Made by a program: the position numbers and the translations under genes
Assembly: GCA_964016885.1 (NCBI GenBank)
Contig: OZ024740.1
Coordinates: 118,792,001 to 118,856,000 of the forward strand
Origin: Eledone cirrhosa
Taxonomy: Eukaryota
DNA: 64,000 nt
Reading direction: 5' to 3'
Shown: positions 1 to 64,000 of the stretch, one piece after another
How the letters are laid out: the number at the start of each line of letters is the position of its first letter
How positions within the stretch are numbered: position 1 is the first letter of the stretch
Notes under the pieces: generated by a model
Told to the model about the DNA's origin: nothing
Databases searched by the model: none
Seen by the model: only the letters and a program-made list of their open reading frames with translations

Positions 1-19
1 GTATATATATATATATATA

Positions 20-520
20 TATAATCACCCTCATCATCACCTCATTGCCATTGTACATATTTTTTATGCTGGATTGGACACGTCATCATGTTCTGAGACT
101 AGACAGTTTGGATGACCACCAGTGCATTTGGAGATGGTTTTTACAGCTGGATACTCTTCCTAATGCCATCTAGTTTAAGGAGTGTATTGAATACATTTTA
201 TCATGGCACAAGCAGTAGCACTTTACAGAATGCATTTATTGGAGCAGCAACTCAATGACTTTACAGAGTAGGCTGTGTACATTTATCATATCAACAACAC
301 TACCGTTTTACAGAAAAGGATGCATGAATTTCATCATGGCACCAGCACTACCACTTTATAGAATTTACTCAGTGCATTTTATCATGGTATCAATACCACC
401 ACTTTACAGAATGCTTTGGATGCATATTATAGCCTCACCATATCTAGAGCGATATTTGTGTCCTCAGTTAAGTAAAGGGAGTGAGTCTGTGATGTTAGTG
501 GGGAGAGTGTGATTAAAGCA
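20..520 (-). mobile_element. Degraded RTE-LINE/SINE 3' UTR fragment with ~40-bp degenerate subrepeats
   Basis: tttacagctggatactcttcctaatgcca matches the 3' UTR motif of the RTE copies in this window. It has a decayed (CAT)n tail and repeated catttatcatggcaccagcactaccactttacagaa-like units. Confidence 0.45.
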
Positions 521-2039
521 TGGTAGAAATAGTACTGTGGGAACAGTGACAGCTATATGTTGCTCACTGGGAGACTCATCACTCTATATCTGTTGAGTCA
601 ATTAAGATAACAAATCCAACTTAAGCAAAATATATCGATAATATGTTTCAGGTTTCATAAATGTCAGTTGTCAAATGTTTTCGATGTGCAACATATATTG
701 GATACAATATTGATATAACTCAGATATAACTCACAAGAAATTTATTATTAATATTAAATAAAAAAATTACTATGTGTATGTATGCATGTTTGTATGATTA
801 TGTGTGTATATGTGTGTGTGTGTGTGGAGAGAGAGAGAGCAAGCAAGAAAGAGAGAAAGAGAGAGAGTGAGAGATGTGATCCCTCACTTCACATGAAGGT
901 CTGTCAGACATTAAATTTTAACACAATTGTTATTATTTTCTTCATTGCATTTGAATTTATTATATAGTATTTATATTTAGCATTTACAAGTTCTTGTAAT
1001 AAATACTCAGACATCATATACAAACCCTGAGCTCATAATACAATGATAAATACATGCATATATATAATCTGATTGGAATTAAATATCATGAAACTTCAAG
1101 CCTTTGCCACCATGGGCCATCAAATAGCTTCAGAATTGTGTTGTCTTAGGACACATGCCTTAGCTCAGACCAAACAGCCTTTGATTTTAGGATCGAAAAA
1201 TATGCTCAAGTACTATTGTTGCCTCAACCATTTTGGCTGTGAACGTCTTTCTACAAGCCTTTTCTGAATTTAGCTATTATACCTTTTGATACCAAACCTC
1301 ATGAAACCACCCTTTATGATATAAAGCTGTTTCTTTCAAGGATCTTCCATCAGAATTTCATGGGAAGTTATGTTCCAAACACCAGGTAACTAATGAGACA
1401 GTTAGTTATATTACTGAATTCCTCCAGGTTCTTCATTATTTCTAAATCATTTAAAAATATTAAACATCTTTCAAAAGGGTTAACTTTTTCAACACACAAC
1501 TGCCTTACTCTTTATCCTTTAGATCCAATACTTATTTTCCTTGACAAACCCACCCATTATCTTTTATTTATAATTGCTCAAGTCTCTTCTTATTTAACTA
1601 GCTTGTTCATCCAATTGCTGCTCAATAAAAAACCCTATTCAGCTTCCAAAATAAAAGTTCTATCTATTTTGATCATAACGATTATAGAGTGACAGTCTAT
1701 CTAATCAACTACTTGAAAATAAGAAATTGACTGGAGCAATTATAGATGATCTGTGGTCTTTACAAGAAAAAGTATAGTAGAATTTAAGGATACATTGAGA
1801 AATCAGCGATATAATTATCCTGAAACATATGCTATTGAATGTTGGTCTGGATGACTTGCTGCAATTTTCCCAAGTTCAAGTTGTCACATTTGACTAATTT
1901 ACTCGATATCTGTTGGACAGTTGGAAATGTTTGACATAATTTAAAAGCTCTGTGCCTCCCTCCTTCATAAATGTTATTCTGACTTAATTCCTCAACTATA
2001 AAATTTTGTCAAAGTTGGCTTAAAGAAAAAAAAATTGAG

Positions 2040-2445
2040 AGCAGGAATATCATGCTACATAAATAAACATAGATAAGAAAATTACAAGCAACACATACAG
2101 ACAAACATTTAGGAATCAATGTAAAAGAGACATAAATTAAAGAAAAATTTCAGAAGGAGTGTTATAGAGGCATTGCATTACTACTTAAAACAGATCTAAA
2201 TGCAAAAATATCTGAAAGAAGCAAGAACGCTAAACAGCAAAACAATGAAAATAATGATTGCATTTAGAATACACCACCTAAAATTTGATATCAAAATATT
2301 ATATTTATTGTGAATACAGGATTATACGAGTCTTAAGCAACTAAATAGGGAAATAAAATGTTTACTGTAAGGACTACAAATATACCAAGTAAAGAATAAA
2401 TGAAAACTGAATAATAATGTTGATGATAATTGTGATGATGATAGT
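2040..2445 (+). pseudogene. Highly decayed non-LTR retrotransposon C-terminal remnant (R4/Dong-like)
   Basis: Hand translation gives IALLLKTDLNAK and RIHHLKFDIKILYL, resembling the HPKADxDRLYL region, followed by an (AAT/GAT)n-like tail. Weak. Confidence 0.3.
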
Positions 2446-3206
2446 TTTGTACTAATTGCAGTGATCACTATTTTGATTGAAATGTTAACCATTTACAAAA
2501 GGTTAATTTGCTGACATTGAAGAATCCATTAAACAAACAACGTTAACTTCTGCAATTGTACAAAAGCATAGCCTTATGCTTCTCTAATATTAATTATGGA
2601 TGGTTCTTTTGATGCAATTTTTTATTTTTTTATTTCAGTTTCTCTTTGATATTCCTTTGGAAAGTATTTCCAGATTTTCTATTTTGGTAAATGGGTAGTT
2701 GCTATTAATAAAGTACTGTAATTGGAAATTAATTTGCTGGGGGGAAAATAAACTTGTTGATAATAATTATGTTAGAGACACGATCTAATGTGATGTGATC
2801 CCACACTCACTCATTTTAACCCTTTAGAAATGTTTGAAATTTTAACCCTTTAGAAATGTTTGAAATTGAGCTATAGAAAATCAAATCATGAAATCATTAA
2901 GCCCCACAATGAATGTGAATTTAATTACATGGACTAATAATTATATGGCTATAATTTTAGACTTTAATACTATAGACATTGTGATGTAGCTCTTGGCAAG
3001 CTACCTAACTCTATTTTCATCAGTCTAACTCTATGATAACTAGAGCCAATCCTACTTTATAATTATATGGCTAGAAGTGTGAAGGGCATCAAAATGAGAA
3101 GAAACAGTTTGAAATTTTACAAAGCTCACTAGACCCTATAACAAATAAATGAATGTAAGAAAAAGAATTATTATGTGATGGATACATTTTTAACTAACAG
3201 CTATAG

Positions 3207-3590
3207 AAATAATTGTTTCTACTTTTGGCACAAGGCCAGCAAATTACCCAGTGCATTACTGGTACTTTATTTCATCGACACCATGAGGATGAAAGGCAAA
3301 GTTAACCTTGGCGGGATTTGAACTCAGAATGGCAAGGGATGTAACTCTATGCATCAAAGTATGTCGTCCGACCCTCTACCGATACTGCCAATCCACCGTC
3401 CTCAGCTATAGAAATAATTGCTTCTACTTAAGGCACAAGGCCAGCAATTACCAAGTGCATTACTGGTACTTTATTTTATCGACCCCGTAAGGATGAAAGG
3501 CAAAGTCAACCTCAGCGGGATTTGAACTCAGATCGTAAAGGGACGTAACTATGCTGGAAAGCATGGCGTCCGACCCTCTACCGATACTGT
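3207..3590 (-). mobile_element. Head-to-tail dimer of a tRNA-derived SINE with Nin-like central domain
   Basis: Two ~190-bp copies. The minus strand has an A-box-like tggcagtatcgg, B-box gagttcaaatcc, central gactttgcctttcatcct...gtcgat..aataaagtaccag and a tail ending gaaacaattatt. Confidence 0.75.
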
Positions 3591-4021
3591 CAAGACTTTT
3601 GATATAGTCATGATTTTGACAAAATCATATTGGCTTTTTTACTTGAAAAGATATATTTAGTTGAGTCCAGAAGGATGAAAGCCAGAGTTGTCTCGGTATG
3701 ATTTAAACTCAGAATATAAAACACTATAACTAAGTACTTTCCCTAACTTGCATTTTGGAGAGAAACTTGGTAAATCCTGAACAACTAACTCTTTAGATAC
3801 TGATGTAGGTGTGTATATTAATATTCATAAGTTCTAATAATGAATGTCTTGTAACTCTGTTTATATACATATCAAAGAGAAGGCTATTCGTCACTGATAT
3901 ACAGAGAATTATCACTCAGAGAATTATATATATATATAGAATAACTTATACAAAGTTAGCTATAGGCAGTTTCCTATATATACAAGTGCTGACAAGAAAG
4001 ATGCATGGAAGTGTCATTATG

Positions 4022-6062
4022 ATAGATTACTAAAAGGGGAGAATGCATGGGAAGAAGAGACCCTACCCCAAGTAGACCCTATAGAGGGTCCAGCAGTACA
4101 TGTCAGCAGCAGCGTAGTAAGTAAGGCAATCAATGATATGAAGATGGGGAAGGCAACCGGTCCATCGGGTATAGCTGCCGAGATGCTGAAGGCATCTGGG
4201 TCTGTAGGTCACACTATAACCACATGTATTGTTAACCAGGTAATACTAGAAGGTGTCATACAAACAGATTGGTACAGTAGCATCATTGTTAACTGCTACA
4301 AAGGTAAAGGTGATGCACTAGATAGAGGAAACTATAAAGCTATAAAGCTGATGGACCAGGTCATGAAAGTAACAGAAAGATTTATAGCACAGTTGATTAG
4401 GGACCAGGTGAAACTAGACGAGATGTAATTTGGGTTTGTACCAGGAAGAGGCACCACTGATGCCCTCTTCCTTGTCAGGCAGTTACAGGAAAAGTACCTA
4501 GCTAAAAGTAAGCCACTCTACCTGGCATTTGTCGATCTTGAGAAAGCCTTTGACAGAGTTCCCCGTGCTGTAATCTGGTGGGCTCTTAGAAAACTAGGAG
4601 TAGATGAATGGCTTGTGAAAGCGGTACAAGCCATGTATAGGGGAGCAGTCAGCAAAGATTAGCAATGAGTATAGCGAGGAATTTAGCGTACAGGTTGGAG
4701 TCCACCAGGGCTCTGTTCTTAGCCCCCTCCTTTTCAACATAGTCCTGCAGGCAATAACGGAGGAGTTTAAGACCAGATGCCCATGGGAACTCCTGTATGC
4801 TGATGACCTTGCACTTATAGCTGAATCTATGGTAGAACTAGAGAAGAAATTCCAAACTTGGAAGCAGGGACTAGAAAGAAAGGGTCTCAAAGTCAACATG
4901 ACAAAGACTAAGGTCCTTGTAAGTAGACGAGAAAACAGAACCCAGATCCCCTCAGGGAAATGGCCTTGCTCAGTATGTAGCAAAGGTGTAGGCAGGAACT
5001 CCATTCTCTGCCCCAAATGCAAACAATGGGTACACAAGAGATGTAGCGGGATCTCAGGAAGCTTAATTAAGAATGTAGGCTTCACATGCAGCAGCTGTGC
5101 TGGGACAGCAAGCAGCAAACAACCACAGGAAACAAGTACCACCAATCTCTGGGAGGGCTCTGTAGAAACAGTAGACAGCTTCTGCTACCTAGGTGACCGA
5201 ATTAGCAGCGGAGGTGGGTGTTCAGAAAGAACAATAACTAGGGTAAGAACGGGATGGAAAAAGTTTAGGGAACTACTACCACTACTAGCTGCAAAAGGCT
5301 TCCCTCTCAAAATGAAAGGCAGACTGTATGATGCGTGTATCTGAACAGCAATGTTGCATGGTAGTGAGACCTGGGCACTGAAGGTGGAAGACTTACGTAG
5401 ATTAGAGAGAAACGAAGCCTGTATGCTCCGATGCTTGTGTAATAGTAATATACGCGAACGACAAAGCATAAATGAATTGATAGAGAGACTGAGCATAAGA
5501 GGAATCAAATTCTGTGTGCAGGAGAGGCAGTTGCGTTGGTATGGACATGTGATGCGTATGAAGGATGACAGCTGCATAAAAAGGTGCAGAGCACTAGAAG
5601 TCGATGGAAACCACGGAGTGGGGAGACCCAAGATGACCTGGGATGAGGTGATAAAAGCTGACCTTACCCAATTACACCTCTCAAAGGCGATGACACATGA
5701 CCATGACCTCTGGCGTCACGCAGTAATACAGAGTACCCGACCACCCATGGGTACAAGCTGAAGCAAATAGACAATATGCCCCCACACCCCCCACTCCAAG
5801 GTGGTCGTGGAGGTGCCACGGCAAAAAAAAACCCAGCCCACACTATAAAGTGGACGTGTAGGCACCACAAAAAAGTACCCCGCACTCACTGTAAATGAGG
5901 TTGGTGTTAGGAAGGGCATCCAGCTGTAGAAATCAAGCCAAATCAGTTCCTGTATGAGCAAGGCATGGTCAGCTGACCAGACACTGCCCACAACAGGACA
6001 ACCAGTCTAACCCATGCTAGCGTGGAAGAACGGACGTAAAACGGTGATGATGATGATGATGA
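4022..6062 (+). mobile_element. RTE-clade LINE, 5'-truncated, disrupted (RT with PHD-like insert, 3' UTR, (GAT)n tail)
   Basis: ORF pieces 4138-4428, 4829-5344 and 5351-5761 include KGKGDALDRGNY, FCYLG and RWYGHVMR; LYADD reads just upstream of 4829. Stops and frameshifts are present, and the tail is at 6046-6062. Confidence 0.93.
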
Positions 6063-8525
6063 CATTTATATTAAAAGCAACAAAAAAAGTCTGGACTGGA
6101 ATCTTTATGCTTTTTATCCCAAGGAAACACTATACATATTTCAATGGCCCAGCTTCATCATCAGAATATGGTGCAAGACCCAGACAAGTTCACCAAGTGT
6201 TAATTGTAGAATTAGTTATATAGGAGAACAGAATATTGACAAAAACAAACAGAGAATAGAAAATATAGGACCAATTTTGATTCGAGGATTGCCTGCCAAT
6301 TCCATATTGTAACGACTGTTCATCTCCAAATGTCACACTATCCAAGCAATTTTGGTAAGTAGGCATGATGGGGGTTGCAGGTTCTTAGGTGGTGGCAGAA
6401 CTTCAAACACAGGCCAGTTAAGGAAAAACATTGATTGTTCTTTTGGTTTTGAACTATATCAGCCACACATTTGAAAATATGGTAATCACCCTGAAATATC
6501 ATTTTGAAATAAACTGCGTAAAATAGTACTATATTCTGTTTTATTTGTCATCATTTGCCATTTGTATTTTTCTACAGCATTGTACCATCTTTTTGAAAAT
6601 GATTGGTCTTTTATTACATATCTCACAATGATTTGTATTAACTAATATATATATATATATATATGTTATTGCATATTCATCAATATACATCACTGGAAAA
6701 GCAACTACTTGCTTATATTGAACCTGATTAGGGATGTTATATGTTGTTATCTGGTTTGCTAGAAATAGCTGCTCAAATCACATCCACCCATTTTAAATAA
6801 AAATGATACACTGGATATTGTAGTACCTGTGGTTTTAAAAATGTGAGTATCAAGCTTGGAATGCATCCATTTGATCATAGATCAGATTAATTAAGATTTA
6901 TTTGCGGCTAAGCAACGACAACACCATAGATTCTGAAATCTATAGAGAAATCATAGTGAATACATTATAGATACACTAATGGAAATAATTAGACTAAATC
7001 TCATGTAGCTATTATGCAAGGCTGTTTACTCATTCAATGTACATATGTTTTACTTCAACATATCGTTATGTTTTATGTCATTTAGTAGTGAAAAAAATGC
7101 GGCTTTGGTTTTATGAGTAATATGTACAATGCTTAGAAAATTGTTTTGGATGAATAACTTGCTAAATGACTCACAACATTTCCCTGCTATTTGGTCTCAA
7201 AGCAAATCTCCTAGGAGTTATTGCAAAAGCTCATTATAGCAGAGGTCAGAGCTGGATGTGGATACAGACTGTCTTGTAGTGGTCTCTGATATCAATCGAA
7301 TAGTTGGCAAGTAGAACAACATAAACTGGAAATAACAATTTCCGAAACTGAAGAGGCTGGCAGGAAATATAAAAATTGAATGATATGTTTATATCTGGGG
7401 AGAAAAAGTACTTAGTATAATGGAATCCAGTTGCTTTAGAGGATGTGCAAGAAACAAGCAATATTTCAGACAAACGGAATAGTAATATGTGTGTGAGTAG
7501 ATTGCTTAGTGTGTGTGTGGGTAAAATAGCTTCCAAGAAAAAAAATGGTAGTTACTCAAGCAAGAGAGAAAGAAAAAGAGAGATATATATATATAGATAG
7601 ATAGATAGACAGACAGATAGATAGATAGATAGAGAGAGAGAGATAGCAGGACAATGGGGGAGGTTTGTGTATATGTATATATATATATATTGAGAAAAAG
7701 CGACAGGCTAGGATATAGACGAGAAGAGAGATTAAAAGGAAATTATTGGAATAAGGAGAGAAGCATAAAATAATGTGTGAATGGAGATGAAAATGGTGGT
7801 AGGGGGAGGGTGCAGTTGAAAGAAAGAATAGAAAAATAAATTATTGGTCAGAAATGAAATAATGTATAGGAGTAGTTAGGAAAATATAGAAAGAAATATG
7901 AAGAAAGATATATCATGCTAGTTATTATTTTGAAGTAATTTATTCCCTTTGACAGCACCAGTCTATAATCCTTCATGTAGCATACACAATAATTTGAGAG
8001 TAAACCATTTGCTTTTTTATGATAAAACTAAATATATGAAAACAATTATTGAGCAAAACTGAATGGCAAAAATCAGAACAACATATCAAGAATTACACAC
8101 ATTATTTCTCAAATGGAGAAGTTCACATCATTTAATTATGAGATGAAAAACATTCTCTAGCAACAAGATTTTAATTGAAAAACCACTAAAATAATGGTGC
8201 ACACTAATCTCCTTGAAATACCAAACATAAATGTAAACACATGAAATTAAACAGATCGAATATATCATACTGTAACAAGGGAAAATAATTTAAAACATAA
8301 TTTTTATTTTATTTTATCAACCAATTGACAACATCCCTGACCTCATTTGTTTAACAAGTATAGTGGAACTCAATAAATTGGGCCAAGGAAACAATATTTC
8401 CATTGGTCTTTCCATTACTAATATCATTTACAGGGTACAACCCCTTCCTCACAAACAAAAATCAAGAAGAAAATATAAAATCTAGTTGAAACACTTTTAT
8501 GGTAGTATGTCAGTTGCTAATAGAT

Positions 8526-8712
8526 AATAATTGTTTCTACTTTAGGCACAAGGCCAGCAATTACCCAGTGCATTACTGGTACTTTTATTTTATCGACCCC
8601 GTAAGGATGAAAGGCAAAGTCAACCTCAGCGGGATTTGAACTCAGATCGTAAAGGGACGTAACTATGCTGGAAAGCATGTCCGACCCTCTACCGATACTG
8701 CCAATCCACCGC
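8526..8712 (-). mobile_element. tRNA-derived SINE (same family as 3207-3590)
   Basis: Near-identical to 3411-3590. Confidence 0.8.
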
Positions 8713-9127
8713 TAATAAGATAAACTGGTTAAATTTGCTTCTAAAACATGGGAAATGATTATTTACTTCTTCAATCTAATGAAGCAAATGTAAATGAAAA
8801 CTTAGTATAATGAAATTGTATTAATAAAATAGTTGTACAGTAATTAATATATACACAGGATAATATATTTATGTGATTATATTTCTACAATTATAGTGAA
8901 ATGAGTTTGCAATAGATCAAGATCACTATTTCTTCCAATCATTCCTTTCCATGTGACATGATCAGTGGCAACATGCTCATTGAAGTCTCCCATTAGGATC
9001 TATGCCTCAGTCTTAACTACATCTAATGCTGCAGTGACTTCATCAAGGAGTAATCTATATACAGTTTTTCTGTCTCATGCATTAACTTACATAATCCTCA
9101 GAGACATTTCTTTCAGTCTAAGCTTTA

Positions 9128-10335
9128 TGAGGCAAATCCCAATTTTCAAAAAGGGAGACAAGAGAGATTTCTCTAGTTATAGAGGAATCCCCTTGTTAAG
9201 CTTCCAAGAGTCTAGCAAAGAGATGTAGAGATATTGTCATGTCCAAATTAGCTGAAAAACAGTGTTGTTTTGCCCCAGTTGCAGCACGACCAATGAAATA
9301 TTCACACTGTTGCAAGTCTTTGAGAAATCGTGGAAGTATTCTCAAGAAGTGTATGCTTGTTTTATAGACATCAAAAGGTGTATAACTGCATTCCACAGGA
9401 CATTTTGGGGAAGTTTCTGCAGATGTACAGGTTGATGAACAGCTTCTTGTCTTGAAGTTTTTATACAAATGCCCTAGTATTTGTGTTTGGATAAATGGGG
9501 CTATGTCAAGGGTGTGTATTATAAACTCTACTGATCATAATTTTCATAAAGAGCAATTTATGTATAGCTGTGTTGAAAATTGTATCATGATTGATGAATG
9601 TAAGATCAGTAAACTGGAATTTACAGACAACACGGTACTAGATAATTTATCAGGAAGTAATCTACGACATGCATTTGATATGTTTGATACTGAGTGTTGC
9701 ATAGCCGGAATGAAACAGTGCTGTGAAAACTGACACACTTATCCTGCATGTGAGTGGAGAATTTCAAGTATCTCGGGTCCATGTTCATGGCTAATGAAAT
9801 GCGTGAGGCTGAATTAAATCCAAAGATTGCAGGAGCTGCTCCAATTTCAGTACTCAGTCATCAAAGGAAAGGAGGTAAGTGTAAAATCCAAACTCACTAT
9901 CTTCAATTTGGTGTTCATGCCTATTCTCACCTATAGTAATGCTGAACGAATATAATTGCATATACTATCGGCTGAAATGAGTTTCCTCTGAAGTGATTTA
10001 GAATAATGTTAGATAATAGGGTGCATAGCTAAATAATTAAGGAGTTACACTAGGTAGTGCTGCTACTTCTTCAAATCAAGAGCTCATAGCTCCAATATTA
10101 CACATGTGGCTAGAATGTTTAAGGAAATAATTGATGGTCAGATTTTATAGGCAACACCAACTGGCATGAGGCCCAGGAATAGATCAAAAGCAAGATGGTA
10201 GATAACATCCATGAGCGTTGAGCTTGATTGTTCTCACTTTGAGATCTAGCTGGATCAATTGGAGATGGACCCTTTGGAGGGCATGTCTGAGTACTCTGTC
10301 CTTATAACCCTCCCTGGAATAAGTGGATGAAGAAG
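9128..10335 (+). pseudogene. Old, heavily decayed RTE/BovB-like LINE
   Basis: IPIFKKGDKRDFSSYRGIPLLS, EKSWKYSQEVYACFID, LEFTDN (decayed YADD) and ENFKYLGSMF, with many stops. Confidence 0.7.
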
Positions 10336-10924
10336 AAATACACAATAAAAAGTAGAAACTCACACATATATGCAGACACACGCAAACACACAATCTTATA
10401 TGTATATGTAGATATATGTCTATATAAATGTATTGGTGAACATGTTAAGAAGCTCAAAACGTGTTTAAACAAGCATTTCTCAAACAATTGCAATTGCCAC
10501 AAACTGTTCATCAAAAACAGTGTAAAACCATATTTGAATTGTATTGATAACATTACCAATCTGATAGCTTGAAGCAATAGAATCCATAATACAAATAAAG
10601 ATAAATAAAGCCCTTTATTTGAGTTCAACCTACACAATTTCACATCATGTCCAATCAATAGCAAGAGCCTAATTTGTTTCTTAATTCATTTATATATTTG
10701 TTATTTAATCATTGTAAGCCATGACAGACTAGGAGAAGCATCTAGTATTTGTTACAGTTGAGAAAACAAAACGGGATATACAGAGATGAGTGAATATAAA
10801 ATTAAAAATCAAGTTTAAAAGAATAAATTAAAATAAAATAGGATAAAATAAAAATAATTAAATATAGTTATCCAAAATAAGCATAACAAAAAAAATAAAG
10901 AAACATGGGAAGAAAGGGAAGCTG

Positions 10925-10957
<33 letters not shown>

Positions 10958-12961
10958 ACGTTTAACGTCCGTGTTCCACGCTTGCATGGGTTTGGATGGG
11001 GGTAGTCCCACTTGAGGCAAGAGTGATTGTCTTGCTCGCATAGGACTGTCTGGCAGGTTTACTACAGTTGGATGCCCTTCCTAACACCAACCACATTTAC
11101 AGTGTGGGTCTGGGAGGTTTTTACCGTGTTGCCTACACGGCCACATTACAGCGTGGACTGTGTGTTTTTTTGTCGTGACACCTACACGATCGCATTTGTT
11201 TCAGCCTGGATGGCGCGGCACCAACATAACTTTACATACAACGGGGTGGTGTGGATGGGGTGGGTGTGGTGGTGGTGGGACGGGGTGTATTTTGTTAGAG
11301 ATGCCTACTGGCTGGAGTAGGTTTTACTATATATTTAGGTAAGGCGGGTCTTCTCTGTTACTAAGTACCGCCAAAGGTCTCGGTCCAGTGACATTGTCTT
11401 GGAGAGGTGTAAGTGTGTGATGTCGGAGTTTATCAGCTCGTCCCAGGTTTTTCTAGGTCTGCCTATTCCGTCACTACCGTCTATCTTTATTGCCCTGCAC
11501 TTTGTTATACAGCTATCGACTTTCATGCGCATCACGTGTCCATACCAACGTAGCCTTCTCTCGAGTAAACAACATCTGATCCCTCTTATCTCTAATTTTT
11601 TCCTTAGTTCGTTTATGCTTTGCCGTTCACGTATATTACTGTTACACATCCAGCGGAGCATGCAAGCTTCGTTCCTCTCTAGTCTGCGTATATCCTCTGC
11701 ACACAATGCCCATGTCTCACTGCCATGCAGCATTGCTGTTCGTATGCAGGCATCGTACAACCTGCCTTTCATTTTTAGGGAGATCCCTTTAGCAGCTAAT
11801 AGTGGTATAAGCTCTCTGAACTTTTTCCAACCAGTTCTGACTCTAGCTACAGTACTTTCAGAGCACCCTCCCCCACTGCTGATTTTATCGCCCAGGTAAC
11901 GGAAGCTGTCCACTACTTCTATAGAACCCTCTGCGCAATTGAAAGAGCTAGTATTTTGTGGGCACTTGCTGCTACTTATTGCACCAGAACACCGGCCACA
12001 TGTAAAATCTATGTTCTTAGTTAGCTTACCTGTGATCCCACTACATCTTTTATGCACCCATACTTTGCATTTAGGACATAAAATGGAGTTTCTACCTACG
12101 CCTTTCCTACACACCGAGCACGACCATTTCCCAGAAGGGACCGCCACCTTGTTTTCTTTCCTACAAACTAGTACTTTGGTCTTAGCCAGGTTAATTTTAA
12201 GTCCTTTTGACTCTAGGCCGTGCTTCCATGTTTGGAATTTCTTCTCTAGCTCGGCCATTGATTCCGCTATGAGTGTCAGGTCGTCTGCGTATAGGAGTTC
12301 CCATGGGCAGCCTGTCTTGAACTCCTCTGTTATAGCCTGAAGGGCAATAATAAATAGTAGGGGACTGAGAACAGAGCCCTGATGGACGCCAACTTTTACG
12401 CTAAACTCTTCACTATATTCGTTGTTAATTCTAACCTTGCTGACTGTTTCTTTATACATGGCTTGTATAGCCCTCACAAGCCATTCGTCAACGCCTAGTT
12501 TTCTAAGAGCCCACCAGATAATGGAGCGGGGGACTCTGTCGAAGGCTTTCTCCAAGTCGACAAAAGCTAAGTAGAGGGGTTTACCTTTAGCTATGTACTT
12601 CTCCTGTAGTTGTCGTACTATGAAAAGAGCGTCTGTGGTACTTTTGCCTGACACAAACCCGAACTGCATTTCATCTAGGTCAATTCTCTCTCTGATTAGT
12701 TGCGCTATTACTTTTTCCGTGACCTTCATGACCTGGTCGATTAATTTAATGCCTCTATAGTTACTCCTATCTAGGGCGTCTCCTTTACCCTTATAACAGT
12801 TAACGATGATGCTGCTATGCCAGTCCTTCGGAACAACCCCATTCTGTACGACTTGGTTAACTATGCGGGTGACCATGGTGTGTCCCACCGTGCCAGATGC
12901 CTTCAGCATCTCAGCAACTATTTCCGAAGGCCCAGCCGCCTTACCCGTCTTCATATCCTTG
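10925..12961 (-). mobile_element. RTE-clade LINE, 5'-truncated, RT portion open (539-aa ORF)
   Basis: ORF 11335-12954 has QFGF, FVDLEKAFD, GVHQGSVLSP, LYADD, a C4HC3 insert and FRYLG. The (CAT)n tail is at 10925-10956. Confidence 0.96.
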
Positions 12962-13551
12962 CATCCATATATTCAAAAATATTGTTTATAGTTGGTAGAC
13001 CCTTTACAATATGTATCTCCAAACTTGGTACTTTTTTAATGATTGGCTTCATCATGTCCTCTTCTTCTATTCATATATTCAGCCAGACTATTTTCACTAG
13101 GTTAAAAATAGGCTCTCAGAAAATATTTGGAAACATACTCAGTATACACCCAGTCTTCAATTTAATTAACAAATAAAAACAAATTATATGTCACTGATCA
13201 GGTATGTTTCAGGCTTGAAGGTGAAGGGTGGGCAACAAATAAAATTGACTTGTTCATTAGTATTACCATATGTTGTTGGAGTAAACAAAATAAGACCAGA
13301 AAGAAGAGGCGACACAAAAGTAAACAAAGAGTTTTTGATGAGATCATAGAATGTGTGATGAAAGATCTTTGATAATTATGTAAGATAATGAACTAACTAA
13401 TAATTAATAAAAAAAATCGAAGTGAAAATCAAATAGTGTGTCTGTTTTTTATTGGCAATATTGTCAACGTGACTATCTCCAAATATAACAATACATGTTT
13501 CACATGATTTCACATCAACAATCCTGCAAAAGAAATACATACATATATATA

Positions 13552-13647
13552 CAGGGTGTCCAAAAAATGTATACACACTTCAACTTTTCTAATAAATAGT
13601 GCCTGTAGATGTAATCAAAGTGTGTATACAATTTTTTGGACACCCTA
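13552..13647. mobile_element. Tc1/mariner-type MITE (~96 bp)
   Basis: TIRs cagggtgtccaaaaaatgtatacacactt / aagtgtgtatacaattttttggacaccct, flanked by TA on both sides. Confidence 0.75.
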
Positions 13648-14488
13648 TATATATGTGGGAGTGGAGGTTACTATGCAACATGTAAATGGAAACAACAAAT
13701 CAAAGAACACAATACAATGAAGAAATAGCAGGAAAAGAGCCTTTACCTCTTTGATCTAAGTCCTTCATCAAAAAATAGAATGAGCAATGAAAGATGAAAT
13801 AGAAAGATAGAGAGAAGAGTTAGGAATGGAAACAATTATTCTGAGAAAAGCACATGTGCATTATATATATATATATATATATATATACAACTAAAGATTC
13901 AGCGAGAATCGCATTTCAGCGGGCAGGAAAAGCGATGCAAAACGCATAAATCAGAAATGATACTGGCAAAGTGATCAAAAACCAGAGCTAAACAATGTGT
14001 TAAGAAGCCATACAAAACTGAAAAGGTGGTCCAGAAGGCATTAACCACCCAAGCCCAAAACTAAATCAAGCTAAACAGGTCAAAACAAAATAAATGATTA
14101 AAAATAAATGATAACCAGACCTAGACTCCCGGAATTGCTGTTAAAATCTGATGTAGAGTTTCTGTGACACCTAAATCAAAATACAGTCTGCTTTAAAATA
14201 ACGATCGAACAAGAAATATCATGTTATCAACAGGTATTTCGCTCTGTACCAAATAATTGAATGACACGGTGGTAAGTTCAACCACGTGTGGAAATAACAA
14301 GGGGAATAACCCCAGATTTGGGCAAAGTAATTCAGTTAGTGCGAAAAAAAATAGCATAAATAGCACAAATCGAATAAGTTCTCAACAGGGTGGTTTTAAA
14401 ATAAACTTATGCAATTAACCTGTCAATAGAAATTATTAACAAGTTAATTGTAAGACAAGGGAGATTAATACAAATATATATATATATG

Positions 14489-14900
14489 TATCATCATCAT
14501 CATCATCATCATCATCACCATCGATTAACATCTAACTTCCACGCTAGCATGGGTTAGACGGATTTGTCCCAATTTAGAGGCAAATTGGGTTCGGTGAACA
14601 AGTCTCGCTCATATAGGAGTGTTTTTGGGTGGTTTTCTAAAGCTGGATGCCCTTCCTAACGCCAACCACATTGACAGTGTGGGCTGGATGTTTTGTAGTA
14701 TCAGCATAATATATATATATATATATATATATGCAAATATCATGATAATGATATACACATATATATATATATATATATCATCATCATCATCTTCATCATC
14801 ATCGTTTAACATCCATCTTCCACGCTTGCTTGTGTTTGGATGGGAATTTTCCCACTTGAGGCAAGACTGGTTGAATTTTCCCACTTGAGGCAAGCGGGTT
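14489..14900 (-). mobile_element. Two short RTE 3'-end fragments
   Basis: (CAT)n tails followed by ttaacatc..cttccacgct.gc and ctggatgcccttcctaac, as in the full copies. Confidence 0.7.
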
Positions 14901-14928
14901 TTCTATGGCTCCATATATATATATATAT

Positions 14929-17801
14929 ATCATCATCATCATCATCATCAACGTTTAACGTCCGTGTGCCACGCTTGCATGGGTTTGGACGGGGGTATTC
15001 CCACTTGAGGCAAGAGTGATTGTCTTGCTCGCATAGGACTGTCTGGCAGGTTTTCTACAGTTGGATGCCCCTCCTAACACCAACCACATTTCCAGTGTGG
15101 GTCTGGGAGGTTTTTACCGTGTTGCGTACACGGCCACATTACAGCGTGGACTGTGTGTTTTTTTGTCGTGACACCTACACGATCTCATTTGTTTCGGCCT
15201 GGATGGTGTGGCATCAACATAACTTTACATAGAAGTGGGTGGTGTGGATGGGGTGGGGGTGGTGGGACGGGGGTGTATTTTGTTAGAGATGCCTACTGGC
15301 TGTAGTAGGTTTTACTATGTATTTAGGTAAGGCGGGTCTTCTCTATTACTGAGTACCGCCAAAGGTCTCGGTCCAGTCACATTGTCTTGGAGAGGTGTAA
15401 GTGTGTGAGGTCGGAGTTTATCAGCTCGTCCCAGGTTTTTCTAGGTCTGCCTATTCCGTGGCTACCGTCTATCTTTATTGCCCTGCACTTTGTTATACAG
15501 CTATCGACTTTCATGCGCATCACGTGTCCATACCAACGTAGCCTTCTCTCGAGTAAACAACATCTGATCCCTCTTATTTCTAATTTTTTTCCTTAGTTCG
15601 TTTATGCTTTGCCGTTCACGTATATTACTATTACACATCCAGCGGAGCATGCAAGCTTCGTTCCTCTCTAGTCTGCGTATATCCTCTGCACACAATGCCC
15701 AGGTCTCACTGCCATGCAACATTGCTGTTCGTATGCAGGCATCATACAACCTGCCTTTCATTTTTAGGGAGAACCCTTTAGCGGCTAATAGTGGTATATG
15801 CTCTCTGAACTTTTTCCATCCAGTTCTGACTCTAGCTACTGTACTTTCAGAGCACCCTCCCCCACTGCTGATTTTGTCACCCAGGTAACGGAAGCTGTCC
15901 ACTATTTCTATAGAGCCCTCTGCGCAGTTGTAAGAGCTAGTATTTTGTGGGCATTTGCTGCTACTTATTGCACCAGAGCACCGGCCACATGTAAAATCTA
16001 TGTTCTTAGTTAACTTACCTGTGATCCCACTACATCTTTTATGCACCCATACTTTGCATTTAGGACATAAAATGGAGTTTCTACCTACGCATTTCCTACA
16101 CACTGAGCATGGCCATTTCCCGGAAGGGACCGCCGCCTTATTTTCTTTCCTACAAACTAGGACTTTAGTCTTAGCCAGGTTAATTTTAAGGCCTTTTGAT
16201 TCTAGGCCGTGCTTCCATGTTTGGAATTTCTTCTCTAGCTCGGCCATTGATTCAGCTATGAGTGTCAGATCGTCTGCGTATAGGAGTTCCCATGGGCAGC
16301 CGGTCTTGAACTCCTCTGTTATAGCCTGAAGGGCAATAATAAATAGTAGGGGGGTGAGAACAGAGCCCTGATGGACGCCAACTTTTACGCTAAACTCTTC
16401 ACTATATTCGTTGTTAATTCTAACCTTGCTGACTGTTTCTTTATACATGGCTTGTATAGCTCTCACAAGCCATTCGTCGACACCTAGTTTTCTAAGGGCC
16501 CACCAGATAATGGAACGGGGGACTCTGTCGAAGGCTTTCTCCAAGTCGACAAAAGTTAAGTAGAGGGGTTTACCTTTTGCTAGGTACTTCTCCTGTAGTT
16601 GTCGTACAATGAAAAGAACATCTCTGGTACTTTTGCCTGACACAAACCCGAACTGCATTTCATCTAGGTCAATTCTCTCTCTGATTAGTTGCGCTATTAC
16701 TTTTTCCGTGACCTTCATGACCTGGTCGATTAATTTAATGCCTCTATAGTTACTCCTATCTAGGGCATCTCCTTTACCCTTATAACAGTTAACGATGATG
16801 CTGCTACGCCAGTCCTTCGGAACAACCCCATTCTGTACGACTTGGTTAACTATCCGGGTGACCATGGTGTGTCCCACCGTGCCAGATGCCTTCACCATCT
16901 CAGCAACTATTTCCGAAGGCCCAGCCGCCTTACCCGTCTTCATATCCTTGATTGCCTTACATATTATACTACCCTCGACTAACACTGCTGGTCCCTCTAT
17001 TGGGTCGATGTGGGGGAGACTGTCTTTCTCCCATTTATTCTCCTCATTTAGTAGCCTTTCATAGTGACACTTCCAAGCTACCTTCTTATCAGCGTCGGTG
17101 ATGGCAAGTACGCTGTCATCATTAAGTACACACTTCTCCCCGACAATATCACGGTTTTCCTTGACACATTGCCTAGCAATCCTGAACACCTCACTTTTTT
17201 GGTCCTCGCGTTGTAGAACATGCTTGAACTTTCTTTCCTCTGCTTCCCTTCTTGCGAAGTACACTTGTCTCCTAGCTTCCCTCCTGGCCACTTGATAGTC
17301 TTCTCTACTTCCCCCATCCCGCCATACTTTCCAAGCCTGCTTTTTGGCCTTAATTGATCCCTCCACCTTACTGTTCCACCACCATGTTACTCTCCTTCTG
17401 CCTACAGGCCTGCTCCAGCCACAGACTTCGTCTGCCGCCATCAGCAGGTTTGCTTTCAGAAATTCCCACTGTCCCTCTATATTGTCCGACTCTAAATGCT
17501 CTTCCTTACTGTCGAAAGCATCAAGTAATATGCTTTGAAATTTATTTCTGGCTGTGGGGTCCTTTACCTTCCATATTTTTCCCCTGAGGATAGTCCTCTT
17601 CTGCTGTCGAGTACGCCTCGTCCTGACTATGAAGTCGCTAATTATCAGTCTATGTTGGGAGGTGCATTCTTCATGGGGGAGGGAATTAGTCTTTACAACA
17701 GACACTCTGTCACGTCTTCTGGTAAGGATATAATCTACCTGGCTTGTGTGTTCCCCGATCTATAGGTGATCAGGTGATTGTCTCGTTTTTTGAAGTTAGT
17801 G

Positions 17802-17803
<2 letters not shown>
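14929..17803 (-). mobile_element. RTE-clade LINE, longest copy (end of APE endonuclease, RT, PHD-like insert, 3' UTR, tail)
   Basis: 734-aa ORF 15501-17705 contains SQHRLI (end of APE), WWWN and the RT motifs. There is a frameshift near 15590, a (CAT)n tail at 14929-14949, and the 5' end stops at a (TA)n tract. Confidence 0.96.
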
Positions 17804-17844
<41 letters not shown>

Positions 17845-17852
17845 TATGTATG

Positions 17853-17890
<38 letters not shown>

Positions 17891-17945
17891 TAAAAAAATA
17901 ATGAATAAACAAAGAAACAGTTCCTTATAGTAAACAAAAAAAGTT

Positions 17946-18084
17946 CATTATTTTACGATCGTTTCTAGGACATATATGTGTTAGAATTGGTATGCATATT
18001 CAAAAGATCTATGTACAAAATTATACAAACTATCAAAGAGAATATACATACCTTCACATATATATGCTGTCTTCAGAAATAATG
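17946..18084 (-). ncRNA. Type I hammerhead ribozyme with long stem II (inverted copy of 21842-21980)
   Basis: Reverse complement of the 21842-21980 motif with an intact core. Confidence 0.72.
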
Positions 18085-18324
18085 ATGCATATTTATTGAT
18101 AATTCAAAAATACAGGTCTGTTTGGGAACAGATTTTAAATAGACCAATGAAATACATAAAAATTCATCAAGAAAGCACAGTTAGGTGTGTGTATATATGT
18201 ATGTAAATCCGTTCACAGATATGCATAAAAATGAATGTTCATATGCATACGCATGTTGAAAAAGTCTATGTAAATATAAAAATTTAGGGCTAATGTATCT
18301 GTATATTTACAATCTACAGACAGA

Positions 18325-18357
<33 letters not shown>

Positions 18358-18927
18358 CACATATACACACACATACATACATGCATACACATACACATAC
18401 ACATACATATACATACACATACATACAAACACACACATACACACACACACACACACATACGTATATATTATTATTATAACTATATGGATATTGAGGCGCT
18501 CACATAAACACGCCCACACACACTTACATTTAGATGCAGAAGTAAAGGAGGTAAGGGAGTAAGTAATTAAAGGAAAGTGTCAAACTCGACATATTTATAA
18601 AAATGTATCAATAAAGTTAGAAATAAAAAAAAATTTTTATAGAAGGAAAAAACTCAAAAACGGGGGAACAAAAAATAAGGGGGGGGGGTACGTACATACA
18701 CAGACGCGAATGTCTCACAAAAGAAATATAAAAAAACATAAAAAAAACATAAAAGAGAGACATAAAATATACATGCTTATATACATACGCACATTTACAC
18801 ATCCATACGTTCGATACATACATACGTACACACACACACATACACATACTTTACCTCACGCATATTAACCTGTTTGTATGCATATATATAAAAATAAGTA
18901 AAACATATACGCATACATATAAATACA

Positions 18928-18967
<40 letters not shown>

Positions 18968-19160
18968 CACACACACACGCATATATACATATATATACAC
19001 ACACACATATATATATATGTACACATATATATATATACATACACATATACATACATATATATATATATATACATTCATACATACACACACATACCCATGT
19101 ATATATACACAACCACACACGCACACACACTCAGACATACATATATATAGAGACATATAT

Positions 19161-19235
<75 letters not shown>

Positions 19236-19449
19236 CACACAGTCAGACACATATGCACATATATACACATACATACACACATCTCTACAAATACATATAC
19301 ATACACATACATACACACTTACATACACATACATACATCCACGCTTACAAATACAAATAATTATTGGGGGGGGGGGATTAAAATTATTAGTGGGAAATAG
19401 TAAATTTATAGGTTTCAAGGAACATAGAATATTAATCTGCAGTTAAATC

Positions 19450-20432
19450 ATATGTGTTTACATAGTTGTATCAGTATTAGGAAATGGTATTTGTAAGAAA
19501 GAAGGCTAAATTATGTATTTTAATATAAGTAGAATATTAATGATAGGTTAATTAAAGTAAAAATAGTTAATATATTAATTTCTAAGGTGTATACTACTTA
19601 GGTTTATAATATTTAAAGCGGAATTTTGAAGTTAAACAGTAGTAGAGTATTAATTATAGCATAACTAAATTAAAAATAATTACATATATTAACATGATGG
19701 TATCAATTTTAGGAAATTAATTTTGTAATAGGGAAAGCCAAATTAAGTATTTCATCGGTAGTAGAATATTAATTATAGGTTAACTAAATTAAAAATTATA
19801 TATTAATTTCTATAGTATATGTTAATTAGGTTTATAATAATTAAAGCAACATTTTGTATTTTATCTATAGTAGAATTTTAATTATAGGTTAACTAAATTA
19901 AAATTAATCTATATATTAATTTGTAAAGAGTATATTAATTAGGTATATATTAAAAAGTTTTTCTCAGTTTATGATTACACGATATTCTGCAATCCATCTG
20001 TATTAGAATTTTAATTATAAGCTAACTAAATTAAAATTATAGGTTAACTAAATTAAAATTAATTTATATATTAATTTCTAAATTGTATATTAATTAGGTT
20101 TATAATATTAAAAAGTATTTCTCCGTCATTAATTACACGATATTTTGTTGTATTTCATCTGTAAAAGAATTTTAATAAAAGGTTAAATAAACTAAAATTA
20201 ATCTATATATTAATTTCCAAAGTATATATTAATTATGTTAATAATATTTAAATGTTTTTCACAGTTTATGATTATACGATATTTTTTAATTTCATCTGTA
20301 GTAGAATTTTAATTAAATTAAAATTATAGGTTAACTACATTAAAATTAATTTATATATTAATTTCTAAAATATATATTATTAATTAGGTTTATAATATTT
20401 AAATGTTTTTCTGAGAAAAACATTTAACTGCA
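19450..20432. repeat. Degenerate AT-rich tandem repeat (~120-140-bp unit)
   Basis: Recurring gtagtagaat(a/t)ttaattataggttaactaaattaaaatta...taattaggtttataata, about 7 copies. Confidence 0.75.
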
Positions 20433-20654
20433 GATTTAACTGCAGATTAATATTCTATGTTCCTTGAAACCTATATATTTACTATTTCCCACTAATAATT
20501 TTAATCCCCCTTCCCCCCCCAATAATTATTTGTATTTGTAAGCGTGGATGTATGTATGTGTATGTAAGTGTGTATGTATGTATGTGTATGTATATGTATT
20601 TGTAGAGATGTGTGTATGTATGTGTATATATGTGCATATGTGTCTGACTGTGTG

Positions 20655-20721
<67 letters not shown>

Positions 20722-20924
20722 CTATATATATATATGTGTATATATGTCTCTATATATATGTATGTCTGAGTGTGTGTGTGTGGTTGTGTATATATACATG
20801 GGTATGTGTGTGTGTGTATGTATGTATGTATATATATATATGTATGTATATGTGTATGTATATATATATATGTGTATATATATATATATGTGTGTGTGTA
20901 TATATATGTATATATGTGTGTGTG

Positions 20925-20974
<50 letters not shown>

Positions 20975-21540
20975 TGTATTTATATGTATGCGTATATGTT
21001 TTACTTATTTTTATGTATATGCATACAAACAGGTTAATATGCGTGAGGTTAAGTATGTGTATGTGTGTGTGTACGTATGTATGTATCGAACGTATGGATG
21101 TGTAAATGTGCGTATGTATATAAGCATGTATATTTTATGTCTCTCTTTTATGTTTTTTTTATGTTTTTTTATAATTCTTTTGTGAGACATTCGCGTCTGT
21201 GTATGTACGTACCCCCCCCCCCCTTATTTTTTGTTCCCCCGTTTTTGAGTTTTTTCCTTCTATAAAAAATTTTTTTTATTTCTAACTTTATGGATACATT
21301 TTTATAAATATGTCGAGTTTGACACTTTCCTTTAATTACTTACTCCCTTATATCCTTTACTTCTGCATCTAAATGTAAGTGTGTGTGGGCGTGTTTATGT
21401 GAGCGCCTCAATATCCATATAGTTATAATAATAATATATACGTATGTGTGTGTGTGTGTGTGTGTATGTGTGTGTTTGTATGTATGTGTATGTATATGTA
21501 TGTGTATGTGTATGCATGTATGTATGTGTGTGTATGTGTG

Positions 21541-21592
<52 letters not shown>

Positions 21593-21841
21593 TATATATA
21601 TTCTGTCTGTAGATTGTAAACATACAGATACATTAGCCCTAAATTTTTATATTTACATACACTTTTTCAACATGCGTATGCATATGAACATACATTTTCA
21701 TGCATATCTGTGAACGGATTTACATACATATATACACACACCTAACTGTATTTTCTTGATGAATTTTTATGTATTTCATTGGTCTATTTAAAATCTGTTC
21801 CCAAACAGACCCGTATTTTTGAATTATCAATAAATATGCAT

Positions 21842-21980
21842 CATTATTTCTGAAGACAGCATATATATGTGAAGGTATGTATATTCTCTTTGATAGTTTG
21901 TATAATTTTGTACATAGATCTTTTGAATATGCATACTAATTCTAACACATATATGTCCTAGAAACGATCGTAAAATAATG
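21842..21980 (+). ncRNA. Type I hammerhead ribozyme with long stem II
   Basis: cattattt-CTGAAGA-[cagcatatatatgtg...cacatatatgtccta]-GAAA-cgatcg-TA-aaataatg. Stem I is 8 bp, stem III is palindromic and the cleavage triplet is GUA. Confidence 0.75.
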
Positions 21981-22272
21981 AACTTTTTTTGTTTAATATA
22001 AGGAACTGTTTCTTTGTTTATTCATTATTTTTTTTATATTTTATCTTGACTCTGTATTCCGTTTATCTTTCACCGAAAGTGATTTTTGAATGCATCTCTT
22101 CTTTTCATGATATCCGGATTACATTGAGTTCTTCATACGGATTGAACACTACCGTAAACTTTTGGTAGATTTATCTACATATATATATATATATAAGTAT
22201 GTATGTATGTACATATATATATATATATATGTATGTATGTATGTACATATATATATATATGTATGTATGTAC

Positions 22273-22586
<314 letters not shown>

Positions 22587-22663
22587 ACAAATACCATGTA
22601 TATTTAATATACATACAAATCTCATACATATACACTTCTTATATATACACACACATATATATA

Positions 22664-23630
22664 TCATCAACATCATCATTTAACATCCATCATTCATGGG
22701 TAGGACAGATTGACCCTTAGGGGAAAACAGGTCAGAGATCCATGTTTAGCTCACCCAGGGCAGATTTGGCTTGGTTTTTATAGCTGGGTGCCCTTCCTAC
22801 CATCAACCACATTTATAGCGTGTGCTGGGTGCTTTTTGACAATTTTACCTGCACGACAACATTACAGTTTGTACTGGGCACTTTTTGTCGTGACACGACA
22901 CAACCACTTTACAGTGTGGACTGGGCATCTTTGTCATGTGACTGACACAACCACTCTAGAGTGGGGCCAGGGCACTTTCGTCTTGGGACTAGGAAAGGGG
23001 GAGGAAGCTTGGGGAAATTGTGGACAGGGTAGTTGGGGAGGTATGGCTACCAAGGGAGGTGAATGAGAGGATAGGAGGTTGAGGAAGAAAGGTTGAGGAA
23101 GGGGTTACCTACTAGGTATATACCTGAACCTGAAAATAATAGAGGGATGGTCTTCTGTAAAACTGCGTAGTGCCAGAGGTTGCAGTCCTGTTTCATTGCC
23201 TTTGAAAGGTGTAATTGTGCAAGGTCAGCTTTTATTACATCATCCTTAGACTGCCTAGACCTGCCCACACCATGGCTACCATCAACTCTCATCACTCGGC
23301 ACCTTATTATACAGCTGTCATCCTTTATATGCATCACGTGTCCATACTGCTAATGCAATCTCCTCTCCTGCACACAACAATTGATCTCTCTTATGCCTAA
23401 TTCCTCATACAGTATATCTATACTTTGCCATTCACATATATTGCTATTGCACATTCAGCAAATCATGGAGGCTTCATTTATTTCCAATCTTCGCAGGTCC
23501 ACAGCAAACAGTGCCCAGCTCTCGCTGCAGTGCGAAATTTTATAATATATACATGTATAATACAATCTGCCTTTCATTTTGAGAGAAAACCCTTTTGTAG
23601 TTAGCTCCCCGAACTTTCACCAACCCGATC
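22664..23630 (-). mobile_element. Decayed RTE LINE 3' portion
   Basis: MMHIKDDSCIIRCRVMRVDGSHGVGR ORF remnant plus 3' UTR motifs. Confidence 0.8.
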
Positions 23631-23800
23631 TAGATTAGTTATATAGATATATAACTAAAGATGGTTTTCCAATGTGGATCGGGAAGAAACCATTGTTTAA
23701 TAAGCATGTCAATTTTATATAGGAATGATGTCTAGAGGACTAAAACTGTTTTATCTGTATGAAACCATCAGGAATGTCCTGATGATTTCATATATATATA

Positions 23801-24979
23801 TAGTAGCTGGCCCATCCGGCTGGCGCCCGGAGGGGTATACCTGCCCCCACCACACCACTGGAAAGATACCAGACACCCTCACGTGTCACATTGTCCTTCC
23901 AACTCTCTCTCTCTTAACTAACACTTTATGTATCTCTGTCTGTCTAACGGCCTATCTCTCTCTTCCCCCCCCCCCCCTCTGTTTTTCTGTCTCTCTCTGT
24001 AGATGTGTGTGTGTGTAGTTTTCCTAATCTTTCTCTAAATCTCTCTCTCTCTCTCTATGTGTATATATTGAAGGGAGATACGGAAACTAAAACAGTGTTG
24101 TCATATAGAGAGTGAAGAGTGACAGAGAGAGTAAAGCAGTTAAATTATAGAGAGGGGGAATGATCTTACACACGTACATACATACATGGTGGCTGCCAAC
24201 TCGTTTTCGAGTACGGCCACTACTTTATATCCATGTAGGGGAGCCACTACCGATGCGCTGAACCAGTGTGGCTTTTTAGTCCAGCCAGCGACTTGAAAAC
24301 TCTGGTACAAATACTACACTTGTGACAATTATTGACACATAGTGCTGGGCCCATGGTACCATGTGACGACAAGTGCAGAGAGATCTCCAGATATAAAGCA
24401 ATGCCTGTGCCGTGAAGCTTTTATAGTGAGCAAAGGCACTTCACAAAGCCAGTCCCACTCTCTTAACCAAGATGATATTTACCAAAAGAAGAACAAGTCA
24501 ACATCATTGGATACCATCAGGGATGCAGGTGTTATATCAGAGTTTTCCTTCTCCTAGAATTCTGTCTTGACAAAGGCTAAGGGGTCATCTCTCCCAGTGA
24601 TTTTGGATGGCCATTGACTCTTATGAGCTCCTTTGCTCTTTGACAGGTTTTGTTTTTAGTCCTGCAGGATGTCCAAAGTCACCCTCCTCACCAAGAAACC
24701 TTGGTAGGGTTGCCAGTTTAGTCACCAACGACCCAACCATGAGACAGGTTGTACTGGGACACATGTTACCAGTAGCACCAACTGGTGACCTGACATATAT
24801 ACATACATACATACATATAAAGTATAGATATGTGTGTGTGTGTTTGTGTATGTGAATGTGTGTTTGTGCATGTGTGTGTCTGTGTCTTTTGTTTTGATGT
24901 TATCCGGCAATTGGCGAAATCAGGTGTGAAAGTATGTGTATTTGTGTGTGCGTGCGTGCGTGCGTGCGTGTGTGCGTGC

Positions 24980-25020
<41 letters not shown>

Positions 25021-26134
25021 TCTGTGTGTGTGTGTATGTGTGTGTGTGTATGTGTGTGTGTGTGTGTGTTACTTATGTGAGCGACGACAGAAAAAGTGTG
25101 TGGGATACATACATTATTATATTTGTCTGTATTTTCGTTCTGCAACCATTATATTATGATATTTGTATCCAAATGATTTTAGATGTATGTATTACCTTCT
25201 TGCTCGTCCCTCTGTTTCTCTTTCCCTGTCTTTCTCTCGCTCTCTCTTTCCTCTCTCCTCTCTCTCTCTCTCTCTCCTCTTTCCTCTCTCTCTCTCTCTC
25301 TCTCTCCTCTCTCTTCTCTCTCTCTCTCTTTAGATGTGTGTGTGTGTGTAGTTTTCTTAATCTGTCTCTTTCACTCTCTGTCTCTCTAAGAGGGTTGCCT
25401 TTTTATGTATGTATTACCTGCTTGAGTGTTGACCGAATTTGAAGGAGGTTATCCTTTTGAAATAAACATACATACGACGCTCATCTCTATGTTGATATAT
25501 GATATAAATAATGAGATTTATGAGTTAATATCTGTATACAACAACTACAACGGTACGCGATGGGACCCATCCACAGCCCCGGTGGACAGAATGGAGAAGG
25601 TGTTTCCCCGGAGGACGGCAAGGGAGACGCGTTGGAAAAGCCACTCCAACTCACGGTCTCACACCTGCGGTTGGGCAGCTCAGCGCCTATGGTGGTGAGT
25701 AAGGTGGTAGCCGTGGTGCCAAGGACTCCAGAAGTCTCCACTGACAAGAGTACGACCGCAAACCTATCGGAGAGCGACCGGTATTTGAGGAGTTTGGCCC
25801 CATCAGCCTGACGTGCAGCAGAACCTGGGTATATGTTGATATATTGAAGGTAGATACGGAAAGTAAAAAAGTGTTGTCATATAGAGAGTGAAGAGAGACG
25901 GAGAGTAAAGCAGTTAAATTATAGAGAGGGTAAAATAGGGAGAGAGAGAGACAACATTCAGCTTTATAATATTTGAGACTGAAGAGCGACAGAGAGCGTA
26001 AATCAGTTAAATTATAGAGAGGGGGAATTATCTATTATAGAGAGAGGGGAGAGCGATAGAGAGAGTAAAGGTAAGAAACTATAGGGAGGTGTGTAGGATA
26101 CATACATAATACATACACACGACACGCAGCTTTA

Positions 26135-26140
<6 letters not shown>
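23801..26140 (-). mobile_element. Possible non-autonomous Helitron-like element with internal duplications, interrupted by a later insertion
   Basis: tagtagctggcccatccggctggcgcccgg resembles a decayed 3' CTAG plus hairpin end. Block 24063-24160 is duplicated at 25840-25930. The other end reads cagctttataatatta. Termini are imperfect. Confidence 0.3.
24186..24795 (-). mobile_element. ~610-bp bipartite non-autonomous RTE derivative, copy 1
   Basis: Second copy at 30463-31073 with the same ends. The minus strand has the RTE/BovB-like 5' UTR motif ctaggagaaggaaaactctga and a terminal C2H2 remnant [22 protein letters not shown]. Confidence 0.7.
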
Positions 26141-26202
<62 letters not shown>

Positions 26203-26204
26203 AG

Positions 26205-26405
26205 AAATCCCAGTAGAAGGAAGACGCAGTAGAGGAAGACAATGAAACACATGGGCGGAAGTGGTGAGAGCAGATCTCAGATCGCTGAAGCTCACAGAGG
26301 AGTTGACAAAGGACCGTGACAAGTGGGGAGATGCTGTGCTGAATAGGACCCATCCCACCCTAGCAAGCAGGGAAAAGCGGACATAAAATGATGATGATGA
26401 TGATG
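26205..26405 (+). mobile_element. RTE 3'-end fragment
   Basis: RGRQ*NTWAEVVRADLRSLKLTEELTKDRDKWGDAVL followed by cccaccctagcaagcagggaaaagcggac and (GAT)n. Confidence 0.75.
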
Positions 26406-26454
26406 TTATATATATATATATATATATAAATATAGTTTCCATTTATTAATATCG

Positions 26455-26518
<64 letters not shown>

Positions 26519-27013
26519 TATGTATGTATATATACATGTACATACATATATACACACTACCACATATATACACACTCAGCCTCCGGAATCCTCTTCCCCC
26601 CTCCCCCACCCCCCTTACCCCTCCCCATCCAAACGCGCACGCACACACCGACCTACACCCCACCTCACAAACACACCTTTTCCTGAACATGGAAGCTCGT
26701 TCTTCCCCCAACTCTCACATCCACATACACACACACACGTACACCTACACACATACACCACTTTCAGCCCTCCCCGCTCGGACACCCTGCCACCACCCCT
26801 ACACGCCCCACACCCTTCCACCACTTGTTTATCTTCATGTTTATTTTTATTTTTTTTATATTTATTTTTATTTGTACCCCTTCCACCGTCCCCCCTTTTT
26901 TTTAAATGTCTCTCCTCCACTCCCTTACACACCCTCGGAACTCTCTTCCCACACACTTTTCGCCTGAAGAAGTTTTATGCCCGAAACGTCCCCCTCCTTC
27001 TCTCAAGGGCGTG

Positions 27014-27067
27014 AAACTAATAAACCTTTGTTCGTACTGCCTCTCTGTTTTGTTCCCGTTCCAGTTT

Positions 27068-27103
<36 letters not shown>

Positions 27104-27157
27104 AAACTGGAACGGGAACAAAACAGAGAGGCAGTACGAACAAAGGTTTATTAGTTT
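27014..27157. repeat. Perfect 144-bp palindrome: 58-bp arms around (TA)14
   Basis: 27014-27071 is the exact reverse complement of 27100-27157. Confidence 0.95.
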
Positions 27158-29899
27158 ATATATATATATATATATATCTTTATATATATATATATATATT
27201 TATATATATCATTATATTTACAATCTCCCACTAGCACAAGATACTTCGTGAAGCAGTGTAATGTTGTGCCACACATTATCTTTCTCAATTATAACTGAAA
27301 TGAATTCCAGAAACAGTGTATACTTATACAGATTTAGTAGTGTGATGGAAATAATGGAACAAATCAATAGGGGTTGTCAATAAAATTAATACAACTAATA
27401 TCAACTAATTAAAAGATCAAATCAATTAATAAAAAAAATATAATATACATAAACACACACACACATACATATATATAATATATATATATATTGAGAGAGA
27501 GTCGAGAGAAAGAGATATTGTGTGTGTGTGTATTTATATGTTTGCAATGTGCATGTAATATGCTACTGTGTTTGCAAGTAGTAGTACAAATAAAATAAAT
27601 AACTCAATATATCTGTTTGAGTAAATATATATTTCATATTTTTAAATTAACTACATTTCCTTTGAAATCATGTAACACAATTATAGTTGGCATTCAGCAA
27701 TGTGAAAGCATGCGTTATGCTGTAAATATTCTACACACGTACAACAATGTCCAACTCAACAAAGAATATTTTTACTGCCATGGATTAAGGGACTTTTCCA
27801 CAGACTTTCATTTTTATCATACCAATTCCATTCATATGTTGTCATTTTCAACAGTAATCCTTTACATCCAGAAGTTGCAATATGCTAACAGTTTGAATTA
27901 CTTCTGAAACTAATAACCATCTTCATATATAATTAATGACATGAAAACTCAAAATGCATGAATCAATATTTACATATATATGACATATCCTATAATACTG
28001 AGTACTCACAATATGCAATATCCACAATACACAACATTCAGTAATATTTTAGCATTCAGTATCTTCACACCTTCCCAAAATGTAAAAGATTTATACCCTT
28101 GGTAGATTATGTACTCCTCCGAAGGATTCATTCACCACAGTTTTGATACTGTTGTTCCATTTGTTGTTTTGTGTCACAACCACCAGTGCTTTAGAAACTA
28201 ATAATATGCTTTTATCACAGCATAAAATGAATGTTCACTCTATTTTGAGAGATTTAGCATCTTCTATAACAAAAATAGCATCCTCTTTTAGGTAATTCAA
28301 ACACATATACAAAGCTTGAATAAATGATCTTGTTGTCATATGCATCATTTATAATGTCATTTCAAAAATCATTTGATGTAGCATTAAAAAAGCGACATGC
28401 TGTGTCATTAACATTTATCTTGTCTATAAATAAAAAAACAACAAAAAAAAAAGCAGTAAGTTTATTTTCAAAGTCCAACAGATTAACAAGTACTTTTACA
28501 AAAAAATATTGAATAGAATGAGAATCTAGGAAATTATGAAAGTTGCTGAATGCTTGTGTTTTCTTTTTGCTCTTTATTTTCAGTAAATAATATTTACTTT
28601 GGTCTTTCAAATAATACCTCCTCCCCATAATCTTATTAATTTTGCTAATCTATCTCAGGCAAAATTTTATTTGAAGTGGTAGCATTTCTGTGACAATTAA
28701 TTTTCTTTATACATTTAACAAACATTATACATGTTAAATAACGTGCATTACTAGAAATCCAATACGTTATAAAATAAATAGGATGGGTTGGGATCTCAAT
28801 ATGTAAATCAAACGCCTAATTCTGTTTTTAAAGAAAATAAATGGAGACAACCTAGAAAAATCAACGATTTTCCAAACACCGCTTATTGCCCACTACCCTG
28901 CTTATTCAAGTTCCCCCCCATATTCCAACCTCTCTGTTTCTTCTGCCCCACCTATTATTTGGGACCTGAGTCTTTCAGCAAGTTTATTAATGCATCAGTT
29001 TTTCTATAAAATGTTCGTCCACGTCTTCTATTTGCTATGGTTCAGCTTTTGCATTTCTTCTTTTCAAACAATAATTGTATTCCCTGCCTTTAACTTGGCT
29101 AGTTTTTCGGAAAGCTTTGTAGCTTCCTTGGTATAAGTTTCAAATTGTTTATGAGATTCTTGATTGGTCAATGAACTGTAAACTTGTTTGCATTCCTTCA
29201 GTAATAAATCGATTTCATTTTGTAAGATATGTAACATGGAAATAAACTTCTGAATATGAAAGCTTTCATATCAACTTCACTTAGAACTGAAACGTTCTCC
29301 TGGTTGCCAACATATGACATACACATTGTTTGTAATAGTTTTTATTCTTAATTTTGCTCTACTCTGCCAACTAACCAATTGATTTTGTGACAATAATTTT
29401 GCTTGCAATATTGAGTTTTCCCTGGCCATTGGTCTGTATATTCTCTAACATAGTGTATATTCTAATATATTAAATTAGTTTTTAACACTGTTACACATTT
29501 TAACTATTAACTCATTTTGTAATTCTTTAACACAATGTGCATATTAATTACCATAGTGTGTGTATATTTGCTACCAAATTGCATGCATTTTTATTAACAC
29601 TAAAAGGTGACACATGAAATATTTGAATGCTGTAATTTTGGACTAAATGCCCAATAATAATTATAGAAAATATAGGATTCAATATCCAACTTAAATGGTG
29701 TATAATAGCCTCCATGCCAAATATATGATATTTTCTAAAATATACAGTGATTGATCGGCCTGATTTGCATATTAACAGGCTGCTTGATCAGTCAGATCTG
29801 CATATTAGCAGACCCACTGATCAACCATATCAGTCACTGCTTATTTTAGAAAATATCATGTATTTTCACTAGCTCTAACAGTTGGTAGGTAAGCAGTGT

Positions 29900-29946
29900 A
29901 CTGTACTGATGAAGGGTATTCACCCAGAAACATTAGTGTCTGCAGT
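29900..29946 (+). ncRNA. Type I hammerhead ribozyme
   Basis: actgta-CTGATGA-a gggt attc accc a-GAAA-ca ttag tg-TC-tgcagt. All three stems close and the triplet is GUC. The base of stem II is A.A rather than G-C. Confidence 0.8.
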
Positions 29947-30083
29947 TCTGTTTACATGCCAACACAAGAGCAAGAATGACCAGGTCACTCTACTGGCATG
30001 GCTTATAGAGGTTGTTTGCATAATTGCTACCAAATCGAATTATTAATATTATTAATATTCGAAAGCCTCAGATTACATTTATT

Positions 30084-30462
<379 letters not shown>

Positions 30463-30466
<4 letters not shown>

Positions 30467-31073
30467 TGGCTGCCAACTCGTTTTCGAGTACGACCACTAC
30501 TTTATATCCATGTAGGAGAACCCCTACCGATGCGCTGAACGAGTGTGACTTCTTAGTCCAGCCAGCGACTTAAAAACTCTGGTACAAACACTACACTTGT
30601 GACAACTATTGACACATAGTGTTGGGCCCATGGTACCATGTGACGACAAGTGCGGAGAGATCTCCAGATATAAAGCAATGCCTGTGCCGTGAAGCTTTTA
30701 TAGTGAGCAAAGGCACTGCACAAAGCCAGTCCCACTCTCTTAACCAAGATGATATTTACCAAAAAGAAGAACTAGTCAACATCATTGGATACCATCAGGG
30801 TTGCAGGTGTTATATCAGAGTTTTCCTTCTCCTAGAATTCTGCCTTGACAAAGGCTAAGGGGTCATCTCTCCCAGTGATTTTGGATGGCCATTGACACTT
30901 AAGAGCTCCTTTGCCCTTTGACAGGTTTTGTTTTTAGTCCTGCAGGATGTCCAAAGTCACCCTCCTCACCAAGAAACCTTGATGGGGTTGCCAGTTTAGT
31001 CGCCAACGACCCGACCATGAGACAGGTTGTACTGGGATACATGTTACCAGTAGCACCAACTGGTGACCTGACA
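30463..31073 (-). mobile_element. ~610-bp bipartite non-autonomous RTE derivative, copy 2
   Basis: Direct repeat of 24186-24795. The C2H2 remnant reads [22 protein letters not shown]. Confidence 0.7.
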
Positions 31074-31081
31074 TATATATA

Positions 31082-34000
31082 TATACGATATTAATAAATG
31101 GAAACTATATTTATAAAACCATATTTATTTCATTATACATATTTCAGGGATACCACATTAAATTATGCTATGCCTTCATCAGACAAAATACAATATATAA
31201 CAGTTTTACAAATAGGTTTGACGTACCCTTTAAAATACAACCATTACTTTTGGAGGCTCTCTGGATAGAGATTTGTATATATAATAAGTCATAGTGTTAA
31301 GCACAATTGGAAAAAGACGGAGAGAAAGAAAGAGAAAAGAGAAAAGAACAAAGACAGAGAGAGAAAGAAAATAGAAAGAAAACCTGGAGAAATATCGGAG
31401 AGAGAGAAATGTATGGAGAAAAGAAAGAGATAGATAAAGATAGGAGGAAATAAAAAAGAAAGAAAAGGAAGGAATAAGAAAAAACAAAGGAAAGCAACAG
31501 AGAGATACCAAGTCATCATACAGAAAGAGAAACTCAAGTGAGAGAAATACTATATAGAGAGAGGGGGACAGTGACAACTTTACGTCATGTCATATTAAGT
31601 TGAGTTAACAATTTATATGAAATGAATAATACAAATATAAATATAAGTATCAATATTCATGAATGGGACATAGATATATAATATGAGAAATTAAACATTG
31701 TTCAATAATGACCACATGTTTAGTTTAGAAACTTGAGATCAATATACCAAAATCTGAGTTCAAAATGTACCCTTGCTATAGAGATTAGTATTTTATGCAA
31801 AGACATACAAATATATATGTATATATACATACATATAGATACGCACGTCCTGAAAATAGAAATTATGTTTACTCAAGCCAACAATATAGCCATACAAAAC
31901 GTAAATGATTTCTCTTAATCACTGCTATACACGCATTGTGATATAAAAATTTCACAGTATATATATACAAATATATACGATTAACAATCATGTCCTCATA
32001 TATACGATTACCATTCATGTGTTTAATATTATGCACATCTGCAACATACCTCGCAACCACATAGATATATACACATACATATATACACATACATATGTAT
32101 AAATAAATATTTGCGTGCGTCCTCATGCATCACTCATGTATATATACAGACACACATACAAACACAAACAATCTATAACACTTTCTATGCATGTTAATAC
32201 ACACATATGCATTTGTATAGAAATAATCCAATATCAATAAATTACCAAAGGATTATAATTTGTAAATATAACCATAACAATATAAATTTAAAATACCAAA
32301 GGAATATATTTTGGAAATGCAACTATATAGTCAAAAGAAATCTAGAATATCAAAGCATTAAATATCATTAAAACACTATACAGTATCTTAAGTTAAGATA
32401 ATATGTTCTATATATTTAGTATAGAAATTTATCCTACGTATATCTCAATCAAGATATTGAGAGGGTAGACTTGTGAAAGTTATGAGAAGCTATCATAATC
32501 AAAACAAATAAACATAATTTAAAAGATTTAAAAAATTTAAAAAACCCAATGATTCTACAGATAACCTTATATTTAATATAGAAATTTACCTTACGTATAT
32601 TATATTTAATACATTGGAAGTATAGACATTTTAGAGTAGTTTATTATATCCATGTTTATATTTAGGAAGAAAGTTTAAAAAGAAAAAGGTGAAGGAATCT
32701 AATGGATTATCGACAGGTTCTATATATTAACTAAAATTACTTAATTAATTATACTACATTTTAAATTTATATTTATATTTAAACGTTGAGTTCAATCTAT
32801 GTCTGCAGCAACTGAATAAATTGTTCCTCAGATTAAGGGAATTTTTGGACTTTAATATAAAGAATATTTCTTCAATACAAAGATCACAATTTTCTGAAGA
32901 GGAATTAAAAGGAGTAGCTTATGAAATAATATTCCAATTCATCGAATATTTAATATTATCCCGTTTTAGGTCCCATAGTAAGCGAAGTTGAAGATTTTTT
33001 GTTTGGATCTGTGAAAGAATTCTTATGATTATTGAAGCGAAGTTTAAATTCTGTAGAGGGGGAACCAACATAGTTAAATGAATTTAAATTAGTTTTAACA
33101 TTACAATTGTACACTACATTTTTAGCTAAGCAGTTGTTACTTAACGGACAGTTAGATTTATGTCTACAGTTACAGTTATTTAATTGAATATTGTTTGGGT
33201 TATTATTGGTATTTTGGTTAGGTTTTAAATTCCTATTATTAATTCTATTAATATTTTGTGCTAAATTTTTGGTGGACGAGTAAGTTAATTTTATAGTGTG
33301 TCTATTAAAAATTGACTGATATTTATGTTTTATAGGGAAGCGTGTGTCAAGAGCTTTAAAGAATAGTTTAGCAATAGGGGTTTTAATATTTAGTGAGAAA
33401 GGGGGAGCAAACCATAATATATTTCTAGTTCTATTTCTTTTTCGGCTTTTGGAATTATTGTAATGTTTTCTATTATAGTTGTTAAAGTTGTTACCGTAAT
33501 TGAAATTGTTATTATTTTGGTTAGTTTGCTTATTATTATTATTATCGATGTATTTAATTTTATTTCTATATCCAGCTCTAGCTAATGCTTCGTTGTAATA
33601 CTGCGCTTTTTCATCAAATATATTTTTATTAGATGAAATTCTTGAAATTCGTTCTTGAACAGAGTTCACTATAGTATTTTTAACAGATCTGGGGTGATTA
33701 GAGTTAAAGTTGACATAATTCAAGTTCTCATTTAGTTTGTGAAATGGATAATGAAGACATGTGTTGAGATTTAGTGTTACATCAAGAAAATTGACTATTC
33801 TATGGTTATTCTCTATTTCTATTTTTAGATTAAGGTAATTAAAAAATTGTATAATTTGTTTTCTTTTTCTATTTAGTTCACAGCTATTATCTTCTATAAG
33901 TAAAAGCATGTCATCACGATATAAACCTCCGGTTACACCTGGTATTTTTCTATGTAGCGAATTAATTATAAATAGGCCCACAAGGTCCGTTACCTGAGCT

Positions 34001-34989
34001 GAGTCTGATGATCCCATAGTTATGTCGAAATTATTATTTCTATCTGCCCTAGTCCAGAGTTAGTTATTAAATTCTATCAATGTTTTCCTTGCCGATAATA
34101 TAATGTGCATTTCATTGCTAGTTAGGTCAGTATATTTAAATGCGTAATTTAGAGCCTTATTCAGTAGATTAGGAGTGATAGATGAATAGTAGTTAGCAAT
34201 ATCCAGCTGAATAAACTTATTATTACAGTTATATTTAATTTCTTTAAACCAATCAATAACCTCACTAGTCCCTTTCCATAATTTTAAGTAAGATAAATTA
34301 GGTAAGTTTATAATTTGTTGTATTACCCTGTCTAGAATATTTTTGCTAAGTTTTCCCAGGTCAGATTTGGATGGTGCAATTAATCTGACTGGTAAATAAT
34401 TTTCAAAGTTTCTTTTGTGATCCTTCATATTGATCTTGGGTTTCCTAGGCATGAAGGGTTGTGTTTTATTCTAAATGTCTAATTCATACATTATACAAGA
34501 TGCATCTGTATTAAGGTTTTCAAGTTCATCCTTAGTTGCTACCTTGTACTTTTTCCTTAGTTCTTTCAATATAAGGTCGTTATACATGTCCTTTGGTACT
34601 CCATAAAGGTTGTTAGTTTTGTCCGACTTCACTAAAATTTTCTCTGTTTTCTCCAGGTTTTCAATATTATCCTTAATACATCTTAAGTAGTCCTGGCCTT
34701 TGAAGTTTCTCTTGAATTTGATGCCTTGGATGATAGATACTATATCGTTTTCAAAATCCATTGGTAGTTTGTTGGGGGGTGGATTTTTTTAGATTTGAAA
34801 ATTTTGTCCAGATTCGAAACATTTTCATTTAGATTAGATTTATCAAAGTGGAAAGCACGCCACCTGATTCTTCTCATAAAAGAGTCTGATTTTTCTATTA
34901 ATTGTTTAATAACATCTTTGTTCCTAGGTAGTTATATCAGTTATAAAAATATTTACTTGTTGTATCCCAACAACTTTAAATAGAACTTT

Positions 34990-34990
<1 letters not shown>
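31082..34990 (-). mobile_element. Penelope-like retroelement, near-full-length ORF (disrupted) plus long 3' region ending in an HHR
   Basis: LIEKSDSFMRRIRWRA, VKSDKTNNLY, PVRLIAPSKSDLGK, FIQLDIANYYSSI, DITMGSSDSAQVTDLVGL, GLYRDD, VNFLDVTLNL, CNCRHKSNCPLSNNCL, GIY-YIG NVVY...YVG...FKLRFNNH, and CDLCIEE...CCRH. Confidence 0.92.
31126..31190 (-). ncRNA. Type I hammerhead ribozyme in PLE 3' pseudo-LTR
   Basis: tattttgt-CTGATGA-aggcatagcataatttaatgtggtatccct-GAAA-tatgta-TA-atgaaata. Confidence 0.8.
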
Positions 34991-35059
<69 letters not shown>

Positions 35060-35703
35060 TATATATTCTCAACTCTATGCACATGCATTTATATTTTTAT
35101 GTGTGTTTGTGTATATTGGTATCAATCCCAAACTTAAATTGATAAAAACTTAGTCACATCTGATTGGCGAAATAAACAAGGACATTCCCAATGTATATGC
35201 ACACAGATAGATAGCAAAAAGGCACATAGTTATCATCATCATCACCATTTCACTTCAATTTTAGATGGTGGTTACATGCTGGTGCCAGACCAGTCAGGTG
35301 ATTAGGTGCTGCTAGTGTTCTTTGTTTTGGCTTGCTTTCTGCAGCTTGATGCCCTTCCTAATACTAAATATATAGACAGATAAGTAGATATATATATATA
35401 GAGAGAGAGTGATGCATATATTTATAGAAATGAACCCGCATATATGTATGCACAAACACACATGCATATACATACTGAATCTCTCATACATAGATAGATA
35501 TATAAATATTTATCTATATGCATATCATCATCATCAGCATCACCGTTTTACGTCCATTCTTCCACGCTAGCATGGGTTAGATGGGTTGTCCTGTTGTGGG
35601 CAGTGTCCAGTCAGCTGAGCTTGTCTTGCTCATACGCGAACTGATTCTGTCTTGAGTTCTACAGCTGGATGCCCTTCCGAACCGTATATATAATGATACA
35701 TAC

Positions 35704-35735
<32 letters not shown>

Positions 35736-36702
35736 CCCAATAGCTTGTTTTAGTTATTGTTCGCGCTAGCCTGAGAAGAAATACCTATGATGGCTAGTAG
35801 ACCACTAATGATGGATAGTCCTGGCTTCTATTTCTAATTCTTCATTTTAATTTGTATATATATATAAGTTATTCCGGGTTCAATCGGGGGTAACCACAGT
35901 AAGTAAGGTACTCAATACATAGCAGAGTATAAATGTTTAATATAGAAAAGCTTTTACAGGACTAGAGCATTTTCATTCGTGAGAAATCATCAGGAAGCTG
36001 ACTGTCCACGTAAATATGGCGGTATATTTTTCTGGTGCTAGGAGAGGGTGGGGATTGGGATGGGTGGAGGTCATTGGTTGATGGGTTTAAAGAAAAGGGA
36101 ATTCATTAAAAGCTAATTCTTTAAAGCTATCATTTATATTTAGAGTGACAAAGGCAGAAAGTTCAGATTGGAATACCACTCCTTATTTTTAAGTTTCTCT
36201 TAAGCTAACAATGCCTGTGTGCCAGGTGTCTACAGGATGGGTGGAGGTCATTGGTTTAAAGAAAGGGGAATTCTTTAAAAGCTAATATTTTAAAGCTGAA
36301 TTTAGAGTGACAAAGGCAGAACAAATTCTATAAACATGTTCAAGTTTGGGGTGCTTCTCCTTATTGTTAAGATTCTCTTAAGCTATATTCCACATCAACA
36401 ACCTCAAAGCTTTGGGCCAAATGCCACTGGCAGGGTGATTAGCAGTAAACTATAACCTTGTCATATTACAGACGTGGATGGGGTGATTGTTTGGTTGAGA
36501 GAGGGACTTGCCTAGGTGAGTTTTCGTAGAACTTTGAGGTTGTTGATGGTCAACTTCCTTCGGAGTTGTGCCTGCACAGACTGGTGGGGGTGAATTGGGA
36601 CTCACAAGGGAACAGGCAAATAATTCAAGAGCAAACGCTTTGTCCGTTCCAATGTCGATTCAATTTGGATTGACTCAGAAACATAACCTTATTTTGTAAG
36701 AA

Positions 36703-36766
36703 GCTGTCTGATGATGTCACGGCACTGGGTACACCGAACTGTCGTCATTGAAATATGTATCACAGC
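36703..36766 (+). ncRNA. Type I hammerhead ribozyme
   Basis: gctgt-CTGATGA-tgtcacggca...tgtcgtcatt-GAAA-tatgta-TC-acagc, with triplet AUC. Confidence 0.8.
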
Positions 36767-36916
36767 ATTATCATTAAAGGACTTTAACATATGAAACTAC
36801 TTCGCTTTTTCTTATTCGATATATACTCCGTCACTCCTATGTGGAAAAAGTACGTTGAGTGCTTGAATTGAATTGCATCAATGTTTACCTTAAGTATATA
36901 TATTTATATATATATA

Positions 36917-38373
36917 CTAGCAGTGGTATCCAGCGTTGCACGGGATAAGGTATTTTGGAAGGCGGGCGGCTAACAGACCTAATCGTGGAAAAACTGCATG
37001 GCTGGACAATGTGTAAACCGAATACTCTGATGGCTGGATAATCTTTAAGATTTTCCTCGATGAAGCAGGAAATATTCAGGTTTTCACCTAATGCGGGCTC
37101 TAGGGCATCAAGAAAATGAATTTTTTTTATGTGCATAATATGCCTTGCAATTTCGGCAAAATCGGCTAGACGAAACGCCTAAAAAAAGCCCTGAAAAGCT
37201 GAAAAAATGAAGTTTTTCACCTAATGTGGGCTCTTGGATTTTCTTTGCTCATGGTATGAAGGTGAGACTAACTAATACATAGTTACAATTTCAAGGAAAT
37301 CGGTCTGACGTAACGCCTCAAAATACCCCTAAAAAGCTGAAAAAACACAGTTTATCACCTAATGTGGGCCATAGGGGATCAAAAGGTTGAATTTGTTATG
37401 TGCATAACACTCCCTGAAACATAACGAGGGCCGCCAACAGACCTAATCGTGGAAAAACTGCATGCCTGGACAATATGTAGAGAAAATAAACCGAATAATC
37501 TGATGCAATTAGTATTAGGTATGCTTCTCCTTCCACGTGGAGAAAATCGGCTGGGTGCTTTTGTACTTTAATAAAGTGGCATGAGTCAGCAGGACAGATG
37601 TCACCACTTATGTCAGAGGGAAGTCTGCAATGCTTGAGCAAGGTAAGACGTGCAATCAGACAGTCGCTCCACTAAAAGTTGGATTTTCTTTACTCACGGT
37701 ATGAAGAGAGACTGACTAATACATAGTTACCGGCTTTCATTTTTAGTGTTGTGTGAAATATATAACCGCCTTAGCTAAGCTTAGTATTGCCACAACCAGG
37801 GCTGGCAAAGAAGTAAGGGTCTGGTGGTACGTAAGTAAGCAACACTGTAGCTTAAAACGTGAGGAAGAAGTTGTGTGCACTTACCAACTGTTTGCGGAAT
37901 GAGTGTGAGATTTGTCTTGAGCAAGGGTGGCGGAATAACTGGAGGCAGTGGGCCGTAAGTGGAAAATCTGCATGCAGGGGGAATTTTGGGAAGTGACGTA
38001 ATGCAGATAGCCAGACATACAGACAAATATTATATGGGCGCGTTCCGGACGCAGAGGGAATTGTGGGAAGTGACGTAATGCAGACAGCCAGATAAACAGA
38101 CATATATTATAAGGGCGTGACCTTATATGTATGTATCTACCTAAAAAGAGAAAGACTAAGAATTATAGAGGGAGATCGCTAAATCACCAAATGCGGTCCC
38201 TAGGGCATTGAAAATTTAAAATTTATATTGCTCAGAACACTCCCTGAAACATACGAATTACATGTGCAAAATTTGAAAACAGTCGGTTGGGTGCTTCTCG
38301 AGTTTTAGGTATTCAAACTCTCTCTCTCACACAAACACACACAGACAGACATGCTCAGTTTTATATATGTAGA
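36917..38373 (-). mobile_element. Non-autonomous Helitron
   Basis: The minus strand starts 5'-TCtacatatataaaact and ends with hairpin cccgtgcaacgctgg...CTAG-T. Internal subrepeats include tcacctaatg(c/t)ggg x3 and 36971-37020 ~ 37435-37480. Confidence 0.65.
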
Positions 38374-38901
38374 CTAGCAGAAAACCACCCGTGGGCGGTT
38401 TTCTGCTAGTCTATATATATATTACACACACAGAAATGTATATATATTTCTGTGTGTGTATATATATATATATATATATTACACACACTGAAATGTATAT
38501 ATATTTCTGTGTGTATATATATATATTTCTGTGTGTGTATATATATATATTATACACACACAGAAATGTATATATGTTTCTGTAGCACTCCTCAATTCCC
38601 CCTTCTCTCCCTCCCGCTATCCCCCTCTTGTAGTCTGTCTCTTTCTTTCACTCTCTTTCTTTCACTCTCACTCTCTCTCTACGCGTGCGCAAAAAAACAT
38701 TCGCACGCGCGCACGTGTTTTAGCGTCTATTCACTCTCTCTCTCTCCCGCTCTCCCTCCTACTATCCCCCTCTCGTAGTCTGTCTCTTTCTTTCACTCTC
38801 ACTCTCTCTCTACGCGTGTGCAAAAAACATTCGCACGCGCGCACGTGTTTCCACTGTCTGACAGACAGACAGAGAAATTGCTGGTTATATATTATAAGGA
38901 G

Positions 38902-39247
38902 ATAACTAACAAATAGTTTATCGCTCTACATGGCTGAATACAATTAATGTACTCTGAGTTTTTTTAATATTAATAATAATATTCGATTCATTTGCAATTA
39001 TGCAAGCAACCTCCTTTTAAGCTCTGTCAGAAGAATGACCCTGCCATTCTTGCTCTTATATTGGCATATAAACATGTTTACATGCCAATACAAGAGCAAG
39101 AACGATGGGGTCATTCTACTGACATGGATTTCAAAGAGGCAGCTTGCATAATTGCAAATGAATCGAATATTATTATTAATATTTGAAAAACTCAGATTAC
39201 ATTTATTGTATTCAGCCATGTAGAGTGATAAACGATTTGTTAGTTAT
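38902..39247. repeat. ~345-bp imperfect spacerless palindrome
   Basis: Centred on aaacatgttt (39070-39079). The arms are diverged reverse complements, and the right arm is homologous to 29949-30083. Confidence 0.9.
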
Positions 39248-39269
39248 ATATATATAAATATATATATAT

Positions 39270-39908
39270 ATCATCATATCATCATCTTCGTTTAGCGTCC
39301 ACTTTCCATGCTAGCATGGGTTAGACGGGAGATGTCCCACTTGAGGCAAGTTGGTCGATTGACCGTGTCTCGCTCATATAGGACATTCTGGCAGGTTTTC
39401 TACGGCTGGATGCCCTTCCTAACACCAACCACATTTACAGTGTGGAACTGGGAACTTTTTACCGTGTTACCTACATGACCACATTACAGCGTGGACGGTG
39501 TGTTTTTTTCTCGTGACACCTACACGACCTCATTTATTTCGGACTGGATGTTGTGGTACCACTTTATAGAGAGAGGGTGGTGTTGGTGGGAGTGGGAGGA
39601 TAGGGTAGGGGTAGTGGATTGGGGTGTATATTTTGTTAAGAGGTGCCTACTGACTAGGTTTCGCTTTGTACATAGGGAAGGCGGCTCTTCTGTATTACTG
39701 CGTAGCGCCAAAGATCTCGGTCCAGTGACATTGTCTTAGAGAGGTGCAAGTGTGTAAGGTCAGAATTTATCAGATCTTCCCAGGTTTTTCTGGGTCTACC
39801 TACTCCGTAACTACCATCAATTTTGATCACCCTGCACTTTTTAATACAGCTGTCGTCTTTTATGCGCATCACATGGCCATACCAACGTAGTCTTCTCTCG
39901 AGTAAACA

Positions 39909-39910
<2 letters not shown>
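39270..39910 (-). mobile_element. RTE LINE 3' fragment
   Basis: CLLERRLRWYGHVMRIKDDSC..., 3' UTR and a (CAT)n tail. The 5' end abuts (TA)n. Confidence 0.9.
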
Positions 39911-39949
<39 letters not shown>

Positions 39950-39952
<3 letters not shown>

Positions 39953-41730
39953 TCATCATCATTTAACGTCCATCTTCCATGCTAGCATGGGTTAGACTGT
40001 TTCGTTCCATTTGATGCGGGAATGGTCGTGAGACCATGTCTCGCTTGCACGGAATCATCTCTGGCAGGTTTTTTTACAGCTGGATGCCCTTCCTAACACC
40101 AACCACATTTACAGTGTGGACTGGGAGCCTTTTCAACATATCTCCTACATGGCCACCTTACAGTGTGGACAGTTGTGTCATCGACACAGTGGACGGAACA
40201 GGAGAGGGAGGGTGGGATAGGTTGGGGCAGTGGGGTGTACATTGAGTTAATAGGTGCCTACTGACTGTAGGTTTGTATGCAATGGTAGTCACAACTTCTG
40301 TACAACTGCATGGCGCAAAAGGTCTTGATCCAGTGTCATTGTCTTAGAGAGGTGTTGGTGGGCAACTTCAGGTTTTACCACCTCGTCCAAGGTTTTTCTC
40401 GGTCTACCCACTCCACAGCTTCCATCAATTTTCATTGCCTTGCACTTTTTTATACAGATGTCGTCCTTCATACGCATCACATGTCTATACAAACGCAATC
40501 TCCTCTCCAGAACACAACATTTGAAACCTCTTATGCTTAGTCTCCCTCTTAGTTTGTTTATGCTTCGCCTTTCACGCACATTACTATTACACATCCATCG
40601 GCGCATGCAAGCTTCATTTCTTTCTAATCTATGCAGGTCTTCACACACAATGACCAAGTCTCACTACCATGTAATATCGCTGTTCGTATACAAGCATCAT
40701 ACAATCTGCCTTTCATTTTTAGAGAAAAACCCCTTGTGGCCAACAGCGGTATTAGCTCCCTGAACTTTTTCCATTCCATTCTACCTCTGGCTATTACACT
40801 TTCAGAGAACCCTCCTCCACTGCTGATTTTGTGACCCAGGTAACGGAATGTGTCTACTATTTCTATAGAACCATCTGGGCAGTTGAAGGAGATATCAACC
40901 AGTGGGTCCTTGCTATTTACTGCATCTGAGCATCGGCCACATATAAAATCTAGATTCTTAGATAGCTTACCTCTGATCCCACTACATCTTTTATGTACCC
41001 ATATTTTGCATTTGGGACATAGTATGGAGTTTCTGCCTACTCCTTTCTTATACACTGAGCATGGCCATTTCCTAGAGTGTACCTGTGCCCTATTCTCCTT
41101 TCTGCATACTAGAACCTTAGTCTTAAAGAAGTTGACTCTAAGGCCTTTTGATTCAAGGCCATGCTTCCATGTTTGAAACTTCCTCTCTAGTTCAGCCATA
41201 GATTCAGCTATGAGAGTTAGATCATCTGCATATAGAAGTTCCCATGAGCAGCCAGTCTTGAACCCCTCTGTTATAGCCTGAAGGGCAATAATAAATAGGA
41301 GGTGGCTAAGGACAGAGCCTGATGAACACCAAATTTTATGCTAAATTATTCACTCTATTCGTTGTTAATTCTAACCATGCTGACTGTTCCTCTATACATG
41401 ACTTGTATAGCTCTTACAAGCCTTTATTCCGCTCCTAGTTTTCTAAGAACCCACCAGATTAAGGTGCGTGAGACTCTGTCAAGCGCCTTCTCCAGGTCAA
41501 CAAAATCTAAGTAGAGGGGTTTACTGTTAGCCAGGTACTTCTCCTGCAATTGCCGTACAAGGAAAATAGCATCCGTGCTACTTTTATCTAGCACAAACCT
41601 AAACTGCTAGATCAATTTGGTCTCTGATCAGTTGAGTAATAACTCTTTCTGTGACTTTTATGATTTGGTCAACTAATTTAATACCCCTACAGTTTCCTCT
41701 ATCTAGGGTGTCTCCTTTGCCCTTGTAAGT
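39950..41730 (-). mobile_element. RTE LINE, 5'-truncated, disrupted
   Basis: ORF pieces 40289-40657, 40624-41199 and 41599-41730 (YKGKGDTLDRGNCRGIKL), with a tail at 39950-39962. Confidence 0.92.
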
Positions 41731-41766
<36 letters not shown>

Positions 41767-41788
41767 TGTATGTATATATACCCACAAT

Positions 41789-42132
41789 GGAGGCACATGG
41801 CTTAGTGGTTAGAGCATTGGCCTTGCAATCGAAAGGTTGTGAGTTCAATTCTCAGACCGTGTGATGTGTTGTTTCCTTGAGCAAGACACTTTATTTCACA
41901 TTGCTCCAGTTCACTCAGCTGTAGAAATGAGATGGGGTCCCTATCATTCGCTGCAAAGTGGTCGTGGAGGTGCCACGGAAAAAAAGCACCCAGCACTCAC
42001 TGTAAATGAGGCTGGTGTTAGGAAGGGCATCCAGCAGTAGAAATCAAGCCAGAATCAGTTCCTGTCCCACCCTTGCAAGCAGGGAAAAAGCGGACGTGAA
42101 ATGAAATGATGATGATGATGATGATGATGATG
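41789..42132 (+). mobile_element. tRNA-derived SINE with RTE 3' tail, full length
   Basis: A-box tggcttagtgg, B-box gttcaattc, core ccttgagcaagacactttatttcac, then a 3' part matching the RTE 3' UTR and (GAT)n. Confidence 0.88.
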
Positions 42133-42599
42133 AATGACCCACAAATATATACCTTAGATTACTCACACTATTTGTCATTCAATAATGTTTGATTGCGTGC
42201 ATGTGTATTTGTCCGGTGAATAAAGTGTCAAGTTTTCTTATTGGTATTGTCATATGCTCATAGAATGATTACTTCACATTTGTGTCTCCAACTTGGTTGT
42301 AAGTCACTGAATAATGATAAGAGAATTTGGAAAGTAAACACAGAAATGAACATGGGGCAAAATTAGAAAGCAGAGAAAAGAAAGAGAGAAGTGGATAGAA
42401 AGAAGGAGAGGGGCAATAAAAAGATACAAAGTTAAACTGGCTGAGATATTGTATATGAAAATGAGATAAATGGTTAGCCTGACAGAGAAAAGTATTTGAG
42501 AGTAATAACTGAAATAGAAAGATATTATGTAAATATGTATGAATGTGCATGTGTTTGTATATAAACCAAACCCAAACATAAACATACTCATGCACATGC

Positions 42600-42669
42600 A
42601 TGGATATATATATACACACATATATATATATGTGTGTGTAAGTGTATATGTGTGTGTGTATTTGTGTGA

Positions 42670-42755
<86 letters not shown>

Positions 42756-42756
42756 A

Positions 42757-42810
<54 letters not shown>

Positions 42811-42841
42811 GAGAAGGAGTGAGAGAGAGAGACGGATAGAA

Positions 42842-42909
<68 letters not shown>
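42600..42909. repeat. Compound (TA)n/(TG)n/(GA)n microsatellite
   Basis: Direct read. Confidence 0.9.
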
Positions 42910-42911
<2 letters not shown>

Positions 42912-43310
42912 AAGGAACGAGAGTAGCAGGGAATAATTGACTGTGTTTAAAAATAGTTTTCATTTCTATACAAACATTACACCTTTCGAAGACAAAAAGA
43001 AAAACAAACAAAAAAAAAGAAAAAACAGATGAAGTTGATAAAATTAAACACAATAACAATAAATTGAAAGCAATAAGAAACTCATTCCAGAGAAAACTAT
43101 CATCTTGCCAGCATGACTTCAGTTATATGGAAAATTCTAGAATCAATTATAACAGGATTCATAAGTGCACAGCTGAAGAATAATTATCACCTCATCCTGG
43201 TCAGCCAGCATGATTTCATGCAAGCAAATTCATGATTGAAAATTCTCAGAGACTTTTTAGAAGTCACCAAGTACATTGATATTGTTTGCCCATTTCATGC
43301 CAAATATACA

Positions 43311-43311
43311 T

Positions 43312-43350
<39 letters not shown>

Positions 43351-44860
43351 GTTTAATGTCTATCTTCCACGCTAGCATGGGTTTAGACGGGAGTTGTCCT
43401 ACTCGAGGCAAGAATGGTCGGGTGACCATGTCTTGCTCGTATAAGACTGTCTGGCAGGTTTTCTACGGCTGGATGCCCTTCCTAACACCAACCACGTTTA
43501 CAGTGTGCACTGGGAGTTTTTACCGTGTTAACTACACGGCCACATTACAGCGTGGACTGTGTGTTTTTTTGTTGCACACCTACACAACCTCATTTATTTT
43601 GGACTGGATGTTGTGGTACCAACATAACTTTGCAGAGAAAGGGTGGTGTTGATGGGATTGGGGGGTGGGGGTGTAATAGGGGTAGTGGGATGGTTAAGTG
43701 GTGCCTACTGACTGTAGGTTTCGCTTTGTACATAGGGAAGGCGAGTCTTCTGTATTACTATATAGCGCCAAAGACCTCGGTTCAGTGACTTTGTCTTAGA
43801 AAGGTGTAAGTGTGTAAGGTCGGAATTTATCATATCGTCCCAGGTTTTTCTGGGTCTACCTACTTCGTAACTTCCATCAATTTTGATCGCCCAGCAATTT
43901 TTTTTATACAACTGTCGTCTTTCATGCGCATCATGTGACCATACCAACGTAGCCTTCTCTTGAGTAAACTGCATCTGATCCCGCTTATTCCTAATTTCTC
44001 ACTTAGTTCATTTATGCTTTGCCGTTCGCATATAGTACTATTACACATCCAACGGAACATGGATGCTTCGTCCCTCTCCAGTCTGTGCAGAGGATCTGCA
44101 CACAAAGCCCAGGTCTCACTGCCATGTAACATTGCTGTTCATATACAGGCCTCATGCAATCTGCCTTTCATTTTTAGAGAGAAAACTTTAGTGGCCAATA
44201 CTGGTATTAGTTCTCTGAACTTTTTCCATCACCACTGCTGATTTTGTCACCCAGGTAACGGAAGGTGGCCACATATAAAATCTACATTCTTCGATAGCTT
44301 ACCTGTGATCCCACTACATCTTTTATGTACCCATAGTTTGCATTTGGGATATAAAATGTAATTTCTGCCTACTCCTTTCCGTCACACTGAGCATGGCCAT
44401 TTCCCAGGGTTTACCTGTACCCTATTTTCCTTTCTACATACTAGAACTTTAGTCTTAGACAAGTTAACTTTAAGGCTTTTTGATTCTAGACCATGCTTCC
44501 ATGTTTTTTTTTCAACTTCTTCTCTAGTCCAGCCATCGATTCAGCTATTAGAGTTAGATCATCTGCGTATAGAACTTCCCATGGGCAGCCAGTCTTGAAC
44601 TCCTCTGTTATAGCCTGAAGGGCAATAATAAATAGGAGGTGGCTAAGGACAGAGCCTTGATGAACACCAACTTTTATGCTAAATTCTTCACTATATTCGT
44701 TGTTAATTCTGACCATGCTGGCTGTTCCTCTATACATGGCTTGTATAGCTCCTACAAGCCATTCTTCCGCTCCTAGTTTTCTAAGAACCCACCAGATTAA
44801 GGTGTGTGAGACTCTGTCAAAGGCTTTCTCCAAGTCAACAAAAGCTAAGTAAAGGGGTTT
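43311..44860 (-). mobile_element. RTE LINE, 5'-truncated, with internal deletions
   Basis: KPLYLAFVDLEKAFD...LYADD, MLHGSETWAL and a (CAT)n tail at 43311-43350. Confidence 0.92.
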
Positions 44861-44983
44861 ATATATATATATATATATGCAAGCAAGCATGTATATATGT
44901 GTATGTGTGTATGTATATATCTATATATATTGGAGAATAAAGTTAAATAAAAGTCAAATGATTAAAATTTAGCTTCGTTTATT

Positions 44984-45038
44984 ACTGCTATATATATTTC
45001 AGTGACAGCCATCTTTGGCTGTGACCTCTTCAGGCAGT
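44984..45038 (-). ncRNA. Type I hammerhead ribozyme (inverted copy of 47109-47163)
   Basis: Exact reverse complement of 47109-47163. Confidence 0.82.
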
Positions 45039-47108
45039 TTGAATTAGTATGGTATAGACAAGTACATATGTTGTTTAGGTGTATGATATTGTCAATACTC
45101 TGATATGCCCAGTTCCTTGTTGGGTTGTTAATTCACTGGGGAACTGGAGTCATATGAATTCAAACAAACGAATTTTAGTATCACAGGTCCCCTTCTCCTC
45201 TCATTGGTCAGTTATTAGTGTTGTCATTGTTGGAGTTAGCTTAAAAATTGATAAAATGGTAGAAGGGACAAGGTGTTGAAGGAAAAAATATCAAAAAATG
45301 TGTCAAACTTCCCATTGTTCAGTTCTGAGAGCATTCCTCAGTCAGAAGTCTATAGAATTCTTTCTGGGGTGAGGCTCCCTGTAGTGTTTATGCCTGCTAT
45401 TGTTCAGTACATTTGACCTCCACCATTATTTTGGTACTGTTATTGTTGTAGTGGTCAGCTTATATCTTGCTGCTGCTAACAATTTAGAAGTATTCAGTTT
45501 GTGTTTTCTCTTCATCCCACCCGCCACCATCGTAGTGGTGGTGGCGGGGGGGGGGGGGGGTTATTTCATGTATATGAAGAAATATAAGGCAATAAATGAA
45601 GAAAACAGAAGATAAATAAATAATGTAATAAAATAAAATAATTAATATAATTTGTGTAATTTGAAAATAAATAAATAAATAGAGAATAAAGAATAAAGAG
45701 TAAATGAGAGATTGGTGAAAAAGTAATGATAATGTATATGGAGAAGTGAGAAATAATGTAGGATAAAGTGTGTGTGTGTGTGTGCTATAACCAATCTCAA
45801 GGTCAGAATATGTTGGATAGATTGGTATGATACAAGATGTTAAGATGAGATATTCAATGTGTTTGTGTTATAATCTATCTCAACTTAAAATAAATATAAA
45901 TATAAGGTTATACAGTGAAGAGGGCAGAAAACAAATAACAAATTAATATAGAGAAATCAAGATTTAAGATTGGAACTTTAAAGTCAGAAATCTGGTAAAT
46001 TAAAAGTGTTTGTGTTATAGATGTTGGCCAGATTATTATGGCTGTGACCCTCGAGATACTAAGAGGTGGAAGCGGCCTGATAGCCTAGAGACAGAATCGG
46101 ACACAGCCATAATAATCTGGCCAACATCTATAACACAAACACTTTTAATTTACCAGATTTCTGACTTTAAAGTTCCAATCTTAAATCTTGATTTCTCTAT
46201 ATTAATTTGTTATTTGTTTTCTGCCCTCTTCACTGTATAACCTTATATTTATATTTATTTTAAGTTGAGATAGATTATAACACAAACACATTGAATATCT
46301 CATCTTAACATCTTGTATCATACCAATCTATCCAACATATTCTGACCTTGAGATTGGTTATAGCACACACACACACACACTTTATCCTACATTATTTCTC
46401 ACTTCTCCATATACATTATCATTACTTTTTCACCAATCTCTCATTTACTCTTTATTCTTTATTCTCTATTTATTTATTTATTTTCAAATTACACAAATTA
46501 TATTAATTATTTTATTTTATTATATTATTTATTTATCTTCTGTTTTCTTCATTTATTGCCTTATATTTCTTCATATACATGAAATACCCCCCCCCCTCCC
46601 GCCACCACCACTACGGTGGTGGCGGGTGGGATGAAGAGAAAACACAAACTGAATACTTCTAAATTGTTAGCAGCAGCAAGATATAAGCTGACCACTACAA
46701 CAACAACAGTACCAAAATAATGGTGGAGGTCAAATGTACTGAGCAATAGCAGGCATAAACACTACAGGGAGCCTCACCCCAGAAAGAATTCTATAGACTT
46801 CTGACTGAGGAATGCTCTCAGAACTGAACAATGGGAAGTTTGACACATTTTTTGATATTTTGTTCCTTCAACACCTTGTCCCTTCTACCATTTTATCAAT
46901 TTTTAAGCTAACTCCAACAATGACAACACTAATAACTGACCAATGAGAGGAGAAGGGGACCTGTGACACTAAAATTCGTTTGTTTGAATTCATATGACTC
47001 CAGTTCCCCAGTGAATTAACAACCCAACAAGGAACTGGGCATATCAGAGTATTGACAATATCATACACCTAAACAACATATGTACTTGTCTATACCATAC
47101 TAATTCAA

Positions 47109-47163
47109 ACTGCCTGAAGAGGTCACAGCCAAAGATGGCTGTCACTGAAATATATATAGCAGT
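47109..47163 (+). ncRNA. Type I hammerhead ribozyme
   Basis: actgc-CTGAAGA-ggtcacagcca aaga tggctgtcact-GAAA-tatata-TA-gcagt. Confidence 0.85.
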
Positions 47164-47658
47164 AATAAACGAAGCTAAATTTTAATCATTTGACTTTTAT
47201 TTAACTTTATTTTACACTACTCCGGAGTAACCAAACCAACCTGCGCACTTCGTCGAGTGCTCCAGCCTGCATACTGAGGTGTTGGTATACAACCAACATA
47301 AACTCTAAATCTATATTGGAGAATATATGGTTTTGTCAACAATTCCTATGAAACTGCTAGAAAATCCAACTTATACCATATATTAAAATATATAAATTAC
47401 CTCTTGGGCTACATATCGAGGCTTATTCTTTCAAAATCTCAAAATCACACTGAAGTAGACATATACATATTCTCCTGTATCAGAAATTGTATGTATAGTC
47501 TATCAGTGATGACAGGTTGTAATGGAAAACGGAATACATGTGATTTTGTCTACCTAGTTTAAGCTATTGCTAATTCCCTAAAATGTCAATGGTATTTATT
47601 AATATATATATATATTATTCAACATATTAATAAATGGAGACATTTACATAATCAAAGT

Positions 47659-47730
47659 ATATGTTTTATTATATATATTTCAGAGGTACTGTGCTGTTTT
47701 TTCAGTACGTCCTCATCAGATAAAATATAT
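47659..47730 (-). ncRNA. Type I hammerhead ribozyme
   Basis: atatattttat-CTGATGA-ggacgtactg...cagtacctct-GAAA-tatata-TA-ataaaacatat. Confidence 0.83.
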
Positions 47731-47984
47731 GAATTGATGTATGACATACCTCAACTGTGTTGATGGTTTAATTTCAGTCTTGGCAGTAGACACTTATGTG
47801 AGAATGTATATGTTTACGTACTATTACGTATAAGCATGTGTTTTGAGTGTGTATATGCTTATGTTCTGGATATTTATTTATATTTTATTTTTCCCTCAAT
47901 TTTTTGCCAGTATATTGATTTCAGCCTCACTTTCATATTTCCTAAACTTTATATTCAAATCTATATTTTATAAACATTCCTTAC

Positions 47985-48049
47985 TATTCTTTCTGATGAC
48001 TGAAGACAGATATAAATATGTCTTCAAGAAACCAGTGGTAAATGAAATA
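47985..48049 (+). ncRNA. Type I hammerhead ribozyme (weak stem I)
   Basis: tattcttt-CTGATGA-c tgaagaca...tgtcttca a-GAAA-ccagtgg-TA-aatgaaata. Confidence 0.65.
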
Positions 48050-49224
48050 ATTATCTTATGTTGTTTATTACATAACTAAAAAGCTCTGTAGCCTACATAG
48101 AGCACTCTCTTTTCCTTTACTTTTCCTACGGAAATACTTCATTTATATATATATATTATATATATATATATATTATATATATATATATTATATATATATA
48201 TATTATATATATATAAGGCAAGTTCAGCCACACCCAGCCCCCACGCACCGCAATGAAAGATTTAATTGTGTTTACAAAAAATTTTGAACAATCCTTTTGA
48301 CAACTACAATCTTCCCATATATGGAATTACTCCTTGAAAAGTTCGATTATTTATTACCATGCTAAAAATCTAATTTAGTCCAGAAATGTAGTTCGAAATG
48401 GCTTGAGCTCTACCGTTGGGGGTCTTGAAATTTTCCTAAGTATTGAGTACTTTGGTGCATTACGGTCCACCTGGTTCCTTACCACACTTCCTTCGTTATA
48501 TACATATATATAACATGGTTGGCATCCAGCTGTATAAACTAAACAAAAACACAGATCAATATGAGAAAGACATGGTCACCTGGCCTGAATTTCCTCATAA
48601 TTTGTGAACCCATCTAATCCATTCATATGTGGAAATTGGATATTAGATGATGATGTTGATGATAATATATATATAATTTTTTACTCATTATCCCACACAT
48701 AATAGTTAACAAATAGCACAGAACAAGTTAACCAAGACCCACCACACAAATATAATTACACCGCGAAAAAATTCATCTTTTAATACAGTGAAATAAAAAA
48801 AAAACGTTCACAGCAAGCAAATATTTTATGTTTATTCAACAAAACCTAAAAGCCATAAATAAGGAATACATATAAACCAAATTTAAACATCTCTAAGAGA
48901 GATGAACAAATGATTAAAAAACACTCTCCACTGGAGAAATTTTATCAGGTCCTCTCACCTTTTATATATCTATATACCTATACATATGATGGTTTATGTG
49001 GTCCCACATACAATATAATTATATATATTAAACATGCATATATCTTACTCTAAGCATTTGAAGCTGTGACTTTATCATACATGTATACATGTATGAATAA
49101 GATATGAAGTGATCATAGCTGAAAAGCATTTAATCATAACTGTTCTCGCAGATGCTCAGCATCATAGAAACCATCACACTGTTTCCCCAAATGCCCATTA
49201 AAGTCACCTGCTTGTCATTTCTGA

Positions 49225-49530
49225 TTGCAATAAGGTTGTGAGTTCAATTCTCAGACCGGGTGATGTGTTGTTTCCTTGAGCAAGACACTTTATTTCACAT
49301 TGCTCCAGTTTACTCAGCTGTAGAAATGAGATGATAGGACTGGGGTCCATATCATTCCACTGTAAAGTGGTCGTGGAGGTGCCACAGCAAAAAAGCACCC
49401 AGCACTCACTGTAAATGAGGTTGGTGTTAGGAAGGGCATCCAGCTGTAGAAATCAAGCCAGAATCAGTTCCCGTCCCACCCTTGCAAGGAGGGAAAAGCA
49501 GACGTAAAATGATGATGATGATGATGATGA
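49225..49530 (+). mobile_element. tRNA-derived SINE with RTE tail, 5'-truncated
   Basis: Matches 41820-42132. Confidence 0.85.
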
Positions 49531-49550
49531 TATATATATATATATATATA

Positions 49551-50500
49551 CTCTTTCACCTGCACATTCACCCACATTGTCTATGCCCTCCGGTGTTCCC
49601 TTTGCAGGTATTTATACATCAGACAAATGGGATGCCATATGGCGGGCCATTTTGCTGAGCATTTGAGTGACATACGACTCGGTTTGGATACTCCTGCAGC
49701 TCATCATTTCTGTTCTCCTGGCCATTCTTCCCAACATGTTTCAGTCCTGGGTGTCCTTTTACATCATAGATCACAGGCTTCACACACCAGGACTGAACAA
49801 AGTCTGATTCACAGCCTAGGGTCCTGTTTCCCTCTTGGACTCAACTCACCTCCCCTAATTCTTGAATACCCTGTCCATTATCACATGCGCGTGTACATTT
49901 ACCCTTATATTCCTATCGCTCTCTCTTGATCATTAACATCTTCTCTTACATCTAATACAGACTGACTATATATGCTCACTCCGCTTTTCCCTTCACAGCT
50001 CTGTACACAGACATACACACCCCTATATTAACAGACTTTTGCTCATACCTTCATACTTACATGCACATACACTCTTTTACTTACATATGCACACACATTT
50101 CCTCTTAGCTTCATACTGACGTATAATAGCACAGACACACACACATGCTTACGCACGTGCACAAGTATAGCTCTTTTTACAAAACGTTTTTTTTTCCATT
50201 TCAGGTAGACGCGCACCATCATTCACTTTTCTAAAAAACAAATCATACACGAAACGCCAGCACCAACAGTTTTGCAAGAGATGTCAACATGAATGGACCT
50301 GTTATTTTTATCTAAAGACATTTTTTCCAATTCCAACCCGTCCGTCCCCTCAATCTATCTTATTTCTCATTGTTTCTTCTTATGAAGGACTAGCGTCCGA
50401 AACGTTAAGACCCTCTTCCTGCTATATCAAGCGTTAACCTAATATATCCCTTCCATATACTGTACCGATTGTGTTGTTATTTCTGTTTACCTTTTACACA
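49551..50500 (+). mobile_element. PLE 3' remnant: decayed GIY-YIG endonuclease, 3' region and decayed HHR (50375-50410)
   Basis: THIVYALRCSLCRYLYIRQMG...HFAEHLSDIR...PAAHHF...EQSLIHSLG...PLGLN, then tctt-CTTATGA-aggactagcgtcc-GAAA-cg-TT-aaga. Confidence 0.75.
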
Positions 50501-51556
50501 CATATATATATATATATATATGTATACTTGGAATTTTTACATTTGCTTTTCCAGATAGATTGGACTAGACATTTTTCAAGTAATAGTATTCTACAGCTGG
50601 GAGCCAAACATAATTTATAGCTATGATGTGTTACTCATAATATTTTGTTGAAACATCACTTAGGGGTGCATTGTTTACACAAAACACAAACAAAATTTAA
50701 GTAGTTGCTTAAAAAATAATTGGAAACCTCTCTTTCTCTCTCTCTCACACACACACACATATACAGTGAGCTACTTTCAAAATTCACACACAAGGAATTG
50801 GTCAGTTCGATGCTTTAGTAGAAGACAATTATCTAAGGTGCCATATTGAGGGATGGGGAGCCAGAACCATGTGGCTGTGAAGTGAATGTTGTAACCATAC
50901 AGCTATCTTAGCATCTATTACGTATATATGTGTGTGTGTGTATATATATGTCACCATCATAATCATCCCCATCATTATCATTTAATATTTATTTTCCCAG
51001 CTAGCAGGGTTTGGATGTGTCACCCACAGACCAGTCAGTACTGAAGCAAAGCCACCGACTTCCAGGTGGACCAGGGGCATAATGTATGATAGTGCACTCT
51101 ACTAAATGCAAGGAACAGACACTAAAGCAGTTATTTTGTCTATGGCACACCAGAAGAGTTCTCCTGACCCTTTGATTTGCAAGTTTTCTATGACTGGATG
51201 CTCTTCCTATCACCAGCCACTTTTCAGGGTGTGCTGGGTGCATTTATTATGCAGTTCACCAACAGTAGAGCGTTTGGAATGTCCCTGTCACAAAAAGAAT
51301 CTTCATGATGCCTTTAGTATGGCTTCAATAGTGGGGTACGTGGTTTTTTATTCATAACATTGACAATAAAGAGGCTGCCAGTTACTTAACTGAAGAGCCC
51401 TTTCTACTCTATGAACAAGGATAGGGTGCATGCCATGGGTGGAATAAATTTACATGAATAAGGGTCATGAGTGTGAATGTAGGGGCAACATTTGGCAATG
51501 TGGGAGGTGCTATGGTGATATCAGCTATGAAGAGCAATGTATATATATATATATAT

Positions 51557-51898
51557 GGAGGCACATGGCTTAGTGGTTAGAGCATTGGCCTTGCAATCGA
51601 AAGGTTGTGAGTTCAATTCTCAGTCTGGGTGATGTGTTGTTTCCTTGAGCAAGACACTTTATTTCACATTGCTCCAGTTTACTCAGCTGTAGAAATGAGA
51701 TGATAGGGACTGGGGTCCATATCATTCCACTGCAAAGTGGTCGTGGAGGTGCCACGGCAAAAAAGCACCCAGCACTCACTGTAAATGAGGTTAGTGTTAG
51801 GAAGGGCATCCAGCTTTAGAAATCAAGCCAGAATTAGTTCTCGTCCCACCCTTGCAAGCAGGGAAAAGCGGACGTAAAATGATGATGATGATGATGAT
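51557..51898 (+). mobile_element. tRNA-derived SINE with RTE tail, full length
   Basis: Near-identical to 41789-42132. Confidence 0.88.
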
Positions 51899-51925
51899 AT
51901 ATATATCATCATCAGGTCGATATAT

Positions 51926-52271
51926 ATATCATCATCTCTGTCTCTCATAGCATTTGCCAGTTCTTCCGCAGTGAATCCAGTATCGTCTTCAAGTTGCTTG
52001 ACGTATGTCTTCTTGGGACGCCCAGCGTTTCTTGCTCCATGATGTGGACTCCATAACAACACATCACCTGCTATTTATTCCTTGCTGCGCCAACAGTAGC
52101 AGCCAGCAAATCTGAGTCTCTGTCCACGTATTGATCTGCTGATAGGTGGTATATTGCCATAGAGATCCTTATTTGTTCGCTAACGTCGAAACTGGAGAAA
52201 AAGCTAGACGGGGCATACGCACGTATGCTCTACGCTGATTTAAACGTGTCTTGAATGGAACACCCAACAAA
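51926..52271 (-). mobile_element. Short fragment of a different RTE-like LINE family with an inverted 5' segment
   Basis: Minus strand: TNKDLYGNIPPISRSIRGQRLRFAG...LLWSPHHGARNAGRPKKTY. Plus strand 52180-52271: LTSKLEKKLDGAYARML...HPTN. Confidence 0.7.
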
Positions 52272-52450
52272 TATATATATATATATATACTAGAATTGGT
52301 GCTCTGAAATAGCGATGTATATATGAATGTATATATAGTGTATTTGGTAATATATTGTATGCTTAATTAAAAGCATTTTGAAGACCTTACACTATTGTTT
52401 GAAAGTAGTGACTATGTCACTTACTTCTTTTTTCAACAAACAAAGGGAGA

Positions 52451-52498
52451 TAAGCTGACAGCTCTTTGTTTCATACTGTTAATATTCCTCAGAGCTTA
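52451..52498 (-). ncRNA. Type I hammerhead ribozyme (C3-G8 core)
   Basis: taagct-CTGAGGA-atatt aac agtat-GAAA-ca aagagc tg-TC-agctta. Confidence 0.83.
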
Positions 52499-52848
52499 AT
52501 ACTCCCCTTGTTTGTTGAACATTATGAAAGTTGGATACTTATAGAATTTCAGTAATAATCAGGAACTGATTATACAGAGCGGTTGCCTTTTGCTTGTTGA
52601 AAAAAGAAGTAAGTGACATAGTCACTACTTTAAAACAATAGCGCAAGGTCTTCAAAATGCTTTTAATTAAGCATACATCGTATTACCAAATACACTATAT
52701 ATACATCGCTATTTCAGAACACCAATTCTAAATTTTTTATTTTTGCTGGACTGGCAATCGCTCTGTATATTCAGTTCCTGATTATTACGCGAATTCTATA
52801 AGAATCCAACACTCAGAATTTTCAACAGACAATGCGAGTCGAGTACTA

Positions 52849-52892
52849 AGTTCTGAGGAATACCAACATTATGAAACAGAGATCTGTCAGCT
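52849..52892 (+). ncRNA. Type I hammerhead ribozyme (C3-G8 core)
   Basis: agtt-CTGAGGA-ata ccaacat tat-GAAA-cag agat ctg-TC-agct. Confidence 0.75.
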
Positions 52893-53159
52893 CATCTCAC
52901 TTTATTTGTTGAAAAAAGAAGTAAGTGACATAGTCACTACTTTAAAACAACAGTGTAAGGTCTTCAAAATGCTTTTAATCAAGCATACAGTGTATTACCA
53001 AATACACTATATATACATTTATATATATATGTATATATTTATTAAAATAACAGATTAAAGTGTAAGCAAAGAATCGATGCTTTCACCCTTAACGGGATCT
53101 TCTGATATATAATTATCCTTATCGAGACCTCTTTGGATTTTAGTCTTCACATTTATTAT

Positions 53160-53251
<92 letters not shown>

Positions 53252-53254
53252 AGT

Positions 53255-53291
<37 letters not shown>

Positions 53292-55499
53292 CAGTATTTA
53301 CGTATCGAGAAAGAGTAAAAAAGGGGAGGATAGGTAATACATATAGTTATTTTCCAAGTAGCGTATGCCAAAGGTGCTCAATACTAGTGCCGGCAGTATT
53401 AAATATTCGAAGTGTTAATATTTAGTGGGCTAGAGAGTTAGCAGAGCGTAAGCACGTGGGAAAGTAAAAAATCGGAGAATAGACCGTTAAAACATGTTTA
53501 TTTAAAACAGCACCTACGTACGTTTCGCCCAGTTGGGCTTCTCAAGGGCATAAATAATCAAAAGTGTTCCTTATATTGCTCGGAAAGAGTTTTGGGGGTT
53601 AAATCCACATCAAGGTTCATTGCTCGCAAAAATAGCCTGTTTTGATTTTGCAGCAGGTCAGGGAGGTAACTCTGGCCGGTGTTAGAGCAGTCTTTCCCGG
53701 ACAAACTTTTTTTTTTTTTTTTTTTGCCGCATATGTTTGTCTGAGGCTGGGTCTGGTATGCAAGGATTGTTTCCTGGGGTGTTATTTTGCAGCGCCTGCC
53801 CGCCGGGGTGTTAAGACTTGTTGCAGGGAGATCCGGTGTACGGTTTCACTCCTCATCCTTAACACATCTGAAGAAGGATATTTTTAAGCGAAGTGTACAA
53901 CTTATCGCTGTTTCAGCTCTGCTGTTGATGAGCTCGGGGGTGCAGTTATGATGTGGTAGAGCTCCATGAGGCAAATATCGCATTTCCTCTTGAAGTTGTA
54001 CGGTGCAGCCCTGCCGACAATCTCCCAGTGCGTGGAGATGCTGATGTTTAAGTCCGCTGATGTAGTCCGCGAAGTGATGTGATGTGATGTAGAGCGAAGT
54101 GGAGTGCCTTAGATTTCTATTTGTGAAAGAGTGGAGATGTGTTCGAAACCTAATTTTGAACGGGCCGGAGGTAGCCCCTATATAATGTTTAACGCTATTG
54201 TGGCTAGTAATAGTGCATCTATATATAACCCTATCAGTCAAGCAGTATCCTCTAAGGGGGCAGCGTCCTCTGTGGCGGCAGTTGCAATTTCTGTCGCAGT
54301 TCCGTCTATTTCCCACGGTAAGGCTATCATTGTTGCTGCCTACGTTGTTACCTACGCTACCGCAGCTGTCGTTAGCACCATTACAACCCACAGCACGCTG
54401 GGTGGTGCGATTGTTATTCCGCACGTCATGTCCTGCATGTTCCCCAGTCATTTCGCGGTTATGCTAGTTGCGTCTGCGGATGCCGTTGCCAACACTATTG
54501 GATGCTTCCAGGGAGTTGTTAAGGCCGATATAGTTATTGTCAGGTGTAGGTGCGTCTGTGTCGAGGTGCTGTGTCTTGGTGATCTTACTGTGGTTCGTTG
54601 TTCCTATGATGTCTGCTAGGTTAGGAGTGGTAGAGAAGGATATTTTTATATTGTTCCTATTAAGAATTTTTCTATACCTATGGTTGGGCAGGAAGTTCTT
54701 CTCTAAGGCTTCAAAGAACATCCGGGGTATGTTGGAGACCACACTCCGAGAGTAGGGGGGTGGAACCCTAGGACGTTGCGGTGGTGATTACGTGTCCTTG
54801 TACTTTTGCTACAGGTGGTTCCATCTAGGTGACCGCTCTTATGTGTGTTAATGCACAGTCGCCCGTTCGGTGCCCCTTTCACTTTATGCTCGAGTGCACT
54901 CTTCCTACCTCCTCCATGTTTATGTACACGAAGATGTTGGTTGGAAGGCGTTGGTAGTAGGCCGTCGCCTTTGTTGGTTTTGTAATAGGGGAATAGTTCG
55001 AGTAATCTACAGTTCACCGTCGCCGGGGTCGTGATCTTTAGTGCGGTTATCTATTCTATTATATCCGACTTCAACGAGGTCGGCGCGCGATCGGTTATAG
55101 GTTTGGCTTACTATAACGTTCGTTTTATGAGGGGGGTGGTTTCTAGAGCTAGCCTTAGGGATGTAGGAAATTCCTCGGTTAAAGCCGGCGCTTATCAAGG
55201 CCCTATTGTAGTAATCCGCCGCTTGGTTGAAGATATCCTCATTGGCGGATAGCCTCGAGATTCTATGTGAGATACTATGCACTATGGAGTTGAGAGTCTG
55301 CTTAGAGTCGTTGGAGGCATAATTAATATAAGAGAGGCACTCTTCAGGCTTATGGTATGGCTTGTATAAGCCCGCACTCAACTCAAGGGTCACGTTCAGG
55401 AAGTTGACAACCCTGTGGTTGAGGTCCATAGTTACGGATAGGGCGTATGTCTTGAAGAACCTGTGTATATGTTTGTTAAGGTTCTCTATCCTACGGGGG

Positions 55500-55500
<1 letters not shown>
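53292..55500 (-). mobile_element. Penelope-like element, 5'-truncated (RT thumb, CxC linker, GIY-YIG, 3' pseudo-LTR)
   Basis: VNFLNVTLELSAGLYKPYHKP, HRYRKILNRNNIKISFSTTPNL and CNCRHRGRCPLRGYCL..VIY..YIG..FKIRFRTH, frameshifted. Bounded by (TA)n on both sides. Confidence 0.9.
53510..53550 (-). ncRNA. Minimal type I hammerhead ribozyme, U3-A8 variant, in PLE 3' region
   Basis: gccc-TTGAGAA-gccc aact gggc-GAAA-cgtacg-TA-ggtgc, with a palindromic stem III. Confidence 0.75.
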
Positions 55501-55574
<74 letters not shown>

Positions 55575-55729
55575 TTGGAGCTCTGAAATAGCAATATATA
55601 TATGGATGTATATATAATGTATTTTGCAATACACTTTATGCTTAATTAAAAGCATTTTGAAGACCGTAAGCTATTGTTTTAAAGTAGTGACAAATTCACT
55701 CACTTTGATCTCAGCAAACAGGGGAGATA

Positions 55730-55773
55730 AGCCGACATGACATGTTTCGCTTTGGTTGAAGCTTATCAAGGCC
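55730..55773 (-). ncRNA. Type I hammerhead ribozyme, U3-A8 variant (unit 1)
   Basis: ggcc-TTGATAA-gctt caacca aagc-GAAA-cat gtc atg-TC-ggct. Stem I extends imperfectly out to ttgatctcag/ctgagatcaa. Confidence 0.83.
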
Positions 55774-56045
55774 AACTACCCCACCTGTCTACTGAGATCA
55801 ATGATGTTATATTCTTATAGAAATCTAGTAAATAATCAGGAGCTGATTATGCAGAGCGGTTGTTGGTCAGGCAGAAATTAAAAATTAGAATTGGAGCTCT
55901 GAAATAGCAATATATATATGGATGTATATATAATGTATTTTGCAATACACTTTATGCTTAATTAAAAGCATTTTGAAGACCGTAAGCTATTGTTTTAAAG
56001 TAGTGACAAATTCACTCACTTTGATCTCAGCAAACAGGGGAGATA

Positions 56046-56089
56046 AGCCGACATGACATGTTTCGCTTTGGTTGAAGCTTATCAAGGCC
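56046..56089 (-). ncRNA. Type I hammerhead ribozyme, U3-A8 variant (unit 2)
   Basis: Identical to unit 1, shifted +316 bp. Confidence 0.83.
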
Positions 56090-56361
56090 AACTACCCCAC
56101 CCGTCTACTGAGATCAATGATGTTATATTCTTATAGAAATCTAGTAAATAATCAGGAGCTGATTATGCAGAGCGGTTGTTGGTCAGGCAGAAATTAAAAA
56201 TTAGAATTGGAGCTCTGAAATAGCAATATATATATGGATGTATATATAATGTATTTTGCAATACCCTTTATGCTTAATTAAAAGCATTTTGAAGACCGTA
56301 AGCTATTGTTTTAAAGTAGTGACAAATTCACTCACTTTGATCTCAGCAAACAGGGGAGATA

Positions 56362-56405
56362 AGCCGACATGACATGTTTCGCTTTGGTTGAAGCTTATCA
56401 AGGCC
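56362..56405 (-). ncRNA. Type I hammerhead ribozyme, U3-A8 variant (unit 3)
   Basis: Identical to unit 1, shifted +632 bp. Confidence 0.83.
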
Positions 56406-56552
56406 AACTACCCCACCTGTCTACTGAGATCAATGATGTTATATTCTTATAGAAATCTAGTAAATAATCAGGAGCTGATTATGCAGAGCGGTTGTTGGTC
56501 AGGCAGAAATTAAAATTGGAGCTCTGAGATCAAAGTGAGTGAATTTGTAGTT

Positions 56553-56596
56553 GGCCTTGATAAGCTTCAACCAAAGCGAAACATGTTATGTCGGCT
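56553..56596 (+). ncRNA. Type I hammerhead ribozyme, U3-A8 variant (inverted unit)
   Basis: ggcc-TTGATAA-gcttcaaccaaagc-GAAA-catgttatg-TC-ggct, read directly on the + strand. Confidence 0.83.
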
Positions 56597-56709
56597 TATC
56601 TCCCCTGTTTGCTGAGATCAAAGTGAGTGAATTTGTCACTACTTTAAAACAATAGCTTACGGTCTTCAAAATGCTTTTAATTAAGCATAAAGTGTATTGC
56701 AAAATACAT

Positions 56710-56742
<33 letters not shown>

Positions 56743-57324
56743 TATCATCACTATACGTCTACTTCCCTACAAAAAATTAACATGCACACATACACATATG
56801 TCAACACAAAACATACAAGGATTACGTCCATTTCAAAGCCTCTGACGAAGGACTAGCACCTGTAATGTTAAGGCTCTTTTTCTATGATATCAAGCATGAA
56901 ACTAATATATGTCTTCCTTGTACTGTATTGTTTGCTTTTTTGTTTTATGTTTTTGTTTTATGTTTATTTTTCATATACATACATATATATATATATTTAT
57001 ATATATATATAGTATTAGCTAGATTTCCAGGAGCTAGTCATTTCATGTAATTTCCATTATCTCTGAATGTTTGCAGATTTATTCAATGCAGAAGATTAGT
57101 GATGAGTGGCCATGCAGAAGAAGTTTGATAAGGGATAATATATATCATTGTCAACAATGACTATGAAACCACTAGTTGCTTGAATATTCAGTTAATATCA
57201 TGCATTAGACGATATAAATTACCTCTATGTTTACAGAGTGCTCATTCTTTTATCATGAAATCATACTCAAGTAACTACTATACATATGTGTGTGTGAGAG
57301 AGAGTGTGCATCATAACAATAATA

Positions 57325-57514
57325 ATAATTGTTTCTACTTTTGGCACAAGGCCAGCAATTATCTCAGTGCATTACTGGTACTTTATTTTACCGACCCCGT
57401 AAGGATGAAAAGCAAAGTTAACCACGGTCGGATTTGAACTCAGACTGTAAATGGGCGTAACTCTATGTTGGAAAGCATGGCGTCCGTCCCTCTACCGATA
57501 CTGCCAATCCACCA
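57325..57514 (-). mobile_element. tRNA-derived SINE (same family as 3207-3590)
   Basis: Aligns by eye with 8526-8712. Confidence 0.8.
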
Positions 57515-58339
57515 CCCATAATAATAATAATAAATATACATGTGGAAGTTTTAATAAACATATATTAAGTCTCACTGTGAAAATAGTTCTTGTGAATGAA
57601 TCAACAGTGCTTTGCCACCTTACTGTCGAAATCCATGCTAGTAGTTTCAGCTTTTTTAAACAATTGCATATAACTTCCATTTACCTATTTATTCATAACT
57701 AGATTGCACTGGTACTATAGCTATCAACGCCTGACTATCAACCTTGTACCATTATGTGAAATATTAATTCAGGCATTGTATTACCAGATTGGTTGAAAAC
57801 TTGCGTGCAAATCTAAATATCTTAGTATCAGCATTTTGAATAAACGGAATTCAGGCTGGTGAATAATTGAATCACTTGATCTAGTTTATTATTCACTAGA
57901 TCTACTGGACCTCGTATGATTTATTACATCCTTGTGTCATAGCTTCATGATCTTGTGTAGTATGTTGTGAGTGTATCAGCAGCTCTGTCCAATATAAGTG
58001 AACAATATTCTAATAGGAGGCAGTGAATTGATGGAGTGATTAAAGCAGGAATTTAAATGTCTTGCACTATTTTTTTTCAGCTCTCTGCACTTTGAATTGA
58101 AAAGCTGCCAAGGTCAACTTTCATCCTCTTTGGGTCTATAAATAAAATACCAATTAAGGGCGTGGATTGGCAGAATTGTTTAGTGAACTGGAAGTCCAGG
58201 CTGATAGTATTTAGCCTTTTGTATGGGGAGTTCACGTATATTATCACTGGAGGCAAAATTTAGATAAGTTTGGGTAGAGAAGTCTCACATGTGTGAGTGA
58301 TTGCTGGACTTCAGAAAGGGTTCTACCTATTTTCTTCTC

Positions 58340-60025
58340 TTCGGAAATAGTTGCTGAAATGCTGAAAGCATCTGGAACAGTGGGACACACTATGGTCACT
58401 CGGATAGTAAACCAAGTCAACAGAATGGGGACGTTCCGAAGGACTGGCGTAGCAGCATCATCATTAACTGCTACAAGAGTAAAGGAGATGCTCTTGATAG
58501 GGGTAACTATAGAGGCATTAAATTAATCGACCAGGTCATGAAGGTCACAGAAAAAGTAATAGCGCAACTAATCAGAGAACGAATTGATCTAGATGAAATG
58601 CAGTGCGGGTTTGTGTCAGGTAAAAGTACCACAGACGCTCTTTTCATTGTAGGACAACTACAAGAGAAGTACCTAGCTAAAAGTAAACCCTTATACTTAG
58701 CTTTTGTTGACTTGGAGAAAGCCTTTGACAGAGTCCCCCGCTCCATTATCTGGTGGGCGCTTAGAAAACGAGGTGTTGATGAATGGCTTGTGAGAGCTAT
58801 ACAAGCCATGTATAAAGAAACAGTCAGCAAGGTTAGAATTAACAACGAATATAGTGAAGAGTTTAGCGTAAACGTTGGTGTTCATCAGGGCTCCGTTCTT
58901 ACCCCCCTACTATTTATTATTGCCCTTCAGGCTATAACAGAGGAGTTCAAGACCGGCTGCCCATGGGAACTCCTATATGCAGATGATCTAACGCTCATAG
59001 CTGAATCAATGGCTGAACTAGAGAAGAAATTCCAAACAAGGAAGCATGGCCTAGAATCAAAAGGCCTTAAAGATGATTTGTCTAAGACTAAAGTTCTAGT
59101 TTGTAGGAAGGAAAATAGGGCACCGGTCCACTCTGGCAAATGGCCATGCTCAGTGTGTAGGAAAGGAGTAGGCAGAAACTCCATTTTATGACCCAAATGC
59201 AAAGTATGGGTGCATAAAAGATGTAGTGGGATCACAGGTAAGCTAACTAAGAATATAGATTTTATATGTGGCCGGTGCTCTTGTGAAATAAGTAGCAGCA
59301 AGTGCCCACAGAATACTAGCTCATTCCATTGCACAGATGGTACTATAGAAATAGTGGACACCTTCCGTTACCTGGGTGACAAAATCAGCAGTGGTTGAGG
59401 GTGCTCTGAAAGTACAGTAGCTAGAGTCAGAACGGGATGGAAAAAGTTCAGAGCTTATACCACTATTGGCCGCTAAAGGGTTATCTCTAAAAATGAAAGG
59501 CAGGCTGTATGATGCCTGCATACGAACAGCAATGTTACATGGCAGTGAGACCTGGGCATTGTGTGCAGAGGATATACGCAGACTGGAGAGAAACGAAGCT
59601 TGCATGCTCCGCTGGATGTGTAATAGTAATATACGTGAACGGCAAAGCATAAACGAACTAAGGGAGAAATTAGGAATAAGAGGGATCAGATGTTGTTTAC
59701 TCGAGAGAAGACTACGTTGGTACGGTCACGTGATGCGCATGAAAGACGACAGCTGTATAAAAAAGTGCAGGGCGATAAAAATAGATGGTAGCCACGGAGT
59801 AGGCAGACCCAGAAAAACCTGGGACGACTTGATAAATTCCGACCTCACACACTTACACCTCTCAATGTCACTGGGCCGAGATCTTTGGCGCTACACAGTA
59901 ATACAGAAGACCCAAGACCCGCCTTGCCTAAGTACAAAGCGAAACCTACAGTCAGTAGGCACCTCTAACAAAATACCCCCCCCCCCCCCCCCGAACCTCT
60001 ACCCCACACCCACACCCCTTTTTCA
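58340..60025 (+). mobile_element. RTE-clade LINE, truncated at both ends, disrupted
   Basis: ORF pieces 58538-59191, 59210-59398 and 59466-60029 are highly similar to 11335-12954. No (GAT)n tail. Confidence 0.93.
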
Positions 60026-60361
60026 CTAATAGTAAATATATATCACTTATCTGTATCACCAATCTTGAATTTACCTAGCTGAGATAATAGTGATACTAAT
60101 AACTAAAAAATGCAATGACTAATCAATACAACTGATATATTATTTTGCAACAGCAATATTTTTTTCTGAGTTCTTAATCAAAATTTAGTTCATTTCGAAA
60201 TTAGAATTCAAAGTCATGAGCTGTCATCTGTATTAACAAAATCCTTTCAAAAATTTACAAAATTCAGATAATGTTAGTTAGTGCATCATATTGAACAGAG
60301 AATATCGACATCTTGGTACCACCACCAGTAATTCACTGAAACAGATACACTATATTTATAT

Positions 60362-60424
<63 letters not shown>

Positions 60425-61157
60425 TGTGTGTGTGTGTGTATTAAGAAATGCATACAGGCTATTTATATCAGCATGCATACACACCTGACAATGCAGCCAT
60501 ATGGTTCACCCAAACTAATCAGCTCAATAAGATGGCATTATGCCTTCAAACCAACACCTGATTAATGCATTTCTAACACCTATCCCCAACTAACATGAAC
60601 TAAGACATAGAAAGAACCTGCTATAATGTATCGTTGGTTATTTTGTTTATTCCTCTCAAATGCAGTACACTAATGCAAATATAATCTTTATGCATTATAT
60701 ATAGTGTATCTTCACCTGGAACTATTTCCCTTGAATAACACAATAATACTCCTGTCATTAATGCTTCATATATTGTAGAATGCAATTCTTAGCTAAACCA
60801 CACATTTCTTCTCACTAGTAACATAATCAAGTGATAAATAATATGAATGAAACTAAATGAACCTTGTTAATACATCCACCAACCTTGTAGGTATTATTTA
60901 AATATGAATTCTTAAAGTAAAATTAAAAGCTTTCATTTATATACATATATGCACACACAGGTGTATAAACACACACTGACATATATAGTAAGTATGTACA
61001 CATATATATATACATACACACAGGTATATATATATATATATATACACTATACACACACACATACACACACACACACACATATATATATATACATGTTTTG
61101 TCCCCAAATAAGGGTTCTAATATTTTATTTAAATGTATATTAGATGGACATGAAATT

Positions 61158-61800
61158 ACATTATCTCCTTCAAAATACAACCTTTGGGGAGTTACACGGT
61201 GGTTCCAAAATTTTTTCCAATATTTGTAGCAGTGCCGAAGTAATGTTCTGTGAGTGTCTTTAGTTTGTCGGTTACTATATTTTGTATGTTTTCCACAGTC
61301 CCATAATGATGTTTTTCGACTTTGCTTTCAGCTTAGGGAAGAGGTAGATATAACATGGAGCTAGATCTGGGCTGAAGGGAGGCTGCGGAAGAGTAGAAAT
61401 GTTTTTCTTTCCCAGAAATTCTCTAATTGAAAGTGTTGTGTGAGCAGATACATTATCGTGGGGCAGTACCCAATCTCCTGCAATGTCATTTCAGACCCGC
61501 TGAACTCATTTTCGAAGTAGTTCCAAGAAATCCTTGAAAAGTTGTGATTAACTGTCTGTCATGGAATTAAAAATTCTTTGTGAACAATATCATAGCTGTC
61601 AAAAAAAATGATAATCATCATTTTCACCCTGGATCTATTCATGTGTGCTTTCTTTGGGTGAGGATAATTTTTCTTGTACCACACCTCAGTCTGTTGTTTT
61701 ATCTCTGGATCATACTCAAACACCTATGATTTATCTCCTATTATTACTTTATCCAAGAAACGTGGCTCAATTTTGAGTCTTTCTAGTAAACCATGACAAA
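61158..61800 (-). pseudogene. Decayed mariner transposase
   Basis: The minus strand reads WVLPHDNVSAH, LPQPPFSPDLAPCYIYLFPKLK (YSPDLAP motif) and a terminal YFEGDN. Confidence 0.75.
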
Positions 61801-62039
61801 TTCCTAACCTGTTCACATTTTGCTCCACAGACAAGTGTTAGCGTAATACTTTTGTACAGTTTTTTTGCATCACTAATGTAACAGGTTATAAACATGTATG
61901 TATAAAAAGAGCAATAACTCATACCTGACTCAATTGATCATGTTAAAACAAGTATGTACATGCTATCAATTTGTCACCTTCAGTAGATATCTTACAGGAA
62001 TTCCCATGGCCCGTCTATAATGTATGTCTCTATTTGCTC

Positions 62040-62636
62040 TTCTTTACTGTCAAAAGCTTCAAGCAACATGCATCTAATTTTTTTTGCTGACTGTGGGGTT
62101 CTTCAACTTCTACTCCTCAATCTTGTGCTCTGTTGTCCTGACTATAAGGTTGCTTAATATTAGAGTATGTTGGGAGGTGCATTCTTCACCAGGGAGGGAC
62201 TTTGTGTTTACAACTGTCAATCTATCTCATCTTCTGATCTATAGGAGATCAAGTGATTATCTCATTGTTTGAAGTTTGTGTTGCAGATAGATAGGTCATT
62301 GGCATCACAGAATTCCAAGAGCCTGAAACATTCCTCATTTCTAGTACCAAACACAATAACTCCCTGGATCTCGTAGCTATCACAGTGTTGCCCATTAAGG
62401 TCAATGGCAATGGTTATGCAGTCACTGCTGCTTATATGGAAAGTAGTTTGGATTAAGGACTCAAAGAACCTGTTTATTATAACTTCTGGTAGACCAGATT
62501 CGTATGCATAAGCAGATATAATTGACATGGTTGTTCTATTTAGAACTCGTCTAATTTTAATGATTCTGTCATTCACTCTATTTGCAGCAATAACCTTATC
62601 TACCCAGTTTCTGCTAACATACACCCTACTTCACCC
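62040..62636 (-). pseudogene. APE endonuclease fragment of an RTE LINE
   Basis: RVNDRII, IISAYA, DLNG, GTRNEECFRLLEFCDANDLSICNTNFK and CTSQH. Confidence 0.8.
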
Positions 62637-62684
62637 AACCCATTGTCATTTGTATATAAATACATATATAATGTCAAGGGTTTC

Positions 62685-62961
62685 TGTTGTATGGACTGTG
62701 AATCGAACTCACAACCTCATTGTTGTATGGACTGTTAAATTCGATTTGTTCAATTTACACGTGCTCACACATTTGCATATGAATCACATGACCTGGGCAG
62801 TCAGTCAGCGTTGGTATTAAAAACTCGGTCACAGACTACTTACTTACTTTATGTTATTCTGCTACTGTGAGGAGGGGCGTTTTTGGTTGTTTCGTACAAT
62901 ACACAAATTATTTGATATAACTCGCTGTGTTTTCTCTGCGAGTACCGAGAAGAATACAACA
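62685..62961 (+). repeat. 5' LTR of a Gypsy element (start 62685 or 62721)
   Basis: Inverted termini TGTTGTAT...ATACAACA, followed by a PBS-like TGGCGTCGC at 62970. Confidence 0.75.
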
Positions 62962-63068
62962 GAGTTTATTGGCGTCGCCGATAGGATTTACCTACATTGC
63001 CGATAGGATTTACCTACATTGCCGATAGGATTTACCTACATTGCCGGGAAATTGTTTATCATAAAAAC

Positions 63069-63989
63069 ATGGCGGAACAACAAACAGCGGAGCTAATAAA
63101 GTTGTTTAGAGAACAGATGGAACAACAAATGCAACAACAGGAACAACAAATGCAACAACACAAGAAAGATATGGACACTCTGATAAAACTGTTTGGTGCT
63201 CGAGATTCTGAACAACAGAGTTTATTGGCGTCGCTAGTTGCTTCGACACCAACAGCATTCATCCGACCATTTGCTGCTTTTAATTCAACAACAGAACTAT
63301 GGCCTGTTTACTGGTCAAGATTCTGCGCGTTTGTGGCTGCTAACGCTGTACCAGAGCAACGCATGGCACAAGTGTTCCTGACTAATCAGACGGCTGCTAT
63401 CTACAAACAACTTGCAAATCTGGCTGCTCAACAAAATCCGCCTAAGGATATCAACAAGTTGACAATGGACGAAATTGTTGACTTCATGAAAGAACAGTTC
63501 GACCCAAACCTTTTCATTGTGAGAGAACGTTTCAAGTTCTGGAGTGACATGCAACGGAAGCCAGGCGAAACATTCCAGGAGCTGGCAGCACGTATACGTC
63601 AGGATGCAGCTACCTGTGATTTTCCTTCGATCACAAATCCACAAGATGAAGCTCTAAGTCAGAGATTTATATGTTCTGTCAATAATGAAGCTGTGTTGAA
63701 GGCTATTTTCAAGATCAAGGATACAGAACTAGATTTCGCCCGTGCTGTCCAAGTTGCCATCGGGACCGAATACGCAGCAAAGGTTGCCAAGGAAACTGAT
63801 TATGGTTCCAAAACCAAGCAAGTCTACAAGGTCCAGCAGAACAAGAACAAGGGTCCTCGAAAGAACCATCAGCAGTCTTATTCCACAGACCAGGAGTTGT
63901 GCTACCGATGTAGAAAGGCCCACAAAGCGACAGACTGCCCCTTCAAAGAAGCCAAATGTCATTTTTGTGACAAAAAGGGACATTTGTAG
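63069..63989 (+). CDS. gag: Gypsy/Ty3 (Mag-like) gag polyprotein, ending at a probable premature stop in the second zinc knuckle
   Basis: W.VYWSRF, ERFKFWSDMQRKPGET..ELAARIR..AA.CDF, CYRCRKAH..TDC and CHFCDKKGHL. It lies downstream of the LTR and PBS. Confidence 0.85.
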   Translation: MAEQQTAELIKLFREQMEQQMQQQEQQMQQHKKDMDTLIKLFGARDSEQQSLLASLVASTPTAFIRPFAAFNSTTELWPVYWSRFCAFVAANAVPEQRMAQVFLTNQTAAIYKQLANLAAQQNPPKDINKLTMDEIVDFMKEQFDPNLFIVRERFKFWSDMQRKPGETFQELAARIRQDAATCDFPSITNPQDEALSQRFICSVNNEAVLKAIFKIKDTELDFARAVQVAIGTEYAAKVAKETDYGSKTKQVYKVQQNKNKGPRKNHQQSYSTDQELCYRCRKAHKATDCPFKEAKCHFCDKKGHL

Positions 63990-64000
63990 AAAGAAACAAC

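What the first reader, a model, noticed from the sequence alone, without database searches (positions are those of the whole stretch)
52291..53018. Sister locus shows a compensatory C3-G8 <-> U3-A8 swap in the catalytic core and rewritten stems
Seen: the same repeat family (shared tagaattgg.gctctgaaatagc, aaagcattttgaagacc, taatcagga.ctgattat) has the HHR at the homologous position. Here the core is CTGAGGA (52451-52498, 52849-52892) versus TTGATAA in the 55.6-kb array, so positions 3 and 8 changed together. Stems II and III differ in sequence (atatt/agtat vs gctt/aagc; ca..tg and cag..ctg vs cat..atg) but still pair. Established: nucleotides 3 and 8 form a Watson-Crick tertiary pair needed for catalysis. 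Inference: covariation within one family means selection for cleavage.
Basis: partly seen in the sequence, partly recalled or inferred. Interest (0 to 1): 0.82.

Follow-up and report, generated by a model that had tools for sequence, protein, structure and literature searches.

The report
Hammerhead retrozyme family with core swap
This locus is a decayed copy of a multi-thousand-copy animal jumping element carrying a hammerhead ribozyme motif, whose lineage swapped one core base pair once (C-G to U-A) while keeping its stems paired, a known kind of change that likely reflects selection for self-cleavage on the spreading source copies.

Summary
Both loci are type I hammerhead motifs at the same place in one ~316-nt repeat family (79% identical units). 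Genome-wide the 3/8 pair is C-G in 641, U-A in 2250 and mismatched in 36 of 2927 copies (1021 expected if independent). A tree made without the ribozyme columns is a ladder of subfamilies on which the swap happened once, from older C3-G8 to younger U3-A8. Along that ladder the 10 invariant core columns never change, and about 10 stem pairs change on both sides, including a palindrome pair that fits a dimer, not a hairpin. Inserted copies decay neutrally (core 2.5% vs flank 2.8%), and both hammerheads at 52291-53018 have private broken pairs. So selection acted on the transposing source RNAs, not on this locus. Insertions show Penelope-type marks: (TA)n targets, head-to-head arms, a tail on one end. 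This is a non-LTR retrozyme, and natural U3-A8 covariation is already published (PMC3088659, PMC4209133). Cleavage and expression were not shown here. What is new is the unusually clear stepwise record of ribozyme evolution.

The parts
52291..52590 (-). Left arm of a C3-G8 (my subfamily 'A1') retrozyme insertion; about one unit, ending at the long (tailed) 3' end next to a (TA)n tract
   Evidence: L216 is this locus
52451..52498 (-). Type I hammerhead copy 1: C3 52492, G8 52487, predicted cleavage between 52457 and 52456; private changes in stem II/loop 2 and a broken 15.4-16.4 pair
52586..53030 (+). Inverted right arm (head-to-head with the left arm), starts 12 nt after a cleavage site, runs through one ribozyme, ends at the short 3' end
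52847..52895 (+). Type I hammerhead copy 2: C3 52853, G8 52858, predicted cleavage between 52888 and 52889; broken 10.4-11.4 pair and one broken stem I pair
53160..53291 (.). (TA)n tract at the 3' end of the neighbouring Penelope-like element
53295..55500 (-). 5'-truncated, frameshifted Penelope-like element (end of the RT region plus GIY-YIG-like endonuclease); a separate family without sequence likeness to the retrozyme unit
53505..53552 (-). Minimal hammerhead of the Penelope-like element, also U3-A8 (core TTGAGAA at 53545-53539), palindromic stem III
55501..55569 (.). (TA)n target tract of the U3-A8 array
55570..56515 (-). Three tandem 316-nt units of the young U3-A8 subfamily ('B1'); cores at 55769, 56085, 56401; predicted cleavage after 55734, 56050, 56366
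56547..56732 (+). Inverted 5'-truncated arm of the U3-A8 array with a fourth ribozyme (core at 56557), ending in (TA)n

Best explanation
The locus is a decayed genomic copy of a ~316-nt protein-less repeat with a type I hammerhead motif, likely a non-LTR retrozyme spread by Penelope-like element enzymes, and the C3-G8 versus U3-A8 difference is a single compensatory swap in its source lineage, likely kept by selection for self-cleavage. Shown here: thousands of dispersed copies, a ladder of subfamilies, one swap, an unchanged core, paired stem changes, neutral decay after insertion and Penelope-type insertion structure. Inferred: tandem units are transcribed; two ribozymes pair through their palindromic stem III (double hammerhead), helped by a loop 2 / stem I bulge contact, and cut out unit-length RNA that is probably circularised. 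A Penelope-type endonuclease/RT then nicks (TA)n DNA, primes at an AU-rich tract of the unit and reads on through the cleavage site, giving head-to-head arms of one to several units. Only RNAs that keep a working fold seed new subfamilies.
For: Counts 641 / 2250 / 22 / 14; the mismatched classes are no commoner than single transitions at the invariant U4 (15) and A9 (14) (chi-square P 0.43). No G3-C8 or A3-U8 subfamily: 1 match, misregistered. Flank-only tree of 142 rows is a ladder; 1 change between C-G and U-A; divergence of copies falls from 6.6% (oldest C-G group) to 1.1% (youngest U-A group). Core 0 changes in 10 columns vs 96 in 207 flank columns; 8 scored compensated pairs and 2 more at 15.4-16.4 seen in alignment A1. 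Covariation score 0.462 vs 0.236 in shuffles and at most 0.09 when slid. The one tolerated break is U10.1·U11.1, which PMC3088659 names as the best-tolerated mismatch. Stem III is self-complementary in all 13 groups (self-duplex -8.6 to -20.1 kcal/mol, hairpin -1.8 or weaker). Loop 2 ends in A and an unpaired U follows stem I in the commonest forms of all 13 groups. Decay in 61 anchor-chosen copies: 5' core 9 of 366 vs flank 358 of 12822, P 0.87. Architecture: 172 of 212 arms end at one of two 3' points, 146 of these 172 run into (TA)n, and 52 of 80 head-to-head junctions join a tailed and an untailed end, 0 two tailed ends, as described for PLE insertions (PMC8557442).
Against: No cleavage or RNA was observed. 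5' truncations do not pile up at the cleavage site (rate ratio 1.07, P 0.42, 261 events in 397 arms). An A9G core variant sits in both arms of two separate insertions, so a core-damaged template can still be copied. In one type III hammerhead only the G3-C8 swap rescued activity and other double mutants there were weak (PMC9901934), so U3-A8 need not be fully active. Only 1 of 9 predicted Xenopus retrozyme dimers cleaved in vitro (bioRxiv 2026.07.22.740005). Equilibrium folding of a natural two-unit transcript gives only 0.018 for the inter-unit A15.1-U16.1 pair (0.0 within a unit). Rfam gives no match at gathering score. Tree support is moderate (4 of 138 branches starred; U-A side 85), and subfamilies were assigned by hand, partly from ribozyme letters. 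No autonomous partner sharing the unit's sequence was found.
Confidence: 0.85

Rival explanations
1. The fold is selected, but not (or no longer) for cleavage: the hammerhead shape is a recognition or packaging signal for the Penelope-type protein, and the template is an uncut multimeric transcript.
For: Flat truncation hazard across the cleavage site; A9G template copied into two loci; low in vitro activity reported for PLE minimal hammerheads (PMC4209133).
Against: A binding-only role need not keep G5, A6, G12, the NUH site, the 3-8 pair and the tertiary-contact letters all unchanged while the stems are rewritten. A circular template also predicts a flat hazard. Coral, mussel and axolotl retrozymes cleave and give circles (PMC7229834).
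Confidence: 0.08
2. The units are the pseudo-LTRs (3' ends) of an autonomous Penelope-like element, seen mostly as 5'-truncated copies, not an independent non-autonomous element.
For: Same insertion marks as the neighbouring PLE family: (TA)n target, inverted arm, two 3' ends. A PLE origin of retrozymes is proposed in bioRxiv 2026.07.22.740005.
Against: 62 of 212 arms run past one unit into another unit, not into coding sequence. Only 15 of 224 loci have PLE protein remnants nearby, at varying distance and orientation. No likeness to the adjacent PLE, and 0 of 29 other copies of that PLE's 3' end have a unit beside them.
Confidence: 0.04
3. The paired changes are an accident of descent: two founders happened to differ at 3 and 8 and were amplified without selection on RNA structure.
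For: The 3-8 swap is a single event; by itself P is about 0.016.
Against: 8 scored compensated pairs over 10 steps, reached by 0 of 200,000 scatterings, and an unchanged core.
Confidence: 0.02
4. This particular locus is kept by the host as a functional ribozyme.
For: Both cores at 52486-52492 and 52853-52859 are intact.
Against: Both copies carry private pair-breaking changes, each strand has only one ribozyme so no unit can be cut out, and copies family-wide decay at the neutral rate.
Confidence: 0.01

Closest known systems
Metazoan non-LTR retrozymes (coral, mussel, axolotl; Cervera and de la Peña 2020, PMC7229834; Li et al., bioRxiv 2026.07.22.740005)
   Same: 150-450-nt tandem units, GC under 50%, one type I hammerhead per unit, thousands of copies, several subfamilies per genome, no ORF, PLEs in the same genome. 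The axolotl HHR_Amex2 also has a U·U at the base of stem II.
   Different: New sequence family. Here the insertions show (TA)n targeting and head-to-head arms with a one-sided tail, and the dominant young lineage has U3-A8. The passages I read report neither a subfamily ladder nor a 3-8 swap inside a retrozyme family. Expression and circles are untested here.
U3-A8 hammerhead variants in nature (Perreault et al. 2011, PMC3088659; Schistosoma mansoni Cercyon PLE minimal hammerheads, about 1,300 hits, PMC4209133)
   Same: Same covariation of the core 3-8 pair; in S. mansoni both forms occur in one genome's PLE-related repeats.
   Different: Here it lies in a canonical-size ribozyme with a long stem I and can be placed on one branch of a dated ladder, with neighbours on both sides (same stem II before and after the swap).
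Dolichopoda pDo500 and newt satellite-2 hammerhead repeats (PMC2837043)
   Same: Repeat-borne hammerhead with conserved core, compensatory stem changes and a proposed double-hammerhead mode.
   Different: Those are satellites compared across populations. This family is dispersed, and its non-core ribozyme columns change faster than the flanks, not slower.
Penelope-like elements with C-terminal GIY-YIG endonuclease (PMC8557442)
   Same: Insertion structure (partial tandems, inverted 5'-truncated arm, 30-40-bp tail at one end, microsatellite bias) and type I hammerheads.
   Different: The unit has no ORF. The PLE beside it is a different family with its own minimal U3-A8 hammerhead.

Membership tests
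Type I hammerhead ribozyme | Core C3 U4 G5 A6 N7 G8 A9, G12 A13 A14, A15.1-U16.1, H17 at a three-way junction with stem I open | tested here: met
   U3-A8 in place of C3-G8 in the B lineage, a published natural variant
Type I hammerhead ribozyme | Stems I, II, III supported by compensatory changes | tested here: met
   8 of 16 pairs with change on both sides; 93.8% of cells paired in 26 copies
Type I hammerhead ribozyme | Letters for the loop 2 / stem I tertiary contact (last A of loop 2, unpaired U1.7) | tested here: met
   (letters present; three groups carry one extra U in stem I); contact described in PMC11875169; the contact itself is inferred
Type I hammerhead ribozyme | Self-cleavage at the NUH site | not testable with these tools
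   needs an in vitro assay
Rfam hammerhead families (clan CL00010) | Score at or above the gathering threshold | tested here: not met
   no match at gathering score; HH9 27.6 bits vs 52, E 0.00078, on the four U3-A8 copies only
Non-LTR retrozyme | Short (150-450 nt) units in tandem, one type I hammerhead each, no ORF, many copies | tested here: met
   (7,840 matches to a 27-nt flank anchor)
Non-LTR retrozyme | [quoted passage not shown] | tested here: met
   met by the array at 55570-56515; not met by the locus at 52291-53030, which has one ribozyme per strand
Non-LTR retrozyme | Highly self-paired unit RNA | tested here: met
   circular fold -76.4 kcal/mol, z -4.4 against 60 shuffles; branched rather than rod-like
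Non-LTR retrozyme | Expressed as linear and circular unit-length RNA | not testable with these tools
   no RNA holder listed
Non-LTR retrozyme | Target-site duplications longer than 4 bp when present | not tested
   insertions lie in (TA)n tracts where duplications cannot be read
Penelope-like element pseudo-LTR | Lies at a fixed position directly after an RT/GIY-YIG ORF | tested here: not met
   tested on 224 loci only, not the whole genome

The most novel reading that the evidence does not exclude
The family is a single-lineage fossil series of a ribozyme under active turnover. Its stems and dimer palindrome are rewritten faster than the rest of the element (38 changes in 36 non-core ribozyme columns vs 96 in 207 flank columns; P 0.014 with paired changes counted once) because each new subfamily gains by changing the palindromic stem III that sets its dimer partner, escaping pairing with, or silencing triggered by, the many older copies. 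The U3-A8 swap would be one step of this and would have retuned cleavage rate in favour of the now dominant lineage.
Probability: 0.2. Interest if true: 0.65.

Novelty: new member of a known kind. Interest (0 to 1): 0.36.

Why it matters
The element type and the U3-A8 variant are both known, so the finding as stated is not surprising. Its value is as a test set. One genome holds an ordered series of about 13 natural ribozyme versions, with near-identical neighbours on either side of a catalytic-core swap and intermediate forms (a U·U at 10.1-11.1, an extra A before G12). That makes it possible to measure how a ribozyme crosses a two-step change and whether retrozyme success tracks cleavage rate. 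The insertion structure also adds direct support for the idea that Penelope-type enzymes move animal retrozymes.

Tried and rejected
1. 5' truncation as a fossil of in vivo cleavage. A first look suggested arms ending at the cleavage site (27 ends at +0 to +19 vs 9 in the 20 nt before). A hazard analysis correcting for exposure removed it (ratio 1.07, P 0.42; A-type 1.25, B-type 0.72). Rejected.
2. First tree included non-homologous flanks and scattered the U3-A8 copies (7 changes); rebuilt on trimmed arms without ribozyme columns.
3. An amplified mismatched intermediate: 4 of the 22 C3·A8 matches have the stem II of the subfamily just before the swap, too few to call.
4. The adjacent PLE as parent of the unit: best matches 13 nt or shorter.
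5. Pfam on four PLE ORF pieces gave no relevant family and none for P0001; the PLE call rests on the homologue with a precomputed PF26215 hit, an atlas lead (GIY-YIG on 11% of one cluster's members) and recalled motifs.
6. Expression: no RNA holder listed; contigs of four runs of unrecorded kind cover the unit but say nothing on expression.
7. Equilibrium folding does not favour the active fold; tertiary contacts are not modelled.
8. Earlier scan notes: nothing found.
9. Przybilski and Hammann 2007 and Martick and Scott 2006 are not held; I know them only as cited in PMC3088659 and PMC9901934. R-scape was not available.

Full report
Observation. The window holds two insertions of one repeat family 2.5 kb apart. 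The locus of the finding (52291-53030) has two head-to-head arms, each with one type I hammerhead motif, core CTGAGGA (C3 52492 and G8 52487 on the minus strand; C3 52853 and G8 52858 on the plus strand). The array at 55570-56732 has three tandem 316-nt units and an inverted arm, core TTGATAA. The units align at 231 of 292 columns with the ribozymes in register.

Family size and the 3/8 table. A 27-nt flank anchor has 7,840 matches with at most one mismatch in the 3.0-Gb genome; these are arms or units, not loci. With one shared 3' pattern the core pair is C3-G8 in 641 copies, U3-A8 in 2250, C3·A8 in 22 (2 of them misregistered by a deletion, read by eye) and U3·G8 in 14. Independence would give 1021 mismatched of 2927. 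The mismatched classes are as rare as single transitions at the invariant U4 (15) and A9 (14), so they look like decay. No transversion swap exists (1 misregistered match).

How many events. I cut 209 complete ribozyme-centred units from the fetched loci and kept one per locus (142 rows). A tree built without the ribozyme columns is a ladder (quick IQ-TREE, 4 of 138 inner branches starred, backbone SH-aLRT mostly 82-97). Among the 124 rows with C-G or U-A it needs one change (support 85, not starred). I grouped rows by hand into 13 subfamilies (names are mine; grouping used the ribozyme letters as well as the tree). Mean flank divergence from each group's commonest letters falls from 6.6% in the C-G group at one end to 1.1% in the U-A group at the other, so C3-G8 is the older state. 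The order is not strictly monotonic in the middle (3.2%, 4.6%, 4.3%), partly because many A1 copies were top search hits. The swap lies between two groups with the same GTAC/GTAC stem II; on that step N7, loop 2 length and loop 3 also changed. The window's two loci are near opposite ends of this ladder, which is why their stems look rewritten.

Selection on the source lineage. Over the 10 steps between the 11 groups with three or more copies, the 10 invariant core columns change 0 times, flanks 96 times in 207 columns, and the other ribozyme columns 38 times in 36. Eight changes hit both partners of a named pair and keep pairing: 2.1-1.1, 3-8, 10.1-11.1, 10.2-11.2 twice, 10.3-11.3, 10.4-11.4 and the inner palindrome pair of stem III. 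None of 200,000 random scatterings reached eight. That script also scored 4 breaks: one is real (A10.1 to U, giving U·U), the rest follow from gap placement in loop 3. Two more compensations at 15.4-16.4 are visible in alignment A1. On 26 representative copies (2 per group, chosen as least mutated) 93.8% of cells pair and the covariation score is 0.462, against 0.236 in shuffles and at most 0.09 when partners are slid (related sequences inflate the shuffle test). The 3-8 swap alone has a chance of about 0.016.

No selection on inserted copies. In 61 copies chosen by a flank anchor, the 5' half of the core differs from the subfamily at 9 of 366 cells and flanks at 358 of 12,822 (P 0.87). The locus of the finding has one ribozyme per strand and cannot release a unit by double cleavage.

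Likely mechanism. In all 13 groups the stem III segment is a perfect or interrupted palindrome: self-duplex -8.6 to -20.1 kcal/mol, hairpin -1.8 or none. The inner pair changes A-U to G-C although it would close a loop of 0-2 nt in cis, which points to a double hammerhead, as described for metazoan type I motifs (PMC4209133, passages). Loop 2 ends in A and an unpaired U follows stem I in the commonest forms throughout, the letters of the known Hoogsteen contact (PMC11875169, passages). The U10.1·U11.1 subfamilies use the mismatch reported as best tolerated (PMC3088659, passages). Insertions look PLE-made: 172 of 212 arms end at one of two 3' points about 28 nt apart, 146 of those 172 run into (TA)n, and of 80 head-to-head junctions 52 join a tailed to an untailed end, 1 two untailed, 0 two tailed, and 27 involve another end (compare PMC8557442, passages). 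62 of 212 arms are longer than one unit and truncation risk is flat across the cleavage site, which fits a circular or uncut multimeric template and not a cut linear monomer. Transcription, cleavage, circularisation and the identity of the helper are inferred.

Results against. No truncation peak at the cleavage site. An A9G variant is present in all four units of one insertion and both arms of another, so a damaged core can be copied. In a type III hammerhead scanned by pairwise mutagenesis only the G-C swap rescued this pair (PMC9901934, passages). Only 1 of 9 predicted Xenopus retrozyme dimers cleaved (bioRxiv 2026.07.22.740005, parts 1-3 of 5 read). Thermodynamic folding does not favour the active fold. 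Rfam gives only a sub-threshold HH9 match.

The neighbour. Between the loci lies a broken Penelope-like element (53295-55500, minus). A homologue with a precomputed PF26215 hit matches its RT-end, linker and endonuclease regions, and the atlas gives a GIY-YIG lead; the likeness to the Neptune clade is recalled, not tested. It is a young family (at least 2,469 candidates), also inserted in (TA)n, and its minimal hammerhead is U3-A8 in 36 of 36 matches from 30 loci picked for likeness to the window copy. It shares no sequence with the unit, so it is a possible helper, not the parent. The host looks like an octopod genome (size, microsatellites, tRNA-derived SINE); this is recalled resemblance only.

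Comparison with what is known. Non-LTR retrozymes with type I hammerheads are described from corals, mussels and axolotl (PMC7229834, parts 2-3 of 6 read). Natural U3-A8 covariation was reported in 2011 (PMC3088659) and in about 1,300 S. mansoni PLE motifs (PMC4209133). Compensatory changes in a repeat-borne hammerhead are known from cave crickets (PMC2837043, passages). Searches for cephalopod hammerheads or retrozymes listed no paper on them, and an Octopus repeat annotation has no occurrence of 'ribozyme' in its main text (PMC13282606). Supplements were not read and subscription papers are not covered, so the family may be listed somewhere. PMC2920678 (part 1 of 2) was read for background.

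Verdict. A real feature and a new member of a known kind. The swap is a single, already documented type of compensatory change. The stepwise record around it is the part worth following up. Interest 0.36.

Noticed in passing
window 53295-55500 (-): Young Penelope-like family (at least 2,469 candidates) whose minimal hammerhead is also U3-A8; same (TA)n targeting and two alternative 3' ends as the retrozyme. Two unrelated hammerheads in one genome both use U3-A8.
   Followed up: partly
L059 / L182 (G000:C1:57406040-57407005) and G000:C2:114798633-114799116: A9G core variant shared by all units and both inverted arms at two separate insertions; shows that both arms copy one RNA species and that a core-damaged template can be mobilised.
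   Followed up: partly
L193:413-672, L090:818-1077, L161:1887-2146, L201:1296-1555: Subfamilies with an extra A between C11.1 and G12 and an extra U in the 3' strand of stem I, gained and later lost on the ladder.
   Followed up: partly
L089:1410-1669, L133:540-799, L086:1410-1669, L119:884-1143: Subfamilies with a U·U mismatch at 10.1-11.1 that amplified and later returned to A-U, then G-C.
   Followed up: partly
alignment A1 columns 3-48 (about window 52541-52587): A ~45-nt hairpin-forming stretch upstream of the ribozyme is almost unchanged across all subfamilies; a candidate promoter or helper-protein binding site.
   Followed up: no
L097 (G000:C1:87803600-87806750): A second place where a C3-G8 insertion and a U3-A8 array lie about 2 kb apart in microsatellite-rich DNA, without the PLE between them: co-location reflects shared (TA)n targets.
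   Followed up: partly
window 51565-51624 and 41795-41863 (+): Two tRNA-like matches just above the Rfam threshold, heads of a tRNA-derived SINE ending in (ATG)n.
   Followed up: no
window 19508-20412: AT-rich degenerate tandem repeats of 113-155 nt period.
   Followed up: no
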